Assembly (NCBI GenBank): GCA_002347615.1
Contig: DDYH01000022.1
Coordinates: 1,578 to 65,577 of the forward strand
From: Gallionellaceae bacterium UBA2239
Lineage (GTDB): Bacteria > Pseudomonadota > Gammaproteobacteria > Burkholderiales > UBA9220
Length of the DNA: 64,000 bases
Reading direction: 5' to 3'
The notes under the pieces are model-generated. The model did not search any database, had not been told where the DNA came from, and saw nothing but the letters and a program-made list of their open reading frames with translations. Below, piece by piece: positions 1-64,000 of this stretch; position 1 is the first letter of the stretch, and every line of letters begins with the position of its first letter. The position numbers and the translations under genes are program-made.

Positions 1-315
1 GCCGGCGCTTTTCACCAGTTCCTTGAGGGCGGCATCCTTGGGGACGAATTCGGCTTTCTCCACCCCCTTCGTCTGGCGCAGGCGCTGGGCGAGTTCCGCC
101 GCATCCGCCTGGCTGGCGCTGCCCTGGAGGAACAGGGTGATCTGGGATTCGCTCTCCACGCCGGCAAACTGGCGCAGGTTGTCGATCACCGCGTAGAGGC
201 CGGCGGGAAGGCTCAGGGTGACGCCGATCACCAGGGCGGTCAGCAGGTTGGTCGGGCGGAACAGGCGGCCCAGGGCCTGGAGGAAGGTGTGCCAGTGGAT
301 GGAAACCAGGTTCAT
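1..315 (-). CDS. ftsX: Cell division permease FtsX, N-terminal part (gene continues beyond window start)
   Basis: Reverse-strand ATG at 315 overlaps the ftsE stop (ATGA). My translation [41 protein letters not shown]... fits the FtsX N-terminus, and the order is ftsY-ftsE-ftsX. Confidence 0.7.
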
Positions 316-965
316 GGCCGCATTTCCCCCTGCTGCAGGGTCAACACCCTTGCCGGCAGTCTGTTGATGAGGTGCTCGTCGTGGGTGGCGATGACCACCG
401 TCACCCCCACCTGGTGGAAGGCGCGGAACATCTCGATGATGCCGTTGGCGTAGTCCGGGTCCAGGTTGCCGGTAGGCTCGTCGGCCAGCAGGATGGCGGG
501 GCGGTTGACGATGGCGCGGGCGATGCACACCCGTTGCTGCTCACCGCCGGAAAGGGTGACGGGGCGGGCCTTTTCCCGCTCCAGCAGGCCCACCTTGTCC
601 AGGGCGGCGCGCACCCGCTTGGCCGCCTCGGCGTGGGGAAAGCCGCTGATCTGGAGGGGCAGGGCCACGTTGTCGAACACCGTGCGGTCGTAGAGCAGCT
701 TGTGGTCCTGGAAGATCAGGCCCAGGTTGCGGCGCAGGTAGGGGATGGCGGAGCGGCGCAGCTTGCTCACGTTCTGGCCATTCACCACCACGCTGCCGCT
801 GGTGGGGCGCTCGATGGCGGCGATGAGGTTGAGCAGGGTGGATTTGCCGGCGCCGGTGTGGCCGGTGATGACGGCCATCTCGCCCTTGGCGATTTCGAAG
901 CTGAGGTCGCGCAGGGCCTGGTGGCCGCCGCGGTAGCTTTTGCTCACCCCGTCGAAGCTGATCAT
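312..965 (-). CDS. ftsE: Cell division ATP-binding protein FtsE
   Basis: 217 aa ABC ATPase with Walker [10 protein letters not shown], signature LSGGEQQR and Walker B ILLADEPT. Lies between ftsY and ftsX. Confidence 0.9.
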
Positions 966-1918
966 TCGAACAGGGCGTCCACGAACTCGGCGGCGACAAA
1001 GGGATGCAAATCCTCCTGCTTCTCCCCGACGCCGATGAAGCGCACCGGCACCGGCCGGGTCTTGGCGATGGCGGCGATCATGCCGCCCTTGGCGGTGCCG
1101 TCCAGCTTGGTCAGCGCCAGGCCGGTGACGCCCAGGGCGTCGTCGAAGGCCTTTACCTGGGCGAGGCCGTTCTGGCCGGTGTTGGAATCCAGCACCAGCA
1201 GCACCTCGTGGGGCGCGCTGGGGTCGGCCTTGGCGATGACGCGGTGAATCTTTTTCAGCTCCTCCATCAGGTGGAGCTGGGTCGGCAGCCGGCCGGCGGT
1301 GTCCGCCAGCACGATGTCGATGCCCTTGGCCCGGGCGGAATGGATGGCGTCGAAAATCACCGCCGCCGCATCGTTGCCTTCCTGCATGATCACCGGCACG
1401 TTGTTGCGCTCGCCCCAGGCCGCCAGCTGCTCCCGGGCGGCCGCCCGGAAGGTGTCGCCGGCGGCCAGCAGCACCGACTTGCCCTCGTCCTGGAAGCGGC
1501 GCGCCAGCTTGCCGATGGTGGTGGTCTTGCCGGCCCCGTTCACCCCCGCCAGCATGATGACGAAGGGCTTGTGGGTCGTGACGTCCAGGGGCTTTTCCAG
1601 GGGCGCGAGGAGGTCCAGCAGAGATTGTCGCAGGGTCGTCTTGAGCTGGCCCGCGTCCTCCAGGCGCTCTTTTTTCACCCGCTGGCGCAGGTCGTTCAGA
1701 AGGTATTCGGTGGCCGCCACCCCCACGTCGGAGGTGAGCAGGATGGTTTCCAGTTCCTCGTACAGCTCGTCGTCGATCTTGGCGTGGCTGCCGAACAGTT
1801 CGGATACCGGCCGGTTGAGCTGCTCCCGGGTGCGGGACAGGCCCTGCTTGAGGCGGGCGATCCAGCCTGCGGAAGGGGCGTCAGTGGGCTTTTTGTCGGA
1901 TTTGAGGAAACTCAGCAT
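962..1918 (-). CDS. ftsY: Signal recognition particle receptor FtsY
   Basis: SRP-GTPase NG-domain motifs [15 protein letters not shown] and TKLD. Stop overlaps the ftsE start. Confidence 0.9.
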
Positions 1919-2031
1919 CGGGATGGAAGTCGGAGGATAGGCGGCCCCGGCCGCCTTTAAGGCTATAATTCTATCCCGATTGCCGGTTGGCGGCTACCCG
2001 CGCCGCCGGCCCGAATCCACAAGAGGTCAAC

Positions 2032-3405
2032 ATGCCCAGCCCCCGTATTTCCTGCCTTTTCGGCGTTCTTTTCGCCGCATTCGCCGCCGCCGCCGGCGCC
2101 GCCACTTTCGACCGCACCCTGCCCAACGGCCTCAAGGTCATCGTCAAGGAAGACCGCCGCGCCCCGGTGGTGGCGTCCCAGGTATGGTACAAGGCCGGCA
2201 GCATCGACGAGCACGACGGCACCACCGGCGTCGCCCACGTGCTGGAGCACATGATGTTCAAGGGCACCAGGAGCCTGGGCCCCGGGGAGTTCTCCAAGAT
2301 CGTCTCCGCCGCCGGGGGGCGGGAGAATGCCTTCACCTCCCACGACTACACCACCTATTTCGAACAGTTCGAGAAGTCCAAGCTGCCCCTGGCCTTCCGC
2401 CTGGAAGCCGACCGGATGCACAACCTGAACCTGTCCGACGCCGAGTTCGCCAAGGAGATCCGGGTGGTGATGGAGGAGCGCCGCTGGCGCACCGACGACA
2501 AGCCCCAGTCCCTGGTCTACGAGCAGACCCTGGCCGCCGCCTTCCAGGCTCACCCCTACCGCCGCCCGGTGGTGGGCTGGATGGACGACCTGGAGCACAT
2601 GACCGGCAACGACGCCCGGGACTGGTACCAGCGCTGGTACGCCCCCAACAACGCGGTGCTGGTGGTGGTGGGCGACGTGAAGGCGGAGGAGGTGTTCAAG
2701 CTGGCCCAGAAGCATTTCGGCCCCCTCAAGCCCCATCCCCTGCCGGCCCGCAAGCCCCAGGACGAGCCCGGGCAACTGGGCATCAAGCGGGTCACGGTCA
2801 AGGCCCCGGCCAAGCTGCCCTACCTGCTGATGGCCTACCACGCCCCCGCCCTGCGCAACGTGGAGCAGGACAGCGACCCTTACGCCCTGGAAATGCTGGC
2901 CGGCATCCTGGACGGCAGCCCGGCGGCCCGCCTCAACAAGGCCCTGGTGCGGGAGCAGCAGGTGGCGAGCGAAGTGGGGGCCGGCTACGACGCCGTGGCC
3001 CGGGGGCCGTCCACCTTCCTGATCGAAGGCACCCCCAGCGAAGGCAAGACCGTGGCCGACCTGGAGGCCGCCATCCGCGCCGAGGTGGAGCGCATCCAGC
3101 GGGACGGCGTGACCGAAGAGGAGCTGGCCCGGGTGCGCTCCCAGGTGGTGGCGGCCAAGGTGTTCCAGCAGGATTCCATGTTCTACCAGGGGATGCTGAT
3201 CGGCCAGATGGAACTGTCCGGCCTGTCCTACAAGGACATCGACGCCCGCCTCGCCAAGCTCCGGCAGGTGACCGCCGAGCAGGTGCAGGACGCGGCCCGC
3301 CGCTACTTGGTGGACGACAGCCTCACCGTGGGCACCCTGGACCCCCAGCCTTTGGACCAGAAGAAACCGGTTGCACCGCCGAAAGGGCTACGCCATGACA
3401 TGTAA
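2032..3405 (+). CDS. M16 family zinc peptidase (catalytic subunit type)
   Basis: HxxEH motif in AHVLEHMMFKG. Signal-peptide-like start MPSPRISCLFGVLFAAFAAAAGAA. The ATG at 2032 is preferred over the track start at 1987. Confidence 0.8.
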   Translation: MPSPRISCLFGVLFAAFAAAAGAATFDRTLPNGLKVIVKEDRRAPVVASQVWYKAGSIDEHDGTTGVAHVLEHMMFKGTRSLGPGEFSKIVSAAGGRENAFTSHDYTTYFEQFEKSKLPLAFRLEADRMHNLNLSDAEFAKEIRVVMEERRWRTDDKPQSLVYEQTLAAAFQAHPYRRPVVGWMDDLEHMTGNDARDWYQRWYAPNNAVLVVVGDVKAEEVFKLAQKHFGPLKPHPLPARKPQDEPGQLGIKRVTVKAPAKLPYLLMAYHAPALRNVEQDSDPYALEMLAGILDGSPAARLNKALVREQQVASEVGAGYDAVARGPSTFLIEGTPSEGKTVADLEAAIRAEVERIQRDGVTEEELARVRSQVVAAKVFQQDSMFYQGMLIGQMELSGLSYKDIDARLAKLRQVTAEQVQDAARRYLVDDSLTVGTLDPQPLDQKKPVAPPKGLRHDM

Positions 3406-3440
3406 CAAGCGTGAACCAAGCTTGAATTACGGTGGGATTT

Positions 3441-3481
3441 CCCTCTCCCCCAGCCCCTCCCCCACCTGCGGGGGAGGGGAG
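3441..3481. repeat. GC-rich palindromic repeat, family 1 (CCCCTCCCCC-N6-GGGGGAGGGG hairpin)
   Basis: ccctctcccccagcccctcccccacctgcgggggaggggag is the near-exact reverse complement of the repeat inside hrpA at about 56930-56968. It lies in the 220-bp spacer between the two M16 genes. Confidence 0.7.
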
Positions 3482-3625
3482 TTGAGCGCGGTGGAGCGGA
3501 ACGGAAACCCTCCCCCGTCCCGCCATGATCGTTGCGAAGCAGCGGGCACTTGGCGAGGATACCCCTTGCGGGTGCAGGGGGAGGCTGCGCGACGGCGCGC
3601 GAGAGGGAACAACGGCGGCAGGGGC

Positions 3626-4933
3626 ATGATCGGCATGATCGGTCTCGCCGTCTTTGGCCTGCTGCTGTCCGCCGCCGCCCACGCCGCCCTGCCGATCCAG
3701 CACTGGACCACCGCCAACGGCGTCCGCGTCTACTTCGTGGAAAGCCATGAGCTGCCCATGCTCGACGTCAGCGTCGAGTTCGCCGCCGGCAGCGCCTTCG
3801 ACACGCCGGAGAAAAGCGGCCTCGCCGGCCTCACTCGCCACATGCTGTCCCTGGGGGCCGGCGGCCTGTCGGAGGACGACATCGCCAAGGGGCTGGCGGA
3901 CGTGGGCGCCAACCTGGGGGGCGGCTTCGACCGGGACCGGGGCGGTTATTCGCTGCGCACCCTGAGCAGCGCCAAGGAGCGGGGCCAGGCCCTGTCCATC
4001 CTGGCGAAAATTGTCCAGCAGCCGGACTTTTCCGCTGCCGTGCTGGAGCGGGAAAAGAACCGCCTGGTGGCTGGCCTCAAGGAAGAGGACACCCGGCCGG
4101 AAGGCATCGTCGCCAAGAACTTTTTCCGCCTGCTCTACGGCAGCCACCCCTACGCCCTGCATCCCGGGGGCCGGGTGGAAACCGTGCAGTCCCTCGGCCG
4201 GGAAGACCTGACGGCGTTCTACCGCGCCCACTACACCGGCGCCAACGCGGTGGTGAGCCTGATCGGCGACATCAGCCGGGCCGAGGCGGAAGCCATCGCC
4301 CGGGAACTGGCCGGCGCCCTGCCGGCGGGCAGCGGGCGAAGCCAGGTCCCCCCGGTCGCCCCCCCGGTCAAAGGAGAAACCCGGGTCTTGCCCCACCCCG
4401 CCAAGCAGAGCCACATTCTGATGGGCACCGTCGGCGTGCGCCGGGGCGACCCGGACTACTTTCCCCTCTTCGTCGGCAACCACGTGCTGGGCGGGGGCGG
4501 CTTCACCTCCCGCTTGATGCAGGAGGTGCGGGAAAAGCGCGGCCTGGCCTATAGCGTCTACAGCTACTTCGAGCCCCTGCGGCGGGAGGGGCCCTATACC
4601 CTGGGCCTCCAGACCAAACGGGAGCAGACCGAGGAAGGCCGGGAACTGGCCCGCCGCACCCTGGCCGAATTCGTCGCCGCCGGCCCCACCGCGGAGGAAC
4701 TGCAGAAGGCCAAGCAGAACATCATCCTCGGCTTTCCCCTGCGCATCGACAGCAACGCCAAGATCATCGGCTACCTGTCCATGATCGGCTTCTACGACCT
4801 GCCCCTGACCTACCTGGAGGACTTCGTGAAAGAAGTGGAAAAGGTGGACGTGAAGGCGGTGAAGGACGCCTACGGCCGGCGCATCCACCCGGACAAGCTG
4901 GTGACGGTGGTGGTGGGCGGCGAGGGGAAATAA
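3626..4933 (+). CDS. M16 family peptidase, non-catalytic partner type
   Basis: M16 fold pattern but no HxxEH (GLTRHMLSLGAGG instead). Signal peptide MIGMIGLAVFGLLLSAAAHAA. The upstream part of the track ORF (from 3371) only translates the repeat element, so the start is placed at 3626. Confidence 0.75.
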   Translation: MIGMIGLAVFGLLLSAAAHAALPIQHWTTANGVRVYFVESHELPMLDVSVEFAAGSAFDTPEKSGLAGLTRHMLSLGAGGLSEDDIAKGLADVGANLGGGFDRDRGGYSLRTLSSAKERGQALSILAKIVQQPDFSAAVLEREKNRLVAGLKEEDTRPEGIVAKNFFRLLYGSHPYALHPGGRVETVQSLGREDLTAFYRAHYTGANAVVSLIGDISRAEAEAIARELAGALPAGSGRSQVPPVAPPVKGETRVLPHPAKQSHILMGTVGVRRGDPDYFPLFVGNHVLGGGGFTSRLMQEVREKRGLAYSVYSYFEPLRREGPYTLGLQTKREQTEEGRELARRTLAEFVAAGPTAEELQKAKQNIILGFPLRIDSNAKIIGYLSMIGFYDLPLTYLEDFVKEVEKVDVKAVKDAYGRRIHPDKLVTVVVGGEGK

Positions 4934-4995
4934 ACAAAATTAATCCAGTCGGGTATTATCTTATATAAGACTTACTGTATTAGCGGGTTATAATA

Positions 4996-6047
<1,052 letters not shown>

Positions 6048-6058
6048 TTAATTATTAA

Positions 6059-6328
<270 letters not shown>

Positions 6329-6350
6329 GCGCGTCTTGCGGAAAACAAAA

Positions 6351-6385
6351 GGCCCGGCGGGTTCCCCCGCCGGGCCTTTTGTTTT
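6351..6385. terminator. Rho-independent terminator, potentially bidirectional
   Basis: ggcccggcgg-gttccc-ccgccgggcc stem-loop, flanked by an A-tract upstream and ttttgtttt downstream. Confidence 0.65.
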
Positions 6386-6477
6386 GGGGCTTCTGTTTCT
6401 ACAGCTTCAACGTTTGAATTCACCGGCTGGCCGCGCTTTTCGGCCAGTCCGGTGGAATGATGGGTTGGGTTTCACAA

Positions 6478-6913
6478 TTACTTACCCAATAGCCCGGACA
6501 TTGCAGCAAACACAAAGACAACTGCAACAACTGCACCGGCAATAACGGCAAGCCCTGACCGAAACAGCGAGTCGGTGCCAAGCTTTAATTCGGTAGCCTT
6601 TTCGGCTCGATATTTCAACACTGCGACGACACAAATAACCAAGCCAACCACGAGCGGTGCGACAGGGTTGAACCGAGATTATCCATTAGGACGCGAGATG
6701 ATGGCGAGGTGGGTTGCGAGACAGTTTCGTTGCTTGCGAGGAGTTCATGGTTATTCCATGGACGACGAACAAGCGGCAAAAATGGCCGCAAACCGACCGC
6801 CAGCGCTCGCGTAGGCGCGAAGCGCCGCCTAATGGATAATCTGGGTTGAACATGACGGTAAGGATCACGCTTAGAAAGAACAGCACTATCGGTATAAGAA
6901 CATTCTTGTTCAT
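6478..6913 (-). pseudogene. Small multi-TM membrane protein gene interrupted by a MITE-like insertion
   Basis: MNKNVLIPIVLFFLSVILTVMFN (6913-6845) continues in frame as PVAPLVVGLVICVVAVLKYRAEKATELKLGTDSLFRSGLAVIAGAVVAVVFVFAAMSGLLGK* (6666-6478) once 6667-6844 is removed. Confidence 0.45.
6667..6851. mobile_element. MITE-like element with about 24-bp terminal inverted repeats
   Basis: Left end gttgaaccgagattatccattagg (6667-6690). Reverse complement of the right end (6828-6851) is gttcaacccagattatccattagg. gttgaac occurs at both ends. A 31-nt identical right-end fragment recurs at 59907-59937. Confidence 0.5.
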
Positions 6914-6942
6914 GGTGACCCTATGGCGATGCCCAACGTTAA

Positions 6943-8916
6943 TTAGGCCGCATTCGCCACCCGCCCCTGCCCCAGTTCCAGCGCATTCTCCAGGCTCCGC
7001 TGGATGATCTCCATCTCCCGCTGCTGCTTCTGCACCGCCGCTTCCATCTGCTTCAGCTCGTTCACCCGGTCCTCCAGGGTGCCGGTGGCCTTGTGGATGC
7101 GCTTGATGCTTTCCATGCGGCGGCGCAGTTGCAGCTGGTGCTCCCGCACCTGGGTTTCCATGGGGGCGATGAGGGCGCCGAGCCATTTCTCCACGTCCCG
7201 GTTGGCGGCCTCGAACACGCGCACCACCTGGTCGGCGACGGTTTCGAAGAACTTGTTGATGAGGGTGGATTTGTCGGTGTTCATCAGGTTGAAGGTGGAG
7301 CTGAAGTGCTCGTGGTAGATCTTCTCCATCTTGCCCACACGCTTCTGGTATTCCAGGGTGGAGAGGGGGGCGGGGGGGGCGAGGCTGATGCCGTGCTCTT
7401 CGTTGAACTTCTGGTAGATGGTGTCCATCATGGCCTTGATTTCGTCCACCCGTTCGGCGGAGAGGGCGACGCGGCGGTTGACCACCTTGAAGAAGGCGTC
7501 CATGGCCTCCCGCATGTTCTTGGTGAACAGGCTGCCCTGCATGGCGGCGCGGGTCTGCTCCGCCTCCCGCTTGACGGCGTCCAGGCCCAGGAGGGTGAAC
7601 AGGCCCTGGCTCTGCTGGGTGAAGACGTTGCGCAGGGCCTGGAAGCGTTGCAGGCCCTTGTCGAAATCCTCCTTCTCCCGGTCCACCTTTTCCATCATGT
7701 GCAGGATCACTTCCTGGTTCTTGTCCCGCAGGCCGTTGAGCTCGTCGGCCTGCTCGCGGATGGCGCCGAGGCGGGTTTGAAGAATGGTGTGGGTGGCGGC
7801 GAGGATGTCTTCGGCCTCGGTGCGGGTGTTGTCCCGCACGATTTCCCGCTTGGAGGGGATGAGTTCTTCCGACAGGGCCCGCTCCAGTTCCGGCAGGCGG
7901 CTCTTGGCCAGGAGGGCGTCGTCGTGGTTGATCTTGGCCACCAGGGCCTTCTGGGCGGAAACCGGGTACACCTGGGAGCTTTGCAGTCCCAGCAGCTCGG
8001 CGCATTTCGCCGCCTGCTGGGCGATGTCGGCGTCGATTTCCGCCGGCTGCTTGAGGTCGTCCCACAGGCCGTCTATCTTGTTCAGCACCACCAGCCGGCC
8101 CTTTTGCCGCCCCTGGAGGTTGCCGATATGGTTGCGCCAGACCTCGATGTCGCTTTTGGTGACGCCGGTGTCGGCGGCGAGGATGAACAGGATGGCGTGG
8201 GCGTTGGGCAGCAGGTTGAGGGTCAGCTCCGGCTCGGTGCCGATGGCGTTGAGGCCGGGGGTGTCCAGGATCACCAGCCCCTGTTGCAGCAGGGGGTGGG
8301 GGAAGTTGATCACCGCATGGCGCCAGCAGGGAATTTCCACCTGCCCTTCGGCGTCCACCGTGAGCAGTTGGAATTCGTCGTCCGGGCTGTAGAGGCCGTA
8401 GCGGGCGGCCTCCTCCGCCGTCACCCGCTTGGTCAGGCTCACCTGCTTGAAGGCCTCGGCCATGGCGGCCCGGGAGTCGATGTCCAGGGGCAGCACCTTC
8501 CACTCGTCGGCGTGGCGCTTGTAGTTGGACGTGGTGGTGTGGGTGGCGCGGGTTTCGATGGGCAGGAGCTGGATGCAGGGGGGCTGGTCGGCGTCGTACA
8601 ACAGCTCGGTGGGGCACATGGTGGTGCGGCCGGCGCTGGAGGGCAGCAGGCGCTGCTTGTAGTCGGCGAAGAAGACGGCGTTGATGAGCTCCGACTTGCC
8701 CCGGGAGAATTCGGCCACGAAGGCCACGTAGAGCTTGTCGTCCCGCAGGCGGTCCAGCATGTGCTGGATGCGCAGGTCGATCTGGGCGTCGCTGAGCTGC
8801 TGCTCGGCGAGCCAGTTGCGCAGGTCGATCAGCCCCCCGGACAGGTTGGCGCGCCAGGCGCTGTAAGCCTCGAATTGGGCGACCAGATCATTGTTTTGCA
8901 TGGTTGCGAGCGCCAT
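6943..8916 (-). CDS. Bacterial dynamin-like GTPase family protein
   Basis: 657 aa. P-loop-like AEFSRGKSELINA, then DTPG (LDTPGLNA) and LNKID motifs. Long coiled-coil-like C-terminal half. Confidence 0.75.
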   Translation of the reverse strand: MALATMQNNDLVAQFEAYSAWRANLSGGLIDLRNWLAEQQLSDAQIDLRIQHMLDRLRDDKLYVAFVAEFSRGKSELINAVFFADYKQRLLPSSAGRTTMCPTELLYDADQPPCIQLLPIETRATHTTTSNYKRHADEWKVLPLDIDSRAAMAEAFKQVSLTKRVTAEEAARYGLYSPDDEFQLLTVDAEGQVEIPCWRHAVINFPHPLLQQGLVILDTPGLNAIGTEPELTLNLLPNAHAILFILAADTGVTKSDIEVWRNHIGNLQGRQKGRLVVLNKIDGLWDDLKQPAEIDADIAQQAAKCAELLGLQSSQVYPVSAQKALVAKINHDDALLAKSRLPELERALSEELIPSKREIVRDNTRTEAEDILAATHTILQTRLGAIREQADELNGLRDKNQEVILHMMEKVDREKEDFDKGLQRFQALRNVFTQQSQGLFTLLGLDAVKREAEQTRAAMQGSLFTKNMREAMDAFFKVVNRRVALSAERVDEIKAMMDTIYQKFNEEHGISLAPPAPLSTLEYQKRVGKMEKIYHEHFSSTFNLMNTDKSTLINKFFETVADQVVRVFEAANRDVEKWLGALIAPMETQVREHQLQLRRRMESIKRIHKATGTLEDRVNELKQMEAAVQKQQREMEIIQRSLENALELGQGRVANAA

Positions 8917-8984
8917 CCCCTTGATGCGGAGAAGTTTACCTTGGGGAGGTTAAAAATCAATGAAAATGTCATGAAAAGGCATTT

Positions 8985-9066
8985 CGCCGCCAAGACGCCA
9001 AGGACGCCAAGAAAAACCGATTCATTCAGATAAGCAGTTCTTGGCGCTCTTGGCGTCTTGGCGGCT
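8985..9066. repeat. Palindromic intergenic repeat, family 2 (GCCGCCAAGACGCCAAG.../...CTTGGCGTCTTGGCGGC)
   Basis: Arms cgccgccaagacgccaaggacgccaagaa and ttcttggcgctcttggcgtcttggcggc are reverse complements. Located just 3' of the mutM stop. Confidence 0.75.
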
Positions 9067-9074
9067 AAAGTCTT

Positions 9075-9890
9075 TCAGCTTTGGCACTTCGGGCAATAGA
9101 AGGTGGAGCGCTGCCCCTGCCTGATGGCCCGGATGGCCGTGCCGCAAACCCGGCAGGGCTGGCCTTCCCGTCCGTAGACGAAATACTGCTGGGGAAAGTA
9201 GCCCGGGTTGCCGGACGGATCGACGAAATCCCGCAGGGTGCTGCCCCCGGCGGCGATGGATTGCTCCAGGGTTTCCCGCACGGTGTGGGCCAGGCGCGCG
9301 CAGCGTTTCGGGCCCAGCTTGCGGGCCGGGGTGCGGGGGTCGATGCCGGCGCGGAACAGGGCCTCGTTGGCGTAGATGTTGCCCACCCCCACCACCAGCT
9401 TGCCGTCCATCAAAACTTGTTTAATCGCGGCCTGGCGCTTGCGGGTCAGGGCGTGGAGCAGTTTGCCGTCGAAGGCTTCATCCAGGGGTTCCACCCCCAG
9501 CCCGGCCAGCAGGGGATGGGCGAAAACGTCCCCGGTCGCCCACACCACCGCGCCGAAGCGCCGCGGGTCCCGCAGCCGCAGGCAATGGCCGTCCTCCAGC
9601 ACCAGGTCGAAGTGGTCGTGCTTTTCCGCCGGGGCGGCGGCGGGTAGCACCCGCAGGCTGCCGGACATGCCCAGGTGCAGGATCAGCCAGCCGGTCTCGC
9701 ACTCCAGCAGCAGGTATTTGCCCCGGCGGGCGACGCTTTTCACCCTCTGGCCGGCGAGGGTCGCCCCCAGGTCGTTTGGAATGGGGTGGCGCAGGCGGCC
9801 GTTGCGGATCACCGCGCCGGCGATGCGCCGGCCCGCCAGGTGGGGCTCCAGGCCCCGGCGAGTGACTTCGACTTCGGGCAGTTCGGGCAT
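9075..9890 (-). CDS. mutM: Formamidopyrimidine-DNA glycosylase
   Basis: N-terminal MPELPEVE. C-terminal zinc finger CRVCGTAI...YCPKCQ. 271 aa. Confidence 0.9.
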
Positions 9891-9908
9891 GTTTTATAAA
9901 CTCTATCT

Positions 9909-9982
9909 CGCCGCCAAGACGCCAAGGGCGCCAAGACTTCTTCAACAACCCGGCGAAGGCTTTCTCTTGGCGTCCTGGCGGC
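9909..9982. repeat. Palindromic intergenic repeat, family 2
   Basis: cgccgccaagacgccaagggcgccaaga ... tctcttggcgtcctggcggc, followed by taaaag as in the other copies. Confidence 0.7.
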
Positions 9983-10003
9983 TAAAAGGTTTTCAAGGAT
10001 GGT

Positions 10004-10813
10004 TCAGGGCTGAAGCAGGCGTGCTTTAAGTTCGGGCGGGAAGTGATACTGGAGCGCTTCATCCCGGCGCAGCAGGACGAAATCGGGCTGTTCCTGCAGC
10101 ACCGCCAGTTCGACGGTTTTCCCATCGGCCAAATGCAGGCTCAGGGTTTGCGTGGGTTCGCTGCCGTCGTAGGGCTGCACCAGCAGGGCGTAGGCGTTCT
10201 TCCACTGGTCGGCGTAGCGGTTGAGGGCGTCCTGGCCGAAGCGGGGGGCGTTCCAGTTGCCTTTGCCGTCCCGGGCGAGTTGCAGCCCCGGCAGGTCGAA
10301 GCCCGCGGGCTGCTCGTTGTCCGCCAGGAGCTTCTTGTCCGCCAGGTCGAAGGCCTTGGCGTAGGCGTCCGCCGCCAGCTGGGGGGCGATCAGGTAGACA
10401 CTGCCGCCGCTGGCGACGTACTGCTGCTGGGTGAGGGGGTTGAGGGCGCCGAAATCGAAGCGCTGGCCGCCCAGGGTGAGGCTCAACAAGGGGCGGTCCA
10501 GTTCGAAGCGGGCCAAATCGGTGGCGGGGAAGCGCTCGGTGGACGTGGCGGCGAGCAGGCCCAGCAGGCGCCCGATGCGGGCCTCGTCGGCCCGGGCGGC
10601 GAAGGGGGCGGTGACGCGCCAGCGGCCCCCGGTTTTTTCCAGCGTCATCGGGGGCTGGCCGGGTTTTTCGATGCGGATTTGCTTCACCGTCTCCGCCCTC
10701 AGGGAGGAGAGGGGATGGGCCGTTTCCCGGGGGGCCGGGTTGAGCCATGCCAGCGTCCCCAGCACCGCCACCACGGCGGACAGGAACAGGTTGAGCCAAA
10801 GGCGGGGCTTCAT
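10004..10813 (-). CDS. DUF4340-like protein, last gene of the GldG-type ABC cluster
   Basis: N-terminal TM segment, 269 aa. Position downstream of the GldG-like/ABC-2/ATPase genes is the usual DUF4340 context. Confidence 0.6.
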   Translation of the reverse strand: MKPRLWLNLFLSAVVAVLGTLAWLNPAPRETAHPLSSLRAETVKQIRIEKPGQPPMTLEKTGGRWRVTAPFAARADEARIGRLLGLLAATSTERFPATDLARFELDRPLLSLTLGGQRFDFGALNPLTQQQYVASGGSVYLIAPQLAADAYAKAFDLADKKLLADNEQPAGFDLPGLQLARDGKGNWNAPRFGQDALNRYADQWKNAYALLVQPYDGSEPTQTLSLHLADGKTVELAVLQEQPDFVLLRRDEALQYHFPPELKARLLQP

Positions 10814-10815
10814 TA

Positions 10816-10950
10816 TTGTCTACCCCCTCCCCATCCTCGCTGGGTTCTCGCCCTTGCAGGGCGACCAAGGCGGGAACGGGGGAGGGTTGGGGTGGGGGTG
10901 AATGCAATCAGCCCCCTCACCCCTGCCCTCTCCCGCGAGGGGAGAGGGAG
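10816..10950. repeat. GC-rich palindromic repeat, family 1 (two hairpin modules)
   Basis: Contains ccctctccc-gcga-ggggagaggg. 38 nt (10911-10948) are identical to hrpA 54822-54859. 10877-10895 is the exact reverse complement of hrpA 56886-56904. Confidence 0.8.
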
Positions 10951-11013
10951 CAAAACGGCTGGCGTGTTCAACTATTCGTGCCCATTCGTGTTAATTCGTG
11001 GCAAAAAGGGGTT

Positions 11014-12366
11014 TCATCCGTGGCGCCGGCGCCGCCAGACCATCGCGGCGGTGGCGAGGAAAGCCACCGGCAGGCCGAGCAGGAAGCCCAGGCCGATCAC
11101 TGCCGCCGCGGTCTTGTCCAGGGCGAAGTCGCCGTCCACCGCGGCCTTGGGCTGGATGGCGATGAGGCGGTCGTCGCCCGCCAGCCAGTTGACCAGGTTG
11201 ACCCCCAGGTCCAGGTTGCCGCCGTTGCCCAGATAGGTATTGGAGAGGAAGGCGCCGTTGCCCACGGCGACGACCCGCTGGGTCTTGTCCTTCCCTTCCC
11301 GCTCCAGGGCCACGGCCAGGGTGACGGGGCCGGGCATGTCCTGTTTCTCGTCGAAGCGCAGATCGCCGTCCAGCTTGCCGCTTTCCACCCAGCCCCGGGG
11401 GGCGGCCTCGACCAGGGGAATGGCGTGCCAGCCCGTGCGCTCTTCGACGCCGATGGGGCGGGCGAGGGGGAAGACGGTGGTCAGGTTGAAATGCTCGGTG
11501 ATGGGATGGCGGCCGTAAGCGGTGGCGAGGGCCACGGTGGGGGGCAGGCCCATGTCCTGGGCGCCGGGGTCCACCACGCTGCCGGGGGGGAGGGCCAGGC
11601 CCAGCTTGTCGGCCAGGGGGCGCAGGCCGTGGAGGGGCTCCGGGTCCACCAGCCACAGCAGGTTGCCGCCCTGGTCGAGATAGCGTTCCAACTTGTCTAC
11701 TTCGCCGGGTAGTAAATCTACTTGAGGTGCCGCGATCACCAGCAGAGCGGCGGAGGCGGGGACGTCCTGGGCCAGGGCGAGATTCACGGGGGCGGTGGCG
11801 AAGCCCTTGTCCCGCAGGCGGCGGCCGAAATCCCCCAGGTCGTGGTTGGCTTGGCCGTCCAGCTTGCGTTCGCCGTGGCCGTCCAGGTAGTACACCTGGC
11901 GCTGTTCCTTGCGGGCGAGGCCCATCAGCAGGTTGGTGAGGCTCTCCTCGTTGAGCACCGTCAGGTGTTCGCTGCGCTGGCCGTAGCGCACCACCATTTC
12001 GCCGTTGAGCTTCACCCCGGCGTCCTTGGCCAGCTTGGGCTGCTCGGTGGGGTCGACGAAGCGCAGGCTCATGTCGGGCTTGGCCCGCAGGTAGGGGGCG
12101 AGGGCTTCCCGGATCAGCGTGCGGATGTCCCCCAGGCGGGCGTCCTGGCGGGTGGCGTAGGCGGTGACCGCCACCGGGCCGTCCAGGGCCTTCAGCACCT
12201 TGAGGCTGGCGTCGCTCACCGAGTTGCGGCCGATGGCGGTGGCGTCCCATTGGGCGTGGTGGCGCTGGGACAGGGTCACCAGCAGTCCGGCCAGGGCCAG
12301 GAGCAGGAGGGTGAACAGCCAGTTGTGCAGCGCGAGCTGGAGGCGGGCCTTACGGTTCGTTTTCAT
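11014..12366 (-). CDS. GldG-like ABC transporter auxiliary protein
   Basis: Start MKTNRKARLQLALHNWLFTLLLLALAGLL (ATG at 12366), with a C-terminal TM segment. Typical partner of the ABC-2 permease and ATPase upstream. The track ORF extends spuriously to 13056. Confidence 0.7.
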   Translation of the reverse strand: MKTNRKARLQLALHNWLFTLLLLALAGLLVTLSQRHHAQWDATAIGRNSVSDASLKVLKALDGPVAVTAYATRQDARLGDIRTLIREALAPYLRAKPDMSLRFVDPTEQPKLAKDAGVKLNGEMVVRYGQRSEHLTVLNEESLTNLLMGLARKEQRQVYYLDGHGERKLDGQANHDLGDFGRRLRDKGFATAPVNLALAQDVPASAALLVIAAPQVDLLPGEVDKLERYLDQGGNLLWLVDPEPLHGLRPLADKLGLALPPGSVVDPGAQDMGLPPTVALATAYGRHPITEHFNLTTVFPLARPIGVEERTGWHAIPLVEAAPRGWVESGKLDGDLRFDEKQDMPGPVTLAVALEREGKDKTQRVVAVGNGAFLSNTYLGNGGNLDLGVNLVNWLAGDDRLIAIQPKAAVDGDFALDKTAAAVIGLGFLLGLPVAFLATAAMVWRRRRHG

Positions 12367-12368
12367 CC

Positions 12369-13112
12369 TCAGCCCCCCAGCCGCTGGTTGTCCAGGCGGC
12401 GCACGGTGAAGGCCAGGAACAAAGCGGCGAATACCAGGAAATAGGCGATGTCGGCGCTGTCCACCAGGCCCCGGTTGAAACTCTCGAAATGCTTGAGCAG
12501 GGACAGGGTGTGCAGGGCGCTGTTGGGGTCGGTGACCGCCATGTTGACCACCCACAGGCCGAGAAAGGCCCCCAGGCTGGAGATGCCGGCCAGGGTGGGG
12601 GAGGCGGTGAGGCTGGAGAAGAACAGCCCCAGGGCGGCGAAGGCGGCGGCCAGGAGCAGCAGGCCCAGCAGGTTGGCGAGCACCAGGCCGAAATCCAGGG
12701 CGCCGCCGGCGTAGAGGGACAGGGCCATCAGGGCCGGCAGGGCGGCCACGGCGGCGAGGAAGGCCAGCAGGCCGAGGAACTTGCCGAGGACGATTTCCGT
12801 CAGGCTCAGGGGGGCGGAGAAGAGAAAGGTCAGGGTGCGGTCCCGCCGCTCCCCGGCGATGAGGCGCATGCTGAGCAAGGGGGTGGCCATCAGCAGCACC
12901 AGGGCGGCGACGCCGAACAGGGGAACCGCCACCATTTCCGTCACCCCCGGCGGGTTGGCGAGTGCGGTGAGGCGGGGCTGGAGGGACAGGTAGGCGTCCA
13001 GCTGGCCGAGGAAGACGTAGGCCAGCAGCGCCTGGAGCACCGCCAGCACGCTCCACGCCAGGGGCGAACCGAACAGGGATTTGAGTTCCTTGGCGGCGAG
13101 GGTAAGAATCAC
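12369..13112 (-). CDS. ABC-2 family transporter permease
   Basis: 247 aa, six hydrophobic segments. Overlaps the stop of the ATPase gene. Confidence 0.8.
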   Translation of the reverse strand: MILTLAAKELKSLFGSPLAWSVLAVLQALLAYVFLGQLDAYLSLQPRLTALANPPGVTEMVAVPLFGVAALVLLMATPLLSMRLIAGERRDRTLTFLFSAPLSLTEIVLGKFLGLLAFLAAVAALPALMALSLYAGGALDFGLVLANLLGLLLLAAAFAALGLFFSSLTASPTLAGISSLGAFLGLWVVNMAVTDPNSALHTLSLLKHFESFNRGLVDSADIAYFLVFAALFLAFTVRRLDNQRLGG

Positions 13113-13849
13113 GGCGCGGTTTCCTCGCTCAGGGTCAGTTTCACGAACACTTCCTCCAGGCCGCCGCTGCCCGCCTGCTCCTTGAGGCTGGCCAGGGTGT
13201 CCTGGAACACCAGCTTGCCCTCGTTCATGATCTGCACCCGGTCGCAGGCGCTTTCCACCTCCGGCAGGATGTGGGTGGAGAGGATCACGCTGTGCTCGCC
13301 CCCCAGTTCCCGGATCAGGGAGCGGATTTCGCGGATTTGCAAGGGGTCGAGGCCCACCGTGGGTTCGTCCAGGATCACCACCTCGGGGTTGTGGACGATG
13401 GCCTGGGCGATGCCCAGCCGCTGGCGGTAGCCCTTGGACAGGGCGCCGATGAGCTTCCTGCCCACCTTTTTCAGGCCGCAGCGCTCCTTGGCGCGGGCCA
13501 CGGCGGCGGCGATTTCCCCTTTGCCCACCCGGTGCAGCTTCGCCGCCAGGATGAGGAATTCGTCCACCGTCAGGTCCCGGTACAGGGGCGGCGTTTCGGG
13601 CAGGTAGCCCAGGCGGGCCTTGGCTTCCCGGGGGTGCTCCCGCAAGTCCACGCCGCAGATGCGCACGCTGCCGCCGCTGGGGGCCAGGTTGCCGGTGAGC
13701 ATCTGCATGGTGGTGGACTTGCCGGCGCCGTTGGGGCCGAGGAAGCCCAGCACCTCTCCCCGGTGGAGCTCGAAGCTGACGTGGTCGACGGCCGCATGGG
13801 GCCCGTAGCGGCGGACCAGGTTGTGGGCGGTGAGGGTGGGATTCGACAT
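13109..13849 (-). CDS. ABC transporter ATP-binding protein
   Basis: Walker A GPNGAGKSTT, signature LSKGYRQR, Walker B VILDEPT. Confidence 0.9.
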   Translation of the reverse strand: MSNPTLTAHNLVRRYGPHAAVDHVSFELHRGEVLGFLGPNGAGKSTTMQMLTGNLAPSGGSVRICGVDLREHPREAKARLGYLPETPPLYRDLTVDEFLILAAKLHRVGKGEIAAAVARAKERCGLKKVGRKLIGALSKGYRQRLGIAQAIVHNPEVVILDEPTVGLDPLQIREIRSLIRELGGEHSVILSTHILPEVESACDRVQIMNEGKLVFQDTLASLKEQAGSGGLEEVFVKLTLSEETAP

Positions 13850-13964
13850 GGCTACCGGAAATCGGCCGCCCCGACGGCGGACGCTTGTGAGATGCGGCTA
13901 ATATAACCTAATATGACGCTATATTGTAGACGCCACGCGGCTCCCAACCTCTTGATCTCACCCT

Positions 13965-15710
13965 TTGGATATCGTGCCTAAATCGTCCCTCGCCCGGGCG
14001 GGTCGTCTGTCCGCTCTCGCCTTCCTGCTGCTCCTGTCCGCCTGCGCCCCCATGCAGGCCAAGCCGGCCCCCGAACCCCAGGCTGCTCCGGTGGAAGCCG
14101 CCCCCGACCTGCCGAAGCAGGAACTGACCGAGCAGGTGCTGTACGAACTGCTGCTGGCGGAAGTGGCCGGCCAGCGGGGCGACATTCCCCTGGCCTCCGA
14201 TGCCTATCTGGATCTGGCCCAGACCACCCGGGACCCGCGCCTGGTGCAGCGGGCGGTGGAAGTATCCCTGTTCGCCCGGCGCTACGACAACGCCTTGCAG
14301 GCGGCCCAGTTGTGGCTGGAACTGGAGCCCGATTCCCCCAAGGCCCTGCAAACCGTGGTGGCCCTGCTGCTCAACGGCGGCCGGCTGGTGGAGGCGCGCC
14401 CGTTGCTGGAGAAGCTCATCGCCATCGACGGCGGCAATCGGGCCAAGGGTTTTCTGCAACTGAACGGCCTGTTCAGCAAGCAGCCGGACAAGCAGGGGGT
14501 GCTGCATCTGGTGGAGGACCTGGCGCGGCCCTATCCCGACCTGCCCGAAGCCCGCTTCGCCGTGGCCCTCGCCGCCTGGGGGGCGCAGCAGCGGGAGCGG
14601 GCCCTGGCGGAAATCCGTCTCGCCCAGAGCCTGCGGCCCGACTGGGAGGCGGCGGCCCTGTTACAGGGCGAAGTGCTGCGCCACGGCGCCCCCGGCGAGG
14701 CGAAGGCGTTTTACGGCAATTTCCTCAAGACCTATCCCAAGGCGCGGGAAGTGCGGCTGGCCTACGCCCGCCTGCTGGTGGGCGAGAAGGACTTCGCCGA
14801 GGCCCGGGCCCAGTTCCGCCAGCTTTCCGCCGAATTCCCGGGCAGCCCCGAGGTGTCCCTGGCCATCGGCCTCCTGTCCCTGCAACTGGGGGACCTGGAC
14901 AGCGCCGAGGAATATCTGAAGCAGGCCCTGGAGCGGCGCTACGCCGACCCGGATTCGGTCTACCTCTACCTTGGCCAGGTGAGCGAAACCCGCGGCCGTC
15001 CGGAAGAGGCCTTGGAGCGCTACGGCAAGGTGGGCCAGGGAGAATCCTACCTGCCGGCCCAGATGCGCATCGCCGGCATTCTGGCGAAGCAGGGGGGCGT
15101 GGACGCCGGGCTGGCCCATCTGCGCCAGGTGATCCCCGCCGACCTGGGCCAGCAGACCCAGCTGGCCCAGGCGGAAGCCCAGCTGCTGCGGGACGCCAAG
15201 GACCACCGCCGGGCCTTCGAGGTGCTGGGGCGGGCCCTGAAGAAGCAGCCCAACAGCCCGGACCTGCTCTACGACCAGGCCCTGGCGGCGGAGAAGATCG
15301 GCCGCATGGACGTGCTGGAAAAGAACCTGCGCAAGGCCATCGAGTTCAAGCCGGATTTCGCCCAGGCCTACAATGCCCTGGGCTATACCTACGCCGACCG
15401 CAACGAGCGCCTGGATGAGGCAAAGAAGCTGCTGGACAAGGCTATCGAACTGTCTCCCGAGGATCCCTTCATCCTCGACAGCCTGGGCTGGCTCCACTAC
15501 CGCCGCCACGATCTGGTGCAGGCCGAGAACTACCTGCGGCGCGCCATGGCCGCCAAGCCCGACCCGGAAATCGCCGCCCACCTGGGCGAGGTGCTGTGGG
15601 CTCGGGGGCATCGGGACGAGGCCCGGAAAGTGTGGCGCGAGGCCTTCCAGGGCCACCCGGACAACGACGCCCTGCGGGACACCCTGAAGAAATTCCAAGT
15701 CCAGCCATGA
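13965..15710 (+). CDS. TPR-repeat lipoprotein
   Basis: Lipobox LLLLSAC. Repeated TPR-like helices throughout. Conserved position upstream of lolB-ispE. The start is TTG at 13965 or GTG at 13974. Confidence 0.7.
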
Positions 15711-16252
15711 GGCACGGCCTGCGCCGGCTCCTGGGAGCCGGTTTCCTGCTGCTCCTCGCCGGCTGCGCCGCCCTCCCGCCCCAGGAGGGCGCCCCCTTCA
15801 AGGCCGCCGACGGCGGCTTTCTTCTCACCGGCAAGCTCAGCGTGGTCTACGACGGGCAGGGATTTTTCGGCAATCTGCGCTGGCGCCACGGCCCCGACCA
15901 CGACGACATGATGCTCCTCACCCCCCTCGGCCAGGGCGTGGCCCAGCTGGTGCGGGACGGCGGCGGGGTGACCCTGACCACGTCCGAGCGCAAGACCTAC
16001 CGGGCCCCCGATGCGGAAACCCTGACCGAAGAAGTTCTGGGCTGGCGCCTGCCCCTGGCGGGGCTGCCCTACTGGGTGCGGGGGCTGCCCGCTCCCGGAA
16101 GCTACGAGCGGGAAAACGGCGGCCTGCGCCAGAACGGCTGGCTGATCGAGTGGGAGCGCCGCGCCGAGGGCGTGCCGGCCCTCACCCTGATGCGGCGGGA
16201 CAACCTGGAGGTCAAGCTGGCGGTGGATTCCTGGCAGGGGGTGGCGCCATGA
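15707..16252 (+). CDS. lolB: Outer-membrane lipoprotein insertion protein LolB
   Basis: [20 protein letters not shown] lipobox. About 180 aa. ATG overlaps the upstream stop. Lies upstream of ispE. Confidence 0.75.
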
Positions 16253-17088
16253 GCGGCGTCCTGGTGTGCCCGGCTCCCGCCAAGCTCAACCTGTTCCTCC
16301 ACGTGGTGGGGCGGCGGCCCGATGGCTACCACCTGCTGCAAAGCGTGTTCCGCTTCCTGGATTACGGCGACGAACTGCGTTTTTCCCTGCGCGCCGACGG
16401 CGCGGTGACGCGCGCCAACCCCCTCCCCGGCGTCGACCCGGAGCAGGACCTGACGGTGCGCGCCGCCCGCCTGCTGCAACGGGAAACCGGCTGCGCCCTG
16501 GGGGTGGACATCCACCTGGAAAAGCGCCTGCCCATGGGGGGCGGCCTGGGGGGCGGCAGCTCCGACGCCGCCACCGTGCTGCTGGCGTTGAACCGCCTCT
16601 GGGAGCTGAAGCTGCCGCGGGCGGAACTGGAGCGCCTGGGGCTGCAACTGGGGGCCGACGTGCCGGTGTTCGTTTATGGCCGCAGCGCTTTCGCCGAAGG
16701 GGTGGGGGAAGTGTTGCAGCCGGTGGACTTGCCCCCGGCGTGGTACGCGGTGCTGGTGCCTCCGGTGCATGTCCCGACGCCGGAAATTTTTGGCGACCGG
16801 GAATTGACACGAAATACGATTCCCATCACAATAGCGGCCTTTCTGACGGGCATGGGGCACAACGACCTGGAGCCGGTGGTGTGCCGCAGGCACCCGCAGG
16901 TGGCCGAATACCTGGAATGGCTGAAGGGATTCGGCGATGCCAGGATGACCGGTTCGGGAGCATGCGTTTTCGCCGCATTCGCCACGCGGGACGAGGCCGA
17001 GGCGGTGATGGCCGCCAAGCCGGATTCCATGGGGGGCTTCATGGCGCAAGGCATGGACCGCCACCCGTTGTACGATTTTGCAGACTAG
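16249..17088 (+). CDS. ispE: 4-diphosphocytidyl-2-C-methyl-D-erythritol kinase
   Basis: [11 protein letters not shown]...RPDGYH and GHMP-kinase motif [14 protein letters not shown]. Confidence 0.9.
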
Positions 17089-17094
17089 ATTTCT

Positions 17095-17170
17095 TGGGGC
17101 GTCGCCAAGTTGGTAAGGCACCGGATTTTGATTCCGGCATTCGTTGGTTCGAGTCCAGCCGCCCCAGCCA
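17095..17170 (+). tRNA. tRNA-Gln (anticodon UUG), CCA encoded
   Basis: Cloverleaf: acceptor tggggcg/cgcccca; anticodon stem ccgga/tccgg with loop ttTTGat; T-arm ggttcgagtcc. Confidence 0.9.
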
Positions 17171-17180
17171 TAAAATAAAA

Positions 17181-17216
17181 GCGTGTACTTCCTTAAGTTA
17201 CACGCTTTTTTGTTTT
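17181..17216 (+). terminator. Rho-independent terminator after tRNA-Gln
   Basis: gcgtgta...tacacgc stem followed by ttttttgtttttt. Confidence 0.6.
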
Positions 17217-17236
17217 TTCTTTGCAGGGGAAAAGGC

Positions 17237-18187
17237 GTGGCAAACCGCGACTTGATTATCTTTACCGGCAACGCGAATCCCAAGCTGGCCGAGGATGTGG
17301 CGAAGCACCTCAACACCCGCCTCGGGCGCGCCACGGTGGGCCGTTTCAGCGACGGCGAAGTGATGGTCGAGGTCCTCGACCACGTGCGCGGCAAGGATGT
17401 GTTCGTGCTGCAGTCCACCTGCGCTCCCACCAACGACACCCTGATGGAAGTGATGGTCATCGTGGACGCCCTCAAGCGCGCCTCCGCCGGGCGCATCACC
17501 GCCGCCATCCCCTACTTCGGCTATGCCCGCCAGGACCGCCGCCCCCGCTCCGCCCGGGTGGCGATCACCGCCAAGGTGGTGGCCGACATGCTGGCCGGCG
17601 TGGGCGTCGACCGCCTGCTCACCATGGACCTGCACTCCGACCAGATCCAGGGCTTCTTCGACATCCCGGTGGACAATATCTATGCCGCCCCCATCCTGAT
17701 GGGCGACATCTGGAAGAACAATTTCGACAACCTGATGGTGGTGTCTCCCGACGTGGGGGGCGTGGTGCGGGCCCGTGCCATCGCCAAGCGCCTGGACTGC
17801 GACCTGGGCATCATCGACAAGCGCCGTCCCAAGCCCAACGTGGCCAAGGTGATGCACATCATCGGCGACGTGAAGGGCCGCAACTGCGTGCTGATGGACG
17901 ACCTGGTGGATACCGCCAACACCCTGTGCGAAGCCGCCAACGCCCTCAAGGAACACGGCGCCGCCAGCGTGCGCGCCTACTGCACCCACCCGGTGCTGTC
18001 CGGCCCGGCGGTGGAGCGTATCGAGAATTCCAATCTGGACGAGTTGGTGGTCACCGACACCATCCCCCTGCGGGAAGAAGCCCGGCGCTGCGGCCGCATC
18101 CGCCAGGTATCCATTGCCGAACTGCTGGCGGAAACGGTGCGCCGGATCAACAACGATGAGTCCGTCAGTTCGCTGTTCATGGAATGA
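17237..18187 (+). CDS. prs: Ribose-phosphate pyrophosphokinase
   Basis: [29 protein letters not shown]-binding loop DDLVDTANT. The GTG at 17237 is preferred because the track start at 17183 lies inside the terminator. Confidence 0.9.
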
Positions 18188-18296
18188 TTTCCTCCCAAAC
18201 TGACCATGAACTTTGTTGCCCCCGCTTGCCGTACTGGTTTGTACTGTCTGCGCGGGGGCGTCGCGTTCCTGGCCGATTTGGAATGAAATAAGGTTT

Positions 18297-18326
18297 CGCG
18301 GGGCCGGGTTTCCGGCCCCGCTTTTG
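18297..18326 (+). terminator. Rho-independent terminator after prs
   Basis: cgcggggccgg-gttt-ccggccccgc followed by ttttg. Confidence 0.6.
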
Positions 18327-18370
18327 CAACACGTCGTCTGGTCGCGGGCGGCGTACTTTAGGAGAAAACG

Positions 18371-18976
18371 ATGAAAATCGAAATCAACGCCAACACGCGT
18401 GAACTGCAGGGATCGAGTGCGAGCCGCCGCCTGCGTCGCGCCGGCCGGGTTCCCGGCATCGTCTATGGCGGCGGCGAAGACGCCACCCCCATCGACATGG
18501 ACCACAACGAGCTGTTCCACGCCCTGCGCAACGAAGCCTTCCACGCTTCCGTGCTGACCATGATCCTGGACGGCAAGAAGGTCCAGGTGCTGCTGCGCGA
18601 CACCCAGATGCACGCCTTCAAGCCCCTGGTGGAGCATGCCGACTTCCAGCGCGTCAACGCCAAGGAAAAGATCCACATGAAAGTGCCGTTCCACTTCGTC
18701 AACGCCGATGTCGCCCCCGGCGTGAAGCTGGCCCACAGCACCGTCACCCACATCATGACCGAAGCCGACGTGGCCTGCCTGCCCAAGGACCTGCCCGAGT
18801 TCATCGAGGTGGACCTGGGTAACCTCCAGGCCGGTCATTCCGTGCACCTGTCCGACATCAAGCTGCCCAAGGGCGTCGAGTTCGTGGACGTGGTTCACGG
18901 CAACGACAAGGGCGTCGCCACCATCCCCGTCCCCCGCGGCGGCATGGGCGAGGCCGGCGAGGCGGCTGCGGAGTAA
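18371..18976 (+). CDS. rplY: 50S ribosomal protein L25 / general stress protein Ctc
   Basis: 201 aa. [16 protein letters not shown] and the two-domain Ctc pattern. prs-rplY-pth-ychF order. Confidence 0.9.
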
Positions 18977-18996
18977 TTCGCGCTTCCTGCAACAAC

Positions 18997-19029
18997 GGCC
19001 CGTCGCCTGCGCGACGGGCCTTGTTTTTT
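18997..19029 (+). terminator. Rho-independent terminator or attenuator after rplY
   Basis: ggcccgtcgc-ctgc-gcgacgggcc followed by ttgtttttt. Confidence 0.6.
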
Positions 19030-19045
19030 GAGCGTCACGGGAATT

Positions 19046-19638
19046 ATGGATAACGGCATCCGCCTCATCGTCGGCCTGGGCAACCCCGGCAAGGAGTACG
19101 AGGACACCCGCCACAACGCCGGCTTCTGGCTGGTGGAACGGCTGGCCGGCGAACTGCACGGCGCGTTCCGGGCCGAGGCCAAGTTTCACGGCCTGGCGGC
19201 CAAGGTTTCCCTGGAGCGCCGGGACCTGTGGCTGCTCAAGCCCCAGACCTACATGAACGCCAGCGGCCGGGCGGTGGCGGCCCTGGCCGGGTTCTACAAG
19301 ATCGCCGCGGCGGAAATCCTGGTGGTCCACGATGAACTGGACCTGCCTCCGGGGGCGGCCAAGCTCAAGAAGGGCGGCGGCCACGCCGGCCACAACGGCC
19401 TGCGGGACATCGCCGCCGCCCTCAAGACGCCGGATTTCTGGCGCCTGAGGTTAGGGATAGGCCACCCCGGCGACCGGGCCAAGGTGGTGGATTTCGTTCT
19501 CCATCCGCCGCGCAAGGAAGAAGCCGAAGCCATCGGCGAAGCCATCGACCAGTCGCTGCCGGTGATCCGTCCCCTGGCCCGGGGGGATTTTGCGGCGGCC
19601 ATGCACCAGCTGCACACGAAAGATAAAGGACCAGCAAA

Positions 19639-19642
<4 letters not shown>
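19046..19642 (+). CDS. pth: Peptidyl-tRNA hydrolase
   Basis: [21 protein letters not shown] and GHNGLRD motifs. ATG at 19046 is preferred over TTG at 19028. Confidence 0.9.
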
Positions 19643-20727
<1,085 letters not shown>

Positions 20728-20890
20728 ACAAGCTTTCGAACTTTGGCGAACCAAAACGAACAACGTAATGCGCATAACTACACGTTTTATATTACAGAAA
20801 GGGCCGTGATTAGCCGTTAGATTCCGTTGTCAGCCGGGTATTAACCGGGTACGAAAAAACCGGGTATGACTTGAACTCGGAGACTCGGTC

Positions 20891-22159
20891 ATGTTGAACG
20901 ACACCCAATGCCGCAATGCCAAGCCCCAGGACAAGCCCTACAAGCTAAAAGATAGCAACGGGCTGTATCTGGAAATCAAGCCCAACGGCGTCAAGGCATG
21001 GCGCTATCGTTTCGAGTTGCGCGAAGACGGCAAGATCAAAGAGAGCGTCTTTGCCGTTGGCGACTACACCAGCGCACCGAGCGGCGAAACCCCGGAAGAA
21101 GCCAAGGCGCGGCGCGATGGCAGGCGCTTTACGCTGGCCGAAGCACGGGATGAGCGCACCAAGGCGCGGGCGCTGGTGAAACAGGGAATCAACCCCGCGC
21201 AGCATCGGCAGCTTGAGCGCATCAAGCGCGAACAGGAAAACGCGACCACCTTCGAGGCGGTGGCCAAGGAATGGCTGGCCTTGAAGGACTGGGAGGATGT
21301 GACCAAGAAGCGCCGGTTGGACATGCTCACGCGGGTGGTGTTTCCCACTATCGGCCAGATGCCGGTGAAGCAGATCACGCCGCCGGTCATCCTCGGCATC
21401 CTCAAGAAGGCTGCCGAGAAAAACGGCGTGTCCGTCATGAACGAAGCCAAGCGCACCCTGTTTGGCGTCTTCGAGTTGGCCGCCGAAACCTTCCGTGTCG
21501 AGTCCAATCCCGTGCATCAGTGGCGCGAAGCCCTGCCGAAGAACAAGACCCAGCACAAGCGTCCCCTAGAGATTGCCGAGATCGGCCAACTGCTGCGCGA
21601 CGTCGAAGGCCACGGCGGGCGGCATGAAACCATCACGGCATTCCGCCTGATGTGGCTGACGCTGACCCGCCCCAGCGAAGCAGTGGAGGCGCGTTGGGAC
21701 GAGTTCGACCTGGACGCAGCCCTCTGGCGCATCCCCGCCGAGCGGATGAAGAAACGCAGGGAGCATGTCGTTCCCCTGCCCACACAAGCCGTGGAAATGC
21801 TGCGCGCCTTGCGCGGCCTTACTGGTCGCCACGCGCATCTGTTCCCACACCGCGACGACAAGACCAAACCCATGGCAATGGCATCATTCCGCCAAGCATT
21901 GAATGTGCTGGGCTGGGCTGGCAAATTCAGCCCCCATGCAACACGCACCACCGGCAGCACGCGCCTCAATGAAATGGGCTACTCGTCGAACTGGATCGAG
22001 CGTCAGTTGGCCCATGCCGAACCCAATGCAGTACGGCGCACCTACAACCATGCCGAGCACCTGGCCGACCGCGCCAAGATGATGCAGCAATGGGCCGACA
22101 TGCTTGATAGCTGGAAGAAGGGCGACAGCAATGTAACGCCCATCCGGCAGGCGGCGTAA
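20891..22159 (+). CDS. int: Tyrosine-type site-specific integrase (P4-like, DUF4102-type N-terminus)
   Basis: N-terminus LNDTQCRNAKPQDKPYKLKDSNGLYLEIKPNGVKAWRYRF. Catalytic-domain pattern R...HATRTTGST...LAH...RRTYNH. Confidence 0.9.
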   Translation: MLNDTQCRNAKPQDKPYKLKDSNGLYLEIKPNGVKAWRYRFELREDGKIKESVFAVGDYTSAPSGETPEEAKARRDGRRFTLAEARDERTKARALVKQGINPAQHRQLERIKREQENATTFEAVAKEWLALKDWEDVTKKRRLDMLTRVVFPTIGQMPVKQITPPVILGILKKAAEKNGVSVMNEAKRTLFGVFELAAETFRVESNPVHQWREALPKNKTQHKRPLEIAEIGQLLRDVEGHGGRHETITAFRLMWLTLTRPSEAVEARWDEFDLDAALWRIPAERMKKRREHVVPLPTQAVEMLRALRGLTGRHAHLFPHRDDKTKPMAMASFRQALNVLGWAGKFSPHATRTTGSTRLNEMGYSSNWIERQLAHAEPNAVRRTYNHAEHLADRAKMMQQWADMLDSWKKGDSNVTPIRQAA

Positions 22160-22448
22160 CGGACAAGGGCAAACATCCCTGACCGCCTGCGCGCGTCAGC
22201 GGCTCGCAACGGAGTCGAATTGCTCCAGATGGCTTATCGTGACACCGCTGCACCCGCTCCCCGGCGACATGGGGGCCGAGATACCACTGTCGGCGCAGTA
22301 ATTCAGTGACCTGCATCTCGCCGAGTCCGAAGCGATAACCGGACTGAGGCCGATCTCCACGCCAAAGCAGGGAAAGTTCTGGAGGCAACGGTGAATTACG
22401 CCGTGGCCGCCCTTTCCAAATTCGCGGCGGCACGGACTGGAGATCGAC

Positions 22449-22673
22449 ATGACCACTGAACACAACACCTTCCGCCTTCCCGAAACCGGCTTCCTGCGCT
22501 TGCCGCAGATCATCGGCGATCCGAAAACGGGCCTGCCACCCATCATCCCCGTCAAGAAAACCTGCTGGTGGGCCGGCGTCAAATCCGGGCGCTTCCCCAA
22601 GCCGGTGAAACTCGGCCCTCGCGTGACGGCGTGGCGCGTCGAGGACATCCGCGCTTTGATCGCAGCGGCATAG
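22449..22673 (+). CDS. alpA: AlpA family phage regulatory protein / excisionase-like
   Basis: 74 aa. LRLPQI...PVKKTCWWAGVKSGRFPKPVKLGPRVTAWRVEDI is the AlpA/MerR-like HTH pattern. Confidence 0.8.
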   Translation: MTTEHNTFRLPETGFLRLPQIIGDPKTGLPPIIPVKKTCWWAGVKSGRFPKPVKLGPRVTAWRVEDIRALIAAA

Positions 22674-22683
22674 GGCGGCAACG

Positions 22684-24783
22684 ATGATTGCCCATCTCAC
22701 CCCAACCGTGACGGCGGACGATTACGCCGACCTGCCCAACGCCATGCGCAACGCGCGGCGTTGGCTGCTGTGGCGCTCTGAGCCAAAACCAGACCCGACA
22801 AAGAAACCCGCCAAGGTGCCCTATTACGTCGATGGCGTGCGGCGTCATGGCGAATTGGACACGCCAGCCGATCAGGAAAGGCTGGCCACGTTCAACGAGG
22901 CACTGCGCGCGCTGCAAAGCGGCGGCTATACCGGCCTGGGCTTTGCCCTTGGGCCGGATGGCACGGGGCAATACTGGCAAGGCATCGACCTCGATGACGT
23001 GCCGAATCGCCCGGCACTGCAACTGCTTGTCGATGACCTGCCCGGCTATACCGAGACCAGTCCCAGCGGAACAGGCATGCACGCCATCGGCTATGGCAGG
23101 CTGTTCGAGAAACTCATCAGCAACCGTAGCGGCATCGAAGCCTATGCGCACAAGCATTTTTTCACCGTGACAGCGGCTGGATCTGGCCTGCATGATCCCG
23201 TTTGCCTTGCCGACTTCGTTGAGCAGCACCTCAAGCCGCTGCATTCACCCGAACAACCGGCAACCGGAGCAGAGTGCCCCGGTTCGCGGTTGTGTGAGAC
23301 CGTCCCTCCGGAAGTTGTCACCGAGTTGCGCAGCGCGCTGCTTTTCATGCGGGCTGATGATCGAGGACTGTGGGTGCGCATCGGCCATGCCCTGAAAACA
23401 TTGGGCGAAGTCGGACGCGGCCTGTTCCTCGAATGGAGCGCGACCTCGGAAAAGTTCGACCCGGCCAGCGATGCCCGCACATGGGAAAGCTTCAAGCCCA
23501 GCCACACCGGCTATCAGGCTGTGTTCGCCGAGGCCCAGCGGCGAGGCTGGACAAATCCGCTCAGCAACGCGGCACGGGGTGGGCAGAGTGGGCCGCAGCA
23601 GGGCGGGACGCAAGGGCAGTCCGTCGAACTCCTGCGCGCCAGCGACATCATTCCCGAGCCGATTGCCTGGCTCTGGAACGGCTGGCTGGCAGCGGGCAAG
23701 ATGCACATCTTCGGCGGTGCGCCCGGCACCGGCAAGACCACGATAGCCTTGGCGCTGGCGGCAACCCTGAGTAACGGCGGACTTTGGCCTGACGGCAGTC
23801 GCGCGCCCGTCGGCAACGTGGTTATGTGGAGCGGCGAGGATGATCCCACAGATACACTGATTCCCCGGCTGATACTGGCAGGTGCCGACCTGTCCCGCAT
23901 TCACTTTGTGTCCGAAGTTCGCGATGGTGGCGAGCGGCGATCATTCGATCTTGCCCGCGACATGGAACCGCTGCGGCGAAGCCTTGTGGCGATAGGCGAC
24001 GTGCGCCTTCTAATTGTCGATCCCATCGTTTCGGCCATCAGCAGCGACAGCCACAAGAACGCCGAAGTGCGGCGCGGATTGCAACCGTTGGTCGATCTGG
24101 CGGCGACGATGCGCTGTGTGCTGCTGGGCATTACCCACTTTTCCAAGGGAACCGGTGGGCGCGATCCGGTGGAACGTCTGACCGGCAGCCTGGCCTTCGG
24201 CGCGTTGGCGCGTGTGGTGCTGGTGGCAGCCAAGCACCAGACGGAAAGCGAGGACGGGCGCACGGCGCGGCTGTTCATGCGCGCGAAATCCAATATCGGC
24301 CCGGATGCCGGCGGCTACGAATACGACCTGCAACAAACCGAATTACCAAACCACCCCGGTATCCACTCGTCGTCGGTGCTCTGGGGCGAGAAGGTGGCTG
24401 GCACTGCACGGGAGATGCTGGCAATGGCGGATACGCCGAACAACGATGGCGAGAACAGCGCGCTGGCCGAAGCGAAACGCTTTCTCTTCGGACAGTTGGC
24501 GAATGGCCCGGTTCCCAGCAAGACCATCAAGGCCGATGCCGAAGAGGCGGGGCATACGAGAGCGACGATCCGTCGAGCGCAGAAGGCGCTTGGAATCGAG
24601 GCAGTAAAGGGCGGCATGAAAGGCGGATGGCTCTGGCAGATGCCGGGACAGGAAGCGGCACGGGCAATCCTTGAGAGCGCGAAGGCGCTCAAGAATTCCG
24701 AAGATGCCCAACAAAAAGAGGTGAGCACCTTCGCGAAAATTGAGCATCTTCACGAGGAGTCGCAACCGGGAGATGCATCATGA
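22684..24783 (+). CDS. Prim-Pol primase / PriCT-2 / RecA-like (AAA_25-type) helicase-ATPase fusion
   Basis: N-terminal Prim-Pol pattern (RWLLWR..., GIDLDD, SPSGTGMH). A PriCT-like segment (RADDRGLWVRIGHALK). Walker A GGAPGTGKTT with a RepA/DnaB-like core. Confidence 0.8.
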   Translation: MIAHLTPTVTADDYADLPNAMRNARRWLLWRSEPKPDPTKKPAKVPYYVDGVRRHGELDTPADQERLATFNEALRALQSGGYTGLGFALGPDGTGQYWQGIDLDDVPNRPALQLLVDDLPGYTETSPSGTGMHAIGYGRLFEKLISNRSGIEAYAHKHFFTVTAAGSGLHDPVCLADFVEQHLKPLHSPEQPATGAECPGSRLCETVPPEVVTELRSALLFMRADDRGLWVRIGHALKTLGEVGRGLFLEWSATSEKFDPASDARTWESFKPSHTGYQAVFAEAQRRGWTNPLSNAARGGQSGPQQGGTQGQSVELLRASDIIPEPIAWLWNGWLAAGKMHIFGGAPGTGKTTIALALAATLSNGGLWPDGSRAPVGNVVMWSGEDDPTDTLIPRLILAGADLSRIHFVSEVRDGGERRSFDLARDMEPLRRSLVAIGDVRLLIVDPIVSAISSDSHKNAEVRRGLQPLVDLAATMRCVLLGITHFSKGTGGRDPVERLTGSLAFGALARVVLVAAKHQTESEDGRTARLFMRAKSNIGPDAGGYEYDLQQTELPNHPGIHSSSVLWGEKVAGTAREMLAMADTPNNDGENSALAEAKRFLFGQLANGPVPSKTIKADAEEAGHTRATIRRAQKALGIEAVKGGMKGGWLWQMPGQEAARAILESAKALKNSEDAQQKEVSTFAKIEHLHEESQPGDAS

Positions 24784-24807
24784 AAAGTCGGCGCTGGCGA
24801 GACGGCG
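24783..24807 (+). repeat. Dispersed 25-nt island motif, copy 1 (aaaagtcggcgctggcgagacggcg)
   Basis: 24/25 identical to copy 4. Starts at the last base of the primase/helicase stop codon (TGA 24781-24783). Confidence 0.8.
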
Positions 24808-24873
24808 AGCACGGGCAGCGCGACTGCCTACCGGTGAATCGCGCTGATTATTTCGACACAATCGGAGACAGAC

Positions 24874-25322
24874 ATGGGCGGGCGCGGTAGCGGGCGGTTC
24901 GGGCGTCGGGGCGGGCGACCACCCGTGACGCCCTGCGCATCACCATCGGCGGCCTGCTGCATGGCAGGTTGATGCGCAATGTCGGTGTGCTGTTCCTGAC
25001 CGATGAGCGCGTGCGGCTCAATGTCTGGGGCTGCGTGGTCGAGGTCAGTATCACGACTACCCCGCATCACCATGGCGGGGCACGGCGCTGGTTCGCCTGC
25101 CCTGGCTGTGACCATCGTCGAATGGTGCTGTATCTGCACAACGGGAGGCTGGCTTGCCGTCAGTGCCACGGGCTGATCTACGCCAGCCAGCTTGAAAGCC
25201 ACGGCAGCCGCAAACTGCGCAAGGGTTTGCACCTCGAATGGCGGCTTGCTCAGTTTTCGGAAATCGTCTCGGGTGCCCAGAGTGGTGCCGTTTCCGGCAA
25301 AGTCATCTCGGCGAAGAAGTGA
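24874..25322 (+). pseudogene. MGGRGSG-family zinc-ribbon protein, apparently frameshifted
   Basis: ATG at 24874 gives MGGRGSGRFGRRGG. The homologous continuation RATTRDALRITIGGLLHGRLMRNVG...RWFACPGCDHRRMVLYL..LACRQCHGLIYASQ is in another frame. The shift lies in the G-run at 24907-24916. Confidence 0.5.
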
Positions 25323-25898
25323 CCGACGGCGCTCGCCGCGCCTTGTGGGTCAGTGCAGGGCAGCGCGTGGACGGCGCGCAACACATTGCGCACCAGTTCG
25401 TCGTGCTGGAGCAGATGCGGCAGCAGCACATGATGGAAATAGCGGCTCCAGCGTTCGTCCTCGTTGCCGCCCGGCGCGGGAAACAGCGCGTCCTGCAGCG
25501 AGAAGAAGGCGGCGACGTAGCGTTCGGCCAGCACCATGAACGGATTGAGTAACGGCCACAGGTCGATGCGTGTGTCTGTGCCCACCGAGCGCAGCCGCTC
25601 GATAGCCGTGCTGCGCAGTTCGAGCAGGTTCGCCGCGTTCAGGAATTTCCGGCGGCAGGCATCGAATAGGCTGGACAGGCAGGGCATCGCGCCGGCGCGC
25701 TGCATTTCCCGGAAGTCATCGACATGCACGGCGTCAGGCGCTGTTGCGGCGCAGCCAGTTGAGGGTAGCCGCATGGATACGCCCGAAGAAACCTTTGCCC
25801 TCGAAGCGGAATTCCTGGCGGTAGTGCTTGTGGCCACAGCCATCGATAACGATGGGGTCGGCGGGCGGTGGGCATGTCGGCTTTTCAGCGACAGTCAT
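25250..25898 (-). pseudogene. Hypothetical protein, probably split by a frameshift near 25740
   Basis: MTVAEKPTCPPPADPIVIDGCGHKHYRQEFRFEGKGFFGRIHAATLNWLRRNSA* (to 25734) is followed in another frame by PDAVHVDDFREMQRAG...HFFAEM... (to 25250). The N-terminal part of the second track ORF is low-complexity. Confidence 0.35.
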
Positions 25899-25924
25899 TG
25901 TCGGTATCTCCGTGGGCGGCTGAG

Positions 25925-26221
25925 TCACTGCCGATTATCCTCCACCACCGATGCAGCCGGTGGATGCTGGCACAAGCCATACACCTGCGCTTTCTCCCAA
26001 CTCGACAGATGATTCAGGCCCGGTTCCAGCTTTACTCGGATTTCCTCGCGTTCCTGCGCCTTGAGCGCATCCAGATATTCGCCGGAGGCGATCAGTTCCT
26101 TGACTGTCTGCGGCCACCCCAGCGCCCAGCGGTTGGCAATCTCGATGGCAGTGTCGGACAGGCTGCTCAGAGCTTGCCGCAGTTCCGGCGGATATTGGCG
26201 GGGCTTATAGAGGGATTGCAT
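25925..26221 (-). CDS. Hypothetical small protein
   Basis: MQSLYKPRQYPPELRQALSSLSDTAIEIANRWALGWPQTVKELIASGEYLDALKAQ... has balanced, protein-like composition and is packed tightly with its neighbours. Confidence 0.5.
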   Translation of the reverse strand: MQSLYKPRQYPPELRQALSSLSDTAIEIANRWALGWPQTVKELIASGEYLDALKAQEREEIRVKLEPGLNHLSSWEKAQVYGLCQHPPAASVVEDNRQ

Positions 26222-26226
26222 GGCCG

Positions 26227-27237
26227 CTACTGCCCGACGATCCGCACCCAAGGAATGCGTCTGCGCAATTCATCGCGCTTTTCGTCTAGCGCCTTCGGAT
26301 CGGCACCGCGCTCTTCCATCTTTTCCAGCGCATCGAAATCCGCGTAGGAAACCGGGGCAGGGGTAAGCCATAGCTTGACCGCGATTGCCAGCGTGGCGGC
26401 TGCGATGATGCCGAGCAACGCTCGCTCAAGGCTGATTGTGGGCAGTTGGATGGTACGCAGCCGTGCGACCACTGGCGGCGTTTGCGCCGATGCCGTGGGC
26501 GTGGTCGGTGTGCTTGCCACGTTTTGGCCTCTCGCTTTCTGTCGCCCGAAATAGACACCGAGGCCAGCCCCCAGCACAGCAGACCAGATAGCTTTTCCCA
26601 TCACGGTGGGGACGATCTGTTTGAAGGTGCCGGGAATCTCAGGCACCAGGGCATCCATACCATAGGCCCAAGCCGCAATCACGAGTGGGCCGCCGATGGC
26701 GACCCCCAGCAGGAAGCCGACGATCTGTCGCCAGAGTTTCAGACACGGCTTGTTGAGGAAGAAGCCGATTGCCCAAGCAATGCCAAATGCAAGCGCCTGT
26801 AGCAAGGTGGCGTAGAACGTCAGGTTTCCCGCCGATGCGGGAGGGACGGCGTTACCTTGCCTATCTACGGCTGGGCTTGGCGGCAATTGGGTTGCTGGTG
26901 CAGCAGGGGTATTGGCAACCAAAGTCAGAAACTCGGCGCGCGCCTGCTCGACATTGATGCCATCCGCTGCGGCATGCGGGGCAATCCAGTAATCGAAATA
27001 AGCTGCCTTAGCCTCGGCCTGTTTCTCGGGAGGCAGTGCCTGAAATTCTGGCCTGGCTGCTATATCGCGCCATTTCGGAGCTTTGCTCAAGTCGGGTAAC
27101 TCGGCTTGGGATGGCCTGTTCATCTCGTGGGCGGCGGGCGCGGGGTCAAAGAATGTGGAAAGGTTTTGGCTTCCCTCGGCGGCAAGTGAAGGCTGCGCCA
27201 GCAGCATGATAATCAGAACAAAAATTCGCATCGTCAC
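26227..27237 (-). CDS. Hypothetical secreted/membrane protein
   Basis: Signal peptide MTMRIFVLIIMLLAQPSLAAEG, several TM segments mid-protein, charged C-terminal tail. The GTG start overlaps the upstream stop. Confidence 0.6.
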   Translation of the reverse strand: MTMRIFVLIIMLLAQPSLAAEGSQNLSTFFDPAPAAHEMNRPSQAELPDLSKAPKWRDIAARPEFQALPPEKQAEAKAAYFDYWIAPHAAADGINVEQARAEFLTLVANTPAAPATQLPPSPAVDRQGNAVPPASAGNLTFYATLLQALAFGIAWAIGFFLNKPCLKLWRQIVGFLLGVAIGGPLVIAAWAYGMDALVPEIPGTFKQIVPTVMGKAIWSAVLGAGLGVYFGRQKARGQNVASTPTTPTASAQTPPVVARLRTIQLPTISLERALLGIIAAATLAIAVKLWLTPAPVSYADFDALEKMEERGADPKALDEKRDELRRRIPWVRIVGQ

Positions 27238-27587
27238 TCCCCCTGATGGCGCAGGTCGCTATCGTTTTCGCAACTGATGGCGGACGTGCGGGTTTCCATG
27301 TCGCGCCACACCATGCAGCGCTTTGTCTCAACCATCGGGAAATCCTCCGGTGCCCATGCTGCGGGCAGCGGCATGTCGATAACCAGAAGCTGCCCCTGTG
27401 GCATCTCGAAAACCCGCGTCTCGGCCTTGCTGGTATTCAGCAGGCGAGTTGCTCGTTCCTTACGGGCCTGCGCCCTGGCAGCGACTTTCTGCTCGTTCTT
27501 CTTCGATGTATTGGCCTACCAGACAAACGCGGTCAGCGCCAGCGTGCCGATGACTGCCCATAGTCCGATTCGCTTGAGGGAGTCCAT
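27234..27587 (-). pseudogene. Small membrane-anchored protein with in-frame TAG at codon 24
   Basis: MDSLKRIGLWAVIGTLALTAFVW-TAG(27518-27516)-ANTSKKNEQKVAARAQARKERATRLLNTSKAETRVFEMPQGQLLVIDMPL...DLRHQGE*. Coding-like composition continues past the stop. Confidence 0.4.
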
Positions 27588-27601
27588 GCGCAATCCGCCA
27601 C

Positions 27602-27886
27602 TCACTCGCAGCGGAACAGGACTTCGCTTTCAGGCCAGCGCCCAAGCGGGCCAGCCGGGATTTCCTTGGTATGCACCACCTTCGCATGCTTGCTGCTGCG
27701 TTGGCAGTGGGCATCTGCCTCCTGTATCGCTGCCGCTTTCAGCGAGTCGGTTGTGACCCAGAATCCACCGCCTTGGTGCGTGACGGTGGCCAGCCTTTCG
27801 CCACGGGGAACGACGCCCGTGGTGGGTGTGGCACAGCCGGCCAACGCCAGTGCCGCACCGAAAAACGCGAATCACCGAAATTGCAT
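27602..27886 (-). pseudogene. Lipoprotein with in-frame TGA at codon 5
   Basis: ATG at 27886 gives MQFR-TGA(27874-27872)-FAFFGAALALAGCATPTTG..., a complete lipobox signal peptide interrupted by a stop. Confidence 0.4.
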
Positions 27887-27917
27887 GGATACCCCTATGT
27901 TATTTGTATGGGTATCC
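27887..27917. promoter_or_regulatory. Candidate operator in the divergent promoter region
   Basis: Perfect 8-bp inverted repeat GGATACCC-N15-GGGTATCC in an AT-rich spacer between the minus-strand cargo operon and the XRE regulator gene. Confidence 0.4.
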
Positions 27918-27959
27918 TATCCCGTGGTGTCATGTCCGGCAAGACTCCAGCATACGGAC

Positions 27960-28205
27960 ATGGCAAGACCATCTCCAATTCATGCTGGCGATCCTGCACT
28001 GATGGGCATCGGGCAGGCGATTCGCGAACTGCGGGCGGAGGCTGGGTTGTCGCAGGAAGCGCTGGCCCATGAAGCCGGAGTGGATCGGAGCTATATGGGT
28101 GGCATCGAGCGCGGCGAGCACAACATGACCATCATCAACCTGCTGCGCATCAGTCGCTGTCTGCGAATCAGCGTCAGCGAGCTTCTGCACCGGGCAGGCG
28201 TATAG
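27960..28205 (+). CDS. XRE family helix-turn-helix transcriptional regulator
   Basis: IGQAIRELRAEAGLSQEALAHEAGVDRSYMGGIERGEHNMTIINLLRISRCLRISVSELL is the canonical Cro/C1 HTH. Confidence 0.8.
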   Translation: MARPSPIHAGDPALMGIGQAIRELRAEAGLSQEALAHEAGVDRSYMGGIERGEHNMTIINLLRISRCLRISVSELLHRAGV

Positions 28206-28229
28206 CCTTCGCTACAGCGGTCTTACTCG

Positions 28230-28254
28230 AAAAGTCGCCGCTGGCAGGACGGCG
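28230..28254 (+). repeat. Dispersed 25-nt island motif, copy 2 (aaaagtcgccgctggcaggacggcg)
   Basis: 23/25 identical to copy 4, same orientation. Confidence 0.75.
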
Positions 28255-28283
28255 CTGATGTGCCGTAAACTCCGCTGAGACAT

Positions 28284-28535
28284 TCAGCGCGAGCGGCTAT
28301 CGAGAATCCAAAGCAGGAGCATGCCGAGCTGTCGGAGAATCACCCGCTCCAGCAGATCATCCAGCCTGCGCCAGATTCTCAACTGCACTCCCTGGCGGAA
28401 ATCGAAGGCATGCCGAGGCAGCGAGCCGTCCACCAGCACCCGGTCGGACTCGGGCCAGTGATGGACAGTGGGAATCTGGTCGCTGATCGCCCAATAGTCC
28501 TTGCCAGAATGCTCGTGGATGGGTGCGTTCGACAT
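28284..28535 (-). CDS. Hypothetical small protein
   Basis: MSNAPIHEHSGKDYWAISDQIPTVHHWPESDRVLVDGSLPRHAFDFRQGVQLRIWRRLDDLLERV... has non-repetitive composition. No recognisable family. Confidence 0.4.
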   Translation of the reverse strand: MSNAPIHEHSGKDYWAISDQIPTVHHWPESDRVLVDGSLPRHAFDFRQGVQLRIWRRLDDLLERVILRQLGMLLLWILDSRSR

Positions 28536-28539
28536 GGTG

Positions 28540-28761
28540 CTACTCCGTCGGGCGGCGAACGCGAATGTGAGAGATGTTGCCCTCGTCGTCAATGAAATGG
28601 CGGCAAATGTTCATGGAGTTATCCGCCGATACGCGGGGAACTTCCTGCCGGCTAGCAGAAGGGGTGGCGCTGCGCAGACCTCTGCCGCGCTTCCGCCACA
28701 CGAACAGCCCGCCCGCGCACAGCGCGGCGACGAGTAGCAAAGCAAGCGTGGTGTCGATCAT
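28540..28761 (-). CDS. Hypothetical small membrane-anchored protein
   Basis: MIDTTLALLLVAALCAGGLFVWRKRGRG... has an N-terminal TM segment. It ends 4 nt before the next ORF. Confidence 0.3.
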   Translation of the reverse strand: MIDTTLALLLVAALCAGGLFVWRKRGRGLRSATPSASRQEVPRVSADNSMNICRHFIDDEGNISHIRVRRPTE

Positions 28762-28919
28762 CGGGCTAAACCCTTCCTGTCATGGCCGCCATCGGGCGGG
28801 AAAGCCCCCGCAGGGCAATCTGGGGAGCAGGCGAGCCTGGCTCGATCCAGCCGTTTACGGGGGCAGTGCCGGGCGAACCCGGCGCGCTGCCAAGTATATG
28901 GACATGGGTAGCGAAAACC

Positions 28920-28943
28920 AAACGTCAGTCGTGGCGGGACGGC
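28920..28943 (+). repeat. Dispersed island motif, copy 3, diverged (aaacgtcagtcgtggcgggacggc)
   Basis: About 20/25 identical to copy 4, same orientation. Confidence 0.55.
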
Positions 28944-29342
28944 ACCCTGCAACTGACTGCCCGGCGCAGCCGGCCAGCGAGCGCGCCGTCAGGCGCGGAA
29001 GCGCGGCCCTACGGTTGAGCGTAGGCCACCCATCGCGCAGCGCTGACTGAAACCCCGCGCAGCGCCGATTGACGCAGTTGGACGGACGGGGGCGCAAGAC
29101 ATAACAGACCATTACCCGAACCCGAAGGGCGCGCCAGCGGCCCAAGCCGGGAGCAGCTTTGCTGCGGGAGGCGCAGTGGCTTTGGGTAATGCGCTGTTAT
29201 GTTCAATCGCTTGCGATTCACCCCCGGCCGGCCTGGGTGCAATCGAGCACAGCGAGCAGGCTGGGTTGAGGTAGCCGACGAAGCCGCGAGCGAAGCTGGC
29301 GGCGCAGACGGCGGGCAGTACGCTCGAACGCCAACCAAGGCC

Positions 29343-29367
29343 AAAAGTCGGCGCTGGCGGGACGGCG
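29343..29367 (+). repeat. Dispersed 25-nt island motif, copy 4 (aaaagtcggcgctggcgggacggcg)
   Basis: Reference copy, located in the gene-poor stretch upstream of hicA. Confidence 0.8.
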
Positions 29368-29705
29368 GTAGCGAGAACGATAGAGCCGTTGCGCGCAGCG
29401 CGACGGCGTGGTGGAGCACCCGACACGGTAGCCGCCTGCAAGCCGCAAGCTGGCGAGCGGTCTTTTGCTGGCCAGCGCAGTGGTGCAGCGGCGGCGGTTC
29501 AGTAGGGAACGGCGGTGGCCGGAGGCACCAAGCCAGGGCGCGGGGTCTTGCGCGCTGGCGGGGTTCAGTCCGTGACACGGTAGCCCGGCAGGCGGCTTGC
29601 GGCGCCCTGATGACCGTTCCCCGCGCCAGGAGCAAGCCGCATGACGGGCGGTCAGGGGGACAATATTGCTTGATTTGTGATACCACTATTTGCTACCATT
29701 CTGGC

Positions 29706-29960
29706 ATGAAGCGAAAGCACCAGCGTACCCTTGAACTGATCTTCACCCGGCCTGTGTCGGCGAATGTTCGCTGGGCTGACATCGAGGCGCTGTTCGTCGA
29801 AATGGGCGGGCAAGTGGCCGAACGGGAAGGTTCGCGCGTGCTGGTGCGCTTGTTTGGCGATAGGCGGGTTTTCCATCGTCCGCATCCCGAGCCGACGACA
29901 GACAAGGGCGCGGTGGAGGCGATCCGCAAGTGGCTGGAAGATCACGGAGTAAAACCATGA
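29706..29960 (+). CDS. hicA: HicA family type II toxin (mRNA interferase)
   Basis: MKRKHQRTLELIFTRPVSANVRWADIEALFVEMGGQVAEREGSRVLV...HRPHP is the HicA pattern. 84 aa. Confidence 0.8.
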   Translation: MKRKHQRTLELIFTRPVSANVRWADIEALFVEMGGQVAEREGSRVLVRLFGDRRVFHRPHPEPTTDKGAVEAIRKWLEDHGVKP

Positions 29961-30292
29961 ATACCATGACGATCAACGGTTATCAGGCAGTCATCTCGTA
30001 TGACCCGGACATCCAGATGTTCCGGGGGGAGTTCGTCGGCTTGAATGGCGGTGCCGACTTCTACGCCAAGGATGTGGATGGCCTGCGCCATGAAGGCGAG
30101 ATTTCGCTGCGCGTGTTCCTCGAAGCCTGCGCCGAGGATGGCGTCGATCCGCGCAAGCACTTTTCCGGCAAGTTCTCCCTGCGCGTCGATCCCGAACTCC
30201 ACGAGGCCGCCGCCATCGCCGCTGCCGCGCATGGACAAAGCCTCAACCAGTGGGCCGCCGAAGCGATCCGGCAGGCGGCACGGGCGGAATGA
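29957..30292 (+). CDS. hicB: HicB family antitoxin
   Basis: ATG overlaps the hicA stop. YQAVISYDPDIQMFRGEFVGLNGGADFYAKDVDGLRHEGEISLRVFLE plus a C-terminal RHH-like SLNQWAAEAIRQAA. Confidence 0.8.
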   Translation: MNTMTINGYQAVISYDPDIQMFRGEFVGLNGGADFYAKDVDGLRHEGEISLRVFLEACAEDGVDPRKHFSGKFSLRVDPELHEAAAIAAAAHGQSLNQWAAEAIRQAARAE

Positions 30293-30415
30293 TGATGGCT
30301 GGCATTGCCAAAACCGGGTATGGAACCGGGTACGAAACGAGCGCCCAGAGCAAGACATCCAGCAGTGGCGCGGCATTCGGGCCGCACTTCGCATTTAACG
30401 TCTGATTTTCTGCAT

Positions 30416-31174
30416 CTACTCCAGGTGCAGGGTGTTGTAGTACACCAATAGGGCCTGGAGGGTGTCCATGGCATCCTCCGACAGGGCTTCGAGACCCTGG
30501 TGGAAGTCGAGGGAGTCGAGAATGGCCTTGCCCTTCGTGTCGTCGTTCATGGCGACCAGGGTCTGGCGGATTTCCTCCTTCCGTTCCGCCCATTCCGGCG
30601 AAATGCAGAAGCAGTGAAAGGCGATACCGTCACTGCTTTCCGCCACCATGTTGAATTCCTGGCGGGAGGTGTCGGACATGCTGTGCCACGTTTCGTTGAA
30701 CACGAAGGCTAGGTCGGTATCGTGTTTCAGCACCGCATGGGCGGCTTTCATGTGGTTGCCCACCAGCTTGAATTCGCAGTATTCCCGGTGGATGCCCAGG
30801 TTTTCCAGCACGGATAGCCCCAGGGTGTGGACGATCAGTTTGTCCGAGGCGGATGCGACGCGGATCGGGCGTCCTTCCGGAAGGCCTTCTCCCTGGCGGG
30901 AAATCAGCAGCGTCTCGTCGTAAAGTCCCGCAACTTTGGCGATAGGAATGAAGCCCAGTTCCTGGATGAAAGCGCAGGCACTGAACGGATTGGCATAGAC
31001 CAGGTGGTAGCCGCCGGCCAGCACCGCTTCACGCTCGGCGTTGAAGTTGTCCTGGGGCTCGAAATGGATACCGTGGCCAAGCCGGCGCTGAAGGTAGGTG
31101 TTGAAATAGAACCACTCCACCATGTGCTTGGCGGTGTCGTGGGGGCAGACGGATAGTTGGAATTTCGCACTCAT
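30416..31174 (-). CDS. PhnD/phosphonate-type substrate-binding-fold protein without signal peptide
   Basis: 252 aa. Starts directly with the first beta-strand (MSAKFQLSVCPHDTAKH..WFYFNTYLQRRLG). Type-2 periplasmic-binding-fold pattern with no leader or lipobox. Confidence 0.6.
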   Translation of the reverse strand: MSAKFQLSVCPHDTAKHMVEWFYFNTYLQRRLGHGIHFEPQDNFNAEREAVLAGGYHLVYANPFSACAFIQELGFIPIAKVAGLYDETLLISRQGEGLPEGRPIRVASASDKLIVHTLGLSVLENLGIHREYCEFKLVGNHMKAAHAVLKHDTDLAFVFNETWHSMSDTSRQEFNMVAESSDGIAFHCFCISPEWAERKEEIRQTLVAMNDDTKGKAILDSLDFHQGLEALSEDAMDTLQALLVYYNTLHLE

Positions 31175-31290
31175 GAGTCCTCCTTGCCGCGCTCACCGGA
31201 AAACGGCAGGGTGCCGCCGGCATTGCGGGAACCTGTCCCGGAGCGGCATGGATGGTTGTTCTTCATCGGCGGGAGCGAGCGTGTTCCCGG

Positions 31291-31653
31291 CTACAGTATC
31301 TCGGAAATGCTCTTTGCCGCCCGTTTGGCGTCCAGGAAAATCAGGCCCAGCTTGGCTTCCTTGCGTGCGATGACGGTCAGCACGGCGTCCTTGCCTGCAT
31401 GGCTCATGAGGATGTAGCCGTTTTCCCCCTTTACCATCACTTGTTCCAGTTCCCCCCGCGTCAATTCCCGGGCGGTGCGTTCACCCAGGGAGAGCATGGC
31501 GGCGGCCATGGCGCCGACGCGGTCTTCGTCCACGTCCTGGGGTAGCAGGGCCGCCATGGTCAAGCCGTCCGCCGAGATGATGGCCGATGCCTCGATGTCG
31601 GCGGAGGCGCCGTTGAGGTCGCTGAGGATGGATTTGAGCATTTGTTCACGCAT
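31291..31653 (-). CDS. Roadblock/LC7 (MglB/CvnB-like) domain protein
   Basis: 120 aa. LSDLNGASADIEASAIISADGLTMAALLPQDVDEDRVGAMAAAMLSLGERTAREL..GELEQVMVKGENGYILMSHAGKDAVLTVIA is the canonical Roadblock pattern. Confidence 0.75.
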   Translation of the reverse strand: MREQMLKSILSDLNGASADIEASAIISADGLTMAALLPQDVDEDRVGAMAAAMLSLGERTARELTRGELEQVMVKGENGYILMSHAGKDAVLTVIARKEAKLGLIFLDAKRAAKSISEIL

Positions 31654-31721
31654 CTTGTTCTCCCTAATGAGGATATGCCGATTTTACTTGGTTGCCGAAA
31701 GTACGCAATTTGCGCCTGGGC

Positions 31722-32357
31722 CTAACTGTAGCGGCGGCTCAGGGACTCGACCAGTGTCACGAATTCCACTCCCTGGAGTTGGGGGTTCCCTCCCACGATG
31801 AGCACGAAGGACTGGCGTCCCACATGCAAGGGGAAGAATCCCAGTTCGGAATGCCCGGCCGGATTGCTGATCGCCCAGGCGCTGTTGCTGATGTTGAGAT
31901 TGTTCTTGAGCAGCAGGGCATGGCGTTGGCTCAGGCTGAGCATGTCTCCCGCCAGTGCCGCGATCTCTTCCGCCGACTCGTGCCGGAAGCCGGAACAGGC
32001 GAGGTAGAAGCCGTTGTCGTCGGCGAGCAGGGCGCGGCCGCTGTCCGAGAGACGCCCCAGCAAATCGGGCAGCATGGTTTCCAGGTTGCCCTCGGGCTGT
32101 GGTCGGGGGGTTTCGGTGCCCTGCACGAATTCAAGGCGCTGAAGGCGATAGAGCAGTTGGAGCCCTTGTTCCACGGTTTCCGCCTCGGCCAGGGCGAGAA
32201 GCCGTTCCTCCGTGAGGGGGGCGAGGCTGCCCTCCCTGAGAATGCGGACCAGCATCCGCCGGGCGCTGTCCGGGGTGGGGCTGGATACGGCGTAATATGC
32301 CCCCGCCGGGGTGACTTCGGCGTAGAGGGCGGGATTGAGAGAGAGTTTTTCTGACAT
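31722..32357 (-). CDS. Hypothetical protein with a C-terminal divergent Roadblock-like domain
   Basis: 211 aa. The C-terminal ~110 aa (LLGRLSDSGRALLADDNGFYLACSGFRHESAEEIAALAGDMLSLSQRH...FFPLHVGRQSFVLIVGG) follow the Roadblock alpha-beta pattern. The N-terminal ~90 aa are unassigned. Confidence 0.5.
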   Translation of the reverse strand: MSEKLSLNPALYAEVTPAGAYYAVSSPTPDSARRMLVRILREGSLAPLTEERLLALAEAETVEQGLQLLYRLQRLEFVQGTETPRPQPEGNLETMLPDLLGRLSDSGRALLADDNGFYLACSGFRHESAEEIAALAGDMLSLSQRHALLLKNNLNISNSAWAISNPAGHSELGFFPLHVGRQSFVLIVGGNPQLQGVEFVTLVESLSRRYS

Positions 32358-32363
32358 GTCGGA

Positions 32364-32906
32364 TCAGCCTTGCAATCCCGGGTCGATGGAGAACAGCAGG
32401 GCCATCACCAGGTTTTTCACGTCGTCCCGGTTGCGTCCGTCGATCTCGAAGATGGGCGGACGCATGCCGACCTTTTCCAGTATTTCGGCGTAAGCGTCGG
32501 TGCTGGGAGCGGCTTTGATGTCGGTCTTGGTGACCCCGATCACCACCGGTGCATGCTTGAGGAAATCCTGGAACGCCTGCATGAAGAACTGCATGTCCTT
32601 CACCGGATTGGGGCGGCTGTTGTCCAGCAGCAGAATCAGGCCGATGCCGCCGGTGGATAGGATTTCCCACATGAAATCGAAGCGCTCCTGGCCCGGGGTT
32701 CCGTAGAGGTGCACCTTGGTCCGCTCGTCCAGATTCAATACGCCATAGTCCAGTGCCACCGTGGTGTAGCCCTTGCGGTTGAGGGTCATGTCGGAGGCGG
32801 CGGCATCCGTGGTGATCGGGGGAATGTCGCTGATGGCGCCGATGGCGGTGGTTTTCCCCGCGCCCACCGGCCCGGTGAAGATGATCTTGTTATCGTATTT
32901 TTTCAC
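32364..32906 (-). CDS. Small Ras-like GTPase, CvnD/MglA-like (COG2229 type)
   Basis: G1 GPVGAGKTT; G2 threonines in YTTVALDYG; G3 YGTPGQERF (Asp replaced, as in MglA/CvnD); G4 TKTD. 180 aa. GTG start with a GGAGAG RBS. Confidence 0.8.
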   Translation of the reverse strand: MKKYDNKIIFTGPVGAGKTTAIGAISDIPPITTDAAASDMTLNRKGYTTVALDYGVLNLDERTKVHLYGTPGQERFDFMWEILSTGGIGLILLLDNSRPNPVKDMQFFMQAFQDFLKHAPVVIGVTKTDIKAAPSTDAYAEILEKVGMRPPIFEIDGRNRDDVKNLVMALLFSIDPGLQG

Positions 32907-32921
32907 GCATCTCTCTCCTCG

Positions 32922-34022
32922 TTAGAGTCCGACTACCTTGCGCAACAGGCGCGACAGCAAATTGCCGCGGCCTTTGTCCGTTGGCGGGCCGGGGAGTTCC
33001 TCGGCAAGTGGGGGAGCGGCTGCCGCTCCCTCGGGGATGTCCAGGATGCCGATGCTGTGGCTGGCCGCCAGAAAGTCGAAAATGTGCACGGGGGGGATGT
33101 TCAACATCCGCACCGTCAGGCGTAGGGTGACCGGTGAGCGCACCCAGAATGCGGCAATGCGCATGGCTTCGGGAACCGGGGCCAGGCGGGTGAGGTTGGG
33201 CCAGTGGCGCAGGCGTATGGGAGTGTGGGCATGGATGCCATCCATCAGCCGGCCGCGGCTGGTCCACAGGGCGACTTGCCACAACAGGGAGGCGAAGCTG
33301 TGAGGCTCGCTCTGCCCCGGGCGATCCGCTGCGGTCAGGGGGCGGGAGGAAACCGGGGTCTGGGCGTCGCAGCTTTGACGGACGACGGCCATGTCCCGGA
33401 GCAACAGTGCCCGCTCCTGGTTGGGGAGGATGATGAGGGTTGCTTGGCCACCGATGCTGATGACGCTCGGCACCCGGTTGCGCCGGATGTCCAACAACGC
33501 ACCCAGCAGGCCCTGTTGGGGATTGAACCGCTCGATTGTCTCTGGGAGCTGGTGGGCCGGGCGCAGAGGGGGGGGCTCCTTTTTCGTGGAGGGCTCGGGC
33601 GGGGAAGCTGGAGCCTCCGTTTGGGGGGAGGGCGGTTTTTCGTCCGGTGGCTGGGGGGGTGCGGAGGGCCTCGGGGCGGCGGCTTGGCCGGCCAGGACCT
33701 GGCGTAGCAGCGGGAACAGGGTTTCCACCCGGATCGGTTTTGCCAGAACCGGCGCGGGAGCATCGTTCGTGGGTGAGACGGTGGTGACCACGGCGGGAAG
33801 GGTCGGATGGTCGGCACGGAACCGTTGCCACAGGGAGGCGGCGTCCACCGTGTCCATGTCCACGATGGCGATGTCGGGGACGGTGCCGGGCACGTCCTCG
33901 ACCAGTTGGTAGCGCTGAATGCTGTGCATCCTGAACGCCATGCGAAAGACCGCCAGCTTGCGGGCGTCCATTCCCGCTGCCAGCACGGTGATGACGTTTC
34001 TTGGTATGGTTGGGTCGTCCAT
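32922..34022 (-). CDS. Pseudo-receiver / Pro-rich linker / C-terminal wHTH-like scaffold protein
   Basis: The N-terminal ~120 aa are CheY-like (DIAIVDMD, LAKPI) but lack the N-terminal acidic pair. A ~50 aa Pro-rich linker follows. The C-terminal part contains a DUF742/PATAN-like segment PVTLRLTVRMLNIPPVHIFDFLAASHSIGIL. Confidence 0.5.
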   Translation of the reverse strand: MDDPTIPRNVITVLAAGMDARKLAVFRMAFRMHSIQRYQLVEDVPGTVPDIAIVDMDTVDAASLWQRFRADHPTLPAVVTTVSPTNDAPAPVLAKPIRVETLFPLLRQVLAGQAAAPRPSAPPQPPDEKPPSPQTEAPASPPEPSTKKEPPPLRPAHQLPETIERFNPQQGLLGALLDIRRNRVPSVISIGGQATLIILPNQERALLLRDMAVVRQSCDAQTPVSSRPLTAADRPGQSEPHSFASLLWQVALWTSRGRLMDGIHAHTPIRLRHWPNLTRLAPVPEAMRIAAFWVRSPVTLRLTVRMLNIPPVHIFDFLAASHSIGILDIPEGAAAAPPLAEELPGPPTDKGRGNLLSRLLRKVVGL

Positions 34023-34032
34023 CCTCGTTCCC

Positions 34033-35481
34033 TTAGGTGACGGTTTGCTGCTGTCGTTGCTTGAGGCGTTGGTAGAGCCCGCTCATCATCGGCACCACCT
34101 CTTCGGGGGGGCGCTGGACGATGCGCTTGATCTTGCCGGCCAGAGCGGTGAACCGGGCTAAATCGTCCATGCGCTCGTAAAGATCGAGCAGCGGTGGATA
34201 GAGGTGGGCCGACATGGGGTCGGCCAGTACGGCTTTCTCCAGTGTGGCGAGCGCTTCCTCTATCTGGCCGAACTCCAGGTAGGCCTCCGCATCCCGCAAG
34301 GCGTCGTGCTTGGGTTCTCCGCTGCGTATGCCAGCCGCCCCCTGGCTGACCGCCACCAGGAGGAAAGGACGGCGCGGGGTAGGCGGGTCGGTGACATAGC
34401 CGAATTGGCGGCCGATGGACTCCGTTTGCCAGCGTTCCTGAGCCTGGGCCAGGGCTTCAAATACCGTATGGTGCCCCAAGACGAAACCCATTCCCAGCAG
34501 GCGGTCCCGCAAGGCACGGCCGTAATCGCCGAGGACGGCGAAAAGCTGCCACAGGGTGCGGGCGTATTCCTCGATTTCCCGCCGCAGGAAGAAAACCTTC
34601 AGCAGTGCGGTGAAATGGGCCAGTCCTGCCGGTTGCGCGACAATGGCGCGCCGCAGGGCCGGAACGGCTTCTTCCAGGTTGTTGGCGGCCAGGTGCAGGC
34701 GTGCTTCCATGGCCGGGGCGGCGAAGGCGCGCAGCACCGCTTTTTCTTCCGGAGTGAGCGGTGCGATCGGCTCATCGCCCTCCACCAGGCGACGGGAAGG
34801 GACTGCGGAGTTTGCCGGTTGCGGCGTTTCCTGTCGCGGTGGCGGCGCGGAGGGTTCCGCAAACGTCTCCGGTTCGGCCAGTTCCGGAATGGGGGGCGGC
34901 TCGGCGGGGACGAACATCTGGGAGACCCGTTCCGGTCCCAGCCCCAAATAGGTTTCCGCGACCACCCGCAGTTGCAGGTTGTCCCGGTCCGCAGCCAAGC
35001 CGGCCAGGGCCGTGCAGCGCAGGTAATCCTGGTCTTCGCCCAGTGCGCCCAGGCGCTCCAATATCTCGGCGAAGTCGTCGATCCGGTTCAACTGCAAGTA
35101 GATGTCCAGCAGCTTGCGCATCGCCTGCCGGTCGGCATTCCCGGTTTCATTCAAGTACCAGCGCAGGGACTCCGCCGCCTGCTCGAAGTAGCCGAACTCC
35201 AGGTAGATGTTCGCTTCCGACAGGGGGTCCACTTCGCGGACCTCGATGGAGCCTTCGCTGGGGACGGTCGGGAAGTCCTCGGCAGGCTCGGGGGCGGGCG
35301 GGGGGGCGAAGGTTCTGGTTGCCGTCGGCGGGGAGGCGGGAGGCAAAGCGGCATGTTGCGGGCGGGCGGGTTTCCGCGTCGCCCGGCGCAATACTGCCAG
35401 GGCAATCAGGGCGAAGGCTGCAACCCCGAGCAGTACCGGATGGTCGCTGGCGGATTGCAGGAGGTCGGGGGCGACGGCCAT
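34033..35481 (-). CDS. Single-pass membrane protein with FimV-C-terminal-like TPR motifs
   Basis: One TM segment (VLLGVAAFALIALAVL) and Pro-rich spacers. Two FimV-type motifs: DPLSEANIYLEFGYFEQAAESLRWYLNE and DALRDAEAYLEFGQIEEALATLEKAVLADP. Confidence 0.55.
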   Translation of the reverse strand: MAVAPDLLQSASDHPVLLGVAAFALIALAVLRRATRKPARPQHAALPPASPPTATRTFAPPPAPEPAEDFPTVPSEGSIEVREVDPLSEANIYLEFGYFEQAAESLRWYLNETGNADRQAMRKLLDIYLQLNRIDDFAEILERLGALGEDQDYLRCTALAGLAADRDNLQLRVVAETYLGLGPERVSQMFVPAEPPPIPELAEPETFAEPSAPPPRQETPQPANSAVPSRRLVEGDEPIAPLTPEEKAVLRAFAAPAMEARLHLAANNLEEAVPALRRAIVAQPAGLAHFTALLKVFFLRREIEEYARTLWQLFAVLGDYGRALRDRLLGMGFVLGHHTVFEALAQAQERWQTESIGRQFGYVTDPPTPRRPFLLVAVSQGAAGIRSGEPKHDALRDAEAYLEFGQIEEALATLEKAVLADPMSAHLYPPLLDLYERMDDLARFTALAGKIKRIVQRPPEEVVPMMSGLYQRLKQRQQQTVT

Positions 35482-35497
35482 GGGATGGGCGAGGGAA

Positions 35498-36265
35498 TCA
35501 GGGTATCCGGAAATCGGCTTCGCTCAGCAGGTCGGTGCCGCATTCCAGGGTTTCGAACCAGTCGAGGAAGCGGTTTATTATCGCCTTGCCCTTGAAAGAG
35601 CCGCCATGCTGGGGGACGATCCATTCCACGTCGAGCTGGCGGATCATGTTTACCCAAAGCCGGCATGCCTTGTTGTTGCACATGTAGCGGCGATGGAAGC
35701 CATCCATGTGGCTTTCCACCAGATGGCCGTCGAAATCCTCCACCGGCAACCCGGCCGAGTGGCCATCCATGACCGAGGCGCCAACGTCGCCGGAAAACAG
35801 GATTTTGCTCAAGGGGTCGTAAACCTGGAAATTGCCCACGGTATGGAGGAAATGGGCAGGAATCAGCTTGAGTCGGCTGTTGCCCAGTTCCAGGTCCATC
35901 CCCTTGGGGGGGATGGCGATCATCCGGCCCTCGGTGACCCCCTTGATGCAGAAATGGGGGATGAAACGCACCCATTCCTGGGCGATGACGATCTTGGCAT
36001 CGGTGATCAGCAGCCAGCCGTTGGCGGAAGCGACGATGTCGGGGTCCTGATGGGAGGCGAACACGTAGCGGGTGCGGGAGGGGAGGAAATAATTGGCCAT
36101 TTCCGCCAGTAGGTGCTTGTAGGTCAGATTGCCGCCCGGGTCGAGCAGCATGCCCTCGCCGCCATCGGTGATGAGGAACTGGTTGGCCTGGATGCCTTCT
36201 CCCTGGACCAACTCGGTGAAGGCGACGCATTTGTGGTCGCCGTTGTTGAACAGTTCTATCGGCAT
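35498..36265 (-). CDS. Metallo-beta-lactamase-fold protein, di-metal (FprA/ODP-like) type
   Basis: Start MPIELFNNGDHKCVAF. Motifs ANQFLITDGGEGMLLDPGG, ASHQDPD (variant of HxHxDH), PAHFLHTVG, LFSGD, VPQHG. Confidence 0.6.
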   Translation of the reverse strand: MPIELFNNGDHKCVAFTELVQGEGIQANQFLITDGGEGMLLDPGGNLTYKHLLAEMANYFLPSRTRYVFASHQDPDIVASANGWLLITDAKIVIAQEWVRFIPHFCIKGVTEGRMIAIPPKGMDLELGNSRLKLIPAHFLHTVGNFQVYDPLSKILFSGDVGASVMDGHSAGLPVEDFDGHLVESHMDGFHRRYMCNNKACRLWVNMIRQLDVEWIVPQHGGSFKGKAIINRFLDWFETLECGTDLLSEADFRIP

Positions 36266-36329
36266 GTCTTCTTCCTCGTTTCGATCTTCGACAGCTCTTG
36301 TCGGCTGGGATTGAATGCGGACTGGGGTT

Positions 36330-36692
36330 TTACATGGTATGTGTCTGTCGCACGGATTTGAGTGCATTTCCCAAATGCAACTCGATCTTGTTTTTCAGGT
36401 TGCGGGCCGCATCGCTGCGCCCGAACTGGACGCCGATTCCCGGGGGACGGTTTCCCTGGCTTTGGGGCGGCGTGATCCAGGCCACGCGGCCGTTGATGGG
36501 GGTCTTTTCCCCGCTGTCCATCAGGGTGAGCAGCATGACCACCTCCTCGCCAAGCTTGTAGGGGGCCGAAGTGGGAACGAAGATGCCGCCGTTGCTGAGA
36601 AAGGGCATGTAGGCGGCGTACAGGGCGGCCTTGTCGCGAATGGTGAGTGCCAGGATGTGGCGGTGGGCGGCGTGGGGTTTTTCGCGGCTCAC
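36330..36692 (-). CDS. pilZ: Type IV pilus assembly protein PilZ
   Basis: Strong match to my recollection of canonical PilZ: LTIRDKAALYAAYMPFLSNGGIFVPT..YKLGEEVVMLLTLMD..EK.P..G.V.WITP....GNR..GIGVQF ... QTHTM C-terminus. Confidence 0.85.
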   Translation of the reverse strand: MSREKPHAAHRHILALTIRDKAALYAAYMPFLSNGGIFVPTSAPYKLGEEVVMLLTLMDSGEKTPINGRVAWITPPQSQGNRPPGIGVQFGRSDAARNLKNKIELHLGNALKSVRQTHTM

Positions 36693-37026
36693 AGTTTCTT
36701 CCTCCTGCCGGCTTGCGCATTCGGGACCCTGTTAGGCACGGCGGAGGAAGAAAGGTACGGAAAGAACGGCTGTCGGCGTATTTCGGCAAGGGGGCGAAAC
36801 AGGATCAGGGAAGCGTTCTTCATCATCAACTCAACGGTTACGTTCGGATTGTCAAACATACGCCCGAAAAAATCTCGTTGCGTCGTCCGGCAATTCCTCG
36901 ATCGTGAAGCCGCCGCTTGTTAGACCGGAACTTTGCGTCTCCGCCTTTCGCACGGAGTAGCCTTTTGCAGATCGACCGAAATTCTGTCACTGCTCTATGA
37001 CATTGTCAATTAGCTTTTGCTTAAAT

Positions 37027-37368
37027 TTACCGCTGCCCGGTTTCGTCCCAAGGTGACGAATTGGAAATCATGTGGGGCAGCAGCGCATGGAGGAAAACCA
37101 GTTCCGCCATCACCTCGCGCCGAAAGCCCTGCCGGTTGCCGCGCCAGTCGATCACCAGGGACTTGAGGAAATTGAGGCACTCGGGATAGCCCCATAGTAA
37201 AACCAGTTTTTGTACGATATGGGGGTGATGGCGTTCCAGCCAGGATTCGGGATAAGGCTCGTCCTTCGGTGCTTGCGCTTCCACTACGTGGGGTGGAATC
37301 GGATCGGCCCGTTGTTTGGCCGCTTCCAGTGCATGGTCATCAAACAAGGTAGGAAAACCGCCGCTCAT
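37027..37368 (-). CDS. Hypothetical small protein
   Basis: MSGGFPTLFDDHALEAAKQRADPIPP...HPHIVQKLVLLWGYPECLNFLKSLVIDWRGNRQGFRREVMAELVFLHALL. No family recognised. The start is uncertain (the track gives 37431). Confidence 0.4.
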   Translation of the reverse strand: MSGGFPTLFDDHALEAAKQRADPIPPHVVEAQAPKDEPYPESWLERHHPHIVQKLVLLWGYPECLNFLKSLVIDWRGNRQGFRREVMAELVFLHALLPHMISNSSPWDETGQR

Positions 37369-37496
37369 CTTTGAACCCTCCGCTGAATCCAAAAACAGCA
37401 CCAGTATCAGTGGTATTTCTGGGGCTGTCAATATAAGGGCTTGCTGATGAAATGGCCCCTAAGGCCCTGTTTGTAAAGGGTGCGGGTTGGCGGGGC

Positions 37497-37525
37497 TTGA
37501 CAAAAAACCGTCAAAAGCCCAGAAT
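37497..37525 (+). promoter_or_regulatory. Candidate sigma70 promoter for tRNA-Met
   Basis: TTGACA (37497-37502), a 17-nt spacer, then CAGAAT (37520-37525), about 17 nt upstream of the tRNA. Confidence 0.5.
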
Positions 37526-37542
37526 CGCAACCCTTCTAAAGC

Positions 37543-37619
37543 GGTGATATAGCTCAGTTGGTTAGAGCACAGCACTCATAATGCTGGGGTCGGTGGTTCA
37601 AGTCCACCTATCACCACCA
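37543..37619 (+). tRNA. tRNA-Met (anticodon CAU, elongator-like), CCA encoded
   Basis: Acceptor ggtgata/tatcacc; D-arm gctcagttggttagagc; anticodon stem cagca/tgctg with loop ctCATaa; T-arm ggtggttcaagtccacc. Confidence 0.9.
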
Positions 37620-37668
37620 GATTCCTTCCCGGCGCGGACGGTGCCGCGCGGGGACTTCCCGGTCATCT

Positions 37669-37989
37669 ATGCGCCTTCTTCGTCTCCTTCCGCTGCTTCT
37701 CGCTCTGGCTCTGCCCTTGTCGGCGACGGCCGGACGGATTTTTCCGCAGAATTTGAAGTTCGGCGAGATGAAGGGCGTCGCCTACCCGGCGGTGCAGATC
37801 GGCGACACCGTCTACCATTCCGCCCCTGGCCTGCGCATCTACGACCGCTCCAACCGCATGATCCTCCCCGTGGCCCTGCCCCAAAGTGCTGTGGTGCTGT
37901 TCCAGCTGGACATCCAGGGCAACCTGTCCCAACTATGGCTCCTGACCCCGGAAGAGGAAGCATCCGTCCGGCAGGCCGTGGGTCGCTGA
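37669..37989 (+). CDS. Hypothetical secreted protein
   Basis: Signal peptide [21 protein letters not shown]. 106 aa. Confidence 0.5.
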
Positions 37990-37990
37990 A

Positions 37991-39325
37991 GTGGCGTCCA
38001 AAGTCTTCATCAAAACCTTCGGTTGCCAGATGAACGAGTACGACTCGGCCAAGATGGCCGACGTGCTCGCCGCCGCCGAGGGCATGGAAGCCACCGATCG
38101 GGCCGAAGAGGCCGACGTCATCCTGCTCAACACCTGCTCGGTGCGGGAAAAGGCCCAGGAGAAGGTGTTCAGCGAACTGGGCCGCATGCGCCAGCTCAAG
38201 CAGGACAATCCCAACCTGCTGATCGGCGTCGGCGGCTGCGTGGCGAGCCAGGAGGGGGATGCCATCATCGCCCGGGCGCCCTACGTGGACGTGGTGTTCG
38301 GCCCCCAGACCCTGCATCGCCTGCCGGAACTGGTGCGGGCCCGCCGTTCCTCCGGCCGCGCCCAGGTGGACGTGTCCTTCCCCGAGATCGAGAAGTTCGA
38401 CCACCTGCCCGAGTCCAAGGTGGAAGGGGCCAGCGCTTTCGTCTCCGCCATGGAAGGGTGCGGCAAGTTCTGCACCTACTGCATCGTGCCCTACACCCGG
38501 GGTGCCGAGGTGTCCCGCCCCTTCGACGACGTGATCGCCGAGGCGGTGCAGCTGGCGGAAAAAGGGGTGAAGGAAATCACCCTCCTGGGCCAGAACGTCA
38601 ACGCCTACCGGGGCGAGATGCACGACGGCTCCACCGCCGACCTGGCCTTTCTGCTGCATTACCTGGCCGAGGTGCCGGGCATCGAGCGCCTGCGCTTCAC
38701 CACCTCCCACCCCATGGAGTTCGGCCAAAGCCTGATCGACGCCTTCGCTGAAATCCCCAAGCTGTGCAATTACCTGCATCTGCCGGTGCAGTCCGGGTCG
38801 GACCGCATCCTGGCGGCCATGCGCCGGGGCTACACCACCCTGGAATACAAAAGCATCATCCGCAAGCTGCGCAAAGTGAGGCCGGACATCTCCCTCGCCT
38901 CCGACTTCATCGTCGGCTTCCCCGGCGAGACCGAAGCCGACTTCGAAGCCACCCTCAAGCTGGCAGAAGAAGTGGGCTTCGACGCCAGCTTCAGCTTCAT
39001 TTTCAGCCCCCGTCCCGGCACCCCGGCGGCGGAACTGCCGGACGACGTTTCCAGCGCAGTGAAACACCAGCGCCTCGACCGCCTGCAGGCTCAGCTCCAG
39101 CGCCAGGCGGACGCCATCAGCGCCGCCATGGTGGGCACGGTGCAGCGGGTGCTGGTGGAGCGGGTGTCGAAGAAGGATGCCCTCGAACTGGCCGGCCGCA
39201 CCGACAACAACCGGGTGGTGAACTTCGCCGGCAACCCGCGCCTCATCGGCACCCTGGTGGACGTCACCATCACTTCCGCCATGCCCCACAGCCTGCGGGG
39301 CGAGATCGTGGTGCGGGACCTGTGA
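37991..39325 (+). CDS. miaB: tRNA-2-methylthio-N6-dimethylallyladenosine synthase
   Basis: [16 protein letters not shown] and radical-SAM [11 protein letters not shown]. 444 aa. Confidence 0.9.
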
Positions 39326-40278
39326 GCGTGGAGCCCATCGAGATCGAATTCCAGCCGGTGGACAACGTCCGCCTGTCCAACCTGTGCGGCGTGCTGGACG
39401 AGAACCTGCGCCAGATCGAAACCGCCCTGGACGTGACCATCGCCCGCCGCGGCGAGCGCTTCAGCGTCTACGGCGCCACCGTCCAGGGCCGGCTGGCGGT
39501 GGCGGCCCTGGAAAAATTCTACGAGCGGGCCAAGAATTCCCTGACGGTGGACGAAATCCAGCTCGGCCTGATCGAGCTCACCCAGGCCGAGCCCCTGGCC
39601 GGTGACGGCGGCGCGGTTCCGGTGCTGATGACGCGCCGCTCCGACCTCCACGGCCGCACCCCGCGCCAGAACGACTATCTGCGCCAGATCCAGGAACACG
39701 ACATTTCTTTCGGCATCGGCCCCGCCGGCACCGGCAAGACCTATCTCGCGGTGGCCAGCGCCGTGGACGCCCTGGAGCGGGACCTGGTGAAGCGCCTGGT
39801 GCTGGTGCGCCCGGCGGTGGAGGCCGGCGAGCGCCTGGGCTTCCTTCCCGGCGACCTGGCCCAGAAAGTGGACCCCTACCTGCGCCCCCTCTACGACGCC
39901 CTTTACGACCTGATGGGCTTCGACAAGGTGGGCAAGCTGTTCGAGCGCGGCACCATCGAAATCGCCCCCCTGGCCTACATGCGCGGCCGCACCCTGAACC
40001 AGGCTTTCATCATCCTGGACGAGGCCCAGAACACCACGCCGGAGCAGATGAAGATGTTCCTCACCCGCATCGGCTTCGGCGCCAAGGCGGTGGTCACCGG
40101 CGACGTGACCCAGATCGACCTGTCCCGGGGCCAGAAGAGCGGCCTGGTGGAGGCCCAGGATGTGCTGAAGGAAGTGCGGGGCATCGGCTTCACCTACTTC
40201 CAGTCCGAAGACGTGGTGCGCCATCCCCTGGTGGCACGGATCATCAATGCCTACGAAAAATTCGACAAAAAAGCCTAA
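39322..40278 (+). CDS. phoH: PhoH-like ATPase (YbeZ)
   Basis: Walker [31 protein letters not shown] start overlaps the miaB stop. miaB-phoH-ybeY-corC order. Confidence 0.85.
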
Positions 40279-40720
40279 GCTCACCCTGTCGGTGCAGTAC
40301 GCCTTCAAACCGGAAGGCGTGCCCACCCGCCCCCAATTCCGCAAATGGGCCCAGGGGGCGCTGGAACGGGATGCCGAGGTGGCGATCCGCATCGTCGGCG
40401 AGGAGGAAGGGCGGGAGCTGAACCGGGATTACCGGGGCAAGGATTACGCCACCAACGTGCTCACCTTCGTCTACGACGACCTGCCGCCGGAAGCCGGCCT
40501 GATGGGCGACCTGGTGCTGTGCGCGCCGGTGGTGGAGAAAGAGGCCCGGGAACAGGGCGTCTCCCTCGAAGCCCACTACGCCCATCTCACGGTCCACGGC
40601 GTGCTGCACCTGCAGGGCTACGACCACGAGGATGACGCCGACGCCCAAATCATGGAGAATCTGGAAAGCCGAATTGTCATGAAGTTCGGCTATGCTGATC
40701 CATACGGTGCCGAAAAGTGA
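40247..40720 (+). CDS. ybeY: rRNA maturation endoribonuclease YbeY
   Basis: Zinc motif [14 protein letters not shown]. 157 aa. Confidence 0.85.
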
Positions 40721-40789
40721 TGGGTAAACGGATGCCGCCTTGCCGAGGCGGCATCCGTTTCTCATTACCTGGGGGCACCCCGAAAACCT

Positions 40790-41617
40790 ATGGACGACCC
40801 TGCGAAACCGGGCTGGTTTGAACGCCTCAGCGCCCTGCTGTTGCGCGAACCGGAAGACCGGGAACAGCTGGTGGAACTGCTGCATTCCGCCTACCAGCGC
40901 AACCTTCTGGACGGCGACGCCCTCACCATGATCGAAGGCGTGCTGCACGTCTCCGAAATGCAGGTGCGGGACATCATGATCCCCCGCGCCCAGATGGACG
41001 TCATCGACATCGCCGATCCCGCCGAGAAGTTCATCCCCTTCGTCATCGAGACCGCCCACTCCCGCTTCCCCGTGATCGAGGAAGGCAAGGACGACGTGCT
41101 CGGCATCCTCCTCGCCAAGGACCTGCTGCGCTACCACGCCGGCGAGGAGTTCGACGTGCGGGACATGCTGCGCCCGGCGGTGTTCATCCCCGAATCCAAG
41201 CGCCTCAACGTGCTGCTGCGGGAATTCCGCAGCAACCGCAACCACATGGCCATCGTGGTGGACGAATACGGCGGCGTGGCGGGCCTGGTGACCATCGAGG
41301 ACGTGCTGGAGCAGATCGTGGGCGAGATTGAGGACGAGTACGACTTCGACGAGGCCGGCGACAATGTCATCCGCGACCACCAGGGCCGCTTCCGGGTCAA
41401 AGCCCTGACCGAGATTGCCGATTTCAACGAAGTGATCGGCACCGAATTCTCCGACGAAGATTACGACACCGTGGGGGGGCTGGTGGTGAGCCGTTTCGGC
41501 CGCCTGCCCAAGCGGGGCGAACAGGTGGTGTTCGACGGGCTGAAATTCACCGTGTTGCGCGCCGACAGCCGGCGCTTGCATACCCTGCTGGTGGAGAAGC
41601 TGTCGGAAGAGGCCTGA
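40790..41617 (+). CDS. corC: CorC/HlyC family magnesium/cobalt efflux-associated protein
   Basis: Two CBS domains plus a CorC_HlyC C-terminal domain pattern (GRFRVKALTEIADFNE...GLKFTVLRADSRRLHTLLV). Confidence 0.85.
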   Translation: MDDPAKPGWFERLSALLLREPEDREQLVELLHSAYQRNLLDGDALTMIEGVLHVSEMQVRDIMIPRAQMDVIDIADPAEKFIPFVIETAHSRFPVIEEGKDDVLGILLAKDLLRYHAGEEFDVRDMLRPAVFIPESKRLNVLLREFRSNRNHMAIVVDEYGGVAGLVTIEDVLEQIVGEIEDEYDFDEAGDNVIRDHQGRFRVKALTEIADFNEVIGTEFSDEDYDTVGGLVVSRFGRLPKRGEQVVFDGLKFTVLRADSRRLHTLLVEKLSEEA

Positions 41618-41673
41618 TTCCCCTCTCCCACCCTGGGGTAGAATGAGCGCCAACAATAAATCACGGGGGGGCG

Positions 41674-42537
41674 ATGAGCGGCGCAACAGGGATGCCCGTT
41701 CGTGAAGAATGGCTGCTAGGCATCAGCGGGGGAACCGCCCTGCTGTTTTTCTTTGACGGCGATGCGCTAGTCGCCGACCTGTCCAATCCCCTTTGGCTGG
41801 CCCTGCTCCTCGGCGGCTTGCGCCACCGGGAGCAGCAGTACAACCTGCAGGGGGCCAACGCCTACCTGAGCGTCATCATTCCCCTTGCCGTCTTCGGCCT
41901 GATCCTGCCCAATTTCACCGTTTCCACCGAGGGGCCCACCCTCTTCCGGGTACAGGAGATTTTCCTGGTCCTGATGTCCCTCGGCCTCTACGGCACCTTT
42001 CTGGCCATCCAGACCAATCGCCACAAATCTTTCTTCATGCTCGAGGACGAAGGCGGCGAAAAGGATCACGAGCATCGGGTGACCCGCTCGATCCCGTTCC
42101 ATGGGGCGCTGCTGATGGCCTATCTGCTGCCGATGGTCTATCTGGCGGAAAAACTGGCCCTGCCCATCGACCACGGCATCGAGATCCTGCACGCGCCGGT
42201 GGCCCTGGGGGGCGTGGCCGTCGCCCTGCTGGTGGCGACGCCGGAGTCCATCGGCGCGGTGCGGGCGGCCCTGGCCAACAATCTGCAGCGCTCGGTGAAC
42301 ATCCTGCCGGGTTCGGTGCTGTCCACCATCGGGTTGACCATCCCTGCCGTGTTGACCATCAGCCTTGTCACCGGCAATCCGGTGGTCCCGGGTTTGCAGA
42401 ACGCGGATTTCGTCATGCTGCTGCTGTCCCTGGCCGTGAGCGTGGTGACCTTCGCCAGCGGCCGCACCAACGTCCTCCAGGGCACGGTGCATTTGCTGCT
42501 GTTCCTGGCCTATCTGCTGTTCATCTTCGCGCGCTGA
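41674..42537 (+). pseudogene. ChaA-like calcium/proton antiporter, apparently with an in-frame internal deletion
   Basis: GGLRHREQQYNLQGANAYL and the second alpha-repeat (LLVATPESIGAV) are present. The first alpha-repeat region expected after the first TM segment is missing. At 287 aa it is shorter than the ~360 aa I recall for this family. Confidence 0.45.
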
Positions 42538-42915
42538 GCGTCCGGGTGCGAAAAAGCCGGGGCGACCCGGCTGTTTTATGCATAGACGTCGATATGGCTG
42601 CCCGGCGGCGGGGGCGGGTTCGGCGGCAGGGCGGCCGGCGGGGCACCGGACGGCTGGGCGAAGGCATGGTTGCCGGGGCCCTGTTCCGGCGCGGCGGAGG
42701 CCCCTGCGGTGGCGGCTCCCGAGGGCTTGGGCGGCGCGAAGCGGTTGGACGCCTGGGGCGGATGCTCCTGCTGCGGAAGCCGCATCAGCGAGGCGTAGGC
42801 GTGGGGGTTGTCGGTAAGGGGTCTGCTGAACATCGAATGGCCGTGGCAATAGGTGCACCCGCGGCGAATTCTAGCAAGGGGATTCGGGGTGTTCAACCAC
42901 CCCGAAAGTATGGTT

Positions 42916-43296
42916 TTAGGCGGCCTGGACCGGAATCTGGTGGCGGCGGTTGACGATGCGGTTGTTCTCGTCCACGTACACCAGGGTGGGCTCGAACTTC
43001 TGCAATTCCAGCTCGTTGTAGATGGCGTAGGTGGCGATGATGATGAGGTCGCCCGGGTCGGCCTTGTGGGCGGCGGCGCCGTTCACCGAGATGACGCCGG
43101 AGTCGCGCTCGGCGCGGATGGCGTAGGTGGTGAAGCGCTCGCCGTTGGTGATGTTGTAGATTTCGATCTGCTGGTATTCGCGGATGTCGGCGGCCTCCAG
43201 CAGGGTCTCGTCGATGGCGCACGAGCCCTCGTAGTGCAACTCCGAGTGGGTTACACGAACGCGGTGAAGCTTGGATTTGAGCATGGTGCGTTGCAT
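42916..43296 (-). CDS. panD: Aspartate 1-decarboxylase
   Basis: [33 protein letters not shown] includes the self-processing G-S site. 126 aa. Confidence 0.9.
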
Positions 43297-43389
43297 GAGG
43301 CGCTCTCTCCGGGTTCTGACGAAAAAGGGAATGTATTATACATAAGGCCTTGCGGCACTGCCAAATAGACCGTCCGGCGCGGCGTGAGT

Positions 43390-45054
43390 TCAGGTCTCGG
43401 GGGTGTTTCCCGCCGCCAGGGGGAGGCGCACTACGAACTCCGCGCCGCCGGGAAGGTTGCGGGCTTCGATGCTTCCCGCCATGTGGGTTTCGAGGATGGT
43501 GCGCGTCATGGAAAGGCCGAGGCCGGTGCCTTCCTCCTTGGTGGTGAAAAACGGCTCGAAAATTTTCGGCAGCACTTCTTCCGGGATGCCGCCGCCGTTG
43601 TCCCGCACCGTCAGACGTGCGGCGCCGTCGTCGCGGTCGAGGGCGATGTCGATTTTTCCGTCGAGGCCCTGGCGGGCGGAGATGGCCTGTTGGGCGTTGT
43701 TGATCAGGTTCACCAGCACCTGGGAAAGCTCATTGGAATAACCCCAGACCTGAAGATCCTCGTCGGCGTGGAGCGCCACGGCGATACTCCGGTCCCCCAG
43801 AGCGGCGGAGGTGAGGCTGAGGGCCTCGGCCACGGCGGCTTTCAGGGAGAAGGCGGTTTTCTCCCGGTGGGGGCGGAAGAAGTTGCGGAAGTCGTCGATG
43901 GTCTGGGACATTTTCTGGATCAGGCGCCGGGAGTCCACGGCGTAGCCGTCCATTTTGTCTTGGGTCAGTTCGTTGAAGGCGCAGTCGTCCTGGATGTTGG
44001 CGATGGTCAGGCTCAGGGCGTTGAGGGGCTGGCGCCACTGGTGGGCGATGTTGCCGATCATTTCCCCCATTTCGGCGAAGCGGGACTGCTGGACCAGCAT
44101 CAGGTCCTTCTCCCGACCCAGGGCCACTTCCCGCTGGATCCGCTGCTCCAGGGTGGCGTTCAGTTCCTCCAGCTGCCGCGACCGTTCGGCCAGTTCCCGC
44201 TGCAAGGTCAGTTCCCGCAGTTGCGCCAGAATGAAGCGCCACGGCAGGGCGACGAATGCCAGCAGCAGCCCGATCTCCAGGGCCAGCGGCAGGGGGTCGG
44301 TCCACCCGCCTTTGGGGACGACGCTCAATTGCCAAGCCTCGTTCGGCCCCTCCACCTTGGCGCTTACGGCCGCGCCAAAGTCCCCTTCGGGGGCGTTGGT
44401 CGCAATCACCGCGCCGTTCTTGGCGAGCCGGTAGTGGTAGCCTTGGGCTTCGAGGGCTTTCAGGTCCACGGATTCCAGAAAGCGCTGGGTCAGGATGAGG
44501 GAGTTTATGAAGCCCCAGAAGCGCTCCTTGCCGTCGTCGTCCCGCAGAAAGACCGGTAGCCGAACGATCATGCCGTTGCCGCCCTGGCGCAGGTTCACCG
44601 GACCGGTGAGGGTCAGTTTCCGGCTGCGGATGGCGCGCAGGGCGTCTTCCCGGCGCTTGGGGTCGGCCAGCAGGTTGTGGCCGATGGCGCCTTCGCTGCC
44701 CGCCAGGGGGTGGATCTGGGACACCACCCCGCCGGGGGCCAGTTGCAGGTTCTGGATCACGCCCTGGTGGTAGCGCAACAGTTCGTCCGCCACCAGGTCG
44801 AAGTCGGAAACCTGTCCATGGCCCTGGCGCACCATGGCGGCCAGGGCATAGTTGGCCGAGACGGTGGCGTAGAAGCGCTCTTCGATGGCATGGGTGTATT
44901 CCCCTGCCTTGGCCAGGGCGATTTGCCGGGCCTGTGAGGAGCGGACGGATTCCAGCTGGATGATGGAGAAAACGCCGATGGCTGCGATCGAGGCGATGAC
45001 GAGAATTCCGATCAGCCGTTCCCTCAGCGCCAAGCGCGGTTTTGCTGTCTTCAT
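43390..45054 (-). CDS. Sensor histidine kinase with an extracytoplasmic CHASE-like domain
   Basis: Two TM segments flank a ~250 aa sensor domain. H-box IAHQWRQPLNAL. HATPase motifs DNGGGIP and GTGLGL. No response regulator is adjacent. Confidence 0.8.
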   Translation of the reverse strand: MKTAKPRLALRERLIGILVIASIAAIGVFSIIQLESVRSSQARQIALAKAGEYTHAIEERFYATVSANYALAAMVRQGHGQVSDFDLVADELLRYHQGVIQNLQLAPGGVVSQIHPLAGSEGAIGHNLLADPKRREDALRAIRSRKLTLTGPVNLRQGGNGMIVRLPVFLRDDDGKERFWGFINSLILTQRFLESVDLKALEAQGYHYRLAKNGAVIATNAPEGDFGAAVSAKVEGPNEAWQLSVVPKGGWTDPLPLALEIGLLLAFVALPWRFILAQLRELTLQRELAERSRQLEELNATLEQRIQREVALGREKDLMLVQQSRFAEMGEMIGNIAHQWRQPLNALSLTIANIQDDCAFNELTQDKMDGYAVDSRRLIQKMSQTIDDFRNFFRPHREKTAFSLKAAVAEALSLTSAALGDRSIAVALHADEDLQVWGYSNELSQVLVNLINNAQQAISARQGLDGKIDIALDRDDGAARLTVRDNGGGIPEEVLPKIFEPFFTTKEEGTGLGLSMTRTILETHMAGSIEARNLPGGAEFVVRLPLAAGNTPET

Positions 45055-45057
45055 GGT

Positions 45058-45939
45058 TCAACTATAGACGCAGACCCGCGCGGCGGGCGAGGGGCGCGCC
45101 GCGTCAGGTGTGGTGCGGAATTCCAGGTTGTCAATCAGGCGGGTCTTGCCCAGCCAGGCGGCGGCCAGGGCCACCAGCCGGGTTTCGCCGGCAACGGGGG
45201 GGAGCAGGGTGTCGGCGCTGCGCACCGTGAAGTAGTCCACCCGCCAGCCGGAACCCTCCAGGTCCTGCCGGGCCGCCTGTTCCAGGGCGGCAAAATCCCG
45301 GCTGCCTCCCTCGACGGCTTCTCGGGTGTAGCGCAGGTTGCGGTTCAAGCGCACCGCTTCGGCCCGTTCCTCCGGCGTCAGGTAGCCGTTGCGGGAGGAC
45401 AGGGCGAGTCCGTCTTCGGCCCGGGCGGTTTCGCCGGCGACGATGGTGATGGGCAGGTTCAGTTGGCGCACCATTTCCCGGATGATGAACAGCTGCTGGT
45501 AGTCCTTCTGGCCGAACACCGCCGCCTGGGGCCGGACCAGGTTGAACAGCTTCAGCACCACGGTGGCCACGCCGCGGAAGTGGCCGGGGCGGAAGGCGCC
45601 GCACAGTTGCTGGGCCACCGGCGGCGGTTCGACGAAGATTTCCTGGGGCACCGGGTACATCTCCGCCACCGGGGGGGCGAAGACCACGTCCGCCAGCCCT
45701 TCCAGCCTGGCGCAGTCGGCTTCCAGGGTGCGGGGGTAGGTGTCGAAATCCTCGCCGGGGCCGAACTGGATCGGGTTGACGAAAATGCTCGCCGCCACGC
45801 AGCGGCCGTGCTCCCGGGCCTGGCGCACCAGGGACACGTGGCCTTCATGGAGATTGCCCATGGTGGGGACGAAGGCGACGGAGGATTCGTTTGCCAGCCG
45901 CGCCCGCAGGCCGGCGGCGTCGTGGATCAGCTCGGTCAT
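45058..45939 (-). CDS. panC: Pantoate--beta-alanine ligase
   Basis: [15 protein letters not shown] and FGQKDYQQ motifs. ATG at 45939 overlaps the panB stop. The track ORF is extended spuriously. Confidence 0.9.
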
Positions 45940-46736
45940 TTGAAGCAGTGCTCCGGGGCGGGGAAGGCGCCGCTTTTCACCTCGCCCACATAGCTTTCCA
46001 GGGCGGCGGAAATACTGGCGGCGCCGGCCATGAAGTTCTTCACGAAGCGGGGCGCCTTGCCGGGGTAGATGCCCAGCATGTCGTGCATCACCAGCACCTG
46101 GCCGGCGCAGCCCGGGCCGGCGCCGATGCCGACGGTGGGGATGGAAACGGCGGCGGTGGCCGCCTCCGCCAGCGCCGAGGGAATGGCTTCCAGCACGACC
46201 ATGCCGGCGCCGGCCTGCTCCAGGGCGGCGGCGTCTTCCAGCAGTTGCCGGGCGGCATCCTCGCTCTTGCCCTGCACCTTGTAGCCCCCCAGCTGGTTCA
46301 CCGACTGGGGGGTGAGGCCCAGGTGGCCGCAGACCGGGATGCCGCGCTGGGTGAGGAAGGCCACCGTATCCAGCATCACCTCGCCCCCCTCCAGCTTCAC
46401 CATGTGGGCGCCGGCGGCCATCAGGCGGGCGGCGTTGGCGAAGGCCTGCTGGGGATGCTCCTGGTAGGTGCCGAAGGGCATGTCGGCGACGATGAAGGCG
46501 TTCTTTGCGCCACGGGCGACGCAGGCGGTATGGTATTCCATGTCCTGCTGGCTCACCGGCAGGGTGGAGTCGTGGCCCTGGAGCACCATGCCGAGGGAGT
46601 CCCCCACCAGCAGGACTTCCACCCCGGCCTTTTCCATCAGGGCGGCGAAGCTCGCGTCGTAGCAGGTGAGGACGGCGATCTTTTCGCCGTCCGCGGCCAT
46701 CTTGCGCAGGGTGTCGAGGGTGATGCGTGAAGTCAT
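45936..46736 (-). CDS. panB: 3-methyl-2-oxobutanoate hydroxymethyltransferase
   Basis: [29 protein letters not shown] and VKLEGG motifs. 266 aa. Confidence 0.9.
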
Positions 46737-46752
46737 GGGTTAAAACCTTTTT

Positions 46753-46825
46753 CGCCGCCAAGGGCGGCAGGAAAGCTAACTATAAACGATGGGATGGCGG
46801 ATAAGAAACCTGGCGCCTTGGCGGC
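46753..46825. repeat. Palindromic intergenic repeat, family 2 (shorter arms)
   Basis: cgccgccaagggcg ... ctggcgccttggcggc followed by taaag. Lies between panB and the kinase gene. Confidence 0.6.
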
Positions 46826-46833
46826 TAAAGCAT

Positions 46834-47475
46834 TTACTCCGCCCGGTTGAAGAATTCCCGCCCGCCGCGCATCCGGCCGATGCGCTCCACCAGCAGGTCG
46901 AAGTCCTGGGGCCGGTCGACGATGTTGAGGTGGGCGTTGTTGACGATCAGCAGCGGGGAGGCGTCGTAATGGTAGAAGAACTCGCTGTAGCTGTTGGCCA
47001 GCTTGGCCAGATAGCTTTCGCCGATTTCCTGCTCGTAGGCAATGGCCCGCTGGCGCACGCGCTCCGCCAGCACGTTGGGGGGGGCCTGGAGGTAGATCAC
47101 CAGGTCCGGGGTCGGCGCCTGGGGACGCATGTGCTGGTAGATCTGCTGGTACAGGGCATATTCGTCGTCCCCCAGGTTGAGCTTGGCGAACAGGGGGTCC
47201 TTTTCCAGGAAGAAGTCGGACACCGTGGCGTGGCCGAACAGGTCCATCTGCTTCAGTTCCCGCACCTGGTTCATGCGCTGGAACAGGAAGAACAGCTGGG
47301 CGGACAGGGCGTGGCGCTTGGGGTCTTCGTAGAAGCGGGGGAGAAAGGGGTTGGCGTCGGCGTTTTCCAGCAGCAGGCCGGCCTGGAAGCGTTCGGCGAG
47401 CTTCTTCGCCAGGCTGGTCTTGCCGGTGCCGATGGGGCCTTCGACGACGATGTAGCGGTAGCGGTCAAACAACAT
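46834..47475 (-). CDS. Deoxynucleoside kinase family protein
   Basis: P-loop VEGPIGTGKTSLAKKL and the dNK-type ERF...NPFLPRFY pattern. Confidence 0.8.
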   Translation of the reverse strand: MLFDRYRYIVVEGPIGTGKTSLAKKLAERFQAGLLLENADANPFLPRFYEDPKRHALSAQLFFLFQRMNQVRELKQMDLFGHATVSDFFLEKDPLFAKLNLGDDEYALYQQIYQHMRPQAPTPDLVIYLQAPPNVLAERVRQRAIAYEQEIGESYLAKLANSYSEFFYHYDASPLLIVNNAHLNIVDRPQDFDLLVERIGRMRGGREFFNRAE

Positions 47476-47977
47476 CGGGTTCTAACGCCGTGGCGGGGAG
47501 CTTTTCCAGCCGCTGGTCCTCGCAGTTGTAGAGCAATCCGGCCGCCGGCCCGACGCCGGGGACGACGCAGTCCGGGGCGATTTCCAGCAGGGGCCGAAGC
47601 ACGAAGGCCCGGTCCCCGATGCGGGGATGGGGCAGGGTCAGCCCCGGCTCGTGCACCATCAGGCCGTCGTACAGCAGGATATCCAGGTCCAGGGTGCGGG
47701 GGCCGTTGAGGAAATCCCGCACCCGGCCATGGCGATGCTCCATATCCAATAGCGCCTCCAGCAGTTGCCGGGGCGACAGGCCGGTTTCGATTTCCGCCAC
47801 GGCATTGATGAAATCCGGCTGGTCGGTGTAGCCCAGGGGGGCGCTGCGGTAAAGGGAGGAGCGGGCCACCAGGCGGGTGGACGGCAGGGTATCCAGTTCG
47901 TCGAAGGTCCCCAGGAGCAGGAATTCGGAGTCGCCGAGGTTGCTGCCCAGGCCGATGAAGGCGCGGATTGTCGCCAT
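47465..47977 (-). CDS. folK: 2-amino-4-hydroxy-6-hydroxymethyldihydropteridine diphosphokinase
   Basis: AFIGLGSNLGD, NAV, RTLDLDILLY and LTLPHPR motifs. Confidence 0.9.
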   Translation of the reverse strand: MATIRAFIGLGSNLGDSEFLLLGTFDELDTLPSTRLVARSSLYRSAPLGYTDQPDFINAVAEIETGLSPRQLLEALLDMEHRHGRVRDFLNGPRTLDLDILLYDGLMVHEPGLTLPHPRIGDRAFVLRPLLEIAPDCVVPGVGPAAGLLYNCEDQRLEKLPATALEPDVV

Positions 47978-47980
47978 GGC

Positions 47981-49333
47981 TCAGTCCGCCGCCGGGGGCG
48001 TGTCTCCTTCGCCGTCGCCCCCGGGCTTGCGCTTGCGGCGCCGGCGCTTCTTGGCGGCGGGGGCCTCGTCCCGCACCAGCATGGCCTCGCGCTGGTCGGG
48101 GTCGGCGTCCATGAAGCGTTCCCACCAGCGCAGCAGCTCCATGTCCAGCTCGCCGCTTTCGCAGCGCAGCAGGAAGAAGTCGAAGCAGGCGCGGAAGCGG
48201 GGGTGCTCCAGCAGGCGGAAAGGCCGCTGGCCGGAGCGCATCTGGAAGCGGGGCTGCATGCTCCAGATTTCCTTCATGGTGGCGTCGAAGCGGCGCGGGA
48301 TGGCGAGTTTCTTGTCCTGGGCGGCCAGCACCTCGTTCATGGCCTGGTTCAGGGCGGGGAAGGGCTTCATGCCCTGGGCCTGGAGGCCCTGCCAGGCGGC
48401 CAGCACCTCGTGCCACAGCAGGGTGGCGAAGAGGAAGGCGGGGGACACCGGCTTGTCCTGGGCCACGCGCTGGTCGGTGTTCTTCAGGGCGAGGGAGATG
48501 AAGCGCTCGCCGCCGGGCTGTTCCAGGATGGTGTCGAGCAGGGGCAGCAGGCCGTGGTGCAGGCCCTCGGCCCGCAGCTGGTGCACGCCGCGCAGGGCGT
48601 GGCCGGAAAACAGCAGCTTGAGCATCTCGTCGAACAGGCGGGAACTGGGCACGTGCTGCAGCAGGGGCCCCAGCTTGGCCACCGGGGCGCGGGTGGCGGG
48701 GTCGATGTGGAAGTCGAAGCGGGCGGCGAAGCGCACCGCCCGCAGCATCCGCACCGGGTCTTCGCGGAAGCGCTTTTCCGGCTCGCCGATGATGCGCAGG
48801 CGCTTGTCCTTGATGTCGTTCATGCCGCCGTGGTAGTCCCGCACCTCTTCGGTGGCCGGGTCGTAGTACAGGGCGTTGACGGTGAAGTCCCGCCGCACCG
48901 CGTCTTCCTCCAGGGTGCCGAACACGTTGTCGCGCACGATGCGGCCGGTTTCGTCCTCGTGGCGGTCGCCGCCCTCGTCGGTGGCGGAGCCGCGGAAGGT
49001 GGTGACTTCGATGGTTTCCGCCCCGCACATGACGTGGACGATCTGGAAGCGGCGGCCGATGATGCGGGAGCGGCGGAACAGGGCGCGCACCTCGTCCGGC
49101 TCGGCGTTGGTGGCGACGTCGAAATCCTTGGGCTCCCGGCCCAGCATCAGGTCCCGCACCGCGCCGCCCACCACGTAGGCCTCGTAGCCGGCGTCCTGCA
49201 GGGTGTCGGTGACCTTGAGGGCGCAGGGCGAAATGCTGTCACGGGTGATGCCGTGGGCCTTGACCGGGATGGTGCGGGGTTTCTTGCCGAATTTCGGCGC
49301 CTTCAGGACGCGCCGGATCAGTTTGGCGATCAT
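47981..49333 (-). CDS. pcnB: Poly(A) polymerase I
   Basis: YVVGGAVRDLMLGREPKDFDVATNA nucleotidyltransferase head plus a basic C-terminal tail. folK lies downstream, as is usual. Confidence 0.9.
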   Translation of the reverse strand: MIAKLIRRVLKAPKFGKKPRTIPVKAHGITRDSISPCALKVTDTLQDAGYEAYVVGGAVRDLMLGREPKDFDVATNAEPDEVRALFRRSRIIGRRFQIVHVMCGAETIEVTTFRGSATDEGGDRHEDETGRIVRDNVFGTLEEDAVRRDFTVNALYYDPATEEVRDYHGGMNDIKDKRLRIIGEPEKRFREDPVRMLRAVRFAARFDFHIDPATRAPVAKLGPLLQHVPSSRLFDEMLKLLFSGHALRGVHQLRAEGLHHGLLPLLDTILEQPGGERFISLALKNTDQRVAQDKPVSPAFLFATLLWHEVLAAWQGLQAQGMKPFPALNQAMNEVLAAQDKKLAIPRRFDATMKEIWSMQPRFQMRSGQRPFRLLEHPRFRACFDFFLLRCESGELDMELLRWWERFMDADPDQREAMLVRDEAPAAKKRRRRKRKPGGDGEGDTPPAAD

Positions 49334-49391
49334 GCTGGGAAGTGGGGATGGTGGAACGGGTTTGCCGCGTAAAGGTTAAACATGGAGCCAA

Positions 49392-50150
49392 TTATACACG
49401 GGGAATGAAAACGCGCCCCCACTCCGTCGCCGCTTCCGCCATGGGGCAGCGGTAAAGCCGCTCCAGGCTGGCGGCGGTGAGGGTTTGGTCGGCGGGTCCG
49501 GCAGCGGGGCCGTCGTCGTGGAGCAGCAGGGCATGGTCGAAATAACGCCCCACCCAGGCGGTTTCGTGGAGCACCGCCAGCACCGTTTTGCCCTGGTCCG
49601 CCAGGTGGCGCAGCAGCTTCACCATCGCGCCCTGATGGGCCAGGTCCAGGTGCTGCAAGGGTTCGTCCAGGAGGTAGATGTCCGGCGCCTGGGCCAGCAG
49701 GGCGGCCAGGCGCACCCGCTGCCGCTCGCCGCCGGACAGGGTGGAAAGGGGCCGATGGGCGGCGTCCTGCATTTCCACCTGCTCCAGGGCGGTGCGGGCG
49801 GCGGCCTCGTCCTCCTGGTGGAGGCGGGTGAGGCCGTGGCGGTGGGGATAGCGGCCCAGGATCACGTATTCCAGGGCCGTGCCCCAGAAGGCCTGGGGGT
49901 CGTCCTGGAGCAGCACGCCGATGCGGCGGGCCCGTTCCCGCCGGGGGCAGGCGTCCACGGGGTGGTCGCCGAGCCACACCGCCCCTGCGGCAGGGGCGGC
50001 CAGGCCGGACAGGGCGTGGAGCAGAGTGGTCTTGCCCGCGCCGTTGCGGCCCAGCACGCACCAGCATTGGCCGGGAAGCAGGTCCAGGGACAGGCCCCGG
50101 CACAGGGTGCGGCCCGGCACCGCGAGGGTGAGGTGTTCAGCCCGCAGCAC
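49392..50150 (-). CDS. ABC transporter ATP-binding protein (iron-chelate/cobalamin FepC/BtuD type)
   Basis: Walker A GRNGAGKTTLL, signature LSGGERQR, Walker B YLLDEP. Confidence 0.85.
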   Translation of the reverse strand: MLRAEHLTLAVPGRTLCRGLSLDLLPGQCWCVLGRNGAGKTTLLHALSGLAAPAAGAVWLGDHPVDACPRRERARRIGVLLQDDPQAFWGTALEYVILGRYPHRHGLTRLHQEDEAAARTALEQVEMQDAAHRPLSTLSGGERQRVRLAALLAQAPDIYLLDEPLQHLDLAHQGAMVKLLRHLADQGKTVLAVLHETAWVGRYFDHALLLHDDGPAAGPADQTLTAASLERLYRCPMAEAATEWGRVFIPRV

Positions 50151-51120
50151 GGCGGCGCTCCGACAACAGGAACAGCAGGGTGGGCACTCCCAGCAGGGCG
50201 GTGAGCGCCCCCACCGGCAACTGCTGGGGCGCCGCCACGGTGCGGGCCAGGGTGTCGGCCAGCACCAGGAAGCTGCCGCCCGCCAGGACCGAGGCCGACA
50301 GCAGGCGGCGGTGGCCGGCCACGCCGAGAAGGCGCAGGAAATGGGGCACGATCAGGCCGACGAAGCCGATGGTTCCGCCCTCGGTCACCGCCGCCGCGGC
50401 GCACAGGGAGGCGAGGAGGAAGAGCCCCCCCTGGAGCGGTTCCACCGCCACGCCCAGGGATTTCGCCTTCAGTTCCCCCAGGGCCAGCACGTCCAGGGCG
50501 CCGGCCTGCCAGCGGGCGGCGCCGAGGACGGCGATGAGGATGCCCAGGGCGGCCAGGGGATGCTCCGCCCGGGACAAATCCCCCATCAGCCAGAACACCA
50601 TCCCCCGCAGGCTGTCGCCGGGGGTGAGGGAAAGAAGCAGGCTCACCACCGCCCCGTAGCCCGCCGCCAGCACCACCCCGGTGAGCAGCAGGCGCTGGGC
50701 GTTCCACTGGCCACCCCCCACGCCCAGGGCCAGCAGCAGCGCCACGCTGGCCAGGGCGCCGCCGAAAGCGCCGAAATTGACCAGCCCCACCCCGGCCCCC
50801 AGGGCCATGGCGGTCAGGGCGCCCACCGAGGCGCCGCCGGAGACGCCCAGGATATAAGGTTCCGCCAGAGGGTTGCGCAGCAGCACCTGGAGCAGCACCC
50901 CGGCCAGGGCCAGCAGCCCGCCGCAGGCGAAGGCGGAGAGCAGCCGCGGCAGGCGCAGCTGCCACACGATGTCCGACGCCAGGGTGTCGGCGGGGCCGGC
51001 CAGGAGGGCGTGGAAAATCTGGTCAAGGGGAAGGTCGGCGCTGCCCGCCGCGAGGCCGGCCAACAGGCTGGCCGGGGCGAGGAGCAGCAGTACCGGGAAG
51101 ACGAGGCGTGACGACTGCAC
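50137..51120 (-). CDS. FecCD/BtuC family ABC transporter permease
   Basis: 327 aa polytopic protein. RLPRLLSAFACGGLLALAGVLLQ and the C-terminal PVGALTALLGVP pattern. Confidence 0.85.
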   Translation of the reverse strand: MQSSRLVFPVLLLLAPASLLAGLAAGSADLPLDQIFHALLAGPADTLASDIVWQLRLPRLLSAFACGGLLALAGVLLQVLLRNPLAEPYILGVSGGASVGALTAMALGAGVGLVNFGAFGGALASVALLLALGVGGGQWNAQRLLLTGVVLAAGYGAVVSLLLSLTPGDSLRGMVFWLMGDLSRAEHPLAALGILIAVLGAARWQAGALDVLALGELKAKSLGVAVEPLQGGLFLLASLCAAAAVTEGGTIGFVGLIVPHFLRLLGVAGHRRLLSASVLAGGSFLVLADTLARTVAAPQQLPVGALTALLGVPTLLFLLSERRRAAG

Positions 51121-51123
51121 GGA

Positions 51124-51525
51124 TTATTTCAAGGCCGGCAGGAGGGAAAGGACGAAATCGTAGAATGCCAGCGCCTGCGCATAGGCTTGCTCGAATTCTT
51201 CCCGCTCTGGGCCTTCTTCCACGCCGGGATAGCGGTAGAGCGTAGCGTAGGGAGTCAGTTCCAACGCAGTTTCCAGCCACTCCGCAAAGCCGGCGTTGCG
51301 GGAAACGGCCTGCCTGGTCAGTATCTCCAGGTCGTGGGTTTTGTCGAAAGGCTGGTCGCAGTAAACCAGATAGCCCTTGAGGGCTTTTTCGACGGTCTGC
51401 TGGCAATGGTAAATGGCTGTGTCGAGAATCGGGTTGTCCCCGTCCGCCAGTTTTCTTGCAGAGGCGACGTCGTGGCCGGCCTTGACGAGCCAGCTGCGGA
51501 CTTGTTCAGTCTTGGCCTGGTCCAT
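51124..51525 (-). CDS. HEPN domain protein (toxin component of a HEPN/MNT pair)
   Basis: MDQAKTEQVRSWLVKAGHDVASARKL....AIYHCQQTVEKALKGYL....HDLEIL is the HEPN pattern. ATG at 51525. Confidence 0.75.
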   Translation of the reverse strand: MDQAKTEQVRSWLVKAGHDVASARKLADGDNPILDTAIYHCQQTVEKALKGYLVYCDQPFDKTHDLEILTRQAVSRNAGFAEWLETALELTPYATLYRYPGVEEGPEREEFEQAYAQALAFYDFVLSLLPALK

Positions 51526-51838
51526 ACAACACCTTGCCCTGCTCGGAAATCCGGTGCTCCAGGGATGCCTTGATATTCCGGTAGCGGTCGAATTCGTACC
51601 GGGTCTTGACCAGGACGTCCTTCGCAAACGGCAGGCCGATAAGGCTGCGGCGGGCGCGGATGGACCGCTTGACCGGTTTTTCCGCGCTGTCCCGGACGAT
51701 GACCAGCAGGTCCACGTCACTGTCTGCAGTCGGTTCGCCCCAGGCACGGGAGCCGAACAGGATCACTTCCTCCGGATGGAACTCGGCAACCAACCGGCGG
51801 GTGGCTTCCTGGAGCAGTTCGGGGGTGACCGGGATCAT
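51506..51838 (-). CDS. MNT-type nucleotidyltransferase (antitoxin component)
   Basis: ILFGSRAWGEPTADSDVDLLVIV is the GSxx-DxD minimal NTase motif. It overlaps the HEPN start by 20 nt. Confidence 0.75.
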   Translation of the reverse strand: MIPVTPELLQEATRRLVAEFHPEEVILFGSRAWGEPTADSDVDLLVIVRDSAEKPVKRSIRARRSLIGLPFAKDVLVKTRYEFDRYRNIKASLEHRISEQGKVLYGPGQD

Positions 51839-51903
51839 GGCGGCGTTCGCGTAAATAGATGATGTCAGAATGAATTGTATGCGAGACAGGCCGTTGACGC
51901 GAC

Positions 51904-52566
51904 TCATCTCAAACTGATGACCGGCCAGCCGTTTTCCAGCGCATGGGCCCGCAGGGTGTCGTCCGGGTCCACCGCCACCGGGTGGGTGACCCGGGACAGC
52001 AGGGGCAGGTCGTTGAGGGAATCGCTGTAGAACCAGCTTTCCGCTACCTCCGCCCAGCCCCGGCCGCGGGACTGTAGCCATTCTTCCAGACGCTTCACCT
52101 TGCCGTCGCGGAAGCTGGGGGTGCCGGCCACTTTGCCGGTGAATTCGCCGCCCTGGTGTTCCGGCTCGGTGGCGATCAGGTGGGCCACCCCCAGTTCCTG
52201 GGCGATGGGGGCGGTGACGAAGCTGTTGGTGGCGGTGACGATCACCAGTTCGTGGCCCTGGGCCCGGTGGTGTTCGATCAGCTCCCGGCCCTTGGGCAGC
52301 ATGATGGGGCGGATGCTGCCGGCCATGAAGCGCTGGTGCCAGGCGTCCAGCTGGGCGCGGCTGTGGCGGGACAGGGGCTTCAGCTGGAAGTCGAGGAACT
52401 CGTGGATGTCCAGGGTGCCGGCCTTGTACTGGTCGTAGAATTCCTGGTTGCGGGCCTCGTACACTTCCCGGTCGAGCACCCCTTCCCCGATCAGGAACTG
52501 GGCCCACTCGAAATCGCTATCGCCGCCGAGGAGGGTGTTGTCCAGGTCGAATAATGCCAGTCGCAC
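51904..52566 (-). CDS. HAD-IB family hydrolase
   Basis: LALFDLDNTLL motif I, VTATN motif II, YSDSLNDLPLL motif IV. Confidence 0.8.
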   Translation of the reverse strand: MRLALFDLDNTLLGGDSDFEWAQFLIGEGVLDREVYEARNQEFYDQYKAGTLDIHEFLDFQLKPLSRHSRAQLDAWHQRFMAGSIRPIMLPKGRELIEHHRAQGHELVIVTATNSFVTAPIAQELGVAHLIATEPEHQGGEFTGKVAGTPSFRDGKVKRLEEWLQSRGRGWAEVAESWFYSDSLNDLPLLSRVTHPVAVDPDDTLRAHALENGWPVISLR

Positions 52567-52670
52567 AGCTGTTTTCCTCCATGTTCAATGGTCTAGGATT
52601 ATACCTTGGTTAAAAATCTGCGCCGCCTGGCGTAGAATCAGCCGTTACTAAATATAGTCGCGAGGGGACC

Positions 52671-53336
52671 ATGAATCTGCCGGATGGGCTGTTTGCCGCC
52701 GAATGGTATTGGGCCGGCCATTTCCTGCTCGCCCTGGTGCTGGGCTGGGCCCTGTTCCGCGCCCCCTGGCATCGGCTCAAGGACGCCGGCCAATTGAACG
52801 TCTGGCTGGGAGTCTGCGTGTTCCTCATGGGGCTGTGGAGCATCAAGGCGGGCATCCGGCCCGGGCTCAACTTCCACATGCTGGGCGCAACGGTGCTGAC
52901 CCTGATGGTGGGGCCTTACCTCGCCACCCTGGGCATGGCCATCGTGGTGGCGGCCATCACCCTCAACGGCGGGGCGGGATGGGACGGGTTTTCCCTCAAC
53001 GTGCTGCTGATGGGGGCGCTGCCGGCGTGGGTGAGTTACGCCATTTATCATGCGGCCGACAAGCATCTGCCCAACAACTACTTCCTCTATATATTCGTCA
53101 ACGCCTTCTTCGGCGCGGCGGTGGCCCTGGTGGTCAGCGGCGGCACGGCCACCGCCCTGCTGTGGCTGTCCGGGGCCTACAAGGCCGATTACCTGCTGCA
53201 CCAGTACCTGCCCTATTTCATCCTCCTCGGCTGGGGGGAAGCCATGCTGTCCGGCATGGTGATGTCCCTGATGGTGGCCTACCGGCCCGAGTGGGTGAGC
53301 ACTTTCGACGACGAGCGGTATATAAAAAACAAGTAA
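52671..53336 (+). CDS. Polytopic membrane protein (CbiM/ECF-permease-like family)
   Basis: 221 aa with about six TM segments. Family assignment is by general resemblance only. Confidence 0.5.
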   Translation: MNLPDGLFAAEWYWAGHFLLALVLGWALFRAPWHRLKDAGQLNVWLGVCVFLMGLWSIKAGIRPGLNFHMLGATVLTLMVGPYLATLGMAIVVAAITLNGGAGWDGFSLNVLLMGALPAWVSYAIYHAADKHLPNNYFLYIFVNAFFGAAVALVVSGGTATALLWLSGAYKADYLLHQYLPYFILLGWGEAMLSGMVMSLMVAYRPEWVSTFDDERYIKNK

Positions 53337-53339
53337 GCC

Positions 53340-53436
53340 GCCACGAGCGCCAGGTTTTTGCCGCTGGTTTTCCCCTTCCGAATTTCTTGGCGCGCCTGGC
53401 GTCCCAAAGGGATTTCCTTCGGTCATCTTGGCGGCA
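53340..53436. repeat. Degenerate copy of palindromic repeat family 2
   Basis: ttcttggcgcgcctggcgtcc ... tcttggcggcaaaa. The left arm is poorly preserved. Confidence 0.4.
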
Positions 53437-53519
53437 AAAAATGGCAAAAAAAAGGAGCGCCTTTGCGGTCGCTCCAAAGAGGGGATGGTTACTACTACGA
53501 GTGATTGCGAGAGAAACCT

Positions 53520-53852
53520 TTACACGCAGCCGGTGGGCTTGGGCGTGCCGGCGTAACGGCCGGCTTGTTTCGCCGGGCCGTAGGGAAACAGGTTGAACAG
53601 GAATTTCTTGTCGCCCCACTCGTCGCCGAACTCTTCCTTCAGCGCTTTTTGCAGGATGCGCAGATTGGGCGCGGTGCCGTATTCCAGGAAGTAATCCCGC
53701 ATGAAGCGGATGATCTGCCAGTGCTGGTCGCCCAGAGCCAGGCCGTCGCGGTCCGCGAGGGCTTGGGCGATGTCTTCATTCCATTCGTCCAGATGGGCCA
53801 GGTAGCCCTCGGGATCGGTGTGAATTTCCGTGCCATTGACGACGAAGCCCAT
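53520..53852 (-). CDS. tusE: TusE/DsrC family sulfur relay protein
   Basis: 110 aa ending ...TPKPTGCV with only the penultimate-region Cys, which is the TusE type rather than the DsrC two-Cys type. Confidence 0.8.
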   Translation of the reverse strand: MGFVVNGTEIHTDPEGYLAHLDEWNEDIAQALADRDGLALGDQHWQIIRFMRDYFLEYGTAPNLRILQKALKEEFGDEWGDKKFLFNLFPYGPAKQAGRYAGTPKPTGCV

Positions 53853-54002
53853 GGTGTTTTCTCCTTGACGTGTGTGGATATAAATTACCCGACGAAATTT
53901 GTCGGCTTCATTGAGTACGAATACTATAAAGACTTAGTCTATCTGTCAACTATTTTTTGAATTAGTCTAAATTGCAGTTGCCCCCGGGGATGGGCGGCAA
54001 GC

Positions 54003-57000
54003 GTGTATAATCCGCCTTCCTCAAGAAATTCCGCCTGTTACGTGTCCCGCTCCGATAGTTCAAAAGCTGATCTTTCCCTCTGCATGACCCGGGACCGCCA
54101 CGCCCTGGCCCAGGAAATGCGTCGGCTGAAGGAACGGGAACAGGCGGGCAAGCCCACCGATCAGCTGCGTGCCAAGCACGAGGAAAAGCTGGCCCGCTCC
54201 CTGGCGGAATACCAGCGGCGCCTGGCCAACCTGCCGCGCCCCAGCTACGACGAAGACCTGCCGGTGAACCAGCGGCGGGACGAGATCGCCGCCGCCATCG
54301 AGCAACATCAGGTGGTGATCGTGTGCGGTGAAACCGGCTCGGGCAAGACCACCCAGCTGCCGAAAATCTGCCTCGACCTGAAGCGGGGCGTGGCGGGCCT
54401 GATCGGCCACACCCAGCCTAGAAGAGTGGCGGCCCGCAGCATCGCCAACCGGGTGGCGAGCGAATTGAAAAGCTCCTTGGGCCAAACGGTGGGCTATAAG
54501 GTACGTTTCCAGGACAAGCTGTCGGAAAACACCTATCTGAAATTAATGACCGACGGCATCCTGCTGGCGGAAACCCAGGGGGACCCCCTGCTCGGCGCCT
54601 ACGACACCATCATCATCGACGAGGCCCACGAGCGCAGCCTGAACATCGACTTCCTGCTGGGCTATTTGAAGCGCCTGCTGCCCCGGCGCCCCGACCTGAA
54701 AGTCATCATCACCTCGGCCACCATCGATGCCGAGCGCTTTTCCCGGCATTTCGACGGCGCCCCGGTGATCGAGGTGTCCGGGCGCCTGTACCCGGTGGAG
54801 GTGCGCTACCGTCCATTGGGCGCCCCCTCACCCCTGCCCTCTCCCGCGAGGGGAGAGGGGGGCGCGGAGTCGCGGCGCGACAGTTCGACCACTGAGGACG
54901 AGCGGGAAATCGACATGGAGCAGTCCATCGTCGACGCCGTGGACGAGGTGTCCCGCCTCGGCCTGGGGGACGTGCTGGTGTTCCTCCCCGGCGAGCGGGA
55001 AATCCGCGACACCGCCGAATTGCTGCGCAAGCACCATCCGCCGGGCACCGAAATCCTGCCCCTGTTCGCCCGCCAGTCGGCTTCCGAGCAGGAACGGGTG
55101 TTCCAGCCCTCGGGGCGGCGGCGCATCGTGCTCGCCACCAACGTGGCGGAAACCTCCCTCACCGTGCCGGGCATCCGCTACGTCATCGACCCCGGCCTGG
55201 CCCGCATCAACCGTTACAGCTACCGCAACAAGGTGCAGCAGCTCCAGGTGGAGAAAATCTCCCAGGCCGCCGCCAACCAGCGCTCCGGCCGCTGCGGCCG
55301 GGTGATGAGCGGGGTGTGCGTGCGGCTCTATTCCGAGGCCGAATTCGCCGCCCGCCCCCCCTTCACCGACCCGGAAATCCTGCGCACCTCCCTCGCCGCC
55401 GTCATCCTGCGCATGGCCTCCCTGCGCCTGGGGGACGTGGAGGCCTTTCCTTTCCTGGAACCCCCGGCCCCCAAGGCGGTGGCGGACGGCTACCAGCTGC
55501 TCAACGAGCTGGGCGCGGTGACCGAGGAGCGGGCGCTCACCCCCCTGGGGGACCAACTGGCCAAGCTGCCCATCGACCCCAAGGTGGGGCGCATGCTGCT
55601 GGCGGCCAAGGAAGAGAACTGCCTCACCGAAGTGCTGGTGATCGCCTCCGCCCTGTCGGTGCCCGACCCCCGCATGCGCCCCATGGAGCGAGCCGGCGCG
55701 GCGGACAACGCCCACCGCCATTTCAGCGACGAGCGCTCGGATTTCCTCGCCTACGTGAAGCTGTGGGCGTTCTACCAGGAGGCGGTGGAGCACAAGAAAT
55801 CCAACCGCAAGCTCATCAACCTGTGCCACGACCATTTCCTGTCCTACGTGCGGATGCGGGAGTGGATCGACATCCACCACCAGCTCCAGGCGGTGGTGAC
55901 CGAAATGGGCTTCCGCCCCAACGAGACCCCGGCGGGCTACGACGAGATCCATCGCGCGCTGCTGGCGGGCCTGCTGGGCAACGTGGGGGTGAAGACCGAG
56001 GAGGAGGGCGTCTACGCCGGCGCCCGGGGCATCAAGTTCTCCGCCCACCCCTCCTCGGTGTTGAAGAAGAAGGGCCCCAAGTGGGTCATGGCCGCCGAGC
56101 TGGTGGAGACCACCAAGCTCTTCGCCCGCTGCATGGCCCGCGTCGAGCCCGAGTGGCTGGAGAAAGTGGGCCCTCACCTGGTGAAGCGCCACTACTTCGA
56201 CCCCCATTGGGAAAAGGCCGCCGCACGGGTGGGGGCCTACGAGCGGGTCACCCTCTACGGCCTCACCATCATCCCCCGGCGCAAGATTCACTACGGCCCC
56301 CTCAACCCCAAGGAGGCCCGGGACATCTTCATCCGCCAGGCCCTGGTGGCGGGGGAGTTCGACAGCCGCGCCCCGTTCTTCGCGCACAACCAGAAGTTGA
56401 TGGAGGAAGTGCAGGAACTGGAGCACAAGTCCCGCCGCCAGGACGTGCTGGTGGACGAGGAGCGCATGGTGGCCTTCTACCACGCCCGCATCCCGGCGGA
56501 CATGCACAACGGCGCCGCCTTCGAGCGCTGGCGCCGGGAGGCGGAAAAGGCCGACCCCAAGCTGCTGTTCATGAGCCGGGACGACCTGATGCGCCACGAC
56601 GCCGGGGGCGTCACCGAAACCCTGTTTCCCAAGACCCTGGCCGTGGGCGAGGTGGCGTGTCCCCTCACCTACCGCTTCGAGCCCGGCCACCCCCTGGACG
56701 GCGTCACCCTCACCGTGCCCCTGCATCTGCTCAACAAGGTGGACGAAGTCCGCTGCGCCTGGCTGGTGCCCGGCATGGTGCGGGAGAAGATCACCGCCCT
56801 GGTGAAGGGGCTGCCCAAGCAGCTGCGGCGCCTGTGCGTGCCGGTGCCGGAGTTCGTGACGGGGTTTTTGGATAACCTCTCCCCTCCACCCCAACCCTCC
56901 CCCGCGAGGGGGGAGGGAGCACAAACCTCCCCTCCCCCGCAGGCGGGGGAGGGGCTGGGGGAGAGGGGAAGCCTTTCTTTCACCCTATCCACCTACATCA

Positions 57001-58052
57001 AGCGCCGCACCGGCCAGGATGTTCCGCCGGATGCCTGGGAAGGCGTGGAATTGCCCGAGCACCTGAAGATGCACTACCGGGTGGTGGACGACGCCGGCCA
57101 GGAACTGGCCTCTGGCCGCGACCTGGCTGCACTGCGGGGCAAGCTCGGCCAAGCCGCCCAGATGACTTTCGCCAAGGGGCCGGACAGCGATTTCGAGCGG
57201 GAAGGCGTCACCGCCTGGGACTTCGGCGACCTGCCGGAAAAACTCGCCTTCAGCCGGGGCGGCGCCCAGCTCACCGGCTTCCCCACCCTGGCGGACATGG
57301 GGGATTCGGTGGCCATCCTGCTGCTGGACACCCCCGAAGCGGCCGCCAGGGAAATGCGGGCCGGCGTGCGCCGCCTGCTGCGCTTGGCCCTCAAGGAGCA
57401 GATGAAGCAACTGGAAAAGAGCCTGCCCAACTTTACCCAGATGGCCCTGTTGGCCCGCACCATCGAAAGCCCGGACGAGTTCCGGGAAGACCTGCTCACC
57501 TGCATCTGCGACCGGGCCTTCCTCAGCGACGACGCCCTGCCCCGCAACGAGAAGGAATTCGCCCACCAGCGGGACCGGGCCCGCACCCGCCTGCCGGCGG
57601 TGACCCAGGCCGCCGCCAAGCTCGCCGCCTCGGCCCTGGAGGACTACCACGCCCTCCAGGGCAAGCTCTCCGGCAAGCTGCCCTACCCCCTGGCCCAGGA
57701 CCTCAAGGAGCAGCTGGGGCGCCTGGTCTACAAGGGCTTTCTCGCCGCCACCCCCTGGGAGCACCTGCAGCACCTGCCCCGCTACCTCAAGGCGATGCTC
57801 AAGCGCATCGAGAAATATCCCGGCAACGCCGACCGGGACGCCAAGCACGCCGCCAGCCTCAAGGAGTGGTGGGACAAGCTCGAAGCCCGGCGGGAAAAGC
57901 ACCGCAAGGCCGGCATCGACGACCCCAAGCTGGAGGATTTCCGCTGGATGCTGGAGGAGCTGCGGGTGTCCCTGTTCGCCCAGGAACTGCGCACGCCCTA
58001 CCCCATTTCCTACAAGCGGCTGGAAAAGGCCTGGTCCGAAGTGCGGCCATAA
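54003..58052 (+). CDS. hrpA: ATP-dependent RNA helicase HrpA (carries two in-frame repeat insertions)
   Basis: DEAH-box core (GETGSGKTTQLPK, DEAHERS, SATID, TNVAETSLTVPG, QRSGRCGR) plus HA2/OB and a long C-terminal region. The start is uncertain (GTG 54003, GTG 54042 or ATG 54084); TATAAT at 54006-54011 argues for a downstream start. Confidence 0.9.
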   Translation: MYNPPSSRNSACYVSRSDSSKADLSLCMTRDRHALAQEMRRLKEREQAGKPTDQLRAKHEEKLARSLAEYQRRLANLPRPSYDEDLPVNQRRDEIAAAIEQHQVVIVCGETGSGKTTQLPKICLDLKRGVAGLIGHTQPRRVAARSIANRVASELKSSLGQTVGYKVRFQDKLSENTYLKLMTDGILLAETQGDPLLGAYDTIIIDEAHERSLNIDFLLGYLKRLLPRRPDLKVIITSATIDAERFSRHFDGAPVIEVSGRLYPVEVRYRPLGAPSPLPSPARGEGGAESRRDSSTTEDEREIDMEQSIVDAVDEVSRLGLGDVLVFLPGEREIRDTAELLRKHHPPGTEILPLFARQSASEQERVFQPSGRRRIVLATNVAETSLTVPGIRYVIDPGLARINRYSYRNKVQQLQVEKISQAAANQRSGRCGRVMSGVCVRLYSEAEFAARPPFTDPEILRTSLAAVILRMASLRLGDVEAFPFLEPPAPKAVADGYQLLNELGAVTEERALTPLGDQLAKLPIDPKVGRMLLAAKEENCLTEVLVIASALSVPDPRMRPMERAGAADNAHRHFSDERSDFLAYVKLWAFYQEAVEHKKSNRKLINLCHDHFLSYVRMREWIDIHHQLQAVVTEMGFRPNETPAGYDEIHRALLAGLLGNVGVKTEEEGVYAGARGIKFSAHPSSVLKKKGPKWVMAAELVETTKLFARCMARVEPEWLEKVGPHLVKRHYFDPHWEKAAARVGAYERVTLYGLTIIPRRKIHYGPLNPKEARDIFIRQALVAGEFDSRAPFFAHNQKLMEEVQELEHKSRRQDVLVDEERMVAFYHARIPADMHNGAAFERWRREAEKADPKLLFMSRDDLMRHDAGGVTETLFPKTLAVGEVACPLTYRFEPGHPLDGVTLTVPLHLLNKVDEVRCAWLVPGMVREKITALVKGLPKQLRRLCVPVPEFVTGFLDNLSPPPQPSPARGEGAQTSPPPQAGEGLGERGSLSFTLSTYIKRRTGQDVPPDAWEGVELPEHLKMHYRVVDDAGQELASGRDLAALRGKLGQAAQMTFAKGPDSDFEREGVTAWDFGDLPEKLAFSRGGAQLTGFPTLADMGDSVAILLLDTPEAAAREMRAGVRRLLRLALKEQMKQLEKSLPNFTQMALLARTIESPDEFREDLLTCICDRAFLSDDALPRNEKEFAHQRDRARTRLPAVTQAAAKLAASALEDYHALQGKLSGKLPYPLAQDLKEQLGRLVYKGFLAATPWEHLQHLPRYLKAMLKRIEKYPGNADRDAKHAASLKEWWDKLEARREKHRKAGIDDPKLEDFRWMLEELRVSLFAQELRTPYPISYKRLEKAWSEVRP
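54822..54860. repeat. Family 1 palindromic repeat inserted in frame in hrpA
   Basis: gccccctcacccctgccctctcccgcgaggggagaggg is identical over 38 nt to intergenic 10911-10948. It is translated as APSPLPSPARGEG. Confidence 0.85.
56877..56970. repeat. Family 1 palindromic repeat (two hairpins) inserted in frame in hrpA
   Basis: ccctccccc-gcga-ggggggaggg and cccctccccc-gcaggc-gggggagggg. It matches 10877-10895 and 3441-3481 in inverted orientation. Translated as SPPPQPSPARGEGAQTSPPPQAGEGLGERGS. Confidence 0.8.
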
Positions 58053-58144
58053 CGCCGTATCACCCATAAGGGGAGGTGGGGCCTACCCCCGAGCGTACTC
58101 CTTCCAGGGCTTACCTTTCCGCGGGAAATCGACAACACTGCCTT

Positions 58145-59299
58145 ATGGCTGCGGAAAACCTGATTTCCTATCTGTTCCCCTTACAAGGGGCGACCACCCG
58201 TCGCGAGCGCTGGGTGTCCGGCGTGGGCGGCTTCCTGGCGATCTTCGCCGCCACCTGGATCACCCACATTTTCGTCGGCCCCGTGGCGCTGCCCTTCATG
58301 CTGGCGTCCATGGGCGCCTCCACCGTCCTGCTGATGGGGGCGCCCCACAGCCCCTTGTCCCAGCCCTGGGCCTTTGCCGGGGGGCACCTGGTTTCCGCCG
58401 CCATCGGCGTGACGGTGGCCGCCCACGTGCCCAACGTCTACGTCGCGGCGGGGCTGGCCGTGGGCGGGGCGATCTTCGCCATGTACCAGCTGCGCTGCCT
58501 CCATCCCCCCGGCGGGGCCACGGCGCTGCTGACCATCATCGGCGACCAGCGCATCCACGCCCTGGGCTACCACTTCATCCTGGTGCCGGTGATGGCCAAC
58601 GTGGCGGTATTGCTGGCGGCGGCCCTGGTGGTGAACTGGCTGATTCCCGGCCGGCGCTACCCTTATGGGGCGCACCTGCACGCCAAGGAAACCGCCCCAA
58701 GCAGCCAACAGCCGGCGGTGGAACTGGGCTTCGGCGAAGACGACCTGCACGCCGCCATGCAGGAGATGGACGGCTATGTCGACATCGCGGAAGAGGACCT
58801 GGAACGGATCTACTCCCTCGCCGTCCTCCATGCCCAGCGCCGGCGCACCGGCAACATCCGCCTGGGGGACATCATGACCCGGGAGGTGGCGAGCGTCGGC
58901 CCCGACACCCCGCTGGAAAAGGTGTGGCGCCTCCTGCAGGAACAGGGCATCCGCGGCGTGCCGGTGGTGGACAAGGAGCGGCGGGTGGTGGGCATGCTGA
59001 CCATCGCCGATTTCCTGCGCACGGCGGACTGGCGGCTGTGCGACTCCCTGGCCCGGCGGGCGAAAAGCCTGTTTTCCCGCCGCTGCGGCCAGGTGGCCGA
59101 GCGCATCATGACCCCCCCCATCGCCCTGGGCCGGGAGCCCATGCACCTGACGGAAGCGTTCCGGCTCTTTGCCGAAAAAGGGGTCAACCACTTGCCCGTG
59201 GTGGACGCGGAAGGGCGGCTGGCGGGCATGCTCACCCGGCCCGGCCTGCTGGCCGCGCTTTACGGGGACGCCGGCACCCTGTCTCTCCAACCCGATTAG
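58145..59299 (+). CDS. HPP family membrane protein fused to a CBS domain pair
   Basis: N-terminal HPP-type TM region (ASMGASTVLLMGAPHSPLSQPWAFAGGH). The C-terminus has two CBS modules. ATG at 58145 is preferred. Confidence 0.75.
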   Translation: MAAENLISYLFPLQGATTRRERWVSGVGGFLAIFAATWITHIFVGPVALPFMLASMGASTVLLMGAPHSPLSQPWAFAGGHLVSAAIGVTVAAHVPNVYVAAGLAVGGAIFAMYQLRCLHPPGGATALLTIIGDQRIHALGYHFILVPVMANVAVLLAAALVVNWLIPGRRYPYGAHLHAKETAPSSQQPAVELGFGEDDLHAAMQEMDGYVDIAEEDLERIYSLAVLHAQRRRTGNIRLGDIMTREVASVGPDTPLEKVWRLLQEQGIRGVPVVDKERRVVGMLTIADFLRTADWRLCDSLARRAKSLFSRRCGQVAERIMTPPIALGREPMHLTEAFRLFAEKGVNHLPVVDAEGRLAGMLTRPGLLAALYGDAGTLSLQPD

Positions 59300-59334
59300 G
59301 GTTTCCACCGGGTTGCGCAGCCCTGGGGGAAACT

Positions 59335-59857
59335 ACGAAAACATATCGGGCGGGTGGCGTTGCGCAAGCTGGAGCAAGCTTGGCCTGGCCCTGCGGCTGG
59401 AGGATTTGCGCATCCCGCCGGGCAACCGGCTGGAGCGGCTTTCAGGGGGCAGGGAAGGACAACACGGCATCCGCGTCAACGACCAATGGCGTGTCTGTTT
59501 CCGTTTTGAGGACGGCCAGGCCTTCGATGTCGGGATCGTGGATTACCCACTGAGGAGGTCGAGCATGAAGCGAGAAGTGGCGCCCGTGTCGCCGGGCGAA
59601 ATGCTGCTGGAGGAGTTCCTCAAGCCCATGGGCACCGGCTGGCCAAGGAAATCGGCGTGCCGCCCCAGCGCATCAGCGGGATCGTGGCGGGAAAGCGGGC
59701 CGTTACGGCGGATGCCGGCCTGCGCCTGTGCCGTTTTTTCGGGCTTTCGGACGGCTGGTGGCTGCGCTGCCAAGCCAAATACGATACCGAAATCGCGCGG
59801 GATAAACTGGGCGTGGCGCTGGAAAAAATCCGGCCGAGGGAGAGGGCGGCGGCATAG
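59335..59857 (+). pseudogene. higBA: Decayed higB-higA toxin-antitoxin pair
   Basis: The HigB-like part has no start codon and needs a frame switch near 59380 (RVALRKLEQ / LALRLEDLRIPPGNRLERLSGGREGQHGIRVNDQWRVCFRFEDGQAFDVGIVDY). An extra C in tacccactga removes the expected DYH-stop. The HigA-like part MKREVAPVSPGEMLLEEFLKPMG shifts frame at about 59632 before LAKEIGVPPQRISGIVAGKRAVTADAGLRLCRFFG. Confidence 0.65.
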
Positions 59858-59906
59858 AGTTTTCAGGCTATAGGGATGGCTTGGAAAACCGCTCGCTTGA
59901 CCCAAA

Positions 59907-59937
59907 GCGAAGCGCCGCCTAATGGATAATCTGGGTT
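59907..59937. repeat. Solo right-end fragment of the MITE-like element
   Basis: gcgaagcgccgcctaatggataatctgggtt is 31/31 identical to 6817-6847. No matching left terminal repeat was seen nearby. Confidence 0.6.
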
Positions 59938-59971
59938 AAAATTCCCACCCGCATCACTTCCCCCGCAGTCC

Positions 59972-61834
59972 ATGACCACTTCCCGCAAAACGCTCGAACT
60001 GCTTGCCCCGGCCAAGAACCGGGAGTTCGGCATCGAGGCGATCAACCACGGCGCCGACGCGGTGTACATCGGCGGGCCGTCCTTCGGCGCCCGGTCCAGC
60101 GCGGGGAACGGCATCGCCGACATCGAAACCCTGGCGGCCCACGCCCACCGCTACCACGCCCGGGTGCTGGTGGCGCTGAACACCATCCTCAAGGACGAGG
60201 AACTGGAAGGTGCCCGGCGCATCGCCTGGCAGGCGTTTGAAGCCGGGGCGGACGCCCTGATCGTGCAGGACATGGGCCTGCTGGAACTGGACCTGCCCCC
60301 CATTGCGCTGCACGCCAGCACCCAGACCGACAATCGCTCGGTGGAGAAGGTGCGCTTCCTGGAGCAGGTGGGTTTCTCCCAGATCGTGCTGGCGCGGGAA
60401 TTGTCCCTGGAGGAAATCCGCGCCATCGCCGCCGAAACCTCCGCCACCCTGGAATTCTTCGTCCACGGCGCCCTGTGCGTGAGCTACAGCGGCCAGTGCT
60501 ACATCAGCCACGCCCACACCGGCCGCAGCGCCAACCGGGGCGAATGCTCCCAGGCGTGCCGCTTGCCCTATTCCCTGGCGGACGGCGACGGCAGGCTCAT
60601 CGCCCACAACCAGCACCTGCTGTCCCTCAAGGACAACGACCAGAGCGCCAACCTGCGCGCCCTGGCCGACGCCGGCATCCGCTCCTTCAAGATCGAAGGG
60701 CGGCTGAAGGACCTGTCCTACGTCAAGAACGTCACCGCCCACTACCGCACCCTGCTGGACCGGATCATGGAACAGGCGCCGGAATACCGGCCCGCTTCCT
60801 CCGGGCGCTGCGCGTTTGCCTTCACCCCCCGGCCGGAAAAGACCTTCAACCGGGAATCCACCGATTATTTCGTCACCGGGCGGCAGCTCGACATCATCAA
60901 CCCCCGCACGCCCAAATTCGCCGGCGAGCCCATCGGCAAGGTGAGCAAGGTGGGGAAGGGCTGGTTCGAGGTGGACAGCAGCGCGCCCCTGCACAACGGC
61001 GACGGCCTGTCCTATTTCGACGCCAAGAATGAACTGGCCGGGCTGCGGGTCAACCGGGCCGAAGGCAAGCGCCTCTTCCCCGCCGAAGCGGACACCGGTT
61101 TAACGGTTGGCACGCCCCTGTACCGCAACCGGGACCAGGAATTCGAGCGCCAGCTGGAAAAGAAATCCGCCGAGCGCAAGGTCCGGGTGGCCCTGCGCTT
61201 CGCCGAAACCCCCGACGGCTTCGCCCTGACCCTGACCGACGAAGACGGCGTCAGCGTCACCGAGCGCCTGCTCCACGCCAAGGAGCCGGCCCAGAACGCC
61301 GAGCGGGCCTGGGCCGCCATCCGCGAACAGCTGGGCAAGCTGGGCAACACCCTGTTCGAGGCGGTCGCCATTGACCTGGACCTGTCCGCCCCCCGGTTCC
61401 TCCCCGCCGGCGCCCTCAACGCCCTGCGCCGCCAGGCCGCCGAATCCCTGGAATCGGCGCGCCTCGCCGCCCATCCCCGCCCGCCCCGCCTGTCGGCGGC
61501 GGAACCCCCGGCCCCCTACCCGGAAACCGAACTGACCTACCTCGGCAACGTCTACAACCGGAAGGCCCGCCAGTTCTACGCCCGGCACGGCGTCAGCCTG
61601 ATGGCGCCGGCCTTCGAGGCCAACCAGGAAAAGGGCGCGGTTTCCCTCATGACCACCAAGCACTGCCTGCGCTTCAGCTTCAACCTGTGCCCCAAGCAGG
61701 TTCCCGGCACCCGCCCCGACCCCCTGACCCTGATGAACGGCAACGAAAAGCTCACCCTGCGTTTCGACTGCAAGCGCTGCGAAATGCATGTGGAGGGCAA
61801 GCTGAAGGCCGGCCGCCAGGGTGTCGGGGGATAG
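59972..61834 (+). CDS. U32 family peptidase-like protein (long form)
   Basis: ELLAPAKN...GADAVYIGGP, ELSLEEI, FVHGALCVSYSGQC...C..AC, SFKIEGRLK. 620 aa. Confidence 0.8.
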   Translation: MTTSRKTLELLAPAKNREFGIEAINHGADAVYIGGPSFGARSSAGNGIADIETLAAHAHRYHARVLVALNTILKDEELEGARRIAWQAFEAGADALIVQDMGLLELDLPPIALHASTQTDNRSVEKVRFLEQVGFSQIVLARELSLEEIRAIAAETSATLEFFVHGALCVSYSGQCYISHAHTGRSANRGECSQACRLPYSLADGDGRLIAHNQHLLSLKDNDQSANLRALADAGIRSFKIEGRLKDLSYVKNVTAHYRTLLDRIMEQAPEYRPASSGRCAFAFTPRPEKTFNRESTDYFVTGRQLDIINPRTPKFAGEPIGKVSKVGKGWFEVDSSAPLHNGDGLSYFDAKNELAGLRVNRAEGKRLFPAEADTGLTVGTPLYRNRDQEFERQLEKKSAERKVRVALRFAETPDGFALTLTDEDGVSVTERLLHAKEPAQNAERAWAAIREQLGKLGNTLFEAVAIDLDLSAPRFLPAGALNALRRQAAESLESARLAAHPRPPRLSAAEPPAPYPETELTYLGNVYNRKARQFYARHGVSLMAPAFEANQEKGAVSLMTTKHCLRFSFNLCPKQVPGTRPDPLTLMNGNEKLTLRFDCKRCEMHVEGKLKAGRQGVGG

Positions 61835-61858
61835 GAGGAGCGTTGCGCGAGAGCCCCT

Positions 61859-62698
61859 ATGGAAGTCCGGCGTCGATTGGCGCAGAATGAAAAAGTAGAA
61901 TTTCGAAGCAAGGCGGTTAAATTGAAAAGCTGTTCTATCGATTCCTTCGCCTGGGCGGGCGTGCAGTACCCCACCGTAGCGTGCGCCACCTGCGAGCTGT
62001 GCGACCTGTGGTGCCAGCCCATCCGGGACAATCCCGAGCGTTACAACTCCCTCGAATGGTTCAAGAACCGGCGCACCAAGATTCGCCGTGGCGAATACCT
62101 GTTCCACGCCGGCGAACCTTTCCGCTCCCTGTATGCGCTGCGCGCCGGCTTCCTCAAGGTGTTTTTCGTCAGCCAGGGCCGGGAACACGTCACCGGCTTC
62201 TACATGGCGGGGGAGCTGGTGGGGCTGGACGCCATCCACGCCGCCCGGCACACCTGCAGCGCCGTGGCGCTGGAGGACGGGCAGGTGTGCGAAGTGCCCT
62301 TCGAGCAGTTGGAGAAGCTGTGCCTGGATCTGCCTGCTTCCCAGCATCGCCTCCATCGCTTCATGAGCCGCGAAATCACCCGCCACTACGAAATGGTGGC
62401 GGAACTGGTGGGGAAAACCGTGGAAGAGCGCATGGCGGCCTTCCTTCTCAACCTGTCGAAACGCTTCTCCGAGCACCGCTATTCCCCCACCCAGTTCCAA
62501 CTGCGCATGAAGCGGGATGAAATCGGCAACTACCTGGGCATGACGGTGGAAACCGTCAGCCGCACTCTGCGCAAGTTCCACGCCGCCGGCCTGATTTCGG
62601 TCCGCGGCAAGCAATTGGAACTGCTGGACCTCGACGGCCTGCACCGGACCGCCAACCGCGACGAACTTCCCTCGGCTTCCCTGCCGAAACTGCGCTAA
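61859..62698 (+). CDS. fnr: FNR-type Crp/Fnr family transcriptional regulator
   Basis: N-terminal Cys cluster CATCELCDLWC, a cNMP-like barrel (LYALRAGFLKV...GFYMAGELVGLDAI) and a C-terminal HTH EIGNYLGMTVETVSRTL. The true start is probably downstream (for example TTG at 61921). Confidence 0.8.
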   Translation: MEVRRRLAQNEKVEFRSKAVKLKSCSIDSFAWAGVQYPTVACATCELCDLWCQPIRDNPERYNSLEWFKNRRTKIRRGEYLFHAGEPFRSLYALRAGFLKVFFVSQGREHVTGFYMAGELVGLDAIHAARHTCSAVALEDGQVCEVPFEQLEKLCLDLPASQHRLHRFMSREITRHYEMVAELVGKTVEERMAAFLLNLSKRFSEHRYSPTQFQLRMKRDEIGNYLGMTVETVSRTLRKFHAAGLISVRGKQLELLDLDGLHRTANRDELPSASLPKLR

Positions 62699-62823
62699 TC
62701 CCAACGTTCTTGAATACCTGGCCGATGCCCGCGAGGGCTCCGGTCGGGTCTCCCCTCGCCCCTTTACCTGACTTGCCGCGCGAAATCCCCCTCTCGGGGC
62801 CGGACCGGAAACGTCCGAAAAAT

Positions 62824-62837
62824 TTGAGGTAAATCAA
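62824..62837. promoter_or_regulatory. FNR/DNR-type box upstream of nosZ
   Basis: TTGAGgtaaATCAA is one mismatch from the TTGAT-N4-ATCAA consensus. It starts 134 nt upstream of the nosZ ATG. Confidence 0.55.
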
Positions 62838-62957
62838 GTCTGAATTGTGTCCTATAACCTAACATGCTGAAGGTGTGCGAAATCGCACAGTGGTTTGCCG
62901 CCATGCCGTAGGGTGAAAAAGAACGGTTTTCCGAAAATTTCGCGAGGAGAGAACTAA

Positions 62958-64000
62958 ATGGATACGAGCAAGGACAAGCAGGCGCCGGAAGGCGAGATAC
63001 CTCAGGATGTCAGCCGTCGCAAGTTCCTGAACACCGCAGCAATGGCAGGTTTGGCAGGGGCAGGCCTTTCGGTCGGCCTCGCGTCCTGCAAGGGCAAGAG
63101 CGAAGCCCCGGCCCCTGGTGGCGAAACCAAGGCGGCGGCGCCGGCTGCCTCCGGTGAACTCAGCCGGTATGAAGTGCCCCCCGGCCAGCTGGATAGCTAC
63201 TACGCCTTCTCCAGCGGCGGCCACTCCGGCGAAGTGCGCATCTACGGCCTGCCTTCCGGCCGCGAGCTGAAGCGCATCCCGGTGTTCAACATGGACTGCA
63301 TGGTTGGCTGGGGCATCACCAACGAATCGAAGAAGGTCATGGGCACCAAGGCCGACGGCAGCCTCAAGTACTACACCGGCGACACCCACCACGTCCACGG
63401 GTCCTACACCGACGGCACCTACAACAGCAAGTACCTGTGGGTGAACGACAAGATTCACGGCCGCCTGGCCCGCATCCGCATGGACACCATGGAGTGCGAC
63501 AAGATCACCGAACTGCCCAACGTGCAGGGCTTCCACGGCATTTTCCCGGACAAGCGCGACCCGGTGGACAGCAAGATCAACCATACCACCCGCGTCTTCT
63601 GCGGCATGGAGTTCCACACGCCCCAGCCCAACGACGGGCGGGACGTGAACGACCCGAAAAAGTACTACTGCATCTTCACCTGCGTCGATGCCGAAACCAT
63701 GGAGCCCCGCTGGCAGTGCAAGGTGGACGGCAACATGGACCTGGTGGCCACTTCTTACGACGGCAAGCTCGCCTGCGCCAACCAGTACAACATGGAAGGC
63801 GGCGTGCATTACCCCGAGATGATGTCCGCCGAGCGGGATTCCTGCGTATTCTTCGACGTGGCGCGCATCGAGGCGGCGGTGAAGGCGGGCAAGACCTTCA
63901 CCATCGGCGATTCCAAGGTGCCGGTGGTGGACGGCACCAAGGCCGCCAATACCGATCCCAAGACCGCCCTGACCTGCTATGTGCCGGTGCCCAAGAACCC
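62958..64000 (+). CDS. nosZ: Nitrous-oxide reductase, N-terminal part (runs off the window end)
   Basis: AGGAGA RBS and Tat-type leader SRRKFLNTAAMAGLAGAG. Then YYAFSSGGHSGEVRIYGLPSGRELKRIPVFN, GDTHHVHGS and KYLWVNDKIHGRLARIRMD. Translated by me; absent from the track because no stop lies in the window. Confidence 0.9.
   Translation, partial: MDTSKDKQAPEGEIPQDVSRRKFLNTAAMAGLAGAGLSVGLASCKGKSEAPAPGGETKAAAPAASGELSRYEVPPGQLDSYYAFSSGGHSGEVRIYGLPSGRELKRIPVFNMDCMVGWGITNESKKVMGTKADGSLKYYTGDTHHVHGSYTDGTYNSKYLWVNDKIHGRLARIRMDTMECDKITELPNVQGFHGIFPDKRDPVDSKINHTTRVFCGMEFHTPQPNDGRDVNDPKKYYCIFTCVDAETMEPRWQCKVDGNMDLVATSYDGKLACANQYNMEGGVHYPEMMSAERDSCVFFDVARIEAAVKAGKTFTIGDSKVPVVDGTKAANTDPKTALTCYVPVPKN

Follow-up and report, generated by a model that had tools for sequence, protein, structure and literature searches.

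Group 3 MglA systems and the gene cluster

Comparative genomics by Wuichet and Sogaard-Andersen in 2014 defined MglA Group 3 in beta- and gamma-Proteobacteria by the gene order DUF>MglA>MglB>MglB, with Neisseria, Acidithiobacillus, Leptothrix and Xanthomonas among its taxa and a DUF protein in which a variable linker joins a receiver-like N-terminus to a conserved C-terminus; in the same scheme the actinobacterial conservons form Group 2 (PMC4316618). The Snodgrassella locus has been named the 'mgl operon' and given colonisation and soft-agar phenotypes: in transposon sequencing the Group 3 mglB genes proved to benefit colonisation of the gut, and mutation of an orphan mglB altered the colony flares formed on soft agar (PMC11112851).

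The window analysed here is a stretch of 64,000 nucleotides from Gallionellaceae bacterium UBA2239. Between positions 30416 and 36692 it carries eight ORFs, all on the minus strand, whose coordinates were rechecked. They are listed below in order of transcription, together with two elements upstream.

36981..37009, minus strand: sigma-70-like promoter candidate (TTGACA, 17-nt spacer, TG-CAGAAT), ending ~8 nt upstream of the aptamer
36886..36972, minus strand: c-di-GMP-I (GEMM-I) riboswitch aptamer (Rfam RF01051), ~190 nt upstream of the pilZ start
36330..36692, minus strand: pilZ, type IV pilus assembly (PA2960/XAC1133 type), 120 aa (Pfam 2.4e-11)
35498..36265, minus strand: oxygen-binding di-iron protein (ODP, metallo-beta-lactamase fold), 255 aa (Pfam, PDB)
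34033..35481, minus strand: single-pass membrane TPR protein (weak TPR hits, conserved N-terminal helix)
32922..34022, minus strand: Group 3 'DUF' protein, 366 aa (AF2, Foldseek, conservation)
32364..32906, minus strand: MglA-family Group 3 small GTPase, 180 aa (Pfam, motifs, homologues)
31722..32357, minus strand: divergent Roadblock/MglB-like protein, 211 aa (sub-threshold Pfam, profile, position)
31291..31653, minus strand: canonical Roadblock/LC7 protein (MglB/CvnB-type), 120 aa (Pfam 2e-18)
30416..31174, minus strand: leaderless PhnD/SsuA-fold protein, 252 aa (Pfam Phosphonate-bd 2.4e-30)

The recomputed intergenic gaps, from pilZ downstream, are 64, 16, 10, 15, 6, 68 and 116 nt, which bears out the tight packing reported by the first-pass annotation (6-16 nt within the core, 64-116 nt towards either edge); the strand that carries the genes shows no terminator-like site anywhere in the cluster. 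As judged from sequence, the eight genes are a predicted operon with the riboswitch and pilZ at its head and the PhnD-fold gene at its end. The receiver-like DUF, the GTPase and the two Roadblock genes are the published Group 3 gene set. The first-pass annotation was correct in describing a GTPase/Roadblock signalling module distinct from both the MglA/MglB/RomR set of Myxococcus and the actinobacterial conservons, but its statements that the cluster matches no known module and is previously uncharacterised do not stand: the core was defined in 2014 (PMC4316618) and phenotypes are known from Snodgrassella (PMC11112851). Group 3 is already catalogued, if barely studied, and the core is therefore not new.

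The five-gene core and its proteins

In a survey of 80 genomes the TPR, receiver-like, GTPase and two Roadblock genes were colinear in all complete loci, and the arrangement is thus not a chance one. Co-conservation holds in full for the five core genes, which are universal; ODP, pilZ and the PhnD-like gene are patchy. All eight genes and the riboswitch recur in the closest relative (L096), whose downstream flank is different.

The GTPase matches Pfam ATP_bind_1 (1.7e-16) and also Roc and Ras. Its motifs are G1 GPVGAGKT, a G3 without Asp (YGTPGQ), G4 TKTD and G5 D-G-R; an alignment of 14 homologues shows the G1, G3 and G4 residues to be mostly invariant and G5 to be an invariant D-x-R, in full agreement with the initial reading of G1, G3 and G4. 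It is 63-72% identical to proteins of Neisseria, Snodgrassella and Acidithiobacillus, whose lengths (178-188 aa) and taxa are those listed for Group 3. The Asp-less G3 and the D-x-R of G5 are common to the window and Group 3, whereas the window G4 retains the Lys that is 'often' absent in the group (PMC4316618).

The 120-aa protein, rightly called a canonical Roadblock/LC7 protein from the outset, matches the PDB entries 7F8M (1.7e-25), 9JUE (1e-19) and the CvnB5 structure 3LEQ (5e-10). The 211-aa protein has a conserved N-terminal extension of ~90 aa followed by a Roadblock-like C-terminal part. Its suspected cryptic Roadblock domain gains support from its family profile, which matches 3LEQ at 0.0027, and from position, the gene always following directly on the GTPase gene in the 80-genome survey, but the Pfam Robl_LC7 match (4e-4, residues 98-152) stays below the cut-off. 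The 211-aa and 120-aa families match each other weakly (hhalign, E 0.046), and genes of the 211-aa type are counted as MglB in the literature (PMC4316618, PMC11112851).

The TPR protein has a transmembrane segment near residues 16-31, followed by RRATRK, a Pro-rich linker and TPR-like repeats that are predicted to face the cytoplasm. The repeats are barely at, or under, the Pfam cut-offs, and the N-terminal hydrophobic helix is kept in 76 homologues. Two FimV C-terminal-type motifs had been assigned to this protein; one copy scores 13.4 bits against a curated cut-off of 30.65 and the other gives nothing, so the likeness to FimV is unsupported at that level. At 26-51% identity, the TPR gene immediately precedes the receiver-like gene wherever the locus is complete in the 80 genomes, which shows it to be a universally linked fifth core gene of the two-MglB type.

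Accessory genes and the riboswitch

The protein initially read as a di-metal metallo-beta-lactamase is a member of the ODP family (Pfam 4.5e-72), and its start is at 36265 rather than 36367, according to three public gene calls. It matches the ODP chains 6QRQ_B (3.7e-66) and 6QNM_A (1.2e-60) in the PDB, and its HQDPD, PAHFLH, FSGD and PQHG motifs are identical to those of 6QRQ_B. In Treponema, ODP works as a stand-alone O2 sensor and is coupled to the signalling gene next to it (PMC7666581). In the 80-genome survey an ODP gene lies upstream of the core in 18 genomes, in several gene orders; the majority of Group 3 loci (Neisseria, Kingella, Acidithiobacillus) have none. In the reciprocal metagenome scan a Roadblock ORF adjoins ODP in 27 of 80 loci, from three separate ODP clades, and in 4 further ODP loci genes of the Group 3 cluster follow downstream. 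No Roadblock neighbour turned up in that scan for a large clade of ODPs (53-55% identity, ~36 loci). Other MglA-like modules likewise have sensor-type neighbours, a protoglobin in Thermus and GAF or solute-binding proteins in Streptomyces conservons, and the presence of accessory sensor-type genes in the module is upheld.

The PhnD-like protein is indeed leaderless: its sequence has no hydrophobic N-terminus, and no transporter genes lie beside the gene. It scores 27 bits with NCBIfam TIGR01098, against a cut-off of 112. The gene occupies the same position in L096, L097 (in two copies), L098, Sulfuritortus and Sideroxydans, and lies ~1.4 kb further downstream in Hydrogenophilus; its presence at the cluster is limited to one clade plus Sideroxydans.

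The PilZ protein is as orthodox as first described, and over its full length it matches the Xanthomonas 'type IV fimbriae assembly protein' (4F48_B and 3CNR_A, E 1e-33), a similarity that places it in the PilB-binding pilus-assembly type. The gene adjoins the cluster in only three lineage representatives, namely the window, L096 and L011. A c-di-GMP-I riboswitch, missed in the earlier reading of the sequence, lies upstream; RF01051 matches it over the full model (1-87) with 50.9 bits against a gathering score of 35 (E 6e-8). Among the survey relatives it is found only in the window and in L096, where the match, in the same place, scores 50.4 bits. The search for an expression platform turned up no clear candidate and no terminator-like site on the same strand. 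The promoter candidate is the sole promoter-like hit on both strands of 30200-37300; with ~1.2 hits in shuffled sequences, the scan by itself is no proof. Its -35 box and surroundings are identical in L096.

With pilZ in three representatives and the riboswitch in two, the link to pili and c-di-GMP may be a local one, or pilZ may be the riboswitch's sole target. The wider form of this argument, that only the five-gene core is a functional unit, with the riboswitch regulating pilZ and with pilZ, ODP and the PhnD-like gene as locally rearranged, functionally independent neighbours, seems to us unlikely. The patchy distribution of all three accessory genes speaks for it, as do the junction gaps of 64 and 116 nt, wider than those of the core, the ODP clade whose members have no Roadblock neighbour, and the PhnD-like relatives of Zoogloea and L181, which are located elsewhere in unrelated contexts. 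Against it, a mere 16 nt lie between ODP and the TPR gene, with no terminator-like site between any of the genes, and ODP adjoins Roadblock genes in three ODP clades and the core in several orders. Moreover, the PhnD-like gene follows the last Roadblock gene in six lineages, at identities down to 50%, one of them represented by a Sideroxydans variant that carries a kinase-GTPase fusion; the adjacency of pilZ and ODP recurs in L011, with proteins 47-72% identical to those of the window; and in L160 a Roadblock, an ODP and a PilZ-domain gene lie inside 3.5 kb. The locus as a whole is probably best explained as a Group 3 member in an extended, lineage-specific form that works as proposed below.

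Proposed mechanism and comparison with known systems

In the receiver-like protein, residues 1-112 form an atypical receiver-like domain, which a disordered, Pro-rich linker joins to a conserved C-terminal domain (~165-330); the chain ends in a cationic amphipathic helix (hydrophobic moment 0.72, where the internal 95th percentile is 0.52; net charge +5). The AF2 model is confident (pLDDT 86.9 for the full length and 90.0 for the C-terminal part), and Foldseek matches it to receiver domains, best to the CpaE-type 4DAD and 4DN6. The protein had been called a pseudo-receiver scaffold; the receiver-like fold is borne out, but 'pseudo' is not established, as 77-78 of 78 homologues keep D55, D57 and K95-P96. 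No Pfam family covers the protein, and none of 203 homologues has a Pfam domain. The C-terminal domain has no PDB match in Foldseek (best E 0.46) and is not DUF742-like, with none found by Pfam and a probability of 0.3% in hhalign against four DUF742 proteins; the receiver-like protein thus shows no exchange-factor homology.

The 2014 paper proposed that this protein is a DNA-binding response regulator with a C-terminal winged helix, modulated by the GTPase and Roadblock proteins, so that the output would be gene expression; Phyre2 had placed a winged-helix-like region in the DUF C-terminus with a confidence of at least 90% (PMC4316618). The AF2 C-terminal domain does close with three helices (residues 286-323), and NCBI names some homologues 'response regulator' or 'response regulator transcription factor'. 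We nevertheless think transcription control quite improbable, given that the confident C-terminal model matches neither a winged helix nor any other PDB entry in Foldseek, that Pfam DNA-binding families are absent from all 38 members, that the invariant WQ, GR and WPNLTRL lie mostly outside the three helices, and that the cationic amphipathic tail and the obligatory TPR partner in the membrane suggest a place at the membrane, not on DNA.

For the extended Group 3 module we infer GAP, GEF, effector and sensor roles by analogy with related systems. The GTPase would cycle between GDP and GTP at the inner membrane, and the two Roadblock proteins, whose two distinct genes suggest a heterodimer, would jointly act as its GAP or regulator, as MglB dimers do. 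Tethered to the membrane by its amphipathic tail, the receiver-like protein would connect the switch with a signal from upstream (phosphorylation of its invariant Asp is one possibility) and may provide exchange-factor or scaffold activity. The TPR protein could anchor the GTPase or be its effector, as with the TPR proteins of MglA in Myxococcus and Bdellovibrio. Through ODP, the Roadblock side of the module may be informed of O2/Fe(II) status, the cytoplasmic PhnD-fold protein may be a second, small-molecule input, and the riboswitch would make expression dependent on c-di-GMP. Surface behaviour via type IV pili (PilZ-PilB) would be the likeliest output; the link to pili, suggested from the outset, is based on gene adjacency and on weak phenotypes seen in a different genus.

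We consider it highly improbable that the locus is a proteobacterial counterpart of the actinobacterial conservons (a 'G protein system' like CvnA-D): the GTPase matches ATP_bind_1 like CvnD and is 33-35% identical to Streptomyces 'ATP/GTP-binding proteins', the 120-aa Roadblock resembles CvnB5, and accessory sensor-like genes are found in conservons too, but, as noted in the first-pass annotation, there is no histidine-kinase-like CvnA gene in or beside the cluster, no standalone DUF742 and a different gene order, and the absence of CvnA and CvnC refutes membership. Conservons and the mycobacterial Mfp system, in which MfpC is the known exchange factor (PMC11343762), share with the window an ATP_bind_1-type GTPase and a CvnB-like Roadblock in one operon, often with sensor-like genes; in place of the CvnA kinase and DUF742/CvnC, the window has the receiver-like protein, a second Roadblock and the TPR protein.

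The Myxococcus xanthus switch (MglA/MglB/RomR-RomX and SgmX; Group 1) likewise combines an Asp-less G3 GTPase and Roadblock regulators with a response-regulator-like protein that has a Pro-rich linker and with a TPR protein, SgmX, the effector; its output is type IV pilus formation. Sequence similarity is remote (~1e-7 for the GTPase against MglA structures, within the Ras superfamily; 0.006-0.3 for the 120-aa Roadblock against MglB chains). The window has two distinct Roadblock genes where Myxococcus has one, its partners all lie in one predicted operon, and its TPR protein is membrane-anchored. RomR has a Glu-rich tail; in the receiver-like protein of the window its place is taken by a globular C-terminal domain with a basic amphipathic tail.

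The window ODP is a full-length homologue of those of Treponema denticola (6QNM/6R9N) and Thermotoga maritima (6QRQ/6QWO), with the metal-site motifs kept, and all are stand-alone sensor types encoded beside a presumed signalling partner. That partner is a soluble chemoreceptor feeding CheA in Treponema and Thermotoga, and a Roadblock/MglB-type protein or the whole GTPase module in the window and in the 27 of 80 metagenome loci. The neighbours of pilZ in Pseudomonas are holB and tmk, whereas the window pilZ, of the same PA2960/XAC1133 type, heads a GTPase gene cluster behind a c-di-GMP-I riboswitch. With published Group 3 and the Snodgrassella 'mgl operon' the window shares its gene set, gene order and three-part DUF build; the published description of Group 3 has no TPR gene, ODP, PhnD-like gene, pilZ or riboswitch, and what the window adds to it is the TPR protein as fifth gene, the link to ODP, the c-di-GMP-I riboswitch and the type of its PilZ.

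An MglA Group 3 system within an eight-gene cluster

The first-pass annotation, made from the sequence alone, described eight co-directional ORFs at this locus; all are present on the minus strand, and three public gene calls on identical metagenome contigs contain the same eight genes. From pilZ to the PhnD-like gene the intergenic gaps are 64, 16, 10, 15, 6, 68 and 116 nt. Pfam and NCBIfam profile searches supported the PilZ, ODP, GTPase, 120-aa Roadblock and Phosphonate-bd assignments, left the 211-aa Roadblock match below threshold and the TPR matches borderline, and returned no family for the 366-aa protein.

Genes of the cluster, in 5' to 3' order
36330-36692, minus: pilZ; ORF, Pfam PilZ 2.4e-11
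35498-36265, minus: ODP (MBL protein); ORF, Pfam ODP family 4.5e-72
34033-35481, minus: TPR protein; ORF, borderline TPR matches (Pfam)
32922-34022, minus: receiver-like protein, 366 aa; ORF, no family (Pfam/NCBIfam)
32364-32906, minus: GTPase; ORF, Pfam ATP_bind_1 1.7e-16
31722-32357, minus: 211-aa protein; ORF, Pfam Roadblock 4e-4, sub-threshold
31291-31653, minus: 120-aa protein; ORF, Pfam Roadblock 2e-18
30416-31174, minus: PhnD-like protein; ORF, Pfam Phosphonate-bd 2.4e-30

Prokaryotic MglA-family GTPases have been classified into five groups, of which Group 2 is the actinobacterial conservon (Wuichet & Sogaard-Andersen 2014, PMC4316618). Group 3 occurs "almost exclusively" in beta- and gamma-Proteobacteria, including Neisseria, Stenotrophomonas and Xanthomonas, and its tabulated entries "DUF>MglA>MglB>MglB" include Neisseria (178 aa), Acidithiobacillus (188 aa) and Leptothrix (178 aa) (PMC4316618). 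In its protein of unknown function (DUF) a variable linker connects a receiver-like N-terminus to a conserved C-terminus, found to be winged-helix-like by Phyre2, and its GTPases are marked by an unusual G5 (D-A-R type) and a G4 often without Lys (PMC4316618). Neisseria, Snodgrassella and Acidithiobacillus proteins of the lengths listed for Group 3 share 63-72% identity with the window GTPase, and the DUF>MglA>MglB>MglB order is common to the window and the 80 surveyed genomes. The G1, G3 and G4 motifs noted in the first pass are present, most of their residues being invariant across 14 homologues; G5 reads D156-G-R158, with D and R invariant, and G4 (TKTD) keeps its Lys, which still fits Group 3 because the published mark is that this residue is often lacking. 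The 366-aa protein has the three-part DUF build, with receiver matches (AF2 model and Foldseek) and a variable Pro-rich linker in the alignment. On this sequence evidence we assign the core (the TPR, receiver-like, GTPase, 211-aa and 120-aa genes) to the MglA Group 3 systems, an already known kind. For the core, the GTPase identity to listed members and the Group 3 architecture therefore make it wrong to say, as before, that no known GTPase/Roadblock module fits the cluster. The finding is real but was partly misfiled as unprecedented: the system is known and mechanistically uncharacterised, and what is added here is a universal TPR partner, an ODP-Roadblock association and a predicted c-di-GMP riboswitch.

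Conservation was surveyed by scanning one genome per species with the GTPase alignment, keeping 80 loci and searching them by tblastn with the eight window proteins. Wherever the contig covers the whole locus, the five core genes are colinear. Sequence identity of the TPR protein among these loci is 26-51%; its gene therefore adds a fifth universal member to the set, one that PMC4316618 does not list. In 18/80 loci the gene immediately upstream of the TPR gene is ODP (67-80% identity); its carriers include Hydrogenophilus, a Burkholderiales MAG, Xenophilus AP218F, Aquitalea, Vogesella, Chromobacterium, Craterilacuibacter, Crenobacter, Neisseria sp. Ec49 and rumen Neisseriaceae. Among the 80 loci pilZ adjoins the cluster only in the Burkholderiales MAG L011. 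Conservation of the neighbourhood therefore holds for the five-gene core, and for ODP and pilZ only to this extent. In Neisseria gonorrhoeae (NZ_CP119140.1, 1385679-1386202) the GTPase match is split in two pieces with no CDS listed beneath it; this may be a pseudogene or a gap in the collection's gene table.

Closer relatives of the window locus among metagenomes, with identity of the receiver-like protein
L096, closest relative (76%): all eight genes; downstream flank differs
L097 (63%): ODP, core and two PhnD-like genes
L098 (61%): core and PhnD-like gene
Sulfuritortus (~50%): core and PhnD-like gene

Group 3 systems are present in Neisseria, N. meningitidis among them, and in Kingella, Eikenella, Snodgrassella, Acidithiobacillus and Xanthomonas. 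For Snodgrassella, a transposon-sequencing screen published earlier found that Group 3 mglB genes benefit gut colonisation, and mutation of an orphan mglB alters colony edges in soft agar (PMC11112851); our literature search found no further experimental work on Group 3 systems. No third (orphan) Roadblock gene was found in the window. The window locus and its relatives offer as leads a universal membrane TPR partner, a recurrent ODP beside Roadblock genes, a possible small-molecule sensor, a conserved phospho-acceptor-like Asp and, in one lineage, direct coupling to c-di-GMP and the pilus factor PilZ.

Proteins of the core

In the AF2 model of the 366-aa protein (pLDDT 86.9), a disordered Pro-rich linker joins a receiver-like domain to a confidently modelled C-terminal domain, and the best structural matches of the receiver part by Foldseek are atypical CpaE-type receivers. 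A canonical phosphorylatable receiver has an acidic pair after beta1, an Asp ending beta3, a Ser/Thr after beta4 and a Lys after beta5. Among 78 homologues D55 and K95-P96 are invariant (78/78 each), D57 is nearly so (77/78) and S/T81 is common (65/78); the acidic pair after beta1 is displaced, with D at position 19 in 55/78 and E/D at position 20 in 53/78, and the window has D-A. Because D55, D57 and K95-P96 are conserved in this way, the label "pseudo-receiver" attached to the protein in the first pass is not established. The operon contains no kinase gene.

The C-terminal domain has no match in the PDB by Foldseek. A likeness to DUF742/CvnC would have suggested an exchange factor of the MfpC kind, but was rejected at the sequence level: Pfam found none in 38 members, and hhalign gave a probability of 0.3% against four DUF742 proteins encoded on Streptomyces and Euzebya plasmids. 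The last 12-14 residues of the protein form a cationic amphipathic helix (median hydrophobic moment 0.72 vs an internal 95th percentile of 0.52; net charge +5) that appears to resemble a membrane-targeting helix.

The TPR protein has a conserved N-terminal TM helix with only ~15 residues before it and basic residues after it, which should place most of the protein on the cytoplasmic side. The two FimV-C-terminal-type motifs previously ascribed to it did not hold up, TIGR03504 scoring one at 13.4 bits vs a cut-off of 30.65 and leaving the other unscored; with no LysM match either, a FimV relationship was rejected. A likeness to SgmX was likewise set aside, the 17-bit match falling within the Pro-rich region and not being meaningful.

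The 120-aa protein is clearly a Roadblock: besides Pfam, it matches 7F8M (1.7e-25) and CvnB5 (5e-10), in agreement with its first description as a canonical Roadblock/LC7 protein. We call the 211-aa protein a Roadblock because of its Pfam match, the match of its family profile to the CvnB5 Roadblock (0.0027) and the literature. The Pfam score is sub-threshold, and the hhalign match between the 211-aa and 120-aa families is weak (E 0.046).

ODP, Roadblock genes and the PhnD-like protein

The window MBL protein matches PF19583 over its full length with 242 bits vs a cut-off of 27.2, and solved oxygen-binding di-iron proteins at E 3.7e-66 (6QRQ_B) and ~1e-60 for a second. The motifs HQDPD, PAHFLH, FSGD and PQHG, which we take to be the iron ligands of ODP, align identically with 6QRQ_B. 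By homology, these matches identify it as a member of the ODP family and a predicted oxygen-binding di-iron protein. ODP senses O2 in Treponema, where a soluble chemoreceptor is its genetically coupled partner (PMC7666581).

A reciprocal scan, in which metagenomes were searched with the ODP protein and 80 loci were kept, found a same-strand Roadblock ORF at most 400 nt from ODP in 27/80 loci, distributed over three separate ODP clades.

ODP neighbours by identity to the window ODP
78-85%, 4 loci: TPR gene follows; the long contig L102 has the whole core
60-72%: Roadblock ORF 7-31 nt downstream; in two loci the called ORF overlaps the ODP end
53-55%, ~36 loci: no Roadblock neighbour
44-48%: Roadblock ORF 38-217 nt upstream

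The linkage of ODP to Roadblock genes is thus recurrent. If functional, it would represent a novel type of entry point for signals to bacterial small GTPases. Adjacent ODP and Roadblock/LC7 genes are found in the metagenome loci L104-L121, L160-L162, L164-L172 and L176, a pairing not mentioned in the literature found; a search for work on ODP with Roadblock, or on the eight-gene set, found nothing.

Other arrangements were observed alongside. The row at L160:6311-9763 starts with Roadblock, ODP and OmpA-like genes, continues with a 277-aa protein whose C-terminus is Roadblock-like, and closes with a PilZ-domain protein of 106 aa; ODP, Roadblock and PilZ domains co-occur here as well, and the locus yielded no GTPase homologue. 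In the variant at L170:2437-6452 and L169, one strand carries a DUF-like gene, an ORF of 278 aa and a 211-aa-like gene, with Roadblock and ODP running divergently; a search by tblastn found no GTPase gene. On a Thermus thermophilus plasmid (L094:3357-5486), DUF4388, GTPase and Roadblock genes are followed by a protoglobin-domain protein, which is another gas-sensor-type gene beside an MglA-like module.

The PhnD-like protein was described in the first pass as leaderless, and it indeed has no N-terminal hydrophobic segment; its Pfam match places it in the fold family only, and identity with the periplasmic phosphonate-binding PhnD was rejected (TIGR01098, 27 bits vs a cut-off of 112). Neither phnC/phnE, which adjoin the gene of a periplasmic PhnD, nor other transporter genes are nearby, and the protein has no sequence relative in the PDB. 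Its relatives in Zoogloea and on another contig lie in other contexts. Directly downstream of the window gene, and convergent with it, is a HicA/HicB toxin-antitoxin pair (29706-30292, plus), absent in L096, where mnmA is found instead. The Group 3-like cluster of a Sideroxydans MAG (L179:3328-6747) has its GTPase domain joined to a Ser/Thr protein kinase domain (499 aa). Genes for a 216-aa protein, a Roadblock and a PhnD-like protein come after this fusion, and tatD-holB-tmk lies beside the cluster.

Regulation, proposed output and relation to known systems

The operon leader contains a predicted c-di-GMP-I riboswitch that was not reported in the first pass.

Leader features
36981-37009, minus: sigma-70-like promoter candidate, the only such site in the region scanned
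36886-36972, minus: predicted c-di-GMP-I riboswitch (Rfam RF01051, 50.9 bits vs gathering score 35, model positions 1-87)

The aptamer begins ~8 nt downstream of the sigma-70-like site and lies ~190 nt upstream of the pilZ start. L096 has an RF01051 match of 50.4 bits in the same place (L096 1071-1157) and a conserved promoter box. RF01051 is absent in ten other ODP-bearing loci, in L097, in L098 and in Sulfuritortus, and the riboswitch is therefore lineage-specific. No terminator or anti-terminator was found, and folding the whole leader gave no better result than shuffled sequence (z 0.28). Close upstream of the promoter site are a 134-aa ORF without a Pfam family (37027-37431, minus) and a tRNA gene (37543-37616, plus); the L096 cluster is likewise flanked by the tRNA and by an ORF in the corresponding position, 117 aa long there and 113 aa in public gene calls.

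The window PilZ matches Xanthomonas XAC1133 chain 4F48_B at E 1.2e-33 over residues 9-120, both ending THTM. The XAC1133 chains are deposited as type IV fimbriae assembly protein, and this full-length match therefore identifies the window protein as a pilus-assembly PilZ (PA2960/XAC1133 type, which binds PilB and FimX). The matched chains derive from complexes of PilZ with FimX and with PilB.

The proposed mechanism draws on MglA/MglB, RomR, SgmX and the conservon as analogues: the two Roadblock proteins may jointly regulate GTP hydrolysis, and the receiver-like and TPR proteins would keep the switch at the membrane, linking an upstream signal to a downstream target. ODP, and perhaps also the PhnD-fold protein, might feed in O2/Fe(II) or a metabolite; expression would be under c-di-GMP control in the window lineage, and the likeliest output would be pilus activity. 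The accessory genes could instead be independent of the core, which is plausible for pilZ and less so for ODP because of its 16-nt gap to the TPR gene and its recurrent linkage. It is possible, if rather unlikely as a whole, that ODP is a dedicated O2/Fe(II) input sensor for Roadblock/MglB-regulated GTPase switches and that in the window lineage the switch is c-di-GMP-gated via the riboswitch and drives type IV pilus activity through PilZ-PilB. Were this so, gas sensing would reach a bacterial Ras-like GTPase without passing through two-component or chemotaxis kinases.

Membership among the Group 2 conservons, which carry a CvnA histidine-kinase-like sensor and CvnC (DUF742), is refuted because both are absent from the window cluster, as the first-pass annotation had recognised. 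Solute-binding proteins (L088, L089) or GAF-domain proteins (L092, L093) directly follow Streptomyces plasmid conservons, in parallel with the PhnD-like gene at the end of the window operon. Whereas the Myxococcus-type Group 1 system has one MglB, a homodimeric GAP, the window has two different Roadblock genes, and where RomR of Group 1 has a Glu-rich C-terminal tail, the window receiver-like protein ends in its basic (+5) amphipathic helix. The FimV/HubP polar landmarks have a periplasmic LysM domain, unlike the window TPR protein.
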